A DNA stretch of 64,000 bases, from assembly GCA_963827275.1 (NCBI GenBank), contig CAWHAA010000005.1, forward strand, positions 640,001 through 704,000. Direction: 5' to 3'. Origin of the DNA: an uncultured Spirochaetota bacterium (GTDB lineage: Bacteria; Spirochaetota; UBA4802; UBA5550). Positions 1 through 64,000 of the stretch are shown here, piece by piece (positions within the stretch are counted from its first letter, which is position 1; each line of letters starts with the position of its first letter). Made by a program: the position numbers and the translations under genes. The notes beneath the pieces were generated by a model. It did not search any database, was not told the DNA's origin, and saw only the letters and a program-made list of their open reading frames with translations.

Positions 1-222
1 CCGGGCCATATCAGGTCCGTATTCATCGGGGCGGCACCAGCGGCGGGTGACGTTTCCGGCCTTCACCAGCTTGGCGCGGGCCTTGTCGAGCAGTGTTTTA
101 AGCTCTTCGGGAGAGAGGTAGCCGGCGCTTTTCACGCGCAATAATTCCAGCACGTCATCGTTCGTGATTACACGCTCGGGGAGATAGGTCCCCAGGCCTA
201 TTATTTTCGTAGCCGGTGTCAT
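1..222 (-). CDS. FabH-like 3-oxoacyl-ACP synthase III family protein, 5' part only (runs off window, apparent frameshift near 60)
   Basis: Manual translation from ATG at 222: MTPATKIIGLGTYLPERVITNDDVLELL, a typical KAS III N-terminus. A GNVTRRWC-like segment continues in another frame. GGAG upstream. Confidence 0.65.
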   Translation of the reverse strand, partial: MTPATKIIGLGTYLPERVITNDDVLELLRVKSAGYLSPEELKTLLDKARAKLVKAGNVTRRWCRPDEYGPDMAR

Positions 223-386
223 TGTCGCTCAAGCTCCATGGACGGCATGGCGGGAATAACGGCGAATGAGGGCATTCACCCGGGCGCGACCGCGCCGATA
301 ACCGCAGGCCTGTCAAACGTTGTGAATTTCCGGATATTGAAAAATCAGGGTGAAAAATGTCAATAAAAATTACCGCACAACCGGGT

Positions 387-2621
387 TTATTTTCCTCCCG
401 GGGTGATATACATAGTGTATATGCCGCGTAGATTGTGAAAGCCGAAGGTGCCGGCGCGGTCCCTGTCGCCATAATAAAATTCCGAGTTTGGGTCCGTCGA
501 ATAGGCATAGTTCATGAAAACGAGGGATTCCTCTATGCCGAAAAGCCCCGCAAGCGACGTGGCCTCCACCGGCTTCAGGGCCGCCCCCAGCGATCCGCGA
601 AAGAGGGTGTCCGAGCCCCCGTCGAGCGGGAGGTCGTCGAGAACCGCGTCGGCGCCCGGGACGGTAAAGCGGCCGCGATGCAGGTTGCCCCACGTCCAGT
701 CGTTAATGTCCGGGCCCAGGCTCCGGTTGAAAAAACGCATGGTGTTGAGGAAGGCGCGGTCAAAAATGGCGTCCCGGTGCTCGACCTTGTAGGTGGAACT
801 GTCGTCAAAGGCGGACGATTTATTCTCCTTGATGAGCGTGAAAAACCCCGGCGCCAGCAGGTCCCAGTGCGCCAGGACGCCGTCGGTCCGGTCCCGCAGC
901 TCGTCGGCGAAGGTCTCGTACATGAACCGCTGCAGCAGGATGTGGAAAATCGACGGGCCGTTGAAATCAGACTTCAGCTGGTATTTCCAGTTCTGGAAAT
1001 AGACGCGCGTCAGCCGCGTCGACGCCATCGGGTTGTCACCCAGGGTCACGAGGAACTCGGGGAGGAACATGCGGGCGATGGTAGAGCTCCTGTCCATCAG
1101 CACGTTCATGACATCCTCGTTGGTGAAGCGCTTTTTTTTGTCCAGCATCTTCGCAAGGCGCAGGTGGCGCAATTCATTGGGCAGCGCCCTTTCCCGCGCC
1201 GGGAGAGGCGCGTCTGAAACGAACGAGCTGCCTGCTGTCCGCGCCCCCCCGCCGCCGGCCGCGTCAGGCAGAAGGGAGAGGTCCATCAGTACCGCCCGGG
1301 CCGGGTCATGGCCGCTCAGCAGCATGGCGTCGGTCTTCTTCCCAACCGGCACCATGCCGGACCACGCTCTGCGCGCCTCCATGTCCGAGGAGAAGAGGTA
1401 CACCCGGGGGAGCGACACCACCCCCCTGACGCGGGCCCCCGCCTCCGCGATCGTCCGTGAAAGGGGCACCTCGAACAGGGACGCGACATACTCGGGACCG
1501 AAAAAAACCGAGCGCACCGTGACCACCGACGAGCCGTACTCGGGCGCGTCGAAGATGTCGTTGAGCACCGGCCCGTTCTCGGTGGCGTGGACCGGCGCCC
1601 CGCCGTCCCCGCCGGGCACAATTTCAAAATCGCGCCAGCCCGCCGCGCCGAGGTACTGGTATGTCGCGCCGGTCCTGATGATCGTCTCCGCGACAAGGTC
1701 CTGCGCGTCGATGTTCGCCGAAAATCCGTAGAAGGAGAGGTCAAGGTTGTTTCCCGCGAAGATGAAGGGGAGCCCCGCGTGAGTGATCCCCTTGATGATG
1801 CGGCCGCCGCAGTGAACATGCACCGGGTACCAGCCCGGATATACCGAGAGCATGTCCTCGAAGCTGTAGGCGGTCACCGGGTAGTTGTCCCTGATCTTCT
1901 GCGCCGGCAGGTAGAAGGCGTAGCCGCGGTCAAAGATCCCCGCGTGGTTCCGGACGAGCTCCTGCGCCTTCCTGACCGCCTCGACGCTGTCCGACTCGCT
2001 TTCGTCGTAGTAGTGGATGAGGCCTTCCGGGATGATGTCTCTGATGCCGCCGACGGCGGACCCGCGCTCGAACGCGAAGAGCGCCTCCCTGTTGTTGAGG
2101 AAGGCGTTGCACCATTCCCGAAGCGCCAGCACGGCAAGTATGTCCGCGGCATCCCAGTCGCGCGGCACCGCATCGGAAAGCTTCAGGCGCCGGCGCGCCT
2201 CGTTCACGCCGCGCGCGTACTCCCCGAGGTAGCCGGCATAGGGCTCTCTGACCCGTCCCGCGAGGTCGCGCGCCCTGCGCGCGAAGCCGACAGCCCGCGA
2301 CAGGCGGTCAAGCGCCCGCCCCTCCTTCCCGAGGATGCCGGCCGAAGACCCTGCCGCCATCGCCCTGAAATATTCCATCATGGCATAGCGGTCCTGGGCA
2401 TGCAAAAAGCCGAGGCCGAAATACGCGTCTTCGAAGCCCTTCGCAGTGATGACGGGGGTCCCGCTGCTGTCGCGCTCGAGCATGACCCTGTCCCTGACGC
2501 CCGCGGCAAAGGAGCCGCTATAGGAGATCCTGCCGGAATAATGGATGAATGAAAGCACGCCGGCAACGCAGGCCGCCGCCGCTGCGAGGGATATTCCGGC
2601 GATGACGATTTTTTTCTTCAT
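387..2621 (-). CDS. Penicillin acylase (Ntn-hydrolase, peptidase S45)-like protein with N-terminal membrane anchor; catalytic motifs degenerate
   Basis: RDSSGTPVITA..DAYFGLGFLHAQDR, TENGPVL and WTWGNLHR motifs of the family; MKKKIVIAG signal/anchor. No SNNW or NDPH motif. Confidence 0.8.
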   Translation of the reverse strand: MKKKIVIAGISLAAAAACVAGVLSFIHYSGRISYSGSFAAGVRDRVMLERDSSGTPVITAKGFEDAYFGLGFLHAQDRYAMMEYFRAMAAGSSAGILGKEGRALDRLSRAVGFARRARDLAGRVREPYAGYLGEYARGVNEARRRLKLSDAVPRDWDAADILAVLALREWCNAFLNNREALFAFERGSAVGGIRDIIPEGLIHYYDESESDSVEAVRKAQELVRNHAGIFDRGYAFYLPAQKIRDNYPVTAYSFEDMLSVYPGWYPVHVHCGGRIIKGITHAGLPFIFAGNNLDLSFYGFSANIDAQDLVAETIIRTGATYQYLGAAGWRDFEIVPGGDGGAPVHATENGPVLNDIFDAPEYGSSVVTVRSVFFGPEYVASLFEVPLSRTIAEAGARVRGVVSLPRVYLFSSDMEARRAWSGMVPVGKKTDAMLLSGHDPARAVLMDLSLLPDAAGGGGARTAGSSFVSDAPLPARERALPNELRHLRLAKMLDKKKRFTNEDVMNVLMDRSSTIARMFLPEFLVTLGDNPMASTRLTRVYFQNWKYQLKSDFNGPSIFHILLQRFMYETFADELRDRTDGVLAHWDLLAPGFFTLIKENKSSAFDDSSTYKVEHRDAIFDRAFLNTMRFFNRSLGPDINDWTWGNLHRGRFTVPGADAVLDDLPLDGGSDTLFRGSLGAALKPVEATSLAGLFGIEESLVFMNYAYSTDPNSEFYYGDRDRAGTFGFHNLRGIYTMYITPGGK

Positions 2622-2665
2622 GGTGTAACGCTGCGGCCCGTGCCGGGGGGCCATCACGCCGGCGG

Positions 2666-3091
2666 TCACCGGGGCGTAATGGTCGCCTTGACGACCTCAA
2701 GCCTGGTATAGTAGTCATCGATGAGAGAGAAGAACCTGCCGAAATCGCCGACCGCGTTGATCCTGGATTTCGCCTTGACCAGCCCGGCAACGGTCTTCAC
2801 GTCCTTCGAGTATATATGGCATTCCACGAGGCCCTTCTTCGTCAGCACGTCCGCGATCACGCAGAAATCATAGTCGATATTGGTTGAAACAACCACGTCC
2901 TTCACGGTCAGGCCGTAGAGGTGCACCTCGCGCTTCCCGAGCTCCTCGTTGATCAGGAACTTCATGGCCGGGTTGTCGGCCAGCTCCATCCTCGCCTTCT
3001 CCTCGACCACGCTTTCGATCAAAATAGGCTCCTTGACACACGAGGTAAGGGCGATAACGCCGATCAGCAGTGATAACAGCCACTTCTTCAT
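2666..3091 (-). CDS. Hypothetical lipoprotein
   Basis: MKKWLLSLLIGVIALTSC signal peptide with lipobox; GGAG RBS. Confidence 0.7.
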   Translation of the reverse strand: MKKWLLSLLIGVIALTSCVKEPILIESVVEEKARMELADNPAMKFLINEELGKREVHLYGLTVKDVVVSTNIDYDFCVIADVLTKKGLVECHIYSKDVKTVAGLVKAKSRINAVGDFGRFFSLIDDYYTRLEVVKATITPR

Positions 3092-3227
3092 CTTGGAACT
3101 CCTGCAGTGGGATTGGCCGGCGCGCGCTGCTCCCCGGCGCCGGAAGGGCGCCGGACGGTCTGCCGGCCACGATCGATATTCGTATTAATTCGGGTTTTTT
3201 GTCAAATACATATTTCCCCCCCGCGGG

Positions 3228-5336
3228 TCACGCGGGGCCGAACCGCTTGACCATCACGATAATGTTGCCGCTATCGTTGAAGGTGACTTCGTCAAACGCG
3301 TGCCTGATCATGAGCAGGCCCCGGCCGTGCATGAGCAGGCTGTTGTCGGGGCCCGCCGGGTCCCCGGAGAGCATGGCCCGGTGGTCAAAGCCGTTCCCCT
3401 CGTCGGCCACCAGGTAGGTCACGTGGTCCGCGTCGAGCGAGCATTCAACGTGCACCTTCCTCCCGCTGAAGGCCGGGTCCTTCTGGCGTTTTTTCACGAG
3501 ATCAAAATACCCGCCGGAGAGCTGCGACGCCGTCTTCTCCTCGAAGCTGAGGCCGAGGTTGCCGTGCTCGATGGCGTTGATGATCGCCTCGCGGAGCGCG
3601 ATCCTGATGTCGGATATCGGCCCCGGGTCCATGTAGCGTCCCAGGTTCCGCACCATGCGCTGGCTCATGAGCTCGGCGTTGCCGATATAGTTGTTGATGT
3701 CATACTCGTACCGTTCGGTCGCCAGGAAGGGCGTGAGCGCGTCATCGATAACCGGGGAGGCCTTCCCGAGGATGACGTACCCGGGGTTCCCCTCCTTCTT
3801 GTATTCCAGGGTCACCAGCATCTCCTTCGGCTCATGGCTGTATTTATCGTTCAGGGTCGAGAGGAACTGGACGCTCCCCTTCTTTTTTTTCTTGAGCGCC
3901 GTTATGTATTCCAGCACGATCTGCTGGTTGATGTTGAAGCGGTTTTCCTCGATATTGCTGAAAAGGTCGGGAAAGTTCGCGTCCAGGACCTCGTCCGGCT
4001 TGTACCCGAGATGGTACCGCACCGACCTGTTCATGCTGTGGATATTGTTTTTATCATCGAGCGTGAAGATAATATCGTCGGTGCTTTCCACGAGGTGCCG
4101 GTACCTGACCTCACCGCGGAGGATCATGCTCTTCATGCTGTTGATCTTGTCCGCCATGGCAAACGAGAGCATGACGATCGCCGTTGACGAAGCGATCGGC
4201 AGCGCCCAGCGGGCGACAAAGCCGGAATGGATGACCCCCAGTATGCTGAGAATCACGACCGGGACAGAGAGCGCGAAGAGCGAAAAGGCCAGCAGCGCGA
4301 ACCTGGCCTGGCGCGCTACCGGCGCCGGCCGGTCAATGAAACCGAGGTATATCCCGAACAGCACAAACCCGAGCGTCGCGACAACGGCGTCGAAATACAT
4401 GAGGAGCAGGCTTGTCCTGGCATCGATAACGACCGAAAGCGCCATGACCAGCAGTGACGATGCCACTATGAAGAGCAGGAACAGCAGGAACCTCCTGTAA
4501 TAGCGATGGTCTTTTTCAAACTGCGCGAAATCGAACATGAAGAGGCTGAGGCTTATGATCGTCATGCCGCCGACCATCGGGTTCACGAGCCGCTGCAGCC
4601 ATATCGAGCCGGGCCAGAGGTACTGGAACGCGAAGCCCTTGAAGGCGAACTCCAGCAGTCCGTACGTCATGATAAAGCAGGCGAGATAGAAATGCCCGAT
4701 CATACGGGAGGAGATGAAAAACATGAAATTATAGAGCGCCATGGCCAGGAGAAGGCCGAAAAACAGCCAGTATGCGGGGAGTTCCCCCCTCATGCGGTCC
4801 ACGTAGGCGTCCCGGGTAAGCATGTTGAGATGAAATCCCATGGAGCTGAGCGACGTGACCCGGAGGTAGCAGGTCATGGGGCCCGGCTTCTGGGTCACCG
4901 GGAAGAGGAAGGTCGTGTCCTTGATCTCCCGGTGATGAAACGGCAGGGTATCGCCGCCCCTCTTCACGGTATAGCCGCCCGACGCGCCCGGCACATACAG
5001 CTCCATCATGTCAATGGTCGGGGAATCGACCTCGCAGAGCCAGGGGAACGTTCTTCCCGTCCTGTTGTCCACGGTGAACCGGAACCAGATCCGGGCGGTG
5101 GTGTGGCCGAAGTTCACATAGCCCGACCGGTGCCTGGTCCATGCATGCGGTCCGCCGCCCATGACATCGGCCGGCGCAAGGCTGTTGCGGACGTCCCTGA
5201 GATACTCGATATCGCCGCTGATATTCCTGATGGTCAGGGCATCGTCGAGGATTATCGCCGGGGCCGCCGACGAGGCCATGGCCCGGCCCGCGGGCAGGAG
5301 CAGCATAGCTGTCAATATCAACGCGCGCGTTTTCAT
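3228..5336 (-). CDS. 7TM-DISM sensor with PAS and C-terminal RsbW-like HATPase (anti-sigma/Ser kinase) domain
   Basis: DISMED2-like extracellular region (VNFGHTTARIWFRF, GDTLPFHHRE), 7 TM helices, YRHLVESTDDIIF PAS, EAIINAIEHGNL / DEGNGFD / HGRGLLMI motifs. Confidence 0.85.
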   Translation of the reverse strand: MKTRALILTAMLLLPAGRAMASSAAPAIILDDALTIRNISGDIEYLRDVRNSLAPADVMGGGPHAWTRHRSGYVNFGHTTARIWFRFTVDNRTGRTFPWLCEVDSPTIDMMELYVPGASGGYTVKRGGDTLPFHHREIKDTTFLFPVTQKPGPMTCYLRVTSLSSMGFHLNMLTRDAYVDRMRGELPAYWLFFGLLLAMALYNFMFFISSRMIGHFYLACFIMTYGLLEFAFKGFAFQYLWPGSIWLQRLVNPMVGGMTIISLSLFMFDFAQFEKDHRYYRRFLLFLLFIVASSLLVMALSVVIDARTSLLLMYFDAVVATLGFVLFGIYLGFIDRPAPVARQARFALLAFSLFALSVPVVILSILGVIHSGFVARWALPIASSTAIVMLSFAMADKINSMKSMILRGEVRYRHLVESTDDIIFTLDDKNNIHSMNRSVRYHLGYKPDEVLDANFPDLFSNIEENRFNINQQIVLEYITALKKKKKGSVQFLSTLNDKYSHEPKEMLVTLEYKKEGNPGYVILGKASPVIDDALTPFLATERYEYDINNYIGNAELMSQRMVRNLGRYMDPGPISDIRIALREAIINAIEHGNLGLSFEEKTASQLSGGYFDLVKKRQKDPAFSGRKVHVECSLDADHVTYLVADEGNGFDHRAMLSGDPAGPDNSLLMHGRGLLMIRHAFDEVTFNDSGNIIVMVKRFGPA

Positions 5337-5406
5337 GTATGGCGGAAATACTAGCATATCAGCCGGAGTTTGTCAATACAAAGAGGATTGCGGGACGGGG
5401 TACGCG

Positions 5407-5601
5407 TTATTTCGAACAGCGCACAAACCGCGCGACCGACCGGTCATAGGTCCGCTCGACCTCGTCGGGGAAAAAGCAGGCGGGGAGCTCGTTGGCCCTT
5501 CTGTGGTACTGGACGCACTCGCAGCACCGCCCCTTCCTGCTGCACGGCTCGTAGGTGCAGTTGCAGAAGGAGCTGTTTTTTTGCAGATTGTCACACGCCA
5601 T
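5407..5601 (-). CDS. Small Cys-rich protein (DUF6485-like)
   Basis: [28 protein letters not shown] pattern; GGAGG RBS upstream. Confidence 0.75.
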
Positions 5602-5637
5602 ATGGCGCCTCCTGTGGGTACGGTGCCGCGGAACGGC

Positions 5638-6456
5638 CTATATCACGATGAGGAACCTGCCGCAGTGGTTGCACACGGCGATCTCCTTCGATTCCTTGAT
5701 CTGCGCCATGTAGTAGGGCGCCAGGTCCATGTGGCAGCCCGAGCAGCTGTTCTTCTCGAGTATGGCGAAGGGGCTGAGGTTCCTCTTCCTCATCTTTTCG
5801 TAGTAGGCCAGGGACTTGCGGTCCACTATTTTTCTCAGCTCCTCGATCTTGTTTTTAATCTTGTCCGACGCCTCACCCTCGTCGATGAGCTGGTTCAGCC
5901 GGTCAAGGCGGACCAGAAGGTCGAGGTTGTACGACGGGATACCGCCAAGCCCGTCGGTGTGCGCCTTCTTGGGGCTGCTCTTGTCCGAGAGGCTTGCGAA
6001 GTAGAGATCGGCGTTTTTTTTGAGCGCGCTGTACGCCTGGACCCTGGTCTTCGCGCCGTCCAGCGACTTTTTCCTCTCCTCGTCCGCAAAAATCCACGAC
6101 ACCATCCCCACCAGGTAGAGGTACTTGGTGCCCATCTCCGTGGGGACGATGTTCAGCAGCAGGTAGCGGACCGGGAGGTTGTCGTACGAATGGTACTCGA
6201 TGTCCTCCTTCGAGATGGCGAAGATGGAGACCAGTTCCTTCACCGAGTCGGTCCGGATGTGGGGTATGGCGAGTCCCCGCCCGATGCCGGTGTTCTCCAG
6301 GGATTCACGGTGCATTATCTGCGCGTAATACCTGCCGGCATCGTCGATCTTTTTCAATTCCTCGAGCTTGGTCAGCAATTCCTTTATCACGAGCTGTTTT
6401 TCAGCGGTTTTGGTGTACACCAGTTGATCTTTGGGGATAAAGCTTTCTATATTCAT
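5638..6456 (-). CDS. PTS EIIA type-2 domain fused to coiled coil and C4 zinc ribbon
   Basis: RESLENTGIGRGLAIPH (EIIA phospho-His motif); C-terminal CSGC..CNHCGRFL. Confidence 0.85.
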   Translation of the reverse strand: MNIESFIPKDQLVYTKTAEKQLVIKELLTKLEELKKIDDAGRYYAQIMHRESLENTGIGRGLAIPHIRTDSVKELVSIFAISKEDIEYHSYDNLPVRYLLLNIVPTEMGTKYLYLVGMVSWIFADEERKKSLDGAKTRVQAYSALKKNADLYFASLSDKSSPKKAHTDGLGGIPSYNLDLLVRLDRLNQLIDEGEASDKIKNKIEELRKIVDRKSLAYYEKMRKRNLSPFAILEKNSCSGCHMDLAPYYMAQIKESKEIAVCNHCGRFLIVI

Positions 6457-6628
6457 CGTGGCCCTCTGTTAATCATGCAAGAATCAGCATAAATCATGTA
6501 TCACATCTACCCCGCGGGCAAATCTGTCAATAAAACATAATAATACGGCAAAAAAAATTTACTTGAAAAACTCTACAATCTTTGAATAATGACTTGCCAT
6601 ATACCACCCGGAACAGAAATTATACGGC

Positions 6629-6994
6629 ATGGCACGAAACGTAAAATCAGCGGAAGACAACATCGTCAACAGCATCATCGGCGAGGGCTCCAATTTCAAG
6701 GGAGAATTCAACATCAACGGCCTGTTGCGGATCGACGGGCACTTCCAGGGCACCATTGAAACCGAGGGCAAGGTCCTCATCGGCCAGACGGGCGAGGCGA
6801 TCACCGACATCAAGGCGCGCATGGTGGTGGTGGGCGGCATGGTGCGCGGCAACATCTTCGCCACCGAGAAGGTCATTTTTCTTTCCACGGGGGTCATCAA
6901 CGGCAACATCATCACGCCGAGCCTCTTCATGGAAGAGGGCGTGAAGTTCGAGGGCAGCTGCACCATCAATAAACGACCGGACGAACTGCAATGA
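6629..6994 (+). CDS. Bactofilin (polymer-forming cytoskeletal protein)
   Basis: SIIGEGSNFKG..LRIDGHFQGTI..VGGMVRGNI..EEGVKFEGSC. Confidence 0.9.
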   Translation: MARNVKSAEDNIVNSIIGEGSNFKGEFNINGLLRIDGHFQGTIETEGKVLIGQTGEAITDIKARMVVVGGMVRGNIFATEKVIFLSTGVINGNIITPSLFMEEGVKFEGSCTINKRPDELQ

Positions 6995-7437
6995 TAGAAA
7001 TAACCGGCGCGCGGACACGAAAGGACGAGAAGGAAAAGATCACGAAGAAATCCAGGCTCTCCTCTGTCAAGCACGGCGGCAAGACCTTCTCCGCAGAGCT
7101 CCACAAGACCATGGCCATGGAGTTCGAGGGCACCATCGACGAGCTCCTGGAGAGCCTCAGGGACCAGGAGAAGCAGTTCCTGGACAAGCAGACCGAATAC
7201 GAGATGAACCGCTACAAGGCGATCGTCCAGAAGATCCTCAAGTCGATACTCGCCGAGGCCCTCAAGGAAAAGACGATGAAGCCCAAGAAAAAGAACTGGG
7301 GCGACTACGTCATCATCGAAAAGATCAACGAGAAGCTGCTTGACATCACCGGCGCGATCACCCGCGGCAACAAGGCCTTCGACCTGCTGAAGACCGTCGA
7401 GGAGATACGCGGCCTGGTACTTGACCTGCTGTACTGA
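6991..7437 (+). CDS. YaaR/DUF327 family protein
   Basis: YKAIVQKIL and C-terminal EIRGLVLDL; ATGA overlap with bactofilin; upstream of holB. Confidence 0.8.
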   Translation: MIEITGARTRKDEKEKITKKSRLSSVKHGGKTFSAELHKTMAMEFEGTIDELLESLRDQEKQFLDKQTEYEMNRYKAIVQKILKSILAEALKEKTMKPKKKNWGDYVIIEKINEKLLDITGAITRGNKAFDLLKTVEEIRGLVLDLLY

Positions 7438-7449
7438 GCACGCCGCCCG

Positions 7450-8445
7450 ATGAACACCGCCGGCATTATCGGTCATTCCCATCAGCTGAAGATACTGGAG
7501 GTCCTCCGGCGGAACGGCGACGTCCCGCAGACGATGCTCTTCTCGGGCCGGCAGGGGATCGGGAAGAAGCTCATCGCGCGGCGGCTGCTCGCCTCCCTCT
7601 TCTGCGAGGACGGCAACCCGCCCTGCATGACCTGCCCCTCCTGCGTCCAGGCGGCGGGCGGCACCTTTCCCGACATCATCGAGATCGGCCCCAACGAGAA
7701 GGGGACCATCCCGATCGGCGACGCGGGCGAACCGGGGAGCGTGCGCTGGCTCATCGACCGGCTCTCGAAAAAATCGATCTGGGGGACCTACGGCGTGCTG
7801 ATCGACGGGGCGGAGGCGATACGGGCCGAGGGGCAGAACGCCCTGCTCAAGACGATCGAGGAGCCGCAGGCGGGGGCGCACATCATCATCATCACCGCGA
7901 ACCGCTCGCTCATCCTGCCGACCATCCTCTCGCGCTGCATGAACCTCCCCTTCGCGCCCCTGGCGCCGCCGGAGGTGAAGGAGGCGCTCGCCGCCGCGGG
8001 GGCCGGCGCCGCGGACCCCGACCTCATCGCGGAGCTTGCCGGCGGCTCGCTGGAGACCGCGCTGCTCCTGTCGGACGGGAGCGTCCTCGAGGGGATCGCC
8101 GGCATCTGCGGGGAGATCTCGGCGTATCTCGCCCGCGGGGAGAGCCTGCGGCTCGACCTGGCCCCCCTCCAGAAGAAAATCGGCATGGACCAGCTCCTTT
8201 CGGTCCTGCTCACGATATACCGCGCCATCCTGGGAACCGCCATAGCCGGCGGCACGCCGCGGCCGTTCCTGGCCGGTTTCAGCGTGGAGGAGCGGGAAAA
8301 GTTGACCAAATTAATAAAAATTCTGCTTGCCCTCAGAAAAGGGCTCGCGAATAATTTAAATATCCGTAACGCGCTGAAGGGAATGCTCTATTCAATTGAC
8401 AGCATGGGCAGCATCGGCCTGCCGGAGCTTGACGGTACGGAGTAA
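7450..8445 (+). CDS. holB: DNA polymerase III delta' subunit
   Basis: LFSGRQGIGK, CMTCPSC zinc module, QNALLKTIEEP, LPTILSRC. Confidence 0.88.
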   Translation: MNTAGIIGHSHQLKILEVLRRNGDVPQTMLFSGRQGIGKKLIARRLLASLFCEDGNPPCMTCPSCVQAAGGTFPDIIEIGPNEKGTIPIGDAGEPGSVRWLIDRLSKKSIWGTYGVLIDGAEAIRAEGQNALLKTIEEPQAGAHIIIITANRSLILPTILSRCMNLPFAPLAPPEVKEALAAAGAGAADPDLIAELAGGSLETALLLSDGSVLEGIAGICGEISAYLARGESLRLDLAPLQKKIGMDQLLSVLLTIYRAILGTAIAGGTPRPFLAGFSVEEREKLTKLIKILLALRKGLANNLNIRNALKGMLYSIDSMGSIGLPELDGTE

Positions 8446-8455
8446 GGGAGCCTGA

Positions 8456-9324
8456 ATGGAAATATCAGCGGTAAAATTGCGCAACAGCTACCAGATAAAT
8501 TACGTCAACACCAACAACCTGTTCGTGAACCAGAACGCCCTGTGCGTGGTGGAGACCGAGCATGGCGTCGATATCGGCAACGTGTACAAGTGCCACAAGC
8601 ACCGCGAACGCGGAGGTCAAGGGCAAACTCCTGCGCCTGACCACCCCGGACGACCTGAAGCAGGTACCGGAGATCGAGGCGATCGAGAAGAGCGCGTTCG
8701 AGAAATGCCGGGAAAAGTCGAAGGCGAAGAACCTCGACATGAAGCTCATCTCGGTGAAGTGCCTGTTCGACCGCACGAAGATCATCTTCTACTTCGTGGC
8801 GGAGAACCGCATCGACTTCCGCGAGCTGGTGCGCGAGCTCGCCTCGATTTTCAGGACACGGATCGAGATGCGGCAGATCGGCGTGCAGGGACGAGGCGCG
8901 CCTCGTCGGCGGGTACGGGCCCTGCGGCAAGCAGCTCTGCTGCGTGCACCAGAGCGAGGAGTTCGAGCCCGTGTCGATCAAGATGGCGAAGGAGCAGAAC
9001 CTGAACCTGAACTCGCTCAAGATATCGGGGATGTGCGGCAGGCTCCTCTGCTGCCTGGGATACGAATACAAGCTCTACAAGGAGATAAACAAGGACATGC
9101 CCGATCCGGGAGCGCACATCCAGGCGGGCGAGAACACCTACGTCGTCACCGGCGTCGACACCCTCAAGGAATCGATCCGCATGAGGCACAAGGACCGCAA
9201 TGTCGAGATATTCAAATGCGACCTCGTGATCGAAGGCAACAAGTACTCACTGAAGCCCGAGGTCGTCACCAGGATCGAGACCGTCGAGGAAGATGTCCCG
9301 GAAGAGGATACGTATACTTTGTAA
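8456..9324 (+). CDS. PSP1/RicT (YaaT) family protein, split by two apparent single-base frameshifts (~8610, ~8888)
   Basis: Three frames join into FDRTKIIFYFVAENRIDFRELVRELA..RIEMRQIG..GPCGKQLCC..KMAKEQNL..KISGMCGRLLCCLGYE. Confidence 0.85.
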
Positions 9325-9326
9325 AC

Positions 9327-9465
9327 GCCTCACCCGCGCCGCCGCGCACGCTCTCCCGTTACGCCAGACCCGGATAAGGAGAGGGTTTCCGCGATAGCGC
9401 GCTTGAAACACGCCCCCTCGCCTTTTTTCAACCCTTGACGGGAGAGGGGGCCGGGGGGTGAGGGC
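9327..9465. repeat. Inverted pair of REP-like CCTCACCC..CTCTCCC..GGAGAGGG elements
   Basis: gcctcaccc...ctctccc...ggagaggg at 9327-9385 and the reverse-complement arrangement (cccctcgcc...gggagagggggccggggggtgagggc) ending at 9465. Confidence 0.5.
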
Positions 9466-9471
9466 AAATAA

Positions 9472-11423
<1,952 letters not shown>

Positions 11424-11426
11424 CGC

Positions 11427-11918
11427 ATGAAGATCGGCATCCTCTCCGACACGCATAACAACATCGAGCTGACGCAGAAGGCCGTCGATATATTCAGGGA
11501 GGCGAAGGCGGAGCTGGTCCTCCACGCGGGCGACATCACCTCGCCGAAGATGCTGGGGCTCTTCGCGGGGCTGAACGTCAGGTTCGCGCAGGGGAACGGC
11601 GACATCGACAGCGAGGCGCTGAACGCCGAGTCCGCCAGGCTCGGGTTCGGCCCGATCGAGGAGTGCACCGTCCTCACGGCCGACGGGAAAACAATCGTCC
11701 TCTTCCACGGCAACAATATCCCGCTCTTCCGCCAGTCGGTGGCCTCGGGCGAGTACGATTACGTCGTCAAGGGGCACACCCACATCTTCGAGAACTACCT
11801 GTCCGGGAACACCCGCGTCATCAACCCCGGCGCCCTCTACGGCGCGGAGGAGTTTTCCGTCGCCGTCCTCGACACCGCCACGGGAAAGGTCGAGCGGATA
11901 CGCGTGGAAGCGGACTGA
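11427..11918 (+). CDS. YfcE-family metallophosphoesterase
   Basis: SDTH, HAGD, GNGD, FHG, GHTH, INPG motifs. Confidence 0.9.
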   Translation: MKIGILSDTHNNIELTQKAVDIFREAKAELVLHAGDITSPKMLGLFAGLNVRFAQGNGDIDSEALNAESARLGFGPIEECTVLTADGKTIVLFHGNNIPLFRQSVASGEYDYVVKGHTHIFENYLSGNTRVINPGALYGAEEFSVAVLDTATGKVERIRVEAD

Positions 11919-11948
11919 GACCGCAGCTACTACGAGAGGTACCAGGCA

Positions 11949-12536
11949 ATGAAACCGAGGAAGTCCGACACCGGCGCCGTCATGCGGAAAAAAAGCGGGG
12001 TCGTGATATACATCGACACCATCGACGACATCTTTTCCGATTTCGATCCCCGCACGATCGACGCGAGGATCCTCTCCATGGACTTCCTCAACGAGGTGCG
12101 CCTCCAGGCGCAGCAGTCAACCGACGAATCCCGGATCGACATCCACATACTCGCGCCGTCGTTCATCCGGAAGCAGGAAATATCCCGGAAGGTGGAACAG
12201 ATCACCCGGAGGCGGATACTGACGCATTTCCAGGACGAGTACCGGCGGATCAGGTCGGACCGGATGAAAACAGTGGCGCGCGCCCTGTTTTTCCTTGTCT
12301 CCGGCGTGACCTGCTTTTTCGTCATCAAGCTCGTCGGCGACGTGGGGGACCGGCACTTCTTCCTCAAGATGCTCCTGGAGCTGCTCACCTTTTTCAGCTG
12401 GTTCGCCACCTGGAGCGGCATTGACCTGTTCAGCGACCTGCCGAAGAAGCGGGACGTGCGGCTCCGCGGCAGGCTCGCCGGCGCGCAGGTGCAGTTCAGG
12501 TCCGTGAGGGACATCTCCGCGATCAGCCCGGTGTGA
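11949..12536 (+). CDS. Hypothetical membrane protein
   Basis: IDDIFSDFDPR N-terminal motif and two C-terminal hydrophobic helices. Confidence 0.65.
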   Translation: MKPRKSDTGAVMRKKSGVVIYIDTIDDIFSDFDPRTIDARILSMDFLNEVRLQAQQSTDESRIDIHILAPSFIRKQEISRKVEQITRRRILTHFQDEYRRIRSDRMKTVARALFFLVSGVTCFFVIKLVGDVGDRHFFLKMLLELLTFFSWFATWSGIDLFSDLPKKRDVRLRGRLAGAQVQFRSVRDISAISPV

Positions 12537-12671
12537 CGGACGCGGCGCGCATATAGTCATTGACAAAAATCCCCATGCACCCAGTATGTCCGGGTATTCG
12601 ATTTATCGTTACCCCGCTGTTTCAACTCCCACACTGTTTCAGCCGGCTTATCTACAAGGAGAACATAGTAC

Positions 12672-13934
12672 ATGTCATTCGAAAAACTGCATCTCATTGC
12701 GCCCATTATGAAGGCGCTGAAAACCGAAGGCTATTCGCACCCGACGCCGATACAGGAGCGCGCCATACCGATCATACTTGAGAAAAAAGACCTGCTCGGC
12801 TGCGCCCAGACCGGGACCGGGAAAACGGCCGCCTTCGCCATCCCCCTGCTGCAGCTGCTCTACCACGAAGAGCGCGTCAGCGGCACGCCGCGCAGCATAC
12901 AGGCGCTGATACTGACCCCCACCAGGGAGCTGGCCATACAGATAGGAGAAAGCTTCACCGCCTACGGAAGGCACACGGGCATCAAGCATACCGTCATCTT
13001 CGGCGGGGTGTCGCAGAAGGCGCAGACCGACGCGCTGCGCGCGGGCGTCCACATCCTGATCGCGACCCCGGGGCGGCTGCTCGACCTCATGAACCAGGGG
13101 CACGTTGACCTCCGCCACCTCAGGCAGTTCGTGCTCGACGAGGCGGACCGGATGCTGGACATGGGCTTCATCCATGACGTAAAGAAGATCATCACGAAAA
13201 TACCGCCCAAGCGGCAGTCGCTGTTCTTCTCGGCGACGATGCCGCCCGAGATCTCGAAGCTGGCCGACACCATCCTGGTGAGGCCGGAGAAGGTCGCGGT
13301 CACCCCGGTCTCATCCACGGTGGATATCATAGACCAGTCGCTCTATTTTGTCGGCAAGAAAGACAAGAAGCAGCTCCTGGTCCACCTCCTGAAAGACCGG
13401 TCGGTCGTGTCAGCGCTGGTGTTCACGCGCACGAAGCACGGGGCCAACAAGGTGGCGGAGGACCTGCTCAAGGCCGGGATACAGGCCGAGGCGATCCACG
13501 GCAACAAGTCGCAGGGCGCGCGGCAGCGGGCGCTGGGCAACTTCAAGGCGCGGCGCACCAGGGTGCTGGTCGCGACCGACATCGCGGCGCGGGGCATCGA
13601 CATCGACGAGCTCTCGCATGTCATCAACTTCGAGATCCCCAACATACCGGAGACCTACATCCACCGCATAGGCCGCACCGGCAGGGCCGGGCTCTCCGGC
13701 ACGGCGATATCGTTCTGCGACAGCGAGGAGAAAGAATTCCTCAAGGACATAGAGAAGCTGCTCAAAAAGAACATCCCGGTGGTGGAAGACCACCCCTACC
13801 CGCTCCGCGAGACCGCGCCCGCCGCGCACCAGGCAGCGCCACAGCAGAACCGCCCGCGCGTACAGCAGGGACCATCGGCACGGAACAGCGCCGGCGGGAG
13901 CAGGCACTACGGAAGGCAGCGGTACGGCAGGTAG
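12672..13934 (+). CDS. rhlE: DEAD-box RNA helicase (RhlE-like)
   Basis: Q motif PTPIQ, AQTGTGKT, PTRELA, DEAD, SAT, HRIGRTGRAG. Confidence 0.92.
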   Translation: MSFEKLHLIAPIMKALKTEGYSHPTPIQERAIPIILEKKDLLGCAQTGTGKTAAFAIPLLQLLYHEERVSGTPRSIQALILTPTRELAIQIGESFTAYGRHTGIKHTVIFGGVSQKAQTDALRAGVHILIATPGRLLDLMNQGHVDLRHLRQFVLDEADRMLDMGFIHDVKKIITKIPPKRQSLFFSATMPPEISKLADTILVRPEKVAVTPVSSTVDIIDQSLYFVGKKDKKQLLVHLLKDRSVVSALVFTRTKHGANKVAEDLLKAGIQAEAIHGNKSQGARQRALGNFKARRTRVLVATDIAARGIDIDELSHVINFEIPNIPETYIHRIGRTGRAGLSGTAISFCDSEEKEFLKDIEKLLKKNIPVVEDHPYPLRETAPAAHQAAPQQNRPRVQQGPSARNSAGGSRHYGRQRYGR

Positions 13935-13975
13935 AATTTAAAAATGGTCAGCGCCGTCCCCGGAGGACGGCAGAC

Positions 13976-14006
13976 AAAAAACGGCGCGGTGTTCCCGCGC
14001 CGTTTT
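13976..14006. terminator. Bidirectional intrinsic terminator between convergent genes
   Basis: aaaaaacggcgcgg-tgttc-ccgcgccgtttt hairpin with A/T runs on both sides. Confidence 0.75.
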
Positions 14007-14029
14007 GCATTTGCATAAAGCGATAACCA

Positions 14030-14666
14030 TTAGTCGCGTTTTCTTATGCGACGGCGGACCGCAACGGTGCCCAGCACAAGGCCCATGACGGCGATAAGGC
14101 CAAGGGCGGCGGGGCCGAACGATTTTTTGCCTGCGGCGCCGGTGGCGGCGTTCGCGCCGCACCCGGAATCATCATCATTGTCCAGCAGGGCAAGAAGGGC
14201 GACAGGACTATCAGTCGTTGTTCCCGCGCCGATAAGGCCCGTGCCGGTGAGTGTAGCAGAGTCAGGATAGTTCCCCGGTATCGACGAAGATACGGTGAAG
14301 GTAGCCGTGCTGGTAACTTCTGCGCTGGGAGTAAATACTACCTGAGCGGTACAGGTTGCCAACCTTGCGAGAGAAGTGCAATTATTCGAAATAATACTAA
14401 AAACGTTGTCGGCGTCACCGGATTCCCCCGACAGACACACCCTGAATGGTCGAACAAGGAGAAACAGCTCCTTGTGTACTGTTATTTGTTATTGTAACAG
14501 TTTGCGGGGCTGAGGGCGTTGTTGGATTCTGGTTTCCAAAATCGATGGGATCGGGAGAAATACTTAAAGAATAAATACAATCAGACGGGGCCGCATAAAC
14601 AGAAATCGGCACCAGCGCAACGACCGCGCACAGGGCCATCAGAGCTATTAGAAAGTACTTTTTCAT
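14030..14666 (-). CDS. Secreted Ig-like (ASH/choice-of-anchor D-like) protein with C-terminal SGC-TM-basic sorting signal; one frameshift at C5 run 14425-14429
   Basis: Signal peptide MKKYFLIALMALC..; SPDPIDFGNQ..TVTITN..CTAQVVFTP..LTGTG; tail DDDSGCG..hydrophobic helix..RRRIRKRD. Removing one base in the homopolymer joins the two ORFs. Confidence 0.7.
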
Positions 14667-14762
14667 AAAAAAACACACTCCTTAATTTTTTTATATACAC
14701 TGCTTAATATTTAACTGCAACAGGAAGAGCCCTTTCATTCCAATGCGTTACTTGAATAAATA

Positions 14763-14799
14763 TTAAACAAGTGTTTAACGACATAATATAAAATGTCAA
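14763..14799 (-). promoter_or_regulatory. Promoter -35 (TTGACA) with palindromic operator TTAAACA-AG-TGTTTAA over the -10/start region
   Basis: tgtcaa at 14794-14799; perfect 7-2-7 palindrome at 14763-14778; both conserved in copy 2 (16794-16809). Confidence 0.6.
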
Positions 14800-14937
14800 T
14801 TTTTTTATGCCCCCTATATGCCGCGCGGAATCTTTTGTTTTATACAAAAATACATGACCAAATTATAGATTTGTCATGTATGATAAAAATATAGATGCCC
14901 AGGATAATTTTAAAATAGAAAAATCCGGTGACGATAT

Positions 14938-14964
14938 AAAAAACCGCCGGCTGGGGGCCGGCGG
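14938..14964 (-). terminator. Intrinsic terminator of the 577-aa lipoprotein gene
   Basis: Minus strand ccgccggc-cccca-gccggcgg followed by a T run. Confidence 0.8.
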
Positions 14965-14991
14965 CGTTATGTTTACAGCATGAGATCCGGA

Positions 14992-16725
14992 TTACTCCAA
15001 TCCCAATCGTATTGAAGGCAATATATCCACGACCCAGCCCGGATTATTCAAAGACTGGTTTTCAGTGCCCAGCAAACGCCCCGGATAGCGGGTCGTGTTG
15101 CTCTCACCCTGCACGAAATTCTCTATCGCGGACGCGCCCGCGTCATGGCGAACATAGATCGCGAGGTTCTTCCCCGATGTATACCTGAACTCGGTATCAA
15201 GCGGTATGTTGACCCAATCCCCGGCCTTGAGTCCCGCAGGCACGGACACCGTGCCGGTAAAGACGGTTTTTTCATCATTCATGTTGTCCAGATATGAAGG
15301 ACCGAGCGCAAGAGTATCGAGGTCGGAATGCCCGATGACAATGCTGATGTTTCCATAAGTCTCGGCAACCGAGTCGTTTTGGAGTCGGAACCCGATGCTG
15401 TTGATGCTGCCGTAAAGCCCAAGCTCAACTGCGCGGTACAGAGGCTGGAACTGACCGGTCACGGTCCCATGGAAGGGCGGATAGAGGTTGTGGTTCCCCG
15501 ACCCTATCACGTCCGCCGTGCCACCCTTGAAGCGGAACGTGATATTATTGAGGGCACTACTCAGATCACTTGGTGTATTGACCGAGCCCACAAGCCATGA
15601 ATTCGCTCCTGCGGAACCATTCTTTACAAAAATATTTCCGTTTGGTGAAGTCACATATATTTCCACAACCAGGTTGTCAATTCCATTGTAATTAAATGCC
15701 CCGTCAAGCGGAAGCCACATATATGCCCCATCCGGAATGCCTGCCGGCACCCTGAACTTCCTGTTTGTGGCCACGGTTACCGGTGAACCTGAATTGAAAT
15801 TAGCATTCCATGACTCGGTCACCAGTTCAGTACGTGTGGTATGGCCGAGGCGTATCGTTACCGTGCATTCCCGTTCCACCGAATCAGTATGCGTGGCGAA
15901 ACCGATGCCAATGATACCGCCCGAGCCATTGATCGTGCCCGCCGGATACAAAAGTTGCAATTTTTGGTAGGCAGCATCATTGATGAACGGAGGATTATTC
16001 CCGGTTGTTCCATAGTGCAGTCTGTTGTCCCCGCCGGCGAAGTTGAATTTTACATCAGGATAGGTATACGCTGTAATACCTGTCGTCGCAGTGCTTGCGC
16101 CTGATCCGGTACCATATACCGTGAAATAATTTACTCCATCTTCTGTATGTGTCGTTAGTACTACGCCGCCTGCTGTAGGTAATACCGGATTGCGGGAAAC
16201 TTCAACGACCAGATTATCCACTCCGTTGTAATAGAACGGCTGGGTCAATTGAATAGTAAAATAATCGCACACTGTGCAATTCGGGATGGTTACGCTCTGG
16301 TTATCGAGCACTGTCGTGTAGGTTCCCTTGCCCTGTTGAACATTGCTGGCATAGGTACTGCTGAGCGTGGTCACACTCGTATGCCCCATTTTTATAGTCA
16401 CCCCGTTGAAGGTCCTATCAGCTCCAGGAGAAGCATTGTATTTAAAGGAAATTGAAGTTATCATGCCGGCCCCCTTGATGTCGCCAGCCGGAAACATCAT
16501 CATATACCGGCTTTCATCATGAGTGCCCCACATGCTTGATGCCGAGGATGCTCCCCCACCACCGATGACTTCTTTAACAAATACCCCCTGCACGGCAGGC
16601 GCACTGCCTCCGCCAAGCCCCAGGAGGGCCATAATGCCGCTATTGTCGCTCTTCACCTTGCTGCAGCCGGCCAGCATACATACCGAAAGAATTCCGATGA
16701 ACATTACGCCGAGAAACTTTTTCAT
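14992..16725 (-). CDS. Surface lipoprotein with three internal repeats of an uncharacterised beta-rich domain
   Basis: Lipobox LAGC; repeated G.I.SI.F / TI.(L/M)GH(T/S) / F.YNG.DNLVVE motifs; AAAGGAG RBS. Confidence 0.8.
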   Translation of the reverse strand: MKKFLGVMFIGILSVCMLAGCSKVKSDNSGIMALLGLGGGSAPAVQGVFVKEVIGGGGASSASSMWGTHDESRYMMMFPAGDIKGAGMITSISFKYNASPGADRTFNGVTIKMGHTSVTTLSSTYASNVQQGKGTYTTVLDNQSVTIPNCTVCDYFTIQLTQPFYYNGVDNLVVEVSRNPVLPTAGGVVLTTHTEDGVNYFTVYGTGSGASTATTGITAYTYPDVKFNFAGGDNRLHYGTTGNNPPFINDAAYQKLQLLYPAGTINGSGGIIGIGFATHTDSVERECTVTIRLGHTTRTELVTESWNANFNSGSPVTVATNRKFRVPAGIPDGAYMWLPLDGAFNYNGIDNLVVEIYVTSPNGNIFVKNGSAGANSWLVGSVNTPSDLSSALNNITFRFKGGTADVIGSGNHNLYPPFHGTVTGQFQPLYRAVELGLYGSINSIGFRLQNDSVAETYGNISIVIGHSDLDTLALGPSYLDNMNDEKTVFTGTVSVPAGLKAGDWVNIPLDTEFRYTSGKNLAIYVRHDAGASAIENFVQGESNTTRYPGRLLGTENQSLNNPGWVVDILPSIRLGLE

Positions 16726-16740
16726 ATACTCTCCTTTATA

Positions 16741-16996
16741 TTAACTGTTATGGGAAGAGCCTCAAAATTTTGATGCGTTACTTGAATAAAATCTTAAACA
16801 AGTGTTTAACGACATAATATAAAATGTCAATTTTTTTATGCCCCCTATATGCCGCGCGGAATCTTTTGTTTTATACAAAAATACATGACCAAATTATAGA
16901 TTTGTCATGTATGATAAAAACATAGATGCCCAGGATAATTTTAAAATAGAAAAATCCTGTGACAAAATAAAAAACCACCGGCGGGGGGCCGGCGGC
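16741..16996 (-). repeat. Copy 2 of duplicated intergenic terminator-operator-promoter cassette
   Basis: Near-identical to 14711-14965; includes terminator hairpin ccgccggc..gccggtgg-tttttt at ~16968-16995. Confidence 0.92.
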
Positions 16997-17023
16997 TGTT
17001 AACGAAACAATAAACAAGATGGG

Positions 17024-18739
17024 TTATCTTGAAATTTTAAACTTCATATTAAACTTATAATCCTGCGGTGTTCCCACGGTAGCATTCCCCGGAACGCCAG
17101 CCGCCATTTGACCCGGATATCTCGTTGCATTCGATGATGATACTATGCAACTATGGCTTGGGATAGCCGGAAATGTGGTCGCCGTGGTACCCAGCCAGAC
17201 AGCAAGATTACTAGTACCATTATAGATAAACGGTTGTGTCAGCGGGATTTCGATCCAGTCACCCTGTACAAGACCGGCAGGCATTGAAAAGAAACCGTTA
17301 AGCGCAATCAACTGGTCATTAAAGTTACCAGCAGCAGGGTCCGCCACCAGAGGATCCGCGCTGCTGTGTCCAATAATAACCCGATAATTGTTATAGGTTG
17401 TCGCAGTTGATGATGGACTGTTCAAGCGGCAGGCAATAGAAGTAATGGTGCCGGCCGAGCCCAGCTCCGTGGCACGGTACAGGGTTAACCTGCCTTCTGC
17501 ATTTGTGGAAAATGGCATGCTGGTTGACGAACCACTGGCAGTTATAACGTCCATGGTGCCGCCGGCGAAGCGGAGTACCGGTTCAAATGCGCGCTGTCGA
17601 ATGGTACCGGTAGGACTTAATGGATTTGTTGAAGATACAACACGATATGGTATAATATTATTGTATTGAAGCAAGTAACTACCCGAATCGACAATACATG
17701 TTATATCTATCAACAGATTACTTGTTCCGTCATAAAAAAAACGACTTTTATTAAAAGGTATCCAGACAGTTGACGGTTGTTCAGCAGGCACAGTGTATGC
17801 GATATCCTGTGCTACGATAACCGGGGCATTATCGCCATAATTATCAGTAAATGTGGTAACAAGACCCGTTGTGGAAACAGGAACATGAGCAACACTTACA
17901 GTCATATTTGAAACAACAGTTAAAGCAGTAACACTGTACGGATGCAAAGCCAAGCCCGTAATCAATCCGCTGCCATTAATATCAGATGCCAAGATAAGCA
18001 TCTGAGTACGTCCAGTTGTACCAGGTGCCAATGTAAGGCCATTTGGTCCAGTTTTATCAGAACAAATCACATTATTTGTCCCGCCCGCGAACTTGAACTT
18101 CACATGATGCGGGCTCTGGCTGGTTTGTGTCGCCGTATCAGGCGTGGCGCTGCTTGTGCTGTACACCCTGCCGGTATACGGGACCGCCCCGGCGCCGGTT
18201 GTGAGCCGGACCCCGCCGGTGCAGGCCGACGTCCGGGTGATATCGACCACGAGATTGTCCACCCCGTTGTAATTGAACCGGGTATCGAGCGGTATTTCAA
18301 AATATTCCCCCGCGGCGCCCGCGGGGATGCTCACCGCCCTGTCCAGGACCGTCACGGCAGAGCCCTTGCCCTGGTTGACGTTCGAGGTCATATCCGTATT
18401 GAGCGCGGGAACAGAAGAATGCCCGAGCCTGATGGTGACGCGCGGACAGGAGAGCGCCTGGCTGTTTTCATAGTACCGGAAGTAGATGGACGCGATATTG
18501 CCGGACCCGGCGATGTCCGCAGGCAGGTACAGGAACTGGTAGTGGCGGAACTCCTCCCCGTTGAACGGGCCCAGGATGGAGCTGGTCGGGTTGCTCAGCG
18601 CGACCGTCTTGATAAAATTCGGCCCGCCGGAGAGGCCGAGCAGGGCCAGCATGGAATTGTCTTCTTTTTCCCTGTTGCAGACGGTCAGTGCGAGCAACGA
18701 AACAATCAATGTGAATAATGCCATATATAGCTTTTTCAT
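17024..18739 (-). CDS. Surface lipoprotein, paralog of 14992-16725, three internal repeats
   Basis: MKKLYMALFTLIVSLLALTVC; same repeated motifs (GNIASIYF, VTIRLGHS, FNYNGVDNLVV; FFYDGTSNLLI; FIYNGTSNLAV). Confidence 0.8.
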   Translation of the reverse strand: MKKLYMALFTLIVSLLALTVCNREKEDNSMLALLGLSGGPNFIKTVALSNPTSSILGPFNGEEFRHYQFLYLPADIAGSGNIASIYFRYYENSQALSCPRVTIRLGHSSVPALNTDMTSNVNQGKGSAVTVLDRAVSIPAGAAGEYFEIPLDTRFNYNGVDNLVVDITRTSACTGGVRLTTGAGAVPYTGRVYSTSSATPDTATQTSQSPHHVKFKFAGGTNNVICSDKTGPNGLTLAPGTTGRTQMLILASDINGSGLITGLALHPYSVTALTVVSNMTVSVAHVPVSTTGLVTTFTDNYGDNAPVIVAQDIAYTVPAEQPSTVWIPFNKSRFFYDGTSNLLIDITCIVDSGSYLLQYNNIIPYRVVSSTNPLSPTGTIRQRAFEPVLRFAGGTMDVITASGSSTSMPFSTNAEGRLTLYRATELGSAGTITSIACRLNSPSSTATTYNNYRVIIGHSSADPLVADPAAGNFNDQLIALNGFFSMPAGLVQGDWIEIPLTQPFIYNGTSNLAVWLGTTATTFPAIPSHSCIVSSSNATRYPGQMAAGVPGNATVGTPQDYKFNMKFKISR

Positions 18740-18876
18740 GACCTTCCCCCATGTTGATGCGCATATGCCCACCGCGGGTCAGCGACCGCGGCTGTTATGT
18801 AGCCGGTTTGGATTTTTGTAATCTTGACATGATATTCATTTTCGTCAACACTTTACTGGCGGGGCAGTGGGTTTGT

Positions 18877-18997
18877 TTACTCTGACCCCCCGGTTTCCTG
18901 CGTTGCTTACTCTGACCCCAGTGCTTTTCCTGCGAGCCGGCGATAGTTATCGGTAGATTCCGAACTCTGACACCGTATTATTGTTTACTCTGACCCC
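18877..18997 (-). repeat. Cluster of GGGGTCAGAGTAA motifs plus one ACCGATAACTATCG palindrome
   Basis: ttactctgacccc at 18877, 18907, 18985; actctgacacc at 18964; cgatagttatcggt at 18941. Confidence 0.85.
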
Positions 18998-19223
18998 CTT
19001 GTTTTCATAATAATTTATTTTTTATATACATAAAATGATAAAAAATAATATTTTACTGGACTCTTCCATAGAAAATCGCTATTATTAGTGGTTTGGGTAG
19101 AATGGGTTGCATTATTAGAAGGTAACAATATAAAAGAACAAACGCTCTAATGATGCGAGCTATGTTCCTGTGCAATCGGGCCCTTATTGTGCGGTACAAG
19201 TCGCATCATAGCAATGTGTTGTA

Positions 19224-21014
19224 ATGAAAAAAATTATAAAGCCACTATCGAAGACCTTCGTGATCTGCCTGGCAGCGATAACTATCCATGCTGCGGCAGC
19301 TTCCGCTTCTCCCCTGCATGATGAGAGTGGCATCATGCCCGAGCACAGCGCGGAATATGTACGCACGCAAAGCAGGAACGCCAGCACTGATGCTGACGCG
19401 GTTTTTTACAACCCGGCCGGTTTGGCTTTCCTGCTCAATGGCGGGATATACCTCATGCTCAACGTCATGAATGAATACCGCCAGCACGATACGTCCGCCA
19501 CCCTGTGGGGCCTGCAGGGCGTTGACGCGTATACTCCGGCAACCGCGCCAGGCCGCTACCTTGACAGGGGAACGTATTCCACCCGGTCCATGACGACCAT
19601 GCCCTCCGACATGGCATTCATTTACAAAAGGACCAACTGGGCCGTCTTCTCTTATTTCTCGCTCCTGAACCACATCCCCGGCCAGAACAGCTCACGGGGC
19701 CTGTCCTCGCTGGACCGTTCTACCGTCGCCTTCAACGCGGTCATGGCCTCGCGGCTGTCGCAGCAGCTGGGCCACATCGCCAGCAGCAGCTACCTGAGCA
19801 GGAGCCAGACGGACCTGGGCGTTACGGTCGGCGGGACGTTCGCGCCCCTCGACTGGTTCTCGCTGTCGCTGGCCGCCAGGTACCTCTACATGAGCTCAAG
19901 CACCGTGCTCGCACACGCGCCACTCGACGTCGGCTACTCGGGCGGGATATCGGGAAACGCCTACCAGGTGCCGACCTACATCGATACGGACCTCTCGGGC
20001 CACGGGGCCGGCATCATCGCGGGGCTCGACGTCAGGCCCCGTGAAGAAATCAACATCGGCCTGCGGCTCGAATACTATCCGCCGATGGCGGCGAAAAAGA
20101 CGACCGAACGCTTCATCGCCAACCCGGTCGTGGCGCAAACGGGGGAGCTGAACATATTCTGCGACAGCGTCTGGCCGCTGCTGCTCAATGACCGCGCCGG
20201 CAGCATGGGGCAGGTGCTTAACTTCCTGCTGATGGACCAACGGGCGCTCAAGAACATCGGCAACAGGGTCGCGGTGACCTATCCCGCATCTTTATCGCTC
20301 GGATTCTCCTACCTGGCCGCGGGCGCCGTGAAGCTGTCCACGTCCGTCGATATCACCTTTCCCCGCGCCCGGGACCTTGACGGCCGGGAGCGCGACTGGA
20401 ACATCGCCGGGTACCGACTGGGCCAGAGCGTTGAATGGATCATCAACAAGTGGGTCGACGTCAGCGCCGGCTATTCATACCACGATTACGGGATAAAAGC
20501 TGCCAGGAGAACGGAGTACAACACCCTCCTGCCGAGCCATACCGTGGGCGGCGGCTTCACCATGAAGGTGCTTGACTTCATGAACCTGACTGCGGGCGGC
20601 TCATACAGCTTTGAAACTCCCTCTCGCACCGGCAGCCTGGAGCTGATACGCTCGACCCTCATGGGCGACCAGTTCGCCTACGGCATGGCGCAATCAGGGC
20701 GGCACACGGGCAGCTCGTGGCGCATCTCGCTGGGCGTTTCCTTCTCGATCTTCCCGGTATCGGCGGAACACATACGGAGGGCGGAGGAGCATTACTGGAA
20801 AGGAATGTCTAATTATCTGTCCGATGACATCGATTCCGCCATCGACGAGTTCAAGGCGGCAAAGTTCAACAACCTGTACTACCGGGACGTTGACAGGAAG
20901 ATCCGGGACCTCACGGAATTAAAACAACTGATTGGCAGGAACAAACAGCAACAGGAAGAAGACAAGAATGATGCCGAGAGAAAAAACAGCAAAAGGAACA
21001 GGGGCACCGAATAG
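19224..21014 (+). CDS. FadL/OmpP1-like outer-membrane transporter with C-terminal TPR-like helical extension
   Basis: Signal peptide; SAEYVRTQSRNASTDADAVFYNPAGLAFL hatch motif; alternating beta-strands; AEEHYWKGMSNYL..SAIDEFKAA after the barrel. Confidence 0.75.
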   Translation: MKKIIKPLSKTFVICLAAITIHAAAASASPLHDESGIMPEHSAEYVRTQSRNASTDADAVFYNPAGLAFLLNGGIYLMLNVMNEYRQHDTSATLWGLQGVDAYTPATAPGRYLDRGTYSTRSMTTMPSDMAFIYKRTNWAVFSYFSLLNHIPGQNSSRGLSSLDRSTVAFNAVMASRLSQQLGHIASSSYLSRSQTDLGVTVGGTFAPLDWFSLSLAARYLYMSSSTVLAHAPLDVGYSGGISGNAYQVPTYIDTDLSGHGAGIIAGLDVRPREEINIGLRLEYYPPMAAKKTTERFIANPVVAQTGELNIFCDSVWPLLLNDRAGSMGQVLNFLLMDQRALKNIGNRVAVTYPASLSLGFSYLAAGAVKLSTSVDITFPRARDLDGRERDWNIAGYRLGQSVEWIINKWVDVSAGYSYHDYGIKAARRTEYNTLLPSHTVGGGFTMKVLDFMNLTAGGSYSFETPSRTGSLELIRSTLMGDQFAYGMAQSGRHTGSSWRISLGVSFSIFPVSAEHIRRAEEHYWKGMSNYLSDDIDSAIDEFKAAKFNNLYYRDVDRKIRDLTELKQLIGRNKQQQEEDKNDAERKNSKRNRGTE

Positions 21015-21033
21015 CATACCGGGAGGTCTGGTT

Positions 21034-23037
21034 ATGAAGCAAAGGATATTTTACATGATCATGATAAGCCTGCTCGGCCTGAACGGGTGCACAAACTATC
21101 TCGAGGGCAACCGGGATACCCAGCTGCTCTACGCGGCCTTTTTCAGCACGGCGCCGGTGCTGAACCCGCTTGTGATCGCCGGCACATCGAACAATTTCAT
21201 TACCCTGGCCCGGCCGACATTTGTCGTTGCCGGAAGTCCCGCGCCGTCGGTCGAAGCGTACATCGGGCTGGACGACGGGAGCATGACTATTTCGGGAACG
21301 ACGGTGACCGGCGCCATAGAGGGCCCGGTCGACGTTTCAGCCGCTCCGTACCAGTTTAACACCGGCCTGTCGCCAGACACCATTTATCGCATCTATGTCG
21401 TGGCGATAAACCCCAATGGCTATTCCGTCAGGACCATCACACAGAGTACTTCGCATATCGTGCCGGTGCTGGATCCCCTGGTGATGAGCATTCCGCCAAC
21501 ATCCGATACAATAACCCTGGACCAGCCGACTTTCTCGACTGCGGGCAACCCCCTGCCCACGGTTGAGGCGTATATCGGCTATGCCGGGGGAGCAACGCCC
21601 ATATCCATAACACCGGCGGCCACCGGCTATACCGTTGCCAACGATCTCCAGGGCCCGGTGGACGTTTCCGCCGGCGGATGTCAGTTCACCGGCCTCGCGA
21701 ACAATACCCTCTACCGGGTTTACGTGGTGGCGCAGAACATGGATGTGAGCGGTACATACCACCAGTCGATCGAGTTTATCGACGAGAGCACTTATGGGAT
21801 AGCGCCGGTCATGGACGCGCTGGTGACAACGACGATTCCGCCGACAACAGACACGATAACACTGGACCAGCCGACGTTCTCGACTGCGGGGAACCCCCTG
21901 CCAGCGGTGAGCGCGTATATCGGCGTGGACGGCTTCATTTCAGTCGCGGGAACCGCGGTAAGCGGCGCCACCCAGGGACCGATCGACGTGTCATCAGCTG
22001 ACTACACCTTCACCGGCCTTGCAAATGACACGACCTACCGGATCATCGTGGTGGCGCAGAACGTTATCGGTTCCTCGGTACAGCAGGCGACGCAGAGCAC
22101 GACGGGCATCGCGCCGGCGATGAACGCGCTGGTCACGACCACCATCCCGCCCACAACAGACACGATAACACTGGACCAGCCGACATTTGCCACTGGGGGC
22201 AACCCGGTCCCGACGGTGCGGGCCTATATCGGCATTGATGGATTCATAACGGTCGCAGGGACCACGGTAAGCGGCGCAGACCAGGGGCCTGTCAATGTGG
22301 CAGCGGCAGGCTGTACCTTCACCGGCCTGGCCAACGACACGACCTACCGGATCATCGTGGTGGCTGAAAACAGCGTCGGCTCATCGGTGCAGCAGGCGAC
22401 GCAGAGCACCGGGGGCATAGCGCCGGTAATGGAAGCACTGGTCATAACAACGGTTTCACCCACGATTGACACAATTACCCTGGACCAGCCGACGTTTACC
22501 ACCGGAGGAAACCCGGCGCCTACTGTCAAAGCCTACATCGGTATTGATGGCTTTATTTCAGTCGCGGGGACCGTGGTGACCGGCGCAGACCAGGGACCGA
22601 TCAACGCGGCATCTGGAGGTTACACCTTTACCGGCCTGGACAATGACACGACCTACCGGATCATTGTGGTGGCCGAAAATACCTTCGGCTCTTCGGTACA
22701 GCAGACGACGCAGAGCACGGTGGGTATCGCTCCGGTGATGGACACGCTGGTCACGACCACTATCCCACCGACCACAGACACGATCACACTGGACCTGCCG
22801 ACGTTTACCACCGGGGGCAACCCGGCGCCGACGGTCAAAGCATACATCGGTATTGACGGCTTTATTTCAGTCGTGGGGACAGTGGTGACCGGCGCAGACG
22901 AGGGGCCGATCAATGTAGCGTCAGCCGGATACGCGTTCACGGGACTGACAAACGGCACCACCTACCGGATCATCGTGGTGGCCGAGAACAGCGCGGGTTC
23001 TTCAGTACAGCAGGCAACAGAGACCACGCTGCCGTGA
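21034..23037 (+). CDS. Surface lipoprotein with six tandem ~103-aa FN3-like repeats
   Basis: GGAGG RBS, lipobox LNGC; repeats 3-6 start at 21802, 22111, 22420, 22729 (309-bp period), each with FTGL.N.TTYRIIVVA.N. Confidence 0.85.
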   Translation: MKQRIFYMIMISLLGLNGCTNYLEGNRDTQLLYAAFFSTAPVLNPLVIAGTSNNFITLARPTFVVAGSPAPSVEAYIGLDDGSMTISGTTVTGAIEGPVDVSAAPYQFNTGLSPDTIYRIYVVAINPNGYSVRTITQSTSHIVPVLDPLVMSIPPTSDTITLDQPTFSTAGNPLPTVEAYIGYAGGATPISITPAATGYTVANDLQGPVDVSAGGCQFTGLANNTLYRVYVVAQNMDVSGTYHQSIEFIDESTYGIAPVMDALVTTTIPPTTDTITLDQPTFSTAGNPLPAVSAYIGVDGFISVAGTAVSGATQGPIDVSSADYTFTGLANDTTYRIIVVAQNVIGSSVQQATQSTTGIAPAMNALVTTTIPPTTDTITLDQPTFATGGNPVPTVRAYIGIDGFITVAGTTVSGADQGPVNVAAAGCTFTGLANDTTYRIIVVAENSVGSSVQQATQSTGGIAPVMEALVITTVSPTIDTITLDQPTFTTGGNPAPTVKAYIGIDGFISVAGTVVTGADQGPINAASGGYTFTGLDNDTTYRIIVVAENTFGSSVQQTTQSTVGIAPVMDTLVTTTIPPTTDTITLDLPTFTTGGNPAPTVKAYIGIDGFISVVGTVVTGADEGPINVASAGYAFTGLTNGTTYRIIVVAENSAGSSVQQATETTLP

Positions 23038-23170
23038 CGCGGCGGGGCCGCAGGCAAATTTACCTGCGCCGAAAATTAATTTCTTGCCATAATCCCGCCC
23101 GGTGGCGTATTCTTTAATCCGCCTGCGGCCCCGCGGCCGCAGGAACATCTATCCATACCAGGAAGCTGCC

Positions 23171-23926
23171 ATGCCGAAAATCAAGGCCATCACCTTCGAC
23201 CTGTGGGACACCGTCATCCGCGACGATTCGGACGAGCCGAAGCGGAAGGCGGCGGGGCGGCCATCGAAAAAAGAGGAGCGCAGGGAGCTGGTGCACCGCT
23301 TCTGCTCCGCGCACGGGCACCTGTCCCGCGAGCTGGTCAACGGCGTGTACGACGCAGCGGACGCAGCCTTCAACAAGGCGTGGAAGGACCAGCATGTCAC
23401 CTGGACCGTGAAGGAGCGGCTGGAGATCGTGCTGAAGGGCCTGGGCCGCACCCTCCCCGACATCGAGCTCGCGGAGCTGGTGCGCCTCCACGAGGAGATG
23501 GAGCTCGAGTTCCGGCCGGACATCGTCCCCGGCGTCGGGGAGGCGCTGAAGCAGCTCCATGAAAAATACCGGCTGGGCGTGATCTCGGACGCGATCTTCA
23601 CGCCGGGAAGGGCGCTGCGCATGATCCTTTCCGACGCGGGGCTCTTCGGCTATTTCGAGCAGTTCATCTTCTCCGACGAGACGGGCAGGTCAAAGCCCGA
23701 CCCGATGGCCTTCCAGGACGCCATCGACGCTTTCGGCATCAAGCCCGGGGAGCTGGCGCACATCGGCGACCGCGAGCACAATGATATCGACGGCCCGCAC
23801 CGGGCCGGGGCGCGGGCGGTCCTCTGCACCGCCGCCATCGACCGGGGAAGCGCCGGCACGAAGGCGGAGGCCGTGTTCGGTGATTACCGGGAGCTCCCGG
23901 ACATCATAGAAAAAATCAGCCGGTAA
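23171..23926 (+). CDS. HAD-superfamily hydrolase
   Basis: ITFDLWDT, VISD, SKPDP, HIGDREHNDIDG. Confidence 0.88.
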   Translation: MPKIKAITFDLWDTVIRDDSDEPKRKAAGRPSKKEERRELVHRFCSAHGHLSRELVNGVYDAADAAFNKAWKDQHVTWTVKERLEIVLKGLGRTLPDIELAELVRLHEEMELEFRPDIVPGVGEALKQLHEKYRLGVISDAIFTPGRALRMILSDAGLFGYFEQFIFSDETGRSKPDPMAFQDAIDAFGIKPGELAHIGDREHNDIDGPHRAGARAVLCTAAIDRGSAGTKAEAVFGDYRELPDIIEKISR

Positions 23927-23935
23927 GGAGGCACC

Positions 23936-24838
23936 ATGGCGGGAACACACCGAATCCTCATCATAGACGGGTACCCCAAGCCGAGCAGGGACGACTTTGA
24001 CACGGCGGGCATGAAGTACGCCGGCGAGCTCTACGCCGACATGCTCCTCACCTACCTGCCCGGCGCACACTATGACATCCTGTACACGAGCGACCCGGGC
24101 GTGACGATCCCCGATGTAAAAGCGCTCTCCGCGTATGAAGGCGTGCTCTGGCCCGGATGCAACCTCACGGTGTACCATACCGACGACGCGCGGGTGAAGA
24201 CCATGATCGAACTGTGCGACCGCGCGTTCGAGGCGGGGCTCCCGCAGTTCGGCACCTGCTGGGGGATACAGCTCCCGGTGTTCGTCGCCGGCGGCGAGGT
24301 GAAGGCCAACCCCAAGGGCAGGGAGATGGGGATCGGCAGGAAGATCAGGCTCACCGACGAGGGGAAAGACCACCCCATGATGGAGGGCAAGCCGGAAGTG
24401 TACAGCCATTTCGTGAGCCACGACGACGAGGTGACGCGGCTTCCCCGCGGCTCGGTGCTCCTTTCGGGGAACGATTTCTCCGCGGTGCAGGCGGCCGAGA
24501 TACGCTACAAGAAGGGCGTGTTCTGGGGGCTCCAGTACCACCCCGAGTACGACCTGCTCCAGATGGCGCGACTGATGGTGGCGCGCGAGAAGAAGCTCAC
24601 CGAGCTCGGCTTCTTCAGGGGCCATGACGACTTCGCGGAGTACGTCGGCAGGCTGGAGGCGCTCAGCGCCGAACCGGGCCGCAAGGACCTGCGCTGGCAG
24701 CTCGGGATCGACGACGACATCCTCTCCGCCGACATCCGGCAGTGCGAATTCAGGAACTGGATAAACAATTTCATACTTGGAAAATCAACGGAACGGAGGC
24801 GACATGTCCGTACATCATTACAGCAAAGAGGCAACTGA
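23936..24838 (+). CDS. Class I glutamine amidotransferase-like protein
   Basis: FGTCWGIQL nucleophile elbow, SHDDEV, QYHPE. Confidence 0.85.
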   Translation: MAGTHRILIIDGYPKPSRDDFDTAGMKYAGELYADMLLTYLPGAHYDILYTSDPGVTIPDVKALSAYEGVLWPGCNLTVYHTDDARVKTMIELCDRAFEAGLPQFGTCWGIQLPVFVAGGEVKANPKGREMGIGRKIRLTDEGKDHPMMEGKPEVYSHFVSHDDEVTRLPRGSVLLSGNDFSAVQAAEIRYKKGVFWGLQYHPEYDLLQMARLMVAREKKLTELGFFRGHDDFAEYVGRLEALSAEPGRKDLRWQLGIDDDILSADIRQCEFRNWINNFILGKSTERRRHVRTSLQQRGN

Positions 24839-25199
24839 AGCCCTGAAAGCGGCTTCGACTGACGGGGAACTGGCGTGCGCGCTGGCATTCAAGATCGGGG
24901 CGGAGCACAACACCTCTCCCGAAGATATCGGGAAAATCCTTGATCTCGAGGAAATTGATATCGCCAAGTGCCAGCTGGGTCTCTTCGGGTACAAGCCGGA
25001 TAAAAAGATCGTCCAGCCGGCGATATCCGTTCCCGATGGATTAAAGAAGGAGATCACCGCCGCGCTTGCGGACGGCAGGCTGTCCTGCGAAAAGGCGTGG
25101 GCAATTGCCGGCAGGCTGCGCATATCGAAGATGGATGTTGCCGCTGCGTGCGAAAACATGGGTATCAAGATCAAGCCGTGCCAGTTAGGCGCGTTTTAA
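24804..25199 (+). CDS. Small putative metal-binding protein with duplicated LxCxxA..IA..CQLGxF module
   Basis: GELACALAFKI..KCQLGLFG and GRLSCEKAWAIA..PCQLGAF; GGAGG RBS. Confidence 0.75.
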   Translation: MSVHHYSKEATEALKAASTDGELACALAFKIGAEHNTSPEDIGKILDLEEIDIAKCQLGLFGYKPDKKIVQPAISVPDGLKKEITAALADGRLSCEKAWAIAGRLRISKMDVAAACENMGIKIKPCQLGAF

Positions 25200-25234
25200 C
25201 GCCTCTATCCCGATAGTTATCGGCGCAACCCGCA

Positions 25235-26458
25235 CTACCCGAGCGCCTTGCCGATACGATCGAGCGCGCGGTCCACGTTTTCATGGGAATTGAAGGCGCT
25301 GATGCGCACATATCCTTCTCCGCATTTTCCGAACCCGGCGCCGGGCGTGCACACGACGCAGGCTTTTTCAAGCATCATGTCAAAGAAGGCCCAGGAATCG
25401 CGCCCTCCCTTGATCCAGATATAGGGCGCATTCACGCCGCCGGTGCAGGAGAACCCGAGCGCGCCCATTCCTTTCCTGATGCGTGCCGCGTTTTCCAGGT
25501 AGTAATCGCCGAGCTCTTTTACCTGCCTTCGCCCTTCGTCAGAATAGACCGCTTCCGCCGCGCGCTGCACCGGGTAAGAGACCCCGTTGAACTTGGTCGT
25601 CTGACGCCTCAGCCAGAGCTGGTGGAGAAAAATCGGCTCGTCCTTTTTGGTAAAGGCGCGGCATTTCTTCGGAATCACGGTGAAAGCGCAGCGGGTACCT
25701 GTGAAGCCGGCGGTCTTGGAAAAACTCCGGAACTCCACCGCGACCTCATCGGCGCCATCAATTTCGTATATGCTGCGGGGAATGCTGTCATCACGAATAA
25801 AGCTTTCATAGGCCGCGTCATACAGGATGAGTGCCCTGTTCTCGCGCGCGTAGTGCACCCACTTTGCGAGATCCTCTTTTGTCGCGGTCGCGCCCGTCGG
25901 ATTATTTGGAAAGCAGAGATATATGAGATCTACTTTCTCGGCGGGTAGATCGGGCACAAACCCGTTCGCCTCGTTTGAATCGAGGTACACGAGCCCCCGA
26001 TAGCGTCCGTCACTGTTTTCGCCGGCTCGGCCCGCCATAACGTTTGTGTCCACATACACGGGATAGACCGGGTCGGGTACGGCAATGACGATGTCGTTGG
26101 CGAAAAGCTCCTGGATATTGCCGGTATCGCACTTGGCCCCGTCGCTCACGAAGATCTCGTCCGCGGCAATGGCAGCTCCGCGCGACCGGTAGTCGTATTC
26201 CGCAATTTTTTCACGGAGAAAGTCGTAGCCCTGCTCGGGACCGTATCCCCGGAATGTCTTTCCTGATGCCATGTCATCGACGGCCTTATGAAAGGCTGCA
26301 ATGCAAGCGGACGGAAGGGGGAGAGTGACGTCGCCGATACCGAGCCGGATAATATCTTTTCCCGGATTTTTTTTCTCGAATTCAGAAACCCGTTTCGCTA
26401 TGTCCGAAAAAAGATATGACGCCTTGAGCTTCAGGTAATTTTCATTGATACGTATCAT
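25235..26458 (-). CDS. dapL: LL-diaminopimelate aminotransferase
   Basis: [47 protein letters not shown]. Confidence 0.95.
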
Positions 26459-26539
26459 ATAACCTCATAACCGGCAATTCCCGGTGCATATGTATCTGGA
26501 GATACCGGGCATCAGCACACACTAATTGTCCGTTTTTTA

Positions 26540-27010
26540 TCAAGCAATTTTTTCAATTACAAGGTCAGCCGGGATTCGGGAATAGTTTCTCCGGGTGGGG
26601 GGGAGGCCCCAGTGGAGTTTCCAGCAGATTATTCCATCAACAATCTCCCTGACAACAAGATAATTTCTGTATGTATAGTTATCGGTATTATTTTTCTTAT
26701 TCATATACTTTAAGAATTTTTTTAATGCATATGCAAGGATCAACGAAACAGACATCTTGAACAACTTCCTTAAATCCAAAAAATACTCGTAATCATCTTC
26801 CCTTAAACTTAAATGAAATGCATGCCACTCCCCCGGGGGCATCCTCTTTTGATATTGCACCATCTTCCCAAGCCGTGCAGGATCAGGAATATCATCCATA
26901 ACTTTTTTTATCAGGTGAGTTATCAATTCCGATCTTGTGATTCCATGTGCATGCGCAACTGAGGTTATCTGCTCCAGCGCCGTAATACTGATATTAAGGG
27001 TTGTATCCAT
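26540..27010 (-). CDS. AT-rich DUF1564-like/ribbon-helix-helix putative DNA-binding protein
   Basis: TTLNI..GITRSELI RHH-like N-terminus, VQYQ, DYEYFLDLRKLFKMSVSLILAYA; much lower GC than flanks. Confidence 0.55.
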   Translation of the reverse strand: MDTTLNISITALEQITSVAHAHGITRSELITHLIKKVMDDIPDPARLGKMVQYQKRMPPGEWHAFHLSLREDDYEYFLDLRKLFKMSVSLILAYALKKFLKYMNKKNNTDNYTYRNYLVVREIVDGIICWKLHWGLPPTRRNYSRIPADLVIEKIA

Positions 27011-27171
27011 TATTGTATCCCTGAGTTTATTTATAAGGGATACGAAAAATATAATTGTATTGTTAAAATTTTTTTATGGACTATATATTTTTTTGCAATA
27101 AATTATATAGCGATAGTTATCGGTGAAATGCACACTCTTTTCCCCTTGACGTATCCCGCCACCTGGTTAAC

Positions 27172-28074
27172 ATGAACGCAATGACGCCCCCAACCGACAC
27201 ACTCATGGCGCACTGCACCCTCTGCCCGCGGGAATGCGGAGCGGACAGGAGCATTACATCGGGCTACTGCAGCGGTACGGACCGGGTCATCGTGAATACC
27301 CACCAGCTCCACCACTGGGAAGAACCGGTGCTCTCCGGGTCGCAAGGGAGCGGTACTATCTTCTTTTCGAACTGCACCATGCGCTGCGTCTACTGCCAGA
27401 ACTTCGAGATAAGCTGGCTTGGCTGCGGCAGGCCCCGCACGACCGAAGAGCTCTGCGCCATGATGATAGAACTGCAGCAGCGCGGCGCGCACAATATAAA
27501 CCTGGTGACCCCGAGCCACTACACGCCGCAGATACGGGATGCCCTGCGCATCGCGCTTGATCGGGGCCTTACCGTCCCGGTGGTGTGGAACAGCAACGCA
27601 TACGAAAAACCGGAAACCCTGCGGCTCGTGGAGGGACTGGTTGATATTTATCTCCCGGATTTCCGTTACTTTAACCCCGCGACCGCCGTACGTTATTCCG
27701 GCGCGCCCGACTATCCGGAATGGGCAAAGAAGGCGATAGCCGAGATGCACCGCCAGGTCGGCACTCTCACCCTGGACGGAGACATCGCCAAACGGGGCGT
27801 GCTCATCCGTCTCCTGGTCCTGCCGGGGCTCACCGCGGAGATCAAAAACATGCTTGAATGGATCGCGGCCTCGATCGGCCCTGACACATGGATCAGCCTG
27901 ATGGGACAGTATTACCCCACCTGCCGCTCGCATGAATTCCCGGAGATCAACCGGGGAATCACCGCGGAAGAATACGAGGAATGCCGCGCCCGCATGGAAG
28001 AGCTCGGTTTTGAGAACGGGTTCGTGCAGGGAGTGGGATCATCACGGGACTACACGCCGGACTTCAGGGAATAG
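27172..28074 (+). CDS. PflX-like radical SAM protein
   Basis: CTLCPRECG, EEPVLSG..GSGTIFFSNCTMRCVYCQN, NINLVTPSH, DIYLPDF. Confidence 0.9.
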   Translation: MNAMTPPTDTLMAHCTLCPRECGADRSITSGYCSGTDRVIVNTHQLHHWEEPVLSGSQGSGTIFFSNCTMRCVYCQNFEISWLGCGRPRTTEELCAMMIELQQRGAHNINLVTPSHYTPQIRDALRIALDRGLTVPVVWNSNAYEKPETLRLVEGLVDIYLPDFRYFNPATAVRYSGAPDYPEWAKKAIAEMHRQVGTLTLDGDIAKRGVLIRLLVLPGLTAEIKNMLEWIAASIGPDTWISLMGQYYPTCRSHEFPEINRGITAEEYEECRARMEELGFENGFVQGVGSSRDYTPDFRE

Positions 28075-28075
28075 G

Positions 28076-29374
28076 TCACTCGAAGCGCACGTTCACAGAG
28101 CCGCCGTGCTTGTCGTCAAAGCCCTCAATGCGCGACATCTCGTTCACCGGCCCGCGGGCCTTCGCAAGCGCATCGCGCGACAGGAGCTGGTAGGTGGTCC
28201 TGCGCATGAAGGTCTCGACCGAGGTGCCCGATGAGAAACGCGCGGCGCCGCCCGTCGGAAGGATATGGTTCGTGCCGGAAAAGTAGTCGCCGACGGCGAC
28301 CGGCGCGTAATCGCCCAGGAAAAGCGATCCCACGTTCCGGATCTTCCCGAGGTATTCCATCGGGTTTTCCACCATGAGCTCCATGTGCTCCGGGCCGAAG
28401 TTGTTCGAAAAATCGATCGCTTCGCCGATATCCTCCACCAGGAGAATGAGCCCGTTTTTTTCGATGGACGCCTTCTTGATCTCATGCCGTCCGCCGCCGG
28501 CATTCAGGTCCATGTCGATCTCTCCCCGTACGCTCTCGGCAAGGTCGCGCGACGTCGTGACGAGGATCGCCATGGCCCGCTCTTCATGCTCGGCCTGGGA
28601 AAGGAGGTCCCAGGCCACCCATTTCGGGTTGGCCCTGCCGTCGGCGATGATGAGGACCTCGCTCGGCCCGGCAAGCGAGTCTATCTGCACCGCGCCCATG
28701 CTGAAGAGGTAGGTCTTGGCCGCGGTCACGTAGATATTGCCCGGGCCCACGATGATCTCCGACTTCCGCACGCTCTCTGTCCCGAACCCGGCGGCGGCGA
28801 TCCCCTGGGCGCCGCCCGCTTTGATCACGGTGTCCACCCCGGTCATGGCGCACACCGCGCCGATGACGTCGGGGAGCCTGCCGTTCTTATCGGGCGGGGT
28901 GATAAGGGTGATCTTCTCCACGCCGGCAAGCTTTGCCGGGATCACGCCCATGAGCACCGACGACGGGTAGGACGCTTTTCCTCCCGGAACGTATACCGCG
29001 GCGCTCTCTATCGGCCGGTATTGCATCCCCAGCACGGCGCCGTCGCCCCGCTCGAGGCGGATGTCCTCCCGCGACTGGAGGCGGTGGAATTCCTCTATAT
29101 TGTGCTTCGCTTCCAGGAATGCATTGGTAAGGCCGGATCCCGTGTTCCGCCGACCCGCCTCGATCTCATCCGGCGTGGCAATGACGGAGTCAAGAATGAC
29201 GCCGTCGAATCTTTTCGTATATTCTTTCACGGCCCGGTCACCGTTCTTTCTCACATCGTTGACGATCGGGACCACCGTATCGATCATGATGGCGGTGAAG
29301 TCCTCGCCGAAACGGCTGAAGAGCCGTCCAAGCTCGGCCGAGGTGAGATCGTTTAACTTCCTGATGGGGACCAT
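28076..29374 (-). CDS. hisD: Histidinol dehydrogenase
   Basis: YVPGGKASYPSSVLM, GGAQGIAA, GPGNIYV, AGPSEV, QAEH, PEH, GTNHILPT. Confidence 0.95.
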   Translation of the reverse strand: MVPIRKLNDLTSAELGRLFSRFGEDFTAIMIDTVVPIVNDVRKNGDRAVKEYTKRFDGVILDSVIATPDEIEAGRRNTGSGLTNAFLEAKHNIEEFHRLQSREDIRLERGDGAVLGMQYRPIESAAVYVPGGKASYPSSVLMGVIPAKLAGVEKITLITPPDKNGRLPDVIGAVCAMTGVDTVIKAGGAQGIAAAGFGTESVRKSEIIVGPGNIYVTAAKTYLFSMGAVQIDSLAGPSEVLIIADGRANPKWVAWDLLSQAEHEERAMAILVTTSRDLAESVRGEIDMDLNAGGGRHEIKKASIEKNGLILLVEDIGEAIDFSNNFGPEHMELMVENPMEYLGKIRNVGSLFLGDYAPVAVGDYFSGTNHILPTGGAARFSSGTSVETFMRRTTYQLLSRDALAKARGPVNEMSRIEGFDDKHGGSVNVRFE

Positions 29375-29440
29375 CTGGCGCTCCTTCGTTATTTCATTGC
29401 CCGGGGGCCCGCGCGCGTCATGCGGGCGTGACCTGTTTGT

Positions 29441-29469
29441 ATTCTGTAATTGTCCTGTCAGCCTGTCAA
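29441..29469 (-). promoter_or_regulatory. Sigma70-like promoter of hisD
   Basis: Minus strand TTGACA-17 nt-CAGAAT. Confidence 0.55.
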
Positions 29470-29504
29470 TGATTTAACGTACGGCTGCCGGGCATCTTGC
29501 GGTC

Positions 29505-29605
29505 AAAAAAAAGGTGTCGCAACGGGAGGAGGTTTTGATTCCTCTCCTCCCGTTGAACACCGGGGGGGGGTGGTTGCGGTTAATTCAGAGGATTTTCTGT
29601 TGTCA
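29505..29605 (-). ncRNA. Candidate ~100-nt small RNA with C9 tract and long terminator hairpin
   Basis: Minus-strand TTGTCA-17-TACGTT promoter (29639-29611), no substantial ORF, C9 run (29562-29570), hairpin 29513-29561 followed by T8. Confidence 0.45.
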
Positions 29606-29776
29606 CTATGAACGTACTGAATCCACCTTTGTATGACAATAACCGGGTCTGGTAATTATTCCGTCTGGTTTCCGTGGTCTGTGATAACGGATTCCGCTAT
29701 CATGGTTGAAGGTATGTTGTTCCGGGAAATCGGAGAGTGCAGGAAAACGCGACATCACCCGGGGCGGACGCTGGCA

Positions 29777-30439
29777 TTATTTACTCTGTGACACGACCCA
29801 CTGGACAGCGGCTTTCACAAGCTCCGGCCCCTTCTGGATGCCCAGCTTGTCCTTGATCTTTTTGCGGTGGCTCTCGATGGTATTCACGCTGATATTCAGC
29901 TTCTTTGCTATGTCGCCGGTGCTCATACCGCCGCCGATCATGCGGAATATCTCAAGTTCGCGGTCAGACAGAATCTCAGGCATGGACTCCCCGCCGGTCT
30001 CCTTTCCCTGGAAGAGGCGGTCAATGATCTTCATGGAGATCCTTCCGCTCAGGTAGAGCTCCCCGCTCATGACGGTCCGTATTGCCTGGATGATGACCGC
30101 CGGGGCCTCTTTTTTCGCCACGTAGCCGCGCGCGCCTGCGCGCAGGGCCCGCTCCGCGTAGATGTTCTCGTCGTGCATCGAAAGCACCAGGACCTTGACC
30201 GCGGGGAAGCGGTCCTTCATGGCCTTGATAAGGTCGATGCCGCTTGTTTCGCTCTCCATCGAAATATCGACGATGGCGAGGTCCGGCTCTTCCTGGCTGA
30301 TGCAGCGGATCGCCTCTTCCGCGCTGCCCGCTTCGTTGATGACCGAAAGCCCCTGCTCTTTTTCAATGACCTTCTTCATTCCCTGGCGCACCAGTGGATG
30401 GTCGTCGACGATAATGATCCTTGTGTTCTGTTCCGCCAT
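29777..30439 (-). CDS. NarL/LuxR-family response regulator
   Basis: IVDDHPLVRQG, VDISM, LSMH, GYVAK, LSDRELEIF..SVNTIESHR HTH. Confidence 0.95.
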   Translation of the reverse strand: MAEQNTRIIIVDDHPLVRQGMKKVIEKEQGLSVINEAGSAEEAIRCISQEEPDLAIVDISMESETSGIDLIKAMKDRFPAVKVLVLSMHDENIYAERALRAGARGYVAKKEAPAVIIQAIRTVMSGELYLSGRISMKIIDRLFQGKETGGESMPEILSDRELEIFRMIGGGMSTGDIAKKLNISVNTIESHRKKIKDKLGIQKGPELVKAAVQWVVSQSK

Positions 30440-30597
30440 GGTCCGGCCTTTTATCCCGGGGCCCCGCAGCGAAGGCGCCGCCGGGCCCGGTGAGATTCTC
30501 TTCTATAAATAAATATCCTAAATAAAAACGACCTTGTCAATAGTAAATTATCGTATTCCGCGCATAACAGAATCCATTACTGGGCCGCCAGGCGACG

Positions 30598-33007
30598 TCA
30601 GGCATTGCCGTCGATAAATTCCTTCCTGATCATGACGCGGACGGTAAATCCCCGGCCGCCGGTATGAAACGAGCAGGAACCGCCGATGATCCCCGCCCGG
30701 TACCGCATGATCCGCAGCCCGATCCCCTTGCTCTCATCGAACGTATCCGCCGCTCCCGAGCCGTTATCGTGGACCTCGAGATAGAGATGGTCCGTATCAT
30801 CGGCAAGGCGGATCTCTATCCGGTCCGCCTTACCGTGCTTGATGGCGTTATTGATCGACTCCCGCGCGATGAAGTAGAGGTTGGTCACCACCGCGCCGTT
30901 GGTCACCGGCCCGGAGATGCCGCTGTCAAGCGTGCAGGTTATGCCGAAGAGGTCCTCGGTGTCCTCGGCCAGCTCGCGCAGCGCGCGCCGGACGTCATGC
31001 GACTCAAGACGCGTCGTCCAGAGTCCCCGCGATATCTTACGCGCATCGTCGATGGATTCCGCGATATTGGCGCTGATCTCCTCGACATCCGCCAGCTCCG
31101 GGTAATTCTTTTCCCGCATGGAGCGCTTCAGCGCCTCTGCCAGGAACCCGATGCCGGTCAGCTTCTGGCCCAGGCCGTCGTGCAGGTCCTGTCCGATCCG
31201 CTTCCGCTCGAGCTCGCTGATCTCCATGATCTCTTTCTGGAGGCGCCTCGTCTCCGTGATGTCGTGCGAGAAAACGGCCAGCTTGGTGACGACCCCCCGG
31301 GAATCGGTAACGGGGTACATGATCGTGTCATACCAGCTCCTGCCGATCCGGTGCTCGAAGCGGACCGCCTTGCCCGAACGCTCCACCGCGTCCATCTTTT
31401 CCCTGTAGCGGCCGGCATCGGCCTCCCTGATATAATCGAACATCGACCGGCCGATGACCTCCGACCTTCGGCCTGGCAAGCCTCTTTTCCAGCTCGGCAT
31501 TCAGGTCGATGACGGTGCCGTCGGCGGACACCAGGAACACCGGCTCGCTCGGCGAATTGATGAGGGCGCGCGCGACCTCCTCGCCCTCCCGGAGCAGGAG
31601 CTCCGCCTTCTTCCTCTCCTCGATTTCGCTCCGAAGCTTCGCGGTCCGCTCCCGGACGCGCTGCTCGAGCAGCTCGTTCGCTTCCGTGAGCGCACGCTCG
31701 TAATTCTGCCGCTGCAGGGTCAGGGCGTAGAGGTCGGCGATTCGGCGCGCCGTTTCAAGGTCACGCTCCGTGTAGTCATGGGGCGCGTTCGCCAGCGCGA
31801 TCTGGCCGAGGAGCGTATCACCGACCACGGCCGGGACCGACAGGAAATTTTTAAGATGGACATGGCCGGCGGGAACACCGCTGGACGCCGTGTGCCCGCC
31901 GGGAGAATTCGTGTAAAACGGCCTCAGCGTGTTGAGCGAATGTCCCCAGAGCCCGCCGTAGGCGCCGTCGGCCCCGGCGGGAAACCTGACCAGGTCGTGG
32001 CCGTTCTTGATATTGCATTCTTCATCCATCATCTGCGAAAGGGTGTGGCAGAGGAGGTCCCGGGTCCGGGAATCAATGATCCCGGCGTACCCGTGCTCGC
32101 TGCCGGTGAGGGCCCGTGCGTGGCGGAGCACCATCGCCGACATCTCCTCGATCGCGATTCCCGGCCTGATCATGAACTCCGAAAGGTCCGCGAGCGCGGC
32201 GTTCACGGACAGCTCCCACTGTAGATTTTCCTCCAGCATTTTACGCCGGGATATGTCCCGCACGATTCCCAGGAGGTGCTTCGGCTGGCCCGCCTCGTCG
32301 CGGATGACCGTAAGGGTAAGGTCGATCGGGAAGACCGTGCCGTCCCTCCGCATTGACTTGTATTCGGTGGTCTGCTGGGCGTCGGCCTTGATGTTTTTCC
32401 TCAGGTTGCGCTTCGCGCGTTCCCGCTCCTCCTCCGAAAAAAGCGAGAACACCGTGACCCCCGACGATTTCATCTCCTCGAAGCTTTCAAAGCCGTACAT
32501 GGCGAGGAACTTCCTGTTCGCCATCAGGAAATTCATGTCAAGGTCGGTGAGCGCGATGCCGTCCGGTGAAATCTCGACGAGGGTGCGGTAGCGCACCTCG
32601 CTGTCGCGCAGTTTTTTCTCCAGTCCGCTCCTCTGCAGGGCGGTCTCGATGGTCGTGTACAGGTCGTCGGTGCCCACCGGCTTGACCAGGTACCCGTGCG
32701 GGTGGGTCTCGAGGGCCCTCCGGAACATGTCCGGCGAGCTGTAGGCGGTGAAATAGATCACCGGTATGTCCATCGTTTTCTTGATCTGCCTGACCGCTTC
32801 TATCCCGTTCATTTCTCCTTCGAGGGTGATGTCCGCGATGATCAGGTCCGGTTCAAGCTCCACCGCCTTTTCCACCGCCTCGGCGCCCGAGGAGAGCGGG
32901 TCATACACCTCGTAGCCGATCCGGCGCAGGGTGTTGCGGATATCGAGCGCGGTAAGGCGGTCGTCTTCGACGATCATGATGCGGGCGTTGGTCAGGCGTT
33001 CTTTCAT
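30598..33007 (-). CDS. Cytoplasmic hybrid sensor REC-PAS-GAF-PAS-HisKA_3-HATPase; one apparent frameshift near 31475
   Basis: VEDD..ADITL..KP receiver, PAS (RRDGTVFP), GAF (GHVHLKNFLSVP), ERKRIGQDLHDGLGQ, ESINNAIKHG, GIGLRIM across two overlapping ORFs. Confidence 0.88.
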
Positions 33008-33023
33008 GATGATCTCCTCCCGG

Positions 33024-34694
33024 TCAGGGACGGAACCGCTGGGCGATGGGGATCCTGCGCCCCACGCCGAAAGCCTTCGCGGTCACCTTTATCCCGGGGG
33101 CGGCCTGGCGCCGCTTGTACTCGTTGATGTTCACGGTGTGAAGCACCTTTCGCACCAGCTCCTCCGGGAAACCGTGGGCCACGATCTCGCCGACCGAATG
33201 GCGGTCCTCGATGTAGAGCTCGAGGATCCGGTCGAGGACCTCGTACGGCGGGAGGGTGTCCTGGTCCTTCTGGTTGGGCCGCAGCTCGGCCGAAGGCGGC
33301 TTGGTGATGGAGTCGGCGGGAATGATCTCGCGGTCGGCATTGATGTGCCGCGACAGCTCGTAGACCAGCGTCTTCGGCAGGTCCGATATGACGGCAAGCC
33401 CGCCCGACATGTCGCCGTAGAGGGTGCAGTATCCCATCGCCAGCTCCGACTTGTTCCCTGTCGAGAGGACCAGGCTCCGTTCCTTGTTGCTCACCGCCAT
33501 GAGGATGTTGCCCCGGATGCGGGCCTGGATATTCTCCTCGGTCACGTCCTCCGGCCGGTCGCCGAAGAGCGCCTTCAGGTCCTGGCGGTACCGGTCATGG
33601 AGCGCCCCGATGGGCACGGTCTCGAAGCGGATCCCGAGGTTCTCCGCGAGTATCCGCGAGTCATCCACGCTGCCGGTCGATGAATACACCGAGGGCATGG
33701 TGATGCCGGTGACGTTCTCCGGCCCCAGGGCCTGGGCCGCCAGCGCCGCGGTGAGGGCGGAATCGATACCGCCGGAGAGGCCGATCACCACGCTTGTAAA
33801 CCCGCACTTGCGCACGTAGTCGCGGATACCCAGGACGAGGGCCCGGCGTATGTCCTCGATTTCATTGTCCGTTATGATGACCTCGCTCCCGGAGGAGAGG
33901 TCGACGACGGCAAGGTCCTCATCAAAGGGCCGGGCGCGGCCGATCACCCTCCCGGCGGCGTTGACCGCGATGCTGTTGCCGTCAAAGACGAGGCTGTCGT
34001 TGCCGCCCACCTGGTTCACGTACACCACGGGGAGGGCGTGCTTCCTCGCCACTGCCGAGAGCATCGCGCGCTTGTACCGGTTTTTGCCCCGGGTGAAGGG
34101 GGACGCGGAGATGTTCACGATGAGGTCCGCCCCGCGCTCAACGATGTCCCTGACCGGGTTGACGTCGTAGCTCCTGGTGTAATCGAACCGCTCGCCGCCG
34201 TCAGCCCCCGCGGCCTTCTCTTCGTCAAGGCTCAGGTCGTTCCATATGTCCTCGCAGATGGTGATGCCGATCCTGCGGCCGCGAAACTCGACGACCGTGT
34301 GCTCCCGCCCGGGCGAAAAGTACCGGCGCTCGTCGAAAACGTCGTAGGTCGGGAGCAGGGACTTGTAATTGCGCGCCGTGATCTTCCCGTCTGTCATGAA
34401 CGCGGCGGCGTTATAGAGCAGCGGATAATTGTGAGGGTCGATGTCCACGAAGCCGCAGAGCACCGCCATCCCCCGGCTGTGGCCGGCGATCTCTTCAATC
34501 AATGCGAGGTTGTCGTCTATGAGCTTCCTGCTCTCAAGGAGGTCCATCGGCGGATACCCGATGGTGGCCATTTCAGGAAAGATGACCATATCAGCCCCCC
34601 CGGCCCTGGCGGTTTTTATTGAAGAGATAATCTTGTCCCTGTTGCCCGCAATATCAGCTATGGTCGGGTTAATCTGGGCCATGGCAATTTTCAT
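33024..34694 (-). CDS. nadE: Glutamine-dependent NAD+ synthetase
   Basis: FPEM, K.LLPTYDVFDE.RYF, ICEDIW, GLSGGIDS, ENIQARIRG, STGNKSE, PPSAEL, EYKRRQA. Confidence 0.95.
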   Translation of the reverse strand: MKIAMAQINPTIADIAGNRDKIISSIKTARAGGADMVIFPEMATIGYPPMDLLESRKLIDDNLALIEEIAGHSRGMAVLCGFVDIDPHNYPLLYNAAAFMTDGKITARNYKSLLPTYDVFDERRYFSPGREHTVVEFRGRRIGITICEDIWNDLSLDEEKAAGADGGERFDYTRSYDVNPVRDIVERGADLIVNISASPFTRGKNRYKRAMLSAVARKHALPVVYVNQVGGNDSLVFDGNSIAVNAAGRVIGRARPFDEDLAVVDLSSGSEVIITDNEIEDIRRALVLGIRDYVRKCGFTSVVIGLSGGIDSALTAALAAQALGPENVTGITMPSVYSSTGSVDDSRILAENLGIRFETVPIGALHDRYRQDLKALFGDRPEDVTEENIQARIRGNILMAVSNKERSLVLSTGNKSELAMGYCTLYGDMSGGLAVISDLPKTLVYELSRHINADREIIPADSITKPPSAELRPNQKDQDTLPPYEVLDRILELYIEDRHSVGEIVAHGFPEELVRKVLHTVNINEYKRRQAAPGIKVTAKAFGVGRRIPIAQRFRP

Positions 34695-34979
34695 AGTTGG
34701 ATCCCTCGATGAAATTCCTTTTCGATGATAAATTTTATCCTTTTTTAATCAATTATTATTTTACCGTATCTGGACTTTTTGATTTTTATGTTCAGATTTT
34801 TTTTAGTGCTCCAATACGGCCTGAAATTCAATGGATACCCCGATTTTTTAAAGCACTATATAATGTCCGGAAAAAAAATAAGGGTGTCAGAGTAAATTAT
34901 TGCTGTTAATCATTGACATTTTTCCATGCCGCCGTACCTTGATTTTGTAACCCGTACAACGTTCCAGGGTCTTTAGTTA

Positions 34980-35612
34980 ATGGATGCTTATTATATCCCC
35001 ACGGTTTTTTTTACTCTTTTTTTTGTGGTAGATCCCCTGGGACTCATCCCGGTGTTTCTTCTCTATCTGGGAGGGTTTCAGGACCGCAAAAGAAGAGTGA
35101 TGATAATACGGTCAATTTTGATTTCAATAGCGGTGTCCGTATTTTTCATCATCCTGGGCAGATACCTGCTCAGGTTTCTGGGGATTTCAACAGGATCCTT
35201 CCTGGTTGCAGGAGGGATCCTGCTTTTTATTATCGCCATGGAGATGCTCCTCGGCCAGGTCTCGCGGGTCAAGATGAGAAACATCGGCGACCGCGACCAG
35301 CCGGACGAGGAACGGGACGTGTCCGTGTTCCCCCTGGCGATCCCGATGCTCTGCGGCCCGGGGAACATCGCCGCGCTGGTCATGTTCAGCACGCAGGCGG
35401 AAGGCGATCTCCTGAAGCTCGGCCTGATCGTCCTCATCTCAACGGCGGTGTTCCTGATCGCCATGGCCGTGATGTTCTTCTCGCATCGCATCGGCGCCGT
35501 CCTGGGAAGCACCGGCATCTCCATCATCCAGAAATTGATGGGCCTGATCCTGTCGGCCATGTCGGTGCAGTTCATCAGGAACGGGTTATACGAGCTCGGA
35601 ATTTTTAAATGA
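34980..35612 (+). CDS. MarC-family membrane protein
   Basis: VVDPLGLIPVF, AGGILLF, FPLAIPMLCGPG, KLMGLILSAMSVQF. Confidence 0.9.
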   Translation: MDAYYIPTVFFTLFFVVDPLGLIPVFLLYLGGFQDRKRRVMIIRSILISIAVSVFFIILGRYLLRFLGISTGSFLVAGGILLFIIAMEMLLGQVSRVKMRNIGDRDQPDEERDVSVFPLAIPMLCGPGNIAALVMFSTQAEGDLLKLGLIVLISTAVFLIAMAVMFFSHRIGAVLGSTGISIIQKLMGLILSAMSVQFIRNGLYELGIFK

Positions 35613-37273
35613 CACAGGGAACGACGCGTTTAACATATACATTGTTTCTCTATCTAGCCTTCACGCTCATCATCCTCGTGTATGCCGCTGCCAGGGCCGT
35701 TGACGATTTCAACTATCTTTCCAATTTCGGCCCCCTGAAATCGCGGCTGACCGGGTACCTGTCCGGGCGCATCGGGACGGATGTCACGGTAGAAAAGGTC
35801 CATGCAACAATCCTGCCCCGGCCCGGCATCGCCTTCACGGACGTGAAGATCGGCCGTCCGGAAGGGTTCCATGCTTCGGCAGAGGGGATACTGCTGGTCT
35901 TTTCCCCCCGTCAAAAATTATCAGGCGGGGACTGGCTTGCCCGCATCAGCCTGCGCCGTCTCCGGTTCGCCGTCCGGATCGACGACGCGACGGGCGCCGC
36001 TCCCCTCCCCCGTTTTTCCCTTCCGGAGATTGAACTGGAAGACCCGTCTGTAACCATACAGACCAGGGAGAACACCATTGCGCTGGAAGGTCCGCTGACC
36101 GGGCATGTCCGGGTCGTGTCCGGCAACACCCTCTCCCTTGTCGGGAGCCTTGATTTCAACAGGACCGGCATCAGGTACAACGACACTGCTGTGGAACTGG
36201 ATGGCCCCGTCATGATGAACGGCAACAGCCTGTCATCGCCCGGTCTTGACATTATATCAGGAGGCCTCTGGGTATCCGCGCAGGGGAACTATTCATGGAA
36301 GGAAGGCAGGTCGTTCGCCGGCAGTGTCCGCATCAAGGGGCTGACGGTTGAAACAAAAAGCGGCGGGAACCCCGTCCTCGACGCCATCCTGGACAAACTC
36401 AACGGCAGCGCGGACCTCACCCTTGCCGGCATGACGCTCTTCGGCATACCGCTGGACACGGTCACCGCCAGGGCGGTCGCGACTAACGGCACCGTGGTCC
36501 TTAACGATCTGCGGACCGATGGCGGCGTTCTCTCCGGCAGCGGGACCGTGACCCTTGCCCCGAAGCGGCCCGCGCTCTTTGACGTCACATTCACGCTCCG
36601 CAATTATGACATCATGAAGCTCCTGGGGCCGGTCTCCTCGGGCAGCACACTGATTCGCGGCACGATGGACCTCGGCGGCAGGGTGTGGGGCACCGGCGGA
36701 TCAATCAACGGCGATGTTCATTTCTCTTCATTCAACGGACGGCTCATGAAGTTCGGGCCCCTGTTCAAGATCTTCACCACAGTCAATTTTCACAGGATGA
36801 TTCTGAAAAAGCACCCTGACTACAGGAGCCGGGGGTTCCCGTACAATTCGATCATTTCACAGTTCACCATCAGGGACAACACCGTTTCTTTTGACCGTTT
36901 CTATCTTGACAGCGATTCTCTCCAGGTTTCCGCGTCCGGCACCTATTCGATGCAATCACACGCCGTTAATGCGCTCCTGGGGGTCCGGCCCCTGGACCTG
37001 ATAGACCGGACAGTGGGCATGATCCCCGTCCTGGGATGGATCGTGGAAGGCAAGGAGAACGCGGCCGTCATCATGTATTTCCGCATGTCCGGGGACATCA
37101 AGGACCCGGGCGTCCTGCCGGCCCCGATGCAGAATATTACCAGGGGCATCGGCGGCGTTATATTGCGCACGCTCATGCTGCCGTATACGATCTTTACGAA
37201 ACCGTGGAACCTGATCCCCGCATTGCAGTACAACCGGCAGACAGGGGCCAAGACCCCTGAAAAAATGCGATAA
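35609..37273 (+). CDS. AsmA-like protein
   Basis: N-terminal TM anchor, beta-taco-type strands, C-terminal FPYNSI..SASG..IPVLGWIV..SGDIKDP. Confidence 0.75.
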   Translation: MTQGTTRLTYTLFLYLAFTLIILVYAAARAVDDFNYLSNFGPLKSRLTGYLSGRIGTDVTVEKVHATILPRPGIAFTDVKIGRPEGFHASAEGILLVFSPRQKLSGGDWLARISLRRLRFAVRIDDATGAAPLPRFSLPEIELEDPSVTIQTRENTIALEGPLTGHVRVVSGNTLSLVGSLDFNRTGIRYNDTAVELDGPVMMNGNSLSSPGLDIISGGLWVSAQGNYSWKEGRSFAGSVRIKGLTVETKSGGNPVLDAILDKLNGSADLTLAGMTLFGIPLDTVTARAVATNGTVVLNDLRTDGGVLSGSGTVTLAPKRPALFDVTFTLRNYDIMKLLGPVSSGSTLIRGTMDLGGRVWGTGGSINGDVHFSSFNGRLMKFGPLFKIFTTVNFHRMILKKHPDYRSRGFPYNSIISQFTIRDNTVSFDRFYLDSDSLQVSASGTYSMQSHAVNALLGVRPLDLIDRTVGMIPVLGWIVEGKENAAVIMYFRMSGDIKDPGVLPAPMQNITRGIGGVILRTLMLPYTIFTKPWNLIPALQYNRQTGAKTPEKMR

Positions 37274-37436
37274 TTTCGTCCTCCCGTGCCGAAATCACAC
37301 ATATATTTTCTTCTCATTTAAGAATTTTTGTTGAAATAAATATACCCCCTGTGACTATTGGTTCACCTTTCTGCTGAAAGCGGGCGCTCTCAACGCCGGA
37401 CATTTCAGCACTATACCAGAGGGAGGAGCATATCAT

Positions 37437-37724
37437 ATGGTTACGTATGAGCTTACGGTCATTCTCAGAAACAAGGAAATCGAGTCCCTTCTCGAAAAGA
37501 CGAAGGAGATTCTCGCGAAACACGGCACAACGATCCTGAGCGATAATTCGCTGGGCGTAAAACGGCTGGCATACCAGATCGACGGCGAGAGCGAGGGCTA
37601 TTACCTCTTCATGAACGTTGATATCCCGGGCGAATCAGTCAAAAAGATCATCAGCGAATTCAGGCTGAACAGCGACATTCTCAGGTACATGTTCATTAAA
37701 TCCAAAAAAGCGGCTTCCGCTTAA
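37437..37724 (+). CDS. rpsF: 30S ribosomal protein S6
   Basis: YELTVIL..GVKRLAYQI..GYY..ILRYMFIK. Confidence 0.93.
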   Translation: MVTYELTVILRNKEIESLLEKTKEILAKHGTTILSDNSLGVKRLAYQIDGESEGYYLFMNVDIPGESVKKIISEFRLNSDILRYMFIKSKKAASA

Positions 37725-37738
37725 ACAAGGAGGCACGT

Positions 37739-38170
37739 ATGGCCAGTGACCTGAACAAGGCGATAATCATCGGGCGCCTCACCAAGGACCCCGACCTTCG
37801 CTACACCCAGAGCGGTACGCCGGTGTGCAGCTTTTCCGTTGCGAACAACAGGACCTACGTTGCGGCAGGGGAGAAAAAGGAGACGGTTTCCTACTTTAAC
37901 TGCGTCGCATGGGCAAAGACCGGCGAGGTCATTGCGGAATACTGCAAGAAGGGACAGCGGATCGGCATCGAGGGGCGCCTGCAGCAGCGTTCGTGGGACG
38001 ACCAGGAGGGAAAGAAGCGCCAGACGGTGGAGATCGTCGTCGACAACTTCCAGTTCCTGTCGCCCCCGCGGGAGAGCAGCGCGGAACCCGCCGCAGACGC
38101 GCCCTCCTCGTCGCACGAGCCGTCTCCGGGAACGGACAACCCGTTCTCAGATGACGATATTCCGTTTTAA
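37739..38170 (+). CDS. ssb: Single-stranded DNA-binding protein
   Basis: NKAIIIGRLTKDPDLRYT, IEGRLQ, C-terminal DDDIPF. Confidence 0.96.
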   Translation: MASDLNKAIIIGRLTKDPDLRYTQSGTPVCSFSVANNRTYVAAGEKKETVSYFNCVAWAKTGEVIAEYCKKGQRIGIEGRLQQRSWDDQEGKKRQTVEIVVDNFQFLSPPRESSAEPAADAPSSSHEPSPGTDNPFSDDDIPF

Positions 38171-38216
38171 GGCGTTTGAAACAATCAACCATATTCATAG
38201 CTGAGAGGAGAACATC

Positions 38217-38636
38217 ATGTCTGATCCAATAAATAACGAAACACCAGAAGCGAAAGCCCCGGAAGTCGCCGCTGAGCCGGCGCCGCAGCAGGCGGCCGAG
38301 CGTCCGGCCGAGCGCCCGGCCGCACCGTCCGAACGCCCCGCGCGTCCCGACAGGCCGCGCGGCAGGGGCCGCTTCGGCGATTCCGACCGGGAATCCGGCC
38401 CGTCCGAGGGCGGGATGCGGGTCCCCCGTTTCAAGAGAAAGGTATGCATATTCTGCCAGGACAAGAACGCCGGCGCCGACTACAAGCGGGCGGACGTCCT
38501 TGAGCGGTTTATCACCGACCGGGGCAAGATTCTGCCACGGCGCGTTACCGGCACCTGTTCCAAGCACCAGCGCCTCGTCGCCAGGGAAATCAAGCGGGCG
38601 CGGGCGATTGCCCTGCTGCCGTTTGTCGAGCAATAA
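38217..38636 (+). CDS. rpsR: 30S ribosomal protein S18 (Zn-type) with long low-complexity N-terminal extension
   Basis: [38 protein letters not shown]. Confidence 0.93.
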
Positions 38637-38641
38637 GCTCC

Positions 38642-39517
38642 GTGATCGCGGTTCTCGCGGCGGTTGCAGGCGGGCTGATGCTGACGGTCGGCTCGGCGTT
38701 CATGTACTACCGGCTGGAGTGGAAGGCCATCGTTATATGCGCGGTGCTGGTCCTGGTCTCCCTGGCGGTTTCCGGGAGGGCACTGGACGCACCCCTGCTG
38801 GCCATGCCGTTCCTGATAGGATGCACCGCCGGGTATGCATTAAAAAGGGGAAAGACTTTCGGGTTTTACCTTGTAATAGTATCCTGTTCCCTCACGGTGA
38901 TCTTCACCGGCTTCTTTTATTACATGATGGTCTACCAGAACGTGGATTTCATCGGGATGCTGAGGGAAGAGATGGTTAAATTCCTGACCACGGCCGGGGC
39001 GCCGGACGACATCAGGAACCAGATGCTGTCAGAGTTCGACGGCTCACGGGACGACATAGTGGCGCGGGTGCCCTTTTCGGCCTTTTTAAATTCGATGCTT
39101 CTGGCTTCGGTCGGCTACCACCTGATACGGTGGGCCCTGTCCCGGGCGGGCCTGGAGGTCCGGGGCCCGGGACTCGAATCGTTCCGTCTGAACGATTATT
39201 TTATTTTCGCGCTGATAGCCGGACTGGCGGTCTTTTTACTGATTGACAAAACCGATTATCCGGTACTTCATAGCGGCGGTTCAAACGCCGTGTTCATGGC
39301 GGCGCTCCTCTACTTCGTGCAGGGGCTCGGCGTGATCAAGTTCATCTTGATGAAGCGGGGCATCCCCGGGTATGTGCTGCCCCTGGCGGTATCGGCCATC
39401 CTGATCGCGGGGATATGGATTGCGCTCTTCCTGTTTATCCTCCTCGCGGGATTCGGGGCGCTTGATGTGTGGGCGGACTTCAGGAAGCTTTTAAGCAGGA
39501 ACGAGCCTGAAAGCTGA
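38642..39517 (+). CDS. DUF2232/YybS-family membrane protein
   Basis: Multi-TM, YFVQGLGV and GALDVWADFR; conserved position between rpsR and rplI. Confidence 0.8.
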   Translation: MIAVLAAVAGGLMLTVGSAFMYYRLEWKAIVICAVLVLVSLAVSGRALDAPLLAMPFLIGCTAGYALKRGKTFGFYLVIVSCSLTVIFTGFFYYMMVYQNVDFIGMLREEMVKFLTTAGAPDDIRNQMLSEFDGSRDDIVARVPFSAFLNSMLLASVGYHLIRWALSRAGLEVRGPGLESFRLNDYFIFALIAGLAVFLLIDKTDYPVLHSGGSNAVFMAALLYFVQGLGVIKFILMKRGIPGYVLPLAVSAILIAGIWIALFLFILLAGFGALDVWADFRKLLSRNEPES

Positions 39518-39550
39518 AATCAATAATTTTCAATATACAAGGAGCTGGCG

Positions 39551-39994
39551 ATGAAAGTCATATTACAGAAAGACGTGCCGAATCTCGGCGATGCCGGTGA
39601 TATAAAGGAAGTCTCGGACGGGTACGCGAGGAACTACCTCCTCCCCAGGAAGCTGGTAATCGTTTCCAACGAGTCCAGCAAGCGGGCGACCGAGCACCAG
39701 ATGAAGCTCGTCAAGATCAAGAAAGAAAAACGGAAAAAGCAGAGCGAAAAAGTCGCCGAGGGCATGGCCGGTCTCGAGCTTACGATCGGGGTCCAGGTGG
39801 GCGAAGAGGGGAAGCTCTTCGGCTCTGTCACCGCGATGGACATTTCAAAGAAGCTGAAGGAAAAGGGCTTCGAGATCGACAAGCGCAAAATCATCATCGA
39901 GACCCCCATCAAGCAGGAAGGGGAATACACCGTCAAGATAAAGCTGGATGAGGGGCAGACCCCGTCGATAAAGGTCATCGTCGGAAAGGAGTAA
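39551..39994 (+). CDS. rplI: 50S ribosomal protein L9
   Basis: MKVIL..LG..GYARNYLLP, KLFGSVT. Confidence 0.96.
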   Translation: MKVILQKDVPNLGDAGDIKEVSDGYARNYLLPRKLVIVSNESSKRATEHQMKLVKIKKEKRKKQSEKVAEGMAGLELTIGVQVGEEGKLFGSVTAMDISKKLKEKGFEIDKRKIIIETPIKQEGEYTVKIKLDEGQTPSIKVIVGKE

Positions 39995-39997
39995 TTC

Positions 39998-41362
39998 ATG
40001 CTCTCCGATAAGCTTCCCCCCCAGGACGTCGAGACCGAAGTCGCATGCCTCGCGTCGGTGCTCCTGAGCAGGGAAGCGCTTTACAAGGTGATAGAAATCC
40101 TCCAGCCGGAGGATTTCTATCTGGACAAGCACCGCATCATCTTCGGCGCGGTGACGGAACTCCTCCAGAAGGACCTCCCCGTAGACCTTACCACAATGAA
40201 ACAGCGCCTGGTCGACCACGGCCAGTTCGACAGGATCGGCGGCGATACCGCCCTCGTCGAGCTGTACCGGGCCGTCTCCACCTCCGCCAATGCTGAATTC
40301 TATGCGCGGCGGATCAAGGAGCTCTCGCTCCGGCGGCGCCTCATCGAGGTCTGCACCGAGTCGGTTGAAAAATGCTACGAAATGTCGCTCGAGACCGAAG
40401 AGCTGGTAGACCAGATAGAAAAGGACATCTTCAACATCACCGAGAAGCGCATCACCGCCGACTTCAAACCGATCGACGAGGTGATGCAGGAGACCATGAA
40501 CAACATCGGGAAATGGTACGACACCAAGCGTATCGTTACCGGCGTCGGCTCCGGGTTCCGCAAGCTCGACGAGATGCTCACCGGGTTCCACGCGGCCGAG
40601 CTCATCATCATCGCGGCCCGCCCCGGCATGGGCAAGACGGCCCTGGCGCTGAACATCGTCAACCACGTCGCGCTGAAGGAAAAGAAGCCGGTCCTCTTCT
40701 TCTCGCTCGAGATGCCCGCCACACAGCTGGGCATGCGGATGCTCTGCATCGATTCCATGATAGACTCGCAGCTGGTCAGGACCGGCTACATCAAGTCAGA
40801 GGACATGCACCGGCTCATCGAGACATCGAGCAAGCTCTCGAAGGTGTCCGTGTTCATTGATGATTCCCCCTCGTCCACCGTGTTGCAGATGCGGGCCAAG
40901 GCCCGGCGCCTCGCGCAGAAGAACAAGGACCTCGGCATCATCGTGGTGGACTACCTCCAGCTCATCACCGGCACCAACCCGAGGGTTGACCGCCACCTGC
41001 AGATCGCCGAGATATCGCGCTTTCTGAAACAGCTGGCGCGCGACCTCGAGGTGCCGGTCATCGCCCTCTCCCAGCTTTCGCGGCAGGTGGAGCACCGGAC
41101 CGACCAGCGCCCCACCCTCGCGGACCTGCGCGAATCGGGCGCCATCGAGCAGGACGCCGACGTCGTCATGTTCATATACCGCGAGGACAAGGTGAAGAAG
41201 GATAGCGAGCGGCGGGGGGTCGCCGACATCATCGTCGCCAAGCAGCGCAACGGCCCTGTCGGCGAGGTACCCCTCAGGTTCTGGGAAAAGCACACCCGCT
41301 TCGGCGATCTCGAAGAGATCCACGATTACGAGCCAACGGGCCCCGACTATGACGTACAATAG
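39998..41362 (+). CDS. dnaB: Replicative DNA helicase
   Basis: AARPGMGKT, FSLEM, VDYLQL, LSQLSR, DLRESGAIEQDAD, KQRNGP; no intein. Confidence 0.96.
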   Translation: MLSDKLPPQDVETEVACLASVLLSREALYKVIEILQPEDFYLDKHRIIFGAVTELLQKDLPVDLTTMKQRLVDHGQFDRIGGDTALVELYRAVSTSANAEFYARRIKELSLRRRLIEVCTESVEKCYEMSLETEELVDQIEKDIFNITEKRITADFKPIDEVMQETMNNIGKWYDTKRIVTGVGSGFRKLDEMLTGFHAAELIIIAARPGMGKTALALNIVNHVALKEKKPVLFFSLEMPATQLGMRMLCIDSMIDSQLVRTGYIKSEDMHRLIETSSKLSKVSVFIDDSPSSTVLQMRAKARRLAQKNKDLGIIVVDYLQLITGTNPRVDRHLQIAEISRFLKQLARDLEVPVIALSQLSRQVEHRTDQRPTLADLRESGAIEQDADVVMFIYREDKVKKDSERRGVADIIVAKQRNGPVGEVPLRFWEKHTRFGDLEEIHDYEPTGPDYDVQ

Positions 41363-42128
41363 GTTCATGGCCACAACGCTTGCCGCCTTCGAGGGCATCG
41401 GGGGCTATGGCGTGTTTTTCCGCGAGACCGTCCGCTGGATGTTCCGCCCGCCCTTCGACGGGAAGAACGTCCTCCTCCAGATGCTCGAGATCGGCTACAA
41501 GTCGATCCCGGTAACGACCATCACCCTCTTCTTCACCGGCATGGTCATGGCGCTCCAGCTCGGCCGCGTCATGGACTCCATCATCTCCGGCTCGTCGATA
41601 TTCATCGGCAGCGGCGTCACCATCTCGATGTTCCGCGAGCTCTGCCCCGTGCTCACCGCCCTCCTGCTCGCCGGCAGGGTGGGCTCCTCCATCGCCGCCG
41701 AGATCGGGACCATGAAGGTGACCGAGCAGATCGACGCGCTCAGGACGCTCTCGGCGGAGCCGGTGCAGTACCTCTCGGTGCCGCGCTTCATCGCCTGCAT
41801 GGTGATGACACCGGCGCTCACCATCATCACCGACATCGTCGGCGTGCTGGGCGGCGCCTTCATCGCGTTCTTCTCCCTCGGCATCACCGTCGACAAGTAC
41901 GTGGACAACATCCTCCAGTATACGAACCTGGGTGATTTCACCACCGGACTCGTGAAATCGCTCTTCTTCGGCATGGAGATCGCCATCATATCCTGCTACC
42001 AGGGGTTCAAAACGTCGGGGGGCGCCGAGGGCGTGGGCAAGGCAACCATCCAGGCGGTGGTAAAATCATCGATGGCGATACTCATATCCGATTATTTCCT
42101 GACCTATCTCATAGGCTTGATCGAGTAG
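41349..42128 (+). CDS. mlaE: MlaE-family ABC transporter permease
   Basis: RELCPVLTALLLAGRVGSSIAAEIGTMKVTEQIDAL, GGAEGVGKAT. Confidence 0.9.
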   Translation: MTYNRFMATTLAAFEGIGGYGVFFRETVRWMFRPPFDGKNVLLQMLEIGYKSIPVTTITLFFTGMVMALQLGRVMDSIISGSSIFIGSGVTISMFRELCPVLTALLLAGRVGSSIAAEIGTMKVTEQIDALRTLSAEPVQYLSVPRFIACMVMTPALTIITDIVGVLGGAFIAFFSLGITVDKYVDNILQYTNLGDFTTGLVKSLFFGMEIAIISCYQGFKTSGGAEGVGKATIQAVVKSSMAILISDYFLTYLIGLIE

Positions 42129-42147
42129 GCGGCGCGGGGTGCCATCA

Positions 42148-42828
42148 ATGAAGGACAAAAATAAATTCCTGAAAACCCTGAAAGACGCGGGGATCTCCCA
42201 GGCGGTGATAAACGCCTTTGCCGATGTCGACAGGACGAAATTTTTCGATGCCATCTTCGCCGACCGCACCGCGTCGCCGGAGCCGATCCCCATCGGGGCG
42301 GGGCAAACCAGCGACGACGCCGTGATACTCGCCCGCATGATCGGGCACCTGTCGCTCAGGAAAAAGAGCCGCGTGCTCGAGGTGGGCACCGGCTCCGGAT
42401 ATTCAACCGCGGTGCTGACGCGGCTCGCCCACGAGGTGATCACCATCGAGTACTACGAGGACCTGGCGCGTACGGCCAAGTCACGCGTCATCGGCGAGGG
42501 ATTCTCGGGGGCGCGCTTCTTCGCCGGCGACGCCACCGACTTCGACGGCCCCCTTGGTGAATTCGACGCGGTGCTGGTGACCGCCGCCTGCGCGCGCACC
42601 CCTTACTTCCTCATTAACACCGTCAAGCCCGGCGGGATAGCGGTGTTCCCGATGGGGCCGGCCCACCAGCAGCAGATCACGCGTTTCACCAACAACCCGG
42701 ACGCCCGGATGCCGGGGGACAATTACCGTTTTCACGAGCTCTGCGCCTTCGATTCGATCCGGGGAGTATACGGATGGGTTGACACCGGGGACCTGCCGCC
42801 CGACCACGAGCCGGCCGAACGGCCGTAG
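42148..42828 (+). CDS. pcm: Protein-L-isoaspartate O-methyltransferase-like
   Basis: VDRTKF, IPIGAGQT, VLEVGTGSGY, FDAVLVTAA. Confidence 0.8.
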   Translation: MKDKNKFLKTLKDAGISQAVINAFADVDRTKFFDAIFADRTASPEPIPIGAGQTSDDAVILARMIGHLSLRKKSRVLEVGTGSGYSTAVLTRLAHEVITIEYYEDLARTAKSRVIGEGFSGARFFAGDATDFDGPLGEFDAVLVTAACARTPYFLINTVKPGGIAVFPMGPAHQQQITRFTNNPDARMPGDNYRFHELCAFDSIRGVYGWVDTGDLPPDHEPAERP

Positions 42829-42852
42829 CCATAATTCAAAAGAAGCGCAGCC

Positions 42853-43408
42853 ATGAAACGTTTCGCGACCATTGCCATAGCCATCGTCTTCCTGTCAGCC
42901 GCGGCGTTTGCGGACGCTGACGTGAAGGAAAAGGAAGCCCGCCTGGAAGAAGCGAAGAAAGAATTGCGTGAAGCGAAACGGGCCGGGCGGAGGCTGAAAG
43001 CCGGCGAGGGGAAAGCCCGCATCGAAGAGCACCGCGCGCTCAATAAAGCGGACCGGGAAAAGAAAAAAAACGATCGCGACAGGCAGCGCATGGAAAAGCT
43101 CGGGCAGCGGAGCGCGGTCACAACCGAGCGGCAGGCGCGAAGAAAAGATACGGGTGACAAGAGAAGGACTGGACCTTGCGGCAAAACGCGTAGCGCAGAA
43201 ACAGGCCATGGAAAGCAGAAGAGCGGCCTTTGAAAAGAGGCGCGCGGAAAAAAACGCGATGCGCGAAGAGAGAAACATGGCGAGAAAAAACGAAGCGACA
43301 GCCAAAAAGGCCGCCATGGAGCAAAAGAAAGCGGACCTGGAAAAAAAGAAAGCTGAAGAGGCAACGAAAAAAGCCGAAGCGGCGAAAAATACGACGGAAA
43401 AAAACTGA
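42853..43408 (+). CDS. Secreted Lys/Glu/Ala-rich coiled-coil protein, apparently frameshifted
   Basis: Signal peptide MKRFATIAIAIVFLSAAAFA; charged helical sequence continues in a second frame to 43408. Confidence 0.55.
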
Positions 43409-43414
43409 ACGCCG

Positions 43415-44074
43415 ATGGACCTCACCGCGGTATTATTCGATCTTGACGGCACGCTCCTGGATACCCTGGAGGACCTTGCCTCTTCCATGAACGCGGCGCT
43501 TGAAAAAAACGGGTTCCCCCGGCACCCGGTCGATCGATACCGGCACTTTGTCGGCGCCGGAATGCGCGAGCTGGCCCGGCGGGCCCTGCCGCCCGGCACG
43601 GACGAAGGGACCCTGCTGCGGCTGATAAACGGCATGCGCGACGAATACTCGCGCAGGTGGGCAGACGCCACAAAACTTTACCCCGGCGTGAGCGCCATGC
43701 TCGACGCCCTGAGGGGCAAGGGCATCCGCTGTTCGGTACTCTCCAACAAGTCAGACGATTTCACGCTGATGCTCTGCCATCGCTTCCTGGATAAATGGAA
43801 TTTCGAGATACTGCGGGGCGCAACGGAAACGGTCCCGAAAAAGCCCGACCCCACGGCCGCCCTCATGATCGCCGGGAGCATGGGGATCGACCCAGCGCGC
43901 TTCGCGTGTCTGGGCGACACCGGAAGCGATATGGCCATGGCGATCGCCGCCGGCATGTATCCCGCAGGCGCCCTCTGGGGGTTCCGCGACGCCGGGGAGC
44001 TGACCGCGGCAGGCGCCAGGGTGCTGCTGGAGCGGCCGGAGGACTTTCTGGGTCTTTTTGATGTCAAAATTTAG
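43415..44074 (+). CDS. HAD hydrolase (phosphoglycolate phosphatase-like)
   Basis: FDLDGTLLDT, LSNK, KKPDP, GDTGSD, WGFR. Confidence 0.9.
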   Translation: MDLTAVLFDLDGTLLDTLEDLASSMNAALEKNGFPRHPVDRYRHFVGAGMRELARRALPPGTDEGTLLRLINGMRDEYSRRWADATKLYPGVSAMLDALRGKGIRCSVLSNKSDDFTLMLCHRFLDKWNFEILRGATETVPKKPDPTAALMIAGSMGIDPARFACLGDTGSDMAMAIAAGMYPAGALWGFRDAGELTAAGARVLLERPEDFLGLFDVKI

Positions 44075-44234
44075 GGGTCAGAGTAAGGTTTTACCGATAA
44101 CTATCGGTCAATAGGGGGGATCAGAGCAACATTCCACCGATAACTATCGGTCAAGAGGGGGGTCAGAGCAACATTCCACCGATAACTATCGGTCAAGAGG
44201 GGGGTCAGAGCAACATTCCACCGATAACTATCGG
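44074..44234 (+). repeat. Tandem array of four ~42-bp units (GGGGTCAGAG-linker-ACCGATAACTATCGG)
   Basis: Palindrome starts at 44093, 44136, 44178, 44220; fills the gap between two convergent stop codons. Confidence 0.95.
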
Positions 44235-44236
44235 CC

Positions 44237-47200
44237 CTACCCCACCCGACGAACAGAAACAATCGTCACATCATCCATAACTTTCTTTCCCCCGCCGGCA
44301 AACCGCTGAACAAGCTTTTCCCCCGCCTCATCGAGCCCGGTCCCGGGATAGACGGCGGCAAGCGCATCCGCGATCAGCTCAAATTCATCCGCTCCGTCCG
44401 ACTTTGCCGCAGCCAATTCCGCGAGGCCGTCGGTATAGAGGAACAGGGTATCGCCCTGCTTGAATGAATGGGTCTCTTCCTTGTAATTGATCTTATTCGA
44501 AAGCCCGACAATGGGGTTCCGGGGATTGACCACTACCACCTCGCTCCCCTTGAGCAGGAACTGCGCCGGGACTCCTGCCGTAGAGATGATGATTACAGAC
44601 GACGCGAGGTCGATGTCCGCGACAACACCGGTGAACACGAGCTGGGACTGGCCGCCCTGGTGGGTAAAGCGCTGGTTAAGAAAATTAATGATCTCCGCCG
44701 GTGAGCCCAGCGCCCCCTTGACCGCGGCGTATTCCGACAGTATCTTCACCGTGTTCAGCGACGCGTTGATGCCGTGGCCGGTAGCGTCGGCGATGAAGGC
44801 GCGGACCACGCCAGGCCGCAGCTCGAAGATATCATAAACGTCTCCGCCAATATCGAGGAGCGGCCGGTAGAGGACGCCCGTTTCAAAGCCCGCGATAGCT
44901 TCCTGGCGCGTCATGAGCTTCTGCTGGAAAGCCCTGGCGATCAGCAGGTCATCCTGGATGATTTTTTCCCACTCGTGCATCTGTATCGCCGATTCCTTTA
45001 TGTCCATGCTCCGCTGGAAGAGGCCGGTTATGGCGTCCTTCTCCTTGCGGAGCCCGTTGATGACGGATTGTTCCATCTCGAGCATCTGCTTGATGGCGAG
45101 CTGGTTCTCGATGCGCAGCATGAGCTCGTGCCGCTTGAAGGGCTTGGTGATGTAGTCATTGGCCCCGGTCCTGAACCCCCGCGCCATGTGCCCGGCCTGG
45201 TCGAGCGCGGTGAGCATGATGACCGGGATGGCGCTGCCTTTCTCCGACTGGCGCATCTTCTCGCACACCTCGTATCCGCTCATGCCGGGGAGCATGAGGT
45301 CGAGGAGCACCAGGTCGACGTCCCGGCGCTCAATGATGTCCAGCGCGGCGGGGCCGGTCGCGGTCGTGATGAGCCGGTGGCCGCACGACGAACAGAGGTT
45401 TTCAAGGATCTTCAGGCCCACCGGGTCGTCGTCAACCGCGAGGATCGTGGCCTTTGCCACGGAGGGGTTCACCGTGATATTAAATTCGATAGCGTCAGGC
45501 TTCGCCGCTTGAAGGCCGGACACGTCGCCTGCCACTGCACGGCCCCCGTATGTTTTCATGGTGATACCCGCCCCCGGCGGTTCTGACGGAAGCTCGAAGG
45601 TGAACACGCTCCCTGTCCCCTTTTCGCTTTCGGCCCATATCGCGCCCCCGTGGAGCTCCACCAGGTGCTTCGTGATGGCAAGTCCCAGCCCCGTGCCGTC
45701 CGCGGTCCGCTTCTCCGCGGCTTCCGCCTGTGTGAACGGGCTCCAGATCCTGGCCATGTCCTCATCCCCGATGCCGATGCCGGTGTCCGCCACGGACACG
45801 CGCACCCCGCCCTTGTCCGCGGCCCCGGCCTTCACCGTGATGCTCCCCCTCTCGGTGAACTTGATCGCGTTGCCCAGGAGGTTCAGCATCACCTGGTATG
45901 TCCTGTTGCGGTCCGCCTTGATCCTCGGGACCTCGCCGATCTCGGCGGTGAGTGCGATATTCTTTTCCCTCGCCACAGGCTGCATGAGCGAGACCGCGGA
46001 ATTGATGATGTCGCCGAGCGACAGCTCCTCGATGTACAGGTCGGCCCTGCCGGCGCGGAGTTTGCTGAAGTCAAGTATGGAGGTCACGAGGTCATTGAGC
46101 CGTGAAGCGCTGGAGATAATGAGGTCCAGGTTTTCTTTCTGCCTGGCGTTAGTCCCGCCCATGGACCCGTCAGAAAGCGACTCGGCGATGCCGATGATTC
46201 CGTGAAGGGGCGTGCGCAGCTCGTGCGTGGTGGTGGCCAGGAAGTCGTCTTTCATCTGGTCAACAACAAGGAGGTCGGCATGGGCTTTTTCAAGATCGGT
46301 ATGCACCTGCGAAAAACGAACCGCGAGAGTTGATGCGAAAATTATTATCATCACGAAGAAGCCTTCTGAAACAGGGGGATGCAATTTGGTAATTTCCAGA
46401 AATGAAAAAATACTTATCAAATAGGTTAATGACAAGGCAAAAGTTCCTGAAAAAATCCTTAAGGAATATGGCCTGCTTCTCAGTTTCCCCAAAACACATA
46501 TAACATCACCATAAAAAACAACAAGCAAGGCTGATATAATAAATATTTTGAATATATATTTATTATAGAATACGATATGATGTGTAACAACCAGCTCAAT
46601 ACAAATGACAGCAATCAATGAGGATAGGACAGCCTGCATTATATGTGTAAAAATGTTGTATGGTATTTTTAAAAAGGAATGTATAAAATTGATATAACAA
46701 ATGCATATCACGATGGCACAAATATATGTGCTGATTATGTACACAAGATGATTATCAAATATATAAAAATTTAATCCGTGGAATCCAAAAGACCAAAGCC
46801 CAAACGCCAACGACAATAGTGAAAAATGCAGATAATATTTTTCTTTTCTATAAAAATAAAAGAACAAGAAGTATATTGTGATAAATAAATTGACTGCCGT
46901 AAGTATAGTATACCATACAACATGCCGTATAAAATAATTAAATATTAGATTAGATGGTCCAATTTTGATCGGATAGACAAATCCAGATTTATTATCGATT
47001 GTCCCGGTCTTAATTGCCAGGATATTCTCCCCCGATTTCAGTAGTTCATTCGGAATTTTTACTATTGTCGGCTTGCCGATTCGATGCGACAGTTCCTTCT
47101 CATTTCTGAAATCTCTTGATTCATAAAATCTATTGCCGTTCAAATATAACCGGACTCCACAATAATGAAGCGGCATATACAATGATAAATTATTAATTTT

Positions 47201-47485
47201 ATCATCAATTACAAGATTAATACGGAACCAGGCAAAGCCGGTATGATTTCGATATTTCTTAATATCCAGCCAGGATACATGAGGATATTGTAAGTCATAT
47301 TGTTCGGGTTTTATTTTAAGGCTGGAACAATCAGTTTCGCTGTCCGGGATAAAAACCCATTTGTCGTTAAAGCTGTAAATTATTTCTTTGTTAATAAAGA
47401 TGGAAGGTTCATTCGCGAATGCGTGATTGCTGCCAATCAAAAAAAAAATTATATATATTAGAAACTCTTTACGAATGCCGAGCAT
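44237..47485 (-). CDS. Membrane hybrid sensor: extracellular jelly-roll domain, multi-TM, HisKA-HATPase, REC, SpoIIE/PP2C phosphatase
   Basis: GFAWFR..LYLNG..GENILAI; TM bundle; THELRTPL, NLLGNAIKFT, DTGIG, GTGLGL; VDDD..LDLMLPG..TKPF; GGDVYD, ADATGHG, YTDG, DDVT. Confidence 0.92.
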   Translation of the reverse strand: MLGIRKEFLIYIIFFLIGSNHAFANEPSIFINKEIIYSFNDKWVFIPDSETDCSSLKIKPEQYDLQYPHVSWLDIKKYRNHTGFAWFRINLVIDDKINNLSLYMPLHYCGVRLYLNGNRFYESRDFRNEKELSHRIGKPTIVKIPNELLKSGENILAIKTGTIDNKSGFVYPIKIGPSNLIFNYFIRHVVWYTILTAVNLFITIYFLFFYFYRKEKYYLHFSLLSLAFGLWSFGFHGLNFYIFDNHLVYIISTYICAIVICICYINFIHSFLKIPYNIFTHIMQAVLSSLIAVICIELVVTHHIVFYNKYIFKIFIISALLVVFYGDVICVLGKLRSRPYSLRIFSGTFALSLTYLISIFSFLEITKLHPPVSEGFFVMIIIFASTLAVRFSQVHTDLEKAHADLLVVDQMKDDFLATTTHELRTPLHGIIGIAESLSDGSMGGTNARQKENLDLIISSASRLNDLVTSILDFSKLRAGRADLYIEELSLGDIINSAVSLMQPVAREKNIALTAEIGEVPRIKADRNRTYQVMLNLLGNAIKFTERGSITVKAGAADKGGVRVSVADTGIGIGDEDMARIWSPFTQAEAAEKRTADGTGLGLAITKHLVELHGGAIWAESEKGTGSVFTFELPSEPPGAGITMKTYGGRAVAGDVSGLQAAKPDAIEFNITVNPSVAKATILAVDDDPVGLKILENLCSSCGHRLITTATGPAALDIIERRDVDLVLLDLMLPGMSGYEVCEKMRQSEKGSAIPVIMLTALDQAGHMARGFRTGANDYITKPFKRHELMLRIENQLAIKQMLEMEQSVINGLRKEKDAITGLFQRSMDIKESAIQMHEWEKIIQDDLLIARAFQQKLMTRQEAIAGFETGVLYRPLLDIGGDVYDIFELRPGVVRAFIADATGHGINASLNTVKILSEYAAVKGALGSPAEIINFLNQRFTHQGGQSQLVFTGVVADIDLASSVIIISTAGVPAQFLLKGSEVVVVNPRNPIVGLSNKINYKEETHSFKQGDTLFLYTDGLAELAAAKSDGADEFELIADALAAVYPGTGLDEAGEKLVQRFAGGGKKVMDDVTIVSVRRVG

Positions 47486-47511
47486 ATGTTTTTCTTGTTG
47501 TAAAATTTTGG

Positions 47512-47736
47512 TTAATATTTAACATTATTATTGATCACATTGTCACTGAAATCTTTGAAATTATCCTTTTTTTCTATAAGCGCCTGACAATCCTGCAGGC
47601 TAACATCATACCCTTTATTTTTAAACCATTGCTGGAGAGTATTTTTATCGGTGCCATCTATTAACAAATCAATTAATTCTTTACCGACCACCTGATCATT
47701 TGCTTTATCAGCTATGAAATCAATGAAATCAGACAT
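47512..47736 (-). CDS. 74-aa Nif11-like small protein, putative RiPP/signal precursor ending ...NNNVKY
   Basis: GGAGG RBS; FIDFI..D....KEL..WFKNKGYDVS..D pattern resembling Nif11-type leaders; adjacent to radical SAM genes; 26 bp upstream of the sensor gene. Confidence 0.65.
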   Translation of the reverse strand: MSDFIDFIADKANDQVVGKELIDLLIDGTDKNTLQQWFKNKGYDVSLQDCQALIEKKDNFKDFSDNVINNNVKY

Positions 47737-47757
47737 ATTTACCTCCAAAATTAAATA

Positions 47758-47785
47758 ATCGTAGCGGGAATACTATAAATGTCAA
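47758..47785 (-). promoter_or_regulatory. Sigma70-like promoter for the peptide-sensor transcript
   Basis: Minus strand TTGACA-16 nt-TACGAT just upstream of the RBS. Confidence 0.6.
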
Positions 47786-47837
47786 TAAAAATATATGCAC
47801 AAAAACAATTTGTAGATCAATAATACTATTGATATCG

Positions 47838-49424
47838 ATGAAAGCAATGTCACATAACAGGATATCCATCGTATCTTTGGGTAATACTCGCAAAGAATAT
47901 CCATTTTTCATGAATTGGCTTTATCTAACAAGCCCGGGAATTCATTATTTAAGAACCGCCCTCGAATTGAATGGTATAAAAGCAGTTCTTATTGATAAAG
48001 TAGACAAAAATCTTACAACAGATGAAATAATCAAAATTTTACAGAATATAAATCCTGAAATAATACTTTTCAACCAGTTTTACTCAACCAGAGAAGAAAT
48101 TAAGCAGATTTGCATATCGTTCCCCAAAAATGCGATTCGCGGTATCGGCGGTCATGATGCCACCTTCCATTCCATGTCGTTATCAGAAAATGAATTTTCC
48201 CGGCAGTATTCCCATGCGGATTTCGTTTGGCAGGGGGAAATTGAAAATGGCTTTGCTTCTTTTATCCGAAATTTTCAAAAAAAGGATAGTCCGGTTTGCG
48301 TCAATAACATCAACAACAGAGTGCAAGATTTGGATGACCTGCCTGTGCTGAAACATGACGATTACATAAGTGAGTTGGCATTTCTGGTCACTTCCCGAGG
48401 ATGCATGTCTGGTGGCTGCGATTTTTGCACCACGCCAAACTTCTATCATGATGGATGGCGGCCAAGGAGTGTCGCGCATGTTTCACATGAATTGCGCAAC
48501 ATAAAAGCATCAGGGCGGTTTCATATAAACATAACCGATGATAATTTCCTCGGCTTGGGCAAAAAAGATCTTATGAGAGGCGTCGATATTATTCGCCGTT
48601 GCAGCGAGGACGGTTTAAAACTTTTTATAATGACCTCCGTAGAGCAGATTGTGAAAGCCGACAGGCTGGACCTTCTACAAGAATTCAAAGGCACTGTTAT
48701 CAAGGTATTTCTCGGCGTTGAGAACTTTAATCCTTCAGCTTTGAGAAAACTAGGGAAGAAGGTTGATCCAGGGAATCATACATATAATAGCCTTCGTGCG
48801 CTGAACGCACTCTATGACAATGGGATATCACCTCATCTTGGCTATATAAATTTCAATCCAGAAACATCATGTGACGAACTTGAGCACAGCGCACATTTTC
48901 TCCATCAGTACAATCATGAAGCGTCGCTATTCAATTATTTTTATACTAAAATGGGGATATTCGAGGGAACAAAACATCACGAGAGATATGCAGGGAGAAA
49001 AGATTCCATCGATTTTTATGATGGAAACTATTCATACGAATTCCATGATCGGAACACGGCAGCTGTGTTCGCACTGCTCACCATGGTGCTTGATCATACA
49101 CGCCTGGTCGATTTTCTCCATTTCGAAGCAACACATTTGCTCTATATGAACCAGCTCACTGGAACCTCGGCCGGGAAAAAATATCTTGAATTGAAAAAAA
49201 GATCAAGTGAACAAAACTACGAGTTTTTTATCAACGTTTTAGAGATCAGCCGCAAGAGAGGGTCTCTGAATGTCATCCTCGATTTAATTGATGATTATAA
49301 AAGAAAGACAAGAAGATTGATCCCGGATTATAAAAAATTAATTCAACAGATCGCTGGCATTTCTTCTTATATTCTCAAGGAGCCGCTTGCATACATGGAT
49401 AAGATCGATGCAAACGAACCATAG
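47838..49424 (+). CDS. Cobalamin-binding radical SAM enzyme
   Basis: N-terminal B12-binding region (PGIHYLRTAL..GGHDAT..GEIE), TSRGCMSGGCDFC (CX4CX2C), WRPRS, ITDDNF, LGVEN; AT-rich. Confidence 0.88.
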   Translation: MKAMSHNRISIVSLGNTRKEYPFFMNWLYLTSPGIHYLRTALELNGIKAVLIDKVDKNLTTDEIIKILQNINPEIILFNQFYSTREEIKQICISFPKNAIRGIGGHDATFHSMSLSENEFSRQYSHADFVWQGEIENGFASFIRNFQKKDSPVCVNNINNRVQDLDDLPVLKHDDYISELAFLVTSRGCMSGGCDFCTTPNFYHDGWRPRSVAHVSHELRNIKASGRFHINITDDNFLGLGKKDLMRGVDIIRRCSEDGLKLFIMTSVEQIVKADRLDLLQEFKGTVIKVFLGVENFNPSALRKLGKKVDPGNHTYNSLRALNALYDNGISPHLGYINFNPETSCDELEHSAHFLHQYNHEASLFNYFYTKMGIFEGTKHHERYAGRKDSIDFYDGNYSYEFHDRNTAAVFALLTMVLDHTRLVDFLHFEATHLLYMNQLTGTSAGKKYLELKKRSSEQNYEFFINVLEISRKRGSLNVILDLIDDYKRKTRRLIPDYKKLIQQIAGISSYILKEPLAYMDKIDANEP

Positions 49425-49496
49425 CAATAAGAGAGTTTTCAAGCCGTTATAAATCAATTGATATTTGATTATATTATTCTAAAACGGAAAAGATAT

Positions 49497-50324
49497 ATGA
49501 AAAAATCGATGCAATACTATGAAGATAATTACGAAGATTATTTTAATGGTTGGTCAAAAGATCACATCCATTATGGATTCTGGTTTGATGATACCGGGTC
49601 CCATGAAGAATCACTTGAGAACCATACCCGAGAAGTGATAAAGCATTTGAATATCCAACCGGGAAACCGTGTTTTAGATGCAGGGTGCGGCTCAGGTGGT
49701 TCCAGCAGATATATTGTTGAAAACTTTGCGGTAGAAACTGTTGGGGTAATGCTCTCGCCGACACTCCTCAAGGCGGCCACTGAATTGTCAAAAAACCTCC
49801 CGAACAGTCACATGCTGAGGTTTTATAATCAAGATTACACAAATTCTGACTTTCAAGATGCATCTTTTGACCGCATATTTTCGATTGAAAGCGTATGCCA
49901 GGAACCGGCAAAAGATAAATTTATTTCAGAAGCATACCGCCTGCTGCGTCCTCAAGGCCGTCTGGTGGTCGCCGATTTCTTTCTTCTTCGAAACAACTTG
50001 AATGAAAAAGAATTACGCAGTTACCGGGAATGGTGCAATGGATGGTTCATTCCCGATCTTGCAACAACGGATGAATTCCGTGAAATGCTTACACGGCAGG
50101 GGTTTGTAAATATTGAATATCATGACAAGACAAATCTCCTGAAAAAAAGCGGCAAAATGATGCATGATGCGGCAAAAGAACGACTCCCGGAAGTATATCT
50201 TCAGTATAATCGCGGAAATCTGCCGCAATCCAGGCTTGCGCATGTCATTGCCACATACCGGCAATGGGAATGCATCGAGTGGAAAATATGGTGCTTTGGC
50301 ATGTTTGTGGCGGATAAATTATAA
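49497..50324 (+). CDS. SAM-dependent methyltransferase (gamma-tocopherol/sterol MT-like)
   Basis: HIHYGFW, VLDAGCGSGG, FDRIFSIES, YRLLRPQGRLVVADF; AT-rich. Confidence 0.88.
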   Translation: MKKSMQYYEDNYEDYFNGWSKDHIHYGFWFDDTGSHEESLENHTREVIKHLNIQPGNRVLDAGCGSGGSSRYIVENFAVETVGVMLSPTLLKAATELSKNLPNSHMLRFYNQDYTNSDFQDASFDRIFSIESVCQEPAKDKFISEAYRLLRPQGRLVVADFFLLRNNLNEKELRSYREWCNGWFIPDLATTDEFREMLTRQGFVNIEYHDKTNLLKKSGKMMHDAAKERLPEVYLQYNRGNLPQSRLAHVIATYRQWECIEWKIWCFGMFVADKL

Positions 50325-50443
50325 CTCTTCCGCTTAGTTTCTGACAAGACAGAGTCAACTCTAATAACACGATTTTAGCTTGACGATGCTGCTGGCATCT
50401 ATATGCTCCTATTGATAATCGCTGATCTTTTTCAACAGCAATC

Positions 50444-51424
50444 ATGAGTATTAAAACACAAATCTTCCAAACATGCTCGTCCATTAGATTCGACACCGTG
50501 CCGATAGTCGATACCGACATGTATCGCAGCCTGAACGAACAGCTTATGCTGTTATGCCGCTCCCTTCCCCGGAGCATGCAGGCGGAGGCAATGATGTTCC
50601 TGATGGAATATTTCCGGCTCCAGGTGGGGGAGCCCCTCGACTTCTTCAGGCACTATTACGCGCCCGCCTGGTCCGCGTTATACTGGATTGCGGGAGCTCC
50701 CCGCTCCGCCGCGGGCTTTTCCGATACTGACCTGGATGCCGCGCTCTGCGGCCAGGCCATGGCCATGCTGCTCCATTCCCTTGACGACCATCTGGTGGAC
50801 GGGGGCATCCCCGTGTCGCACCTCGCGCTCCTGGTGCGGTCGCAAGCATGGCGCCGCATGAGCGGGGCCACTGACCGCTTCTGCGCCGGCCTCGCGGGCG
50901 GGAGCGACATCGCCGCGGCCCTCATCGACAATTATTACAGCGGCATAACAGAGCGCGATGCGCCGTCATCGCTCGACGCCTACTGCGACCTCTTTCGCCG
51001 GCAGATGGCCACCTGGGTGGTCATGCCGGTCCTGGCCGCGCTGAAGACCGGCGGCGATGACGCGTTCGTCGCGGGGGTGCGGAGCGCGTACGAGTCCTTC
51101 GGCATCGCCTGGCGGCTCCTCGACGACCTCCAGGACCTGGAATCGGACATGGCTGACGGCACCAGGAGCGCCGTGTATGTCTGCATGGACGACAACGGCC
51201 GCCGCCTGTGGGACTCGGTCAGAGCGGGCGGAAAGCGATCAGCGGGCACAACAGCGGACAGGCTATGCGCGCAGATACAGGGCGCATCAATCACTGAAAC
51301 AATCGCCCGCCGGATTGTGGGCGAGCTCGACAATGCCTCGTCCATTGCCGACCGGCTGGAACTGCCCGGCCTCGCCGGTGAATTCAGGGCCCTCGCAGGG
51401 CCGATAGCTGAACGGCAGGCCTGA
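50444..51424 (+). CDS. Class I isoprenoid-synthase-fold protein (prenyltransferase/terpene synthase-like); start uncertain
   Basis: All-helical; Asp-rich motifs HSLDDHLVD and FGIAWRLLDDLQDLESDMADG. Confidence 0.75.
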   Translation: MSIKTQIFQTCSSIRFDTVPIVDTDMYRSLNEQLMLLCRSLPRSMQAEAMMFLMEYFRLQVGEPLDFFRHYYAPAWSALYWIAGAPRSAAGFSDTDLDAALCGQAMAMLLHSLDDHLVDGGIPVSHLALLVRSQAWRRMSGATDRFCAGLAGGSDIAAALIDNYYSGITERDAPSSLDAYCDLFRRQMATWVVMPVLAALKTGGDDAFVAGVRSAYESFGIAWRLLDDLQDLESDMADGTRSAVYVCMDDNGRRLWDSVRAGGKRSAGTTADRLCAQIQGASITETIARRIVGELDNASSIADRLELPGLAGEFRALAGPIAERQA

Positions 51425-51425
51425 C

Positions 51426-52475
51426 ATGAACAGCGGGATACCGGACGCCATACGCGAGGCCATAGAGCATGACCTTCTCGGCATCGAGGTGACCACGCGG
51501 TGCAACAGCGCGTGCTCCCACTGCTTCGCCCGCGCCGGCAGGACCGGCGCGCGTGAGCTTTCCGCCGATACGGTCGCGGCGATCGCCGCCGAGGGATGGC
51601 AGCTCGGGTACCGCGCCCTGCACCTCACCGGCGGAGAGCCGCTCCTCTGGGGGCCGCCCGGAGGCTGCATCGAGCGCGTGCTCGAACTCGGGTACGAGCG
51701 GGTCTTCATCAACACCAACGGCACCCTCCTCACCGGGGAGAAGGCCCGGGCCCTGGCCGGGTTCGGGGGGCGGATCACGATCTCCATCAGCCTGCAGGGA
51801 CCGGAGGAGCTGCACGACTCCGTGCGGGGCCGCGGCTCATTCCGCGCGGCAATCGCGGGTCTTGAACAGGCACTGGCTGCCGGGCTCACCGTGAGTATTT
51901 TCACCTCAGTGGGGAAACGCCTTGTCCCGCAGCTCCCCCGTTTCGCTGAATTCCTGTTCAGGGAGTACCCCGGGATACAGGACCTCACCCTCATACAGCT
52001 TATCCGCGTGCCCGGCGACGCCATCGACCTGTCCGGAGAGCTCCTTGCGCCCGGGGACTTCATCGCCATGGTGCGCGCGGCGGCCCTGCTGAACCTGTAT
52101 GGCTGCCGCGTGAACGTGCTCCAGAACCCCCTCGCGGTGGCCGTGTCCCGGGCCATGGGCATGCCCTGGCTCGCGCCCGCGCCCCACCTGCACCGGGGCG
52201 GCGGCGTCATCGTCATGGCGGACCTGAGCATCACCCTTGCCCATTCCACGCGGGAATCGTTCGGCGCCTATGCGCCGGGCATGCTGGGCACGGTGCTTGC
52301 CTCACCGGAGTACCTGGAAGCGGTTGCGCCTGACGACAATGCCTGCGCCGGGTGCGGGTTTCTGGCCATTTGCAGGGAAAACGGCATGCTCCAGCCATCG
52401 GAGTGGTTCAGAAGCATGGGGTCAGAGTACTTTTGCCGGGAGGTGCTCGCTCTTGCCGGTTCGGGGTCAGAGTAA
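51426..52475 (+). CDS. Radical SAM protein with C-terminal Cys cluster (SPASM-like)
   Basis: EVTTRCNSACSHC, LTGGEPLL, INTNGTLL, ISLQG..HDSVRG, CAGCGFLAIC..FC; starts 1 bp after the prenyltransferase stop. Confidence 0.88.
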   Translation: MNSGIPDAIREAIEHDLLGIEVTTRCNSACSHCFARAGRTGARELSADTVAAIAAEGWQLGYRALHLTGGEPLLWGPPGGCIERVLELGYERVFINTNGTLLTGEKARALAGFGGRITISISLQGPEELHDSVRGRGSFRAAIAGLEQALAAGLTVSIFTSVGKRLVPQLPRFAEFLFREYPGIQDLTLIQLIRVPGDAIDLSGELLAPGDFIAMVRAAALLNLYGCRVNVLQNPLAVAVSRAMGMPWLAPAPHLHRGGGVIVMADLSITLAHSTRESFGAYAPGMLGTVLASPEYLEAVAPDDNACAGCGFLAICRENGMLQPSEWFRSMGSEYFCREVLALAGSGSE

Positions 52476-52613
52476 AAGGGGCTGTCTACCGATAACTATC
52501 GGCCGTGAAGTGGGGGGTCAGAGCAAGCCGGTTACCGATAACTATCGGCCTCCCGGGGGGTCAGAGTAAATCCACTACCGATAACTATCGGTCCTCCACG
52601 GGGGTCAGAGTAA
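52418..52613 (+). repeat. Second array of the bipartite repeat, with variable linkers
   Basis: GGGGTCAGAG at 52418, 52463, ~52514, ~52557, 52601; ACCGATAACTATCGG at 52488, 52534, 52577; same orientation as the 44074 array. Confidence 0.95.
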
Positions 52614-52615
52614 GG

Positions 52616-53083
52616 CTACTGCATCTTCAGGTGCCTGATCACTTCCTCGATATCGGGGATTTCAGGGATTTCGTAGACCCTGATCCAGTCGATCTTCCCG
52701 TCCTCATCAACAAGTATATTCGCCCTGCCGGATATCCCCGCCTTTTCAATGAAAAGGCCGTATTTCTTCGCCATGTCCCCGTGCGGCCAGAAGTCGGAGA
52801 GGATGTCGGTGTTTTCCAGCTCGAGGTACTCGGACCATTCCTTCTTGCAGGGCACGCTGTCGACGCTGATACCCAGCGCCACGGTATTGAGCTTTTCGAG
52901 GTCGGCGTGTTTCGCTTCAAGGCTCCGCATCTGTATCTCGCACACCGACGTCCACGCCAGGGGATGAAACGAGATGAGCAGCTTCTTCCCCTTAAAAGAC
53001 GATAATGATATCTCCTGCCCGTACTGGTTTTTCAGCGTAAAATCAGGGGCCGCATCGCCAACCTTTAATTGTATCTCTCTCAT
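52616..53083 (-). CDS. Peroxiredoxin (AhpE/AhpC-TSA family)
   Basis: VGDAAPDFTL, FHPLAWTSVC, GISVDS, LSDFWPHG. Confidence 0.9.
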   Translation of the reverse strand: MREIQLKVGDAAPDFTLKNQYGQEISLSSFKGKKLLISFHPLAWTSVCEIQMRSLEAKHADLEKLNTVALGISVDSVPCKKEWSEYLELENTDILSDFWPHGDMAKKYGLFIEKAGISGRANILVDEDGKIDWIRVYEIPEIPDIEEVIRHLKMQ

Positions 53084-53258
53084 AAGCTGCCTCCATAGTA
53101 TGACAAATATAACAGATATTGTATAAAACATACAGAAAATTTGGTAAAGCGGCAAGAACTAATTAGAATTTAATTAAATTATAAAATTAACGGGATGCCG
53201 TTCCTGCCGGTGAAGTGACGGTGCGAGTGCCCAAATCTTCATGGCCCAAGTATAATTG

Positions 53259-53290
53259 TTGACACGATGACATGTATGTCATTTTATACT
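53259..53290 (+). promoter_or_regulatory. Promoter with palindromic operator ATGACAT-GT-ATGTCAT upstream of the FGGY kinase operon
   Basis: TTGACA 53259-53264, perfect 7-2-7 palindrome 53267-53282, TATACT 53285-53290. Confidence 0.6.
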
Positions 53291-53354
53291 TAATCGGGCC
53301 GGGCGTATCACACTCACCGCATCACCATTCCCCGCCGGCACAACAGGGGGCGCT

Positions 53355-54947
53355 ATGTCGAACGGCAGACAGAAATATATCCTCGCTATCGACCTGGGCA
53401 CGTCAGGTCCAAAATCAGTCATCGTGTCAACCGACGGCGAAGTGGTCGACTCCGAGTTTCAGGAGGTCCACCTGCACATGTTCCCCGGGGGCGGGGCGGA
53501 GCAGGACCCGGATGAATGGTGGAGCACCATCATGGCCACGGCAAAAACAGTGCTGGCGCGCAGCAGGATCGCTCCCGGCGACATCGCGGCGGTATCCTGC
53601 ACCACGCAATGGTCCGGCACGGTGGCGGTGGATGAAAACGGCCATCACCTCATGAACGCCATCATCTGGCTGGACACCCGCGGCCACCAGGAAACACGAA
53701 AGGTAGTGAAAGGAATCGTCAATATAGAAGGGATGGGGCTGCTCAAGGCAACCAGATGGGTGTGGCTCACGGGCGGCATCCCCAGCCCTGCGGGCAAGGA
53801 CCCCTTCTGTCACATCCTCTACATCCGGAACGAGCACCCGGACATATACCGGAAGACCTATAAGTTCCTGGAGCCGAAGGACTACATCAACCTTCGCTTC
53901 ACCGGGAAGTTCTTCGCCTCGTATGACTCCATCGCCCTCCACTGGGTCACGAACAACCGGAACATCAACAACGTCTTCTACGGGAAAAAGCTGATCAAGT
54001 GGTCGACCATCGACCCCGCCAAGCTCCCTGACCTGAAGCGGGCGGTTGATATCTGCGGACCCATCAGGCCGGAGATCGCAGACGAGCTGGGTCTCCCCCG
54101 GGGCCTGCCGGTGGTCATGGGGTGCCCCGACATCCACTCCGCCGCCATCGGCTCCGGCGCGGTAAAGGACTTCGAGGGCCATATCTATATCGGCACGTCA
54201 TCCTGGATCATCTGCCACGTGCCCTTCAAAAAGACGGACATCTTCCATAATTTCGCCTCGCTCCCCTCGGCCCTGCCCGGAAGGTACCTGGTCTCGAACG
54301 AACAGGAGACTGCCGGAAAGTGCCTCATGTATTTAAGAGACAACCTTCTCTATTGCAAGGACGGGCTTTCCGGCGCAGCCGCACCGGATGACATTTACCG
54401 GAGATTCGACGCCGTCGTCGCAGACGCCCCCGCAGGGAGCAACAAGATGATATTCACCCCCTGGCTTTTCGGCGAGCGCACTCCGGCGGAGAACGAATCG
54501 GTGCGGGGAGCCTTCCTGAACCTTTCCCTCGACACCAACAGGGCCTGCATGATACGGTCCGTGTACGAGGGCGTGGCCTTCAACAACCGCTGGCTCATGG
54601 GCTTCATAGAAAAATTCAACCGGAGGAAGTTTCCGTACCTCAACTTTATCGGCGGCGGCGCGAACTCCGACGTCTGGAGCCAGATACTGGCGGACGTGCT
54701 CGACCGCAAGATCAGGCAGGTAAAGGACCCCATCGTCGCCAACGCACGGGGCGCCGCCTTCCTCGCCTCCATCGCGCTCGGGTACCTGACCATCGACCAG
54801 GTGTCGGAGCGGATAGCGATCAAAAAAGAATACGAGCCGAACCCTGAAAACAGGAAGGTTTACGACGAGCTCTTCGGGGAATTCGTGAATTTCTATCATA
54901 CGGTAAAAAAGATATACCGGCGGCTGAACAAAAGGGATGATCAATAA
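53355..54947 (+). CDS. FGGY-family carbohydrate kinase (xylulokinase-like)
   Basis: [52 protein letters not shown]. Confidence 0.92.
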
Positions 54948-54961
54948 AACGGAGCGTTCAC

Positions 54962-56473
54962 ATGGACATCAACACGATCGAACAATATTTAAAGCGCTTT
55001 GATCCGCGCATCGTCGCGTTCGCGCTGAAGATAATAAAGAAGGTCCCGTATTTCAGACTCATGATCAAGCGGATGGTGGCGAAAGAGGCCGCCGGGATAA
55101 TGGAGGAGCTGGAGGGCTCGCTCAAGCCTTACCGGGGCGCCTACCCCGCCTATGCCGCCCTGCCGTCAACGGGACGGCCCCGCACGGAGATACTCAGGCT
55201 GATGGAACAGCTGAAAAAACGCGAGGAGGGCAAGTGGGAGAAGGGCTTCGTGTCAGGCGCGGTGTACCACGGCGACCGGGACCACATCGAGTTTCTGAAC
55301 CGCGTTTACGCGGTGAATTCCCAGAGCAACCCGCTCCACTCCGACGTGTGGCCCAGCATCGCCAAGTACGAGGCGGAGATCGTCTCCATGACCGCCGCCA
55401 TGCTGGGCGCCGGCGACGCCGGCATCTGCGGCACGGTCACCTCGGGCGGCACCGAGAGCATCCTGCTCGCCATGAAAGCCTACCGTGACCGCGCCCGGGC
55501 GGAGCGGGGCATCCGCCGGCCGGAGATGATCGTGCCGGTGACGGTCCACGCCGCCTTCGACAAGGCGGCCCAGTACTTCAACATAAAAATGGTAAAGGTG
55601 CCGGTGGACGGCATGCTCAGGGCCGACGTGGGCGCCGTGCGGAAGGCGATCACCCGCCGCACCATCGTGATCGTCGGCTCCGCGCCCTCGTTCCCGCACG
55701 GCATGGTGGACCCGATCGAGGAGCTTTCCGGGCTGGCCCTGGAAAAAGGCATCGGCTTCCACACCGACGCGTGCCTGGGCGGCTTTATCCTTCCCTGGCT
55801 CGCGAAGCTCGGCCGCACGGTCCCCGCCTTCGATTTCCGCCTCCCGGGCGTGACCTCGATCTCGGCCGACACCCACAAGTACGGGTACGCGGCCAAGGGG
55901 ACCTCGGTGGTGCTCTACCGCGACCCGGAGCTCCGCCACTACCAGTTCTACAAGACGACCGAATGGCCCGGCGGCCTCTACTTCTCCCCTACCTTCGCCG
56001 GGAGCAGGCCCGGGGCCCTCTCCGCATCCTGCTGGGCCGCGATGGTGTCGCTGGGCGAAAAGGGCTACACCGACGCGGCGCGCCGCATCATCACGACCGC
56101 GGACAAAATAAAGGAGGGCGTCGCGGCAATCCCGGGGCTCCGCATCATGGGAGACCCGCTCTGGGTCATCGCCTTCGCCTCCGATGAATTCAACATCTAC
56201 CGCGTCATGGACTTCATGGCGCACCGGGGCTGGAGCCTGAACGGGCTCCACAAACCTTCGTGCGTGCACCTCTGCGTCACCCTGCGCCACACCAGGCCCG
56301 GCGTTGCCGGCCGTTTTATCAAGGACCTGAAAGCCGGGGTGGAGTACGTGAAAAAAAATCCGGGTGAAAAGGGGTCCATGGCGCCGGTGTACGGCCTGGC
56401 GGCGACCTTCCCGGACCGCGCCGCCGTGTCGGACATCTTGGATGCATACCTGGACACGCTGTATAAAGTATGA
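54962..56473 (+). CDS. Sphingosine-1-phosphate lyase-like PLP enzyme
   Basis: [71 protein letters not shown]. Confidence 0.85.
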
Positions 56474-56663
56474 CCGGGCTGATCAGGATGCCTCCTGATC
56501 AGCATGAAACAAGTCCGGATCATATTTTAACAATTAAATATTTCTTGCTAAATACTGCGCCGTTTTTTTACATACCAAACCGGCACTGGATCGGACTGAC
56601 GGATATGACCCCGGAAGCCCCGTATCCATGCCATCCAGACAGAAGAACAGCGAGGATAATATC

Positions 56664-57737
56664 ATGAAGATCGGCATCATGGGCCTGCCGCAGTCAGGCA
56701 GGCGTACGGTATATGCGCTTCTCACCGGCGGCGACGGCACGCCGGCGCACGCTGACGGCAAAGAGCAGGTGGTGGGCATCGCGCCGGTGCTCGACCCGCG
56801 CTTTGACGACCTGGTTTCGCGCTACCACCCGAAGAAGGAGACGCGCGCGCGGATCACCGTAGAGCTCATCCCCTCCCTGGAGGAAAACGCGGTGAAGGAA
56901 GGCGCAATCTTCAGGGACATCGCCGGCACGGACGCGCTCTGCCTGGTGGCGCGGGACTTCAAAGACGACAGTGTGTACCACGCACGGGGGAGCGTTGACG
57001 CCCTCCGCGACATCGACTCGGTGATGTCGGAGCTCGTGCTCCACGACCTCATCCTGATAGAGAAACGCCTCGAGAGGATCGCCGAGGCGAAGAAGCGGGG
57101 CAAGGACGACCAGGGGCAGAAGGAGGAGCCGCTCTTCATCAAAATGCGCGAGCATTTAGAGAATGACCTCCCCCTCCGCGTCATGGAGATTTCCCCTGAA
57201 GAGAGAAAGCTCCTGACCGGCTACTCCTTCATCACCATGAAGGAGATGATCGTCGCCCTGAACGCGGGCGAGTCGGCCATAGCGGACACGGCGCTGGCGA
57301 AAAAGGCGGAGGAGAAGTACCGCGGCAGGGCCGTCACCTTCGTGCGGCTCTCGGCGCGCCTGGAGGCGGAGATCGCGGCGCTCGACTCCGATGAGGACCG
57401 GGCCGCGTTCATGAAGGAGGCGGGCATCGCCGAACCGGCGCTCGCCCTGCTGACCAGGACCCTCATGGCGTCGCTGGGGCTGATCTCGTTCTTCACGGTG
57501 GGCGAGGACGAGGTGCGCCAGTGGATGATACGGCGCGGGTCGAGCGCCCCCGAGGCCGCGGGCGCGATCCACAGCGACATCCAGCGCGGCTTCATCCGCG
57601 CGGAGGTGCTGAAATACGACGACCTGTGCGCCCTCGGCTCGGAGGATGCGGTGAAGAAGGCGGGCAGGCAGCACGTCATGGGAAAAGAGTACATCGTCGA
57701 GGACGGCGACATCATCAACTTCAGGTTCAACGTATAG
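56664..57737 (+). CDS. YchF-like Obg-family protein with TGS/DUF933 C-terminus; atypical P-loop
   Basis: LGLISFFTVG.DEVRQW, AAGAIHSDIQRGFIRAEV, GKEYIVEDGDIINFRFNV; P-loop reads GLPQSGRRT. Confidence 0.85.
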   Translation: MKIGIMGLPQSGRRTVYALLTGGDGTPAHADGKEQVVGIAPVLDPRFDDLVSRYHPKKETRARITVELIPSLEENAVKEGAIFRDIAGTDALCLVARDFKDDSVYHARGSVDALRDIDSVMSELVLHDLILIEKRLERIAEAKKRGKDDQGQKEEPLFIKMREHLENDLPLRVMEISPEERKLLTGYSFITMKEMIVALNAGESAIADTALAKKAEEKYRGRAVTFVRLSARLEAEIAALDSDEDRAAFMKEAGIAEPALALLTRTLMASLGLISFFTVGEDEVRQWMIRRGSSAPEAAGAIHSDIQRGFIRAEVLKYDDLCALGSEDAVKKAGRQHVMGKEYIVEDGDIINFRFNV

Positions 57738-57752
57738 AGACGGCGCTCCGGG

Positions 57753-58377
57753 CTAATCGCAGCGCGTGAACACCAGGTCCGCGCTCGCCGTGCCGCCCTC
57801 TTTGAACGCGCACTTCAGCGAGAGGCTCCCTTCGACCAGCGCGGATTTCGTTTACCAGCATGCCGGTCCGAGACACCGAGAGCTTGAACTTCTCGCACTG
57901 GGACGGCACAATCTCCACGACCCTGCATTTTTCATAATCGGGCGGCTCGCAGCTCCCCGGCACCTCCACCTTGACGATCTTGCCGCGCACCGCGTCCTCG
58001 ATCACCAGGATGGCGCCGTCCTGCTCTCCCTTGCCCAGGAGCGCCGCGCCGAAAAAGCTCATGCGCTGGCCGGAGCGGCACTGCGCGGGCGTGAAGGTGA
58101 AGTCCCCGAGCGGCGCGCCTGCCGCGGTGAAGGACCCTTCTATGGACGAACATCCCTTGAAGCCGAACATGTACACCGCCCCGGCCACCAGCGCCACATT
58201 CGCGAGGGCGATGACACCGACCATTCCCTTCTTCTTCTGTTTCATCGGGCCGGCCGGCCCTCCCGCCGCAGCAGGCACCGGTCCGGTCACCGGTACCGCG
58301 GCAAGGTCCTTGCCGCACATCCGGCAGAAGCGGTCGGTATCATCGGCCTTTGCCCCGCAATTCGGACAATATCCCAT
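57753..58377 (-). CDS. Zinc-ribbon membrane-anchored hypothetical protein; apparent frameshift near 57840
   Basis: YCPNCG..FCRMCG, one TM helix; an alternative frame gives VEGSLSLKC..LVFTRCD-stop at 57753. Confidence 0.65.
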
Positions 58378-58414
58378 ATCCCACCCCCTTGTTGATCAAC
58401 ATGTTATTAACGCC

Positions 58415-58774
58415 TCATGCCTGCGGCGTGTCGCTCTTTTCTTCCCGCTTCTCGTCCTTCTTCTCTTCTTTATCCTTGTAACAGTACCTGCACCCGTGTA
58501 TCAGGATCTTCTTCTTCCCGTTCTCCTCGGTCTCGGACGCGTACAGGGCCTCGTATTTCGAGAGCTCCTTGCCGCACAGGGGGCAGAGCCTGGTCCCCGG
58601 CGCGCGCTTCACGCTGAAATAATCGATCCGCTCCGGATTAACGGACGGCTCCGGCGGCTTCTTTCCCGCGCGCAGCTCCTTCAGCTTCTCCTTCCCCGTC
58701 TGGAACGAGGAGTAAAGATAGATGAACACCGTGGCGCCGATCAGCAGCCCTATGAGGTAAAGGATTTCCGACAT
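58415..58774 (-). CDS. Hypothetical protein with N-terminal TM and CxxC..CxxC
   Basis: MSEILYLIGLLIG.., RLCPLCG..HGCRYC; start coupled to the upstream stop. Confidence 0.7.
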   Translation of the reverse strand: MSEILYLIGLLIGATVFIYLYSSFQTGKEKLKELRAGKKPPEPSVNPERIDYFSVKRAPGTRLCPLCGKELSKYEALYASETEENGKKKILIHGCRYCYKDKEEKKDEKREEKSDTPQA

Positions 58775-59496
58775 CAGGCCCTCTCGGTTATGAAATTTAT
58801 CATGATGGTATCGTCCCGCGGCGGGCCGAAGGTGTAGTCGCCGCACACGTCCCGCACGGCGAGCCCCGCATCGGCGAGGAGCCCGCGGATCTCGTCCGCG
58901 GAGTAGATCCGCTGCACATGCTCCTCCTCGGAGACCGCGCCGCCGCGGTCAAGGCGCAGTGTCGAGGTGATCAGCTTCGTTTCGGCATCATAGCGGTTGC
59001 CCCACTCGATGGAGCCGTTCCGTATCCTGCTCTTCGTGGTCTTCCCGTCGAAGTTGCGGTAGATGTTGTGCTCCGTGGTGATATCGAACATGAAAACGCT
59101 CTCCCCGTGCATGGCGTCCCGCACGCAGCGGAACATGTTAACAATATCGGAATATTCAAGCAGATAATTCACGGTGTCGTGCACCGAAAAGATGAAATCG
59201 ACCGGCGCCGCCAGGCGAAACGTGGTGATATCGGCGCAGAAGATCCGGAAGTTCATGAACGCCCGCTCCTTCGCGACGCGGAGCATGTCGAGCGACCGGT
59301 CAACGCCGTACACGGTGTAGCCGTCGCCCGAGAATTTCGCGCCGAAGCGTCCGGTGCCGCACCCGAGCTCAAGTATGCTCCCGCGGCGCGGCGCGTGGCG
59401 CTCCATCACGGCGAGGAGGTACTCGTACCACTCCTGGTAATCGACATGGCGCAGGATGGTGTCGTAGTACGGCGCTATGACGCTGTAGGGTTCCAT
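58774..59496 (-). CDS. Class I SAM-dependent methyltransferase
   Basis: APYYD..VDY, LELGCGTG, GVDRSLDML, DTVNYL. Confidence 0.88.
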   Translation of the reverse strand: MEPYSVIAPYYDTILRHVDYQEWYEYLLAVMERHAPRRGSILELGCGTGRFGAKFSGDGYTVYGVDRSLDMLRVAKERAFMNFRIFCADITTFRLAAPVDFIFSVHDTVNYLLEYSDIVNMFRCVRDAMHGESVFMFDITTEHNIYRNFDGKTTKSRIRNGSIEWGNRYDAETKLITSTLRLDRGGAVSEEEHVQRIYSADEIRGLLADAGLAVRDVCGDYTFGPPRDDTIMINFITERA

Positions 59497-59512
59497 GCCG
59501 CCCGTGGTCCCG

Positions 59513-60172
59513 CTACATCGCGAATTCGAGCATATACTGGTTGGGAAGGAACCCGTGGTTTTTGATGAAACGGTACCCCGCGTTTGAAAATTCTTCAATC
59601 ACCCGGCGATCCTCCAGCTTGAAGGCCGCGGGCGGCCCGCCTTTTGAATTCTTCCGGTAATCGACGATGACCACGCGGCCGTCCTTCTTCAGCGCCGGCT
59701 TCAGGCGTGACAGGTAGGCGGCCCTGTTGTCCATGTGGTGATAGGTATTGCAGATGAAGACCATGTCAAACGGCAATTTCCCCAGGTCAGGCAGGTCCGG
59801 GGATATGAGCAGCGCACGGTAATTTCCGATCTTTCTTTTTGCCGCGTCTTCCTTCATGTAAGCGACCATGCCCGGGTCCACGTCGTAACCGACCGCCTCG
59901 CCCCCGGGCGCTACGGCCGCGGCGAACCGCCGCGTGAAGTACCCGCTGCCGGCCCCGATATCCGCGACGCGCTGGCCCTTTTTCAGGCCGAGCGCCCTGA
60001 TTATCTCGTCCGGCTTCTGCCACTCGCCGCGGTCCGGCGCTTCAAACATTCGTACATAATATCCGGTGTCCTTTTTTGTGCCCTGTTTTTCATCCTCCAC
60101 CATCGAGCCCCTGTCGCAGCCGCCACCTGACACAATGATGGAAAAGCACAGGAACGCAATCATCCGCCGCAT
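59513..60172 (-). CDS. Exported/lipoprotein SAM-dependent methyltransferase
   Basis: Signal ending GGGC; R.EWQKPD, VADIGAGSGYF, TYHH, GRVVIVDY. Confidence 0.85.
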   Translation of the reverse strand: MRRMIAFLCFSIIVSGGGCDRGSMVEDEKQGTKKDTGYYVRMFEAPDRGEWQKPDEIIRALGLKKGQRVADIGAGSGYFTRRFAAAVAPGGEAVGYDVDPGMVAYMKEDAAKRKIGNYRALLISPDLPDLGKLPFDMVFICNTYHHMDNRAAYLSRLKPALKKDGRVVIVDYRKNSKGGPPAAFKLEDRRVIEEFSNAGYRFIKNHGFLPNQYMLEFAM

Positions 60173-60400
60173 GCCGTCCTCCTTTTTATACAACAGTTGT
60201 GATGATGCTGACGCCATCGGCGAGGATGTCAACGAAGAAATCATCCGTTACGCGCCGCGCGCCGGTACAATCTGTCACAATCCCGATTTTTTTCTTGCTT
60301 TATATGCGGTTTTTATTATTTTGATATAGACCGGCGGCGGATGTAACATTCAGCCGCCTCCTTAACCATACTCATACGTACTATCAACCGGGAGGAATCG

Positions 60401-60994
60401 ATGAACAAAAGATTGTCAATAGTGGCATCCATAATGGTACTCGCCGTCATGACGGCAACGGGCTGCGGGTATAATACAATGCAGAAGCAGGAAGAAGAGG
60501 TGTTCCAGGCATGGGGCGACCTTGAATCAGCGCTCCAGCGGAGGGCCGACCTGATCCCGAACCTGGTGCAGACGGTCAAGGGATACGCGAAGCATGAGAA
60601 GGACACCCTCACCGCCGTCATAGAAGCGCGCGCCAAGGCCACGTCGATCCAGGTCAATCCCAAGGACCTCGGCAACGTCGAAGCACTCCAGAAGTTCCAG
60701 CAGGCGCAGGGACAGCTCTCGACGGCACTCGGGCGCCTGATGGTGGTGGTGGAGCGGTACCCGGACCTCAAGGCGAACGAACAGTTCCGGGACCTTATGC
60801 ACCAGCTCGAAGGAACGGAGAACAGGATCAACGTCGCGCGGACCCGCTACAACGAGGCGGTGAAGAACTTCAACTTTTCGATCCGCAGCTTCCCCAACAG
60901 CCTGACGAACTCGATACTGCTCCACCTGGAGAAAAAAGAGTACTTCAAGGCTGACGAGGGGGCGAAAAAAGCGCCCGAAGTCAAGTTCGAGTGA
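60401..60994 (+). CDS. lemA: LemA family protein
   Basis: [41 protein letters not shown]. Confidence 0.95.
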
Positions 60995-61008
60995 CCGGGG
61001 AGCGGCCG

Positions 61009-61851
61009 ATGAAACGCCCCCTTGCCCGGCTTGCGCCGCTCCTCGTGCTGCTGGCCCTGCCGCTGGCCGCCCTTGACGTGCCGCAGCTGAAGGGCCGCGT
61101 CAATGATTACGCCGGCATCCTCTCGCCGGGCACGGTCAGCGCGCTCGAATCCCGCCTCGCCGAGTTCGAGCGGACGGATTCGACCCAGGTGGTGGTCCTC
61201 ACCGTCCCCTCGCTCCAGGGCGACGCGATCGAGGACTTTTCCATCAGGGTCGCCGGGCAATGGAAGATCGGCCAGAAAAAGCTGGATAACGGCGCCATCA
61301 TGGTCGTCGCGAAAGAGGACCGGAGGATGCGCATCGAGGTCGGGTACGGTCTCGAAGGAACCCTCACCGACCTCCGCGCGGGAAGGATCATCGACAACAT
61401 CATGAAGCCGGCGTTCAGGGCGGGCGATTTCGACAAGGGGGTCTCGGACGGCGTTGACGCCATCATAGGGACGGTCAGGGGCGAGTTCAAGGCGTCCGAC
61501 GCGCCCATGGCGGACAAGATGCGCACCGACCCCCTGTCATTGATGACGCCCGCGCTGTTCGCGTTTTTCTTTATCGGCATCATCGGCAAGATAAAGCGGA
61601 CACTCGGCGGGGCCGCCGGCGCCGCGATCGCGCCGATAGGCGGCGGCATCCTCTTCGGGCTTTCGCCCTGGATCCTGCTGCTCATTCCGATCGGCTTTGT
61701 CATCGGCCTGATCATCCCCACGCTCATGACCCTCTTCCTGCTGACGGGAGGGGGACGGGGCGGCGGGTTCGGCGGCGGATTCAGCGGGGGCGGCGGCTTC
61801 GGCGGCGGGGGCGGCGGATTCGGCGGCGGCGGGGCCTCCGGCAGCTGGTAA
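61009..61851 (+). CDS. TPM-domain (YgcG-like) protein with Gly-rich tail
   Basis: RVNDYAGILS, WKIGQK..DNG, RIEVGYGLEG, GGGGASGSW. Confidence 0.92.
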   Translation: MKRPLARLAPLLVLLALPLAALDVPQLKGRVNDYAGILSPGTVSALESRLAEFERTDSTQVVVLTVPSLQGDAIEDFSIRVAGQWKIGQKKLDNGAIMVVAKEDRRMRIEVGYGLEGTLTDLRAGRIIDNIMKPAFRAGDFDKGVSDGVDAIIGTVRGEFKASDAPMADKMRTDPLSLMTPALFAFFFIGIIGKIKRTLGGAAGAAIAPIGGGILFGLSPWILLLIPIGFVIGLIIPTLMTLFLLTGGGRGGGFGGGFSGGGGFGGGGGGFGGGGASGSW

Positions 61852-61866
61852 CGGGTGAGGAACAAC

Positions 61867-62520
61867 ATGAAAGACCTGGTAAAAAAATTTCTTTCCGAAC
61901 AAGACATGGCGATGATATCCGATTCGGTAAAAAAGGCCGAGGCGTCCACCGCGGGCGAGATCGTGCCCATGGTGGTGTCATCGAGCGGCGAATACCCGCT
62001 TGCCGCCGTCATCGGCGCGCTTGCCCTTTCGGTCCCGCTCTCCATGATCGGCACCTATTTCGCGGGCCCGCTCTTTGACCTGTTCATGAGGGACATGTGG
62101 GTCTTCCTCGGGATCGAGGCCATCCTCTTCATCATCTCCTACCTGCTGGTAAAAAACCTGCTCTGGCTCAGGAGGGCCTTCACCTCCCGCGCGGAGATTG
62201 AAGACCAGGTCTGCAGGGCGGCGGTGGCGAACTTCTACCTGAGCGGCCTGTACCGCACCAAGGATGAAACCGGCGTACTGATTTTCATATCGATATTCGA
62301 GCGCACGGTATGGGTCCTCGGGGACCGCGGCATCAATGAAAAAGTCAGGCAGGACGCCTGGGGCGAGCTCGTATCGATAATCACCGGGGGGATAAAGAGC
62401 GGAAACCAGGCGGACGCGATCTGCAGGGCGGTGGAGCGCGCCGGCGAGATCCTGCATGACCACTTCCCCATCTCCCCCGACGACAAAAACGAGCTCCCCG
62501 ACCTGATCGCCGGCAGATGA
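61867..62520 (+). CDS. TPM-domain membrane protein of the lemA operon
   Basis: AEASTAGEIVP, TGVLIFIS..ER, GDRGI, NELPD. Confidence 0.88.
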   Translation: MKDLVKKFLSEQDMAMISDSVKKAEASTAGEIVPMVVSSSGEYPLAAVIGALALSVPLSMIGTYFAGPLFDLFMRDMWVFLGIEAILFIISYLLVKNLLWLRRAFTSRAEIEDQVCRAAVANFYLSGLYRTKDETGVLIFISIFERTVWVLGDRGINEKVRQDAWGELVSIITGGIKSGNQADAICRAVERAGEILHDHFPISPDDKNELPDLIAGR

Positions 62521-62600
62521 TGAAAATGTATTGACCCCTGCGCCCCCTTCTTCCACTATCATACCGCCGTGTCAGCGGACCGGCCCGACATTTTTAACAT

Positions 62601-64000
62601 ATGGACAAACCAATGGAACTCCCTTCTTCATACGATCCGAAACAGGTCGAGGAAAAATGGTACAAAATATGGGAAGGCGGCGGCTATTTCCACGCGCGCG
62701 AGGATGACGGCAGGGAGCCTTACTGCATCGTCATCCCGCCGCCCAACGTGACCGGCAACCTCCACATCGGGCCACGCCCTGAACAATACGCTCCAGGACA
62801 TCCTGACGCGCTGGCAGCGGATGATGGGCAAGTCGGCGCTCTGGATGCCCGGCATGGACCATGCCGGCATCGCCACGCAGAACGTGGTGGAGCGCCTCCT
62901 GAAAGAAGAGGGCAAGACGCAAGGACGACCTGGGCCGCGAGAAGTTCGAGGAGCGGGTCTGGGAATGGAAGGAGCATTCCGGCGGCAAGATACAGAACCA
63001 GCTCCGCCGGCTCGGCTGCTCCTGCGACTGGGAGCGCGAGCGCTTCACCCTGGACAAGGGCCTTTCGCGCGCGGTGCACACGGTCTTCGCCACGCTGTAC
63101 AAGGAAGGGCTCATCTACCAGGGATACCGCATCATCAACTGGTGCCCGCGCTGCGAGACGGCGCTCTCCGACATCGAGACCGAATACCAGGACCTTGAGG
63201 GCCACCTCTGGCACATCAGCTACCCGATCGCCGGCTCGAAGGACTTCATCGTGGTGGCCACCACCCGGCCCGAGACCATGCTGGGCGACACCGGCGTGGC
63301 GGTGAACCCCGACGACGAGCGCTACAAGGACCTCGTCGGGAAGAAGGTCATCCTCCCCCTCATGAACAGGGAGATCCCGGTCTTCGCCGACCACTTCGTC
63401 GACAAGGAATTCGGCACCGGCCTGGTGAAGGTCACGCCCGGCCCACGACCCGAACGACTTCGAGATGGGCAAGCGGCACAACCTCGGAGAGATCAACATC
63501 CTGGACAAGAACGGCAACATCAACGAAAACGGCGGGCCGTACCAGGGCCTGTCGCGCTTCGACGCGCGCAAGAAGGTCGTGGAGGACCTTGAGAAGCTCG
63601 GCCTCCTCGTCAAGATCGAAAAGCACCTCCACGCGGTGGGGCACTGCTACCGGTGCCACACCATCATCGAGCCGTACCTGTCGAAGCAGTGGTTCGTGAA
63701 GATCAAGCCGCTTGCCGACGAGGCGATCAAGGCCGTCGAGGACGGCAGGATCCGCTTCGTGCCGAAGAACTGGGAAAAGACCTACTTCGAATGGATGCAC
63801 AACATCCGCGACTGGTGCATCTCCCGCCAGCTCTGGTGGGGCCACCGCATCCCGGCCTTCTACTGCGACGACTGCGGCACATCACCGTGCAGGTCGACGA
63901 TCCGACCGAATGCGAAAAATGCGGATCAAAGAAGATCCGGCAGGACGAGGACGTGCTGGACACCTGGTTCTCCTCCGGGCTCTGGCCCTTCTCGACGCTG
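62601..64000 (+). CDS. valS: Valyl-tRNA synthetase, 5' part, with several apparent frameshifts
   Basis: [77 protein letters not shown] across frames. Confidence 0.95.

Follow-up and report, generated by a model that had tools for sequence, protein, structure and literature searches.

A candidate prenyl-tyrosine peptide signalling locus in an uncultured spirochaete

Introduction

In the 64,000-nt stretch of spirochaete DNA analysed here (the window), a small peptide gene lies beside a membrane sensor gene and a run of four genes for putative tailoring enzymes. This arrangement raises the question of whether the peptide is a modified signal that the adjacent sensor reads and, if so, which of the enzymes make it. 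Our reading, judged from sequence and given a probability of roughly 0.65, is that the locus would serve strain-specific peptide signalling, in which an enzyme (PT) with the trans-IDS fold, that of the isoprenyl diphosphate synthases of the trans type, prenylates the terminal Tyr of the precursor and a short C-terminal piece is the ligand of a 7TM-DISM sensor.

Results

All six open reading frames called in an earlier note on this DNA are real, with unchanged coordinates. The features of the locus are as follows.

44072..44240: REP-like intergenic repeat cluster of 42-43-nt units, not locus-specific
44237..47485, minus strand: hybrid sensor of 1082 aa, extracytoplasmic domain and 7TM-DISM followed by HisKA-HATPase-REC-PP2C (SpoIIE)
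46292..47485, minus strand: variable input part of the sensor, codons 1-398
46292..50554: low-GC cassette open to exchange, made up of the sensor input, the peptide gene, the accessory enzymes and the first 37 PT codons, from the GC profile and metagenome contigs
47512..47736, minus strand: 74-aa precursor, helical leader remotely Nif11-like, variable tail with terminal Tyr
47758..47785, minus strand: match to a sigma-70-like consensus ahead of the peptide gene, no better than chance
47829..49424, plus strand: accessory B12-binding-type radical SAM enzyme (B12-rSAM), CX4CX2C variant motif
49497..50324, plus strand: accessory class I SAM methyltransferase
50444..51424, plus strand: PT, core trans-IDS-fold enzyme and predicted peptide prenyltransferase, first motif DDxxxD, second WRxxDDxxD
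51426..52475, plus strand: core radical SAM enzyme (rSAM), CX3CX2C plus a C-terminal CX2CX5C...C cysteine set
52467..52620: another group of repeats from the family at 44072..44240

The four enzyme genes run divergently from the peptide and sensor genes. The peptide gene has GGAGG 6 nt ahead of its ATG, and 26 nt separate its stop codon from the co-oriented sensor, so that the strong ribosome-binding site, spacing and orientations were all found as previously described. The promoter claimed for the peptide gene did not hold up: it matches the consensus at 10/12 positions, and 6 such sites were observed where 4.6 ± 2.1 were expected. On the sensor, Pfam matched 7TMR-DISM_7TM, HisKA, HATPase_c, Response_reg and SpoIIE, and the motifs of the H-box, REC and PP2C parts were located within it. 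The other enzymes matched Radical_SAM with a weak B12-binding match, class I methyltransferase and Radical_SAM. The B12-rSAM probably starts at ATG 47847, judged from its homologue in genome G009. Gene order is collinear with G009 across 11.5 kb, and the locus is therefore not an assembly artefact. The flanking repeats were considered as cassette ends and rejected, because the family has 138 core copies in 61 clusters across the whole genome and the actual breakpoints fall within the coding sequences of the sensor and of PT.

The peptide is encoded by a real, conserved gene, with profile matches in 62/401 genomes of the phylum, a count that includes four marginal matches within long frames. 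The terminal Tyr, which had been singled out as a possible acceptor, is the sole invariant tail residue: 91/112 unique profile matches end in Tyr, compared with 49/1,922 long open reading frames (background 2.5%), where the profile has a terminal Tyr column and so favours Tyr-ending matches, and the 112 include a probable false positive (L130) and a read-through frame (L148), both scored as non-Tyr. Trp stands at -3 in 5 of the 91 Tyr-ending peptides; the window tail lacks it. Cys and a cationic pattern are also absent from the short tail.

The proposed likeness of the peptide to Nif11 survives as a remote one, with every curated cut-off missed. The window peptide had no Nif11 match in Pfam or NCBIfam, and none of 96 peptides passed the cut-offs of PF07862 or TIGR03798. 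Nif11 was nevertheless the most recurrent family among the matches listed for these 96 peptides in both libraries, at weak scores (9/96, best E 0.013; 8/96, best E 0.0012); the NHLP model, which would go with a PalPXQ-type leader, was absent among the matches listed (25 families). The nearest named ESM clusters were Nif11 at 0.78-0.80, which is a lead only. The predicted structure consists of five helices and a low-confidence tail (pLDDT 70). With this model, Foldseek (best E 2.7) and a further fold search (best Z 4.3) returned nothing usable; the solved Nif11 leader was absent from the matches listed, which does not count against a Nif11 fold. A viral fold library yielded nothing below E 0.001. 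Sequence searches of the PDB with the peptide and PT gave no relative under E 0.01. No cleavage motif was common to the peptides: G-G or G-A occurs within the last 25 residues of 11/95 and is missing there from the window peptide, which has no double-Gly site, as the earlier note stated.

PT gave only a sub-threshold match in Pfam, where polyprenyl_synt was weak across the family (11/27 members, best E 0.001). Its predicted model (pLDDT 93) matches trans-IDS enzymes (Z 23.3, rmsd 2.9, 284 aligned), with polyprenyl synthases as the top fold matches, and both Asp-rich motifs are intact. In chain-elongating trans-IDS enzymes, an RRG-type motif follows the first Asp motif and Phe-Gln stands ahead of the second; both features were compared with the two canonical synthases of this genome and with PDB alignments. 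Both canonical synthases, encoded elsewhere in the genome, have the RRG-type motif; it was found in 0/99 PT sequences. Trp-Arg precedes the second Asp motif in 99/99 PTs, where canonical enzymes have Phe-Gln. The Arg of this pair (Arg224), three residues ahead of the second Asp motif, stands where Trp prenyltransferases have Gln, and PalQ is described as reading the indole NH through Gln197 (PMC10853753). We consider it likely that PT acts on the terminal Tyr of the peptide and not in isoprenoid chain elongation.

In the core rSAM, conservation of C26, C30 and C33 (CX3CX2C) reaches 95% or more across 76 sequences. The only conserved C-terminal cysteines are C307, C310, C316 and C337, with CX2CX5C in 75/75; the cysteines for two auxiliary clusters, as in MftC-type SPASM, are not present. 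There was no SPASM match in Pfam, and the NCBIfam MftC model scored 60 against a cut-off of 265 bits. The core rSAM is fused to PT in some genomes, and close named homologues occur in Leptospira semungkisensis, L. langatensis and L. perolatii. A pathway of all four enzymes had been proposed, whereas the B12-rSAM occurs in 7/55 and the methyltransferase in 5/55 spirochaete peptide loci; these two are accessory cargo, and PT and the second rSAM are the enzyme core. An IPP isomerase gene occurs in 5/55 and reductase-like genes in 13/55 spirochaete loci; one IPP isomerase and one reductase-like representative pass the NCBIfam cut-off, and two other reductase-like ones fail. In three loci that lack the rSAM, a gene of unassigned family follows the peptide; the idea that it encodes an oxidative decarboxylase found no backing, as the ESM Atlas named no family for it.

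Across loci, the conserved core is peptide, PT and rSAM, and the PT-rSAM-peptide order recurs across phyla. The partner of this core is a 7TM-DISM sensor in spirochaetes and an adenylate cyclase-AAA-TPR protein, with no Pfam membrane domain, in Desulfobacterota; a signal-transducing partner was present in 51/55 spirochaete and 30/44 other loci, counts that drop loci sampled twice, which raw neighbour counts had included. When loci were located through PT alone, a Tyr-ending peptide was found in 34/44 non-spirochaete loci, including four weak matches (E 0.006-0.044) accepted by position. Among genomes listed in both searches, leaving out those that supplied the peptide profile, the peptide occurred in 7/9 PT-positive versus 1/8 PT-negative genomes. 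The peptide is conserved together with sensor, PT and rSAM. In 12 Leptospira-type genomes, an intact-looking PT lies beside a non-Tyr paralogue, and a Tyr peptide, an rSAM and a 7TM-DISM sensor were all missing from the sampled PT locus; four cyanobacterial PT loci had no peptide nearby.

Four different kinds of output module flank the family. The sensor's input domain is also found coupled to HisKA_3 with a LuxR regulator, as in the paralogous locus L050, where PT is absent, or to PP2C alone. The PP2C partner-switching output proposed earlier fits the 26 STAS matches in the genome but is not defining, given the HisKA_3 and LuxR alternatives. This genome also encodes 7TM-DISM proteins without a peptide. 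As had been noted, the window's locus has no protease, and the 92%-complete genome gave no match to a C39 exporter; several Desulfobacterota loci have an S8 or C25 protease after the peptide. Neither an exporter nor an immunity gene was found among the recurring neighbour families.

The sensor input part has a GC content of 0.33 (GC3 0.34), compared with 0.61 (GC3 0.80) for the kinase core. Contigs in the metagenome runs X2 and X10, which come from two studies, connect position 46291 to 50555 through 1,768 other bases, the content of which is inferred from size. Their flanks match the window at about 98% on the right side and 94% beside the left junction. The X2 sample holds both versions, the replaced cassette and short exact pieces of the window's own. 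In a further pair, L116/L126, the kinase cores are 97% identical, compared with 32% for the input parts and 29% for the peptides, and homology resumes at sensor codon 398. In two species pairs the exchange breaks at one and the same sensor codon (398-399), and the kinase core stays native. Peptide, sensor input and optional tailoring genes are swapped as one cassette among close relatives.

Peptide identity also followed sensor input identity with the kinase core controlled (partial r 0.71, 31 pairs; 0/2,000 permutations), whereas the reverse comparison of peptide with kinase core in the 31 peptide-sensor pairs gave a partial r of -0.03; linkage of adjacent genes would by itself correlate peptide and sensor input. 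In 5 non-independent pairs with 50-70% input identity, tails (-7 to -2) were more conserved than leaders (0.87 versus 0.61), and in 323 pairs with input identity under 35% they were less so (0.07 versus 0.31). For 21 Desulfobacterota loci, peptide and cyclase TPR region showed no co-variation (partial r about -0.1). ComX and ComP are reported to show the same variability pattern (PMC4008528).

Discussion

The locus is likely a system of the ComQXP/PalPXQ type with Tyr chemistry. PalP-PalX-PalQ of Paenibacillus alvei, as described in PMC10853753, likewise combines a histidine kinase, a precursor that has a long leader and a conserved aromatic residue at its C-terminus, and an IDS-fold prenyltransferase, in a three-gene cluster without a dedicated protease. 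PalQ takes only C-terminal Trp and uses Gln197, where the present family has a terminal Tyr and an Arg; it further differs in having a core rSAM, accessory enzymes that vary, a hybrid sensor of the 7TM-DISM kind and hosts that are diderm. ComQXPA of Bacillus subtilis shares the IDS-fold enzyme and hypervariable peptide C-terminus (PMC4008528; PMC4408185; StheQ preprint) and a sensor whose N-terminal input varies and whose cytoplasmic core is conserved (PMC4008528). The locus behaves like comQXP, as the earlier note proposed, in its peptide-sensor co-variation and cassette exchange, and departs from ComQXPA in Trp and in the four-gene layout with HisKA_3 and ComA: ComX has an internal Trp within 5-10 residues of its C-terminus, and ComQXPA consists of four co-oriented genes, whereas here Trp is lacking from the window tail, Tyr is terminal, and a HisKA hybrid with PP2C faces divergent enzymes. 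Unlike in ComQXPA, the variable block leaves most of PT outside. The comQXPA census reports no locus outside Firmicutes (PMC4008528).

MftC, the mycofactocin maturase, is also an rSAM with C-terminal Fe-S cysteines beside a Tyr-ending precursor, whose terminal Tyr it decarboxylates in making a redox cofactor (PMC10114670); here there are only four C-terminal cysteines, and the conserved penultimate Val is absent. Nif11-leader RiPPs such as MppE/MppC share the long helical leader (10.64898/2026.10.04.756588; PMC12715784), and MppC, an ABBA-type Trp geranyltransferase acting on a lanthipeptide, is an example of leader-dependent prenylation (10.64898/2026.10.04.756588). Nif11 leaders are described with L(X)4L and C39 cleavage signals, neither conserved here (PMC12715784), and with an N-terminal four-helix bundle and flexible C-terminus, compared with five helices in our peptide model. 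A literature search by title and abstract start, covering few subscription journals and no supplements, found no paper on the peptide-PT-rSAM family; the PalQ network supplement may include this PT family.

In the proposed mechanism, PT would prenylate the terminal Tyr, be it by O- or C-prenylation and whatever the chain length. The last 5-8 residues would be freed by an unlinked protease and exported as the ligand, for which we see a little better than an even chance. The sensor would probably relay from His to REC and switch its own PP2C domain, with STAS anti-anti-sigma proteins as the targets. By analogy with MftC, the core rSAM might modify the same Tyr, most simply by oxidative decarboxylation, a tentative assignment. 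Chemical dialects would arise from accessory B12-rSAM, methyltransferase, geranylgeranyl-reductase-like, IPP isomerase or second PT genes. More doubtful is the complete picture of a diderm pheromone in which a Tyr-specific PT and a one-auxiliary-cluster rSAM yield a prenylated, decarboxylated Tyr head read by 7TM-DISM, with dialects swapped in a single recombination.

Other explanations account for parts of these data. The precursor might be a carrier for a single Tyr: PT and the rSAM would make from it a small molecule, a prenylated phenol or a compound of tyramine type, which would be cleaved off and reach the sensor by diffusion across membranes. This would suit an invariance limited, across groups, to the last residue, spirochaete loci with no linked exporter or protease, a Desulfobacterota partner without a Pfam membrane domain and accessory genes that resemble prenyl-chain tailoring. 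It is unlikely, however, given that tails are better conserved than leaders where sensor inputs are similar and that a protease is encoded after the peptide at several loci of Desulfobacterota. Slightly less probable is a mainly antagonistic RiPP, a weapon with the sensor serving autoinduction or self-recognition. Two cassette types in one sample and accessory enzymes that differ among loci fit antagonism too, but a signal-transducing partner at so many loci, neighbour families without exporter or immunity gene and a short tail without Cys or cationic pattern argue against it.

The breakpoints at one sensor codon in two species pairs, with native kinase cores, and the association of tail conservation with sensor type make it improbable that the peptide is modified without being the ligand, the sensor reading another cue to control the enzymes and the co-variation reflecting hitch-hiking in a mobile AT-rich block. 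Neighbouring genes do co-transfer, the Desulfobacterota TPR region does not co-vary with the peptide, and peptide-less 7TM-DISM proteins exist in this genome, as such hitch-hiking would allow. Finally, PT could be an ordinary isoprenoid chain synthase beside an unrelated small protein. Its polyprenyl synthase fold matches, its intact Asp-rich motifs and the 12 Leptospira-type and four cyanobacterial loci where it lacks a Tyr peptide point that way; against this stand the missing RRG-type motif, the Trp-Arg replacement, two canonical synthases elsewhere in the genome, the PT-rSAM-peptide order across phyla and the PT-rSAM fusions, and we regard it as highly improbable.

Under the preferred reading, peptide signalling through a prenylated Tyr, a Tyr-directed PT would be new enzymology, because characterised trans-IDS-like peptide prenyltransferases all target Trp according to section 2.4 of a 2026 review (PMC13290415). 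If true, Tyr specificity has a testable determinant, Arg for Gln. The close rSAM homologues in named Leptospira mean that cultured species probably make the system testable. The locus likely encodes a strain-specific chemical language, the kind of which has been described to date only with Trp peptides in Gram-positive bacteria. This reading puts forward one particular class of ligand for the input domains of 7TM-DISM proteins and, if true, would extend pherotype-type peptide signalling to spirochaetes, with related loci in sulfate reducers.

Organization of the locus

The six open reading frames proposed in an earlier note for 44237..52475 were all present: a sensor, a 74-aa peptide and, divergently, a B12-rSAM, a methyltransferase, a prenyltransferase-like enzyme of the trans-IDS fold (PT) and an rSAM. 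The 1,082-aa sensor matched 7TMR-DISM_7TM, HisKA, HATPase_c, Response_reg and SpoIIE, all above the Pfam cut-offs, and both rSAMs and the methyltransferase gave generic family matches only. As described before, the peptide has a strong ribosome-binding site (GGAGG), and its stop codon lies 26 nt from the sensor start. In a relative (G009), the locus was collinear with that of the window across 11.5 kb at 85.5% identity; Spirochaetota is the label on related records. In the GC profile of the window, values fell from ~0.62 to 0.28-0.42 between ~46,250 and ~50,450, a block that begins within the sensor gene and stops at the PT. REP-like repeats of 42-43 nt with a palindromic core were found at 44072-44240 and 52467-52620, and this family has 138 copies in 61 clusters genome-wide.

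Core genes and variable cargo

A PT-based scan retrieved 78 loci across Spirochaetota, Desulfobacterota, Cyanobacteria and Bacteroidota. In the 44 loci without a spirochaete label, the usual order was cyclase, PT, rSAM, peptide, with a Tyr-ending peptide in 34 (including four weak matches added by position), an rSAM in 35 and an adenylate cyclase-AAA-TPR gene in 30. Among 55 spirochaete Tyr-peptide loci, many of them truncated at contig ends or split within the genome, a sensor of the window's family occurred in 51, a PT in 31, an rSAM in 31, a geranylgeranyl-reductase-like gene in 13, a window-type B12-rSAM in 7, an IPP isomerase in 5 and a window-type methyltransferase in 5. Co-occurrence of peptide, sensor and four enzymes, as envisaged earlier, thus held for the sensor, PT and rSAM but not for the B12-rSAM and methyltransferase. 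Because of these per-locus counts, we regard the system as a two-enzyme core with variable cargo, not a four-enzyme pathway.

The PT and rSAM were fused in one ORF of ~670-690 aa at loci L142, L157, L177, L178, L186, L188 and L208. Two of these, L177 and L178, are labelled as non-spirochaete but resemble the spirochaete-type L188 and are possibly mis-binned. In five related loci (L022, L023, L024, L025, L028), recurrent insertions separate the PT from the rSAM; they comprise a second PT copy and, judged by eye, small PIN-like and other toxin-antitoxin-type genes. Loci L196, L199 and L202 (e.g., L199:9881-13332), two of them cyanobacterial and one from a Bacteroidota, lack the rSAM and have the order PT, Tyr peptide, 270-300-aa protein without assigned family, FAD oxidoreductase. 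At four cyanobacterial PT loci, no peptide was seen. In 12 Leptospira-type genomes (L084-L095, e.g., L084:8289-9782), a PT with intact motifs lies beside a conserved leader-like non-Tyr paralogue, whereas the Tyr peptide, the rSAM and the 7TM-DISM sensor are missing from the locus; all three are present at the equivalent locus in L081-L083. Both sets of loci count against the proposed signalling role.

The peptide family

The PT was found in 27 of 41 related genomes, and all 18 peptide homologues around these matches ended in Tyr. A profile built from 20 peptides matched in 62 of 401 phylum genomes (4 marginal). Among genomes shared by the PT and peptide scans, with profile-source genomes left out, the peptide was present in 7/9 PT-positive versus 1/8 PT-negative genomes. 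When the profile was iterated over the fetched loci, Tyr was the last residue in 91 of 112 unique matches, compared with 2.5% of long ORFs, which bears out the terminal Tyr singled out in the earlier note; no other tail position was conserved in this set. Of the 21 non-Tyr matches, 18 fall into two paralogue groups. Members of the second (L106:7418-7642, L109:7745-7969, L111:12168-12392, L112:9550-9843) share the leader, have a conserved hydrophobic tail without terminal Tyr and lie near a second locus.

The window's peptide belongs to no Pfam or NCBIfam family, and the peptides share no cleavage motif. Nif11 was the commonest family among 96 peptides in both libraries (9/96, best E 0.013; 8/96, best E 0.0012), yet far below cut-off, and was the closest named family among language-model clusters (0.78-0.80). 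The leader appears, by sequence comparison, to be remotely Nif11-like but not a Nif11 member.

Sensor output and export

The partner-switching output proposed for the sensor PP2C is plausible, because the His, REC and PP2C motifs are retained and STAS was matched 26 times in the genome. However, PP2C is not the sole output: the same input domain and a Tyr peptide occur with PAS-HisKA_3 and a LuxR regulator, without the enzymes, at a second locus of this genome (L050), and with PP2C alone in Leptospira-type loci. At L050:8097-12706 (G000:C5, ~588,100-592,700), a second Tyr-ending peptide, preceded by a FabH-like gene, lies upstream of the 7TM-DISM-PAS-HisKA_3 kinase and LuxR gene. PT and rSAM are absent there, and the enzymes of the window may act on this peptide in trans. 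Several genus members conserve such a locus, with a tail of another type. A C39 exporter was not detected in the window's 92%-complete genome, extending the earlier remark that no exporter was visible.

The core enzymes

The predicted PT structure (pLDDT 93) matched the trans-IDS fold with Z 23.3 and rmsd 2.9 over 284 aligned residues. Both canonical synthases of this genome have an RRG-type motif following their first Asp motif, whereas 0/99 PT sequences do. Trp-Arg precedes the second Asp motif in 99/99 and aligns to Phe-Gln in canonical enzymes. At the offset of this Arg, the accessible texts place Gln197 of PalQ (PMC10853753), proposed there to read the indole NH, and Gln212 of StheQ (preprint). 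The invariant Gln-to-Arg change would fit a non-Trp acceptor, for which the terminal Tyr is the sole invariant candidate.

The core rSAM keeps CX3CX2C and has four C-terminal Cys, the ligand pattern of the second SPASM cluster; CX2CX5C was present in the C-terminus of all 75 sequences. Its nearest precedent, by substrate and not by sequence, is MftC, described in the available part of PMC10114670 as decarboxylating a C-terminal Tyr.

Co-variation and cassette replacement

The sensor N-terminal part was lower in GC than the core in all 31 peptide-sensor pairs. Membrane domains are AT-rich in general, but GC3 in the window also differed, at 0.34 versus 0.80. Peptide identity followed that of the N-terminal part with the core controlled (partial r 0.71; 0/2,000 permutations, although kin are not independent) and not that of the core with the N-terminal part controlled (partial r -0.03). 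Core, input and peptide identities were 97%, 32% and 29% for L116/L126 and 94%, 36% and 28% for L100/L121; the window and G009 showed the opposite pattern (81%, 92% and 89%).

Such co-variation could also arise by hitch-hiking, as adjacent genes co-transfer regardless of function. Peptide and TPR did not co-vary in 21 Desulfobacterota loci. Where inputs were 50-70% identical (5 pairs), identity was 0.87 in the tail and 0.61 in the leader; below 35% (323 pairs), it was 0.07 and 0.31. On this small sample, the tail-versus-leader contrast suggests that the ligand comprises several residues.

In eight public metagenome runs, we searched for the cassette (46292-50554; sensor input, peptide, accessory enzymes and PT start). 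Single contigs in X2 and X10, from two studies, link 46291 to 50555 over 1,768 different bases, and contigs in X4, X6 and X13 also diverge at 50555. The junctions fall at codon 399 of the sensor and codon 38 of the PT, and L116 and L126 become homologous again from sensor codon 398. The X2 flanks differ from the window at 102 of 4,446 bases (right) and 46 of 751 (left), and X2 also holds pieces of the window's own cassette (390-454 bases, 0-1 differences). With 1,556 bases taken up by the input domain, the spacer, the peptide and the start of the PT, the 1,768-base replacement would have room for neither accessory gene, a gene content that we infer from size. Flank identity suggests that strains carrying alternative cassettes are one species.

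Relation to known systems

In the accessible texts, ComQXP (PMC4008528) is alike in working and PalPXQ (PMC10853753) is closest in build. The comQXP-like reading stands for the working pattern, but the locus departs from both systems in the criteria of Trp, Gln and gene order. According to the available part of a 2026 review (PMC13290415), every characterised enzyme of the PT class targets Trp. Our literature search, with most subscription journals and supplements outside its reach, found no paper on the peptide-PT-rSAM family. With a probability of roughly two in three, the sequence evidence argues for a genuine form of prenyl-peptide signalling that seems not to have been described before, in which modification, binding and export of the peptide are predicted.
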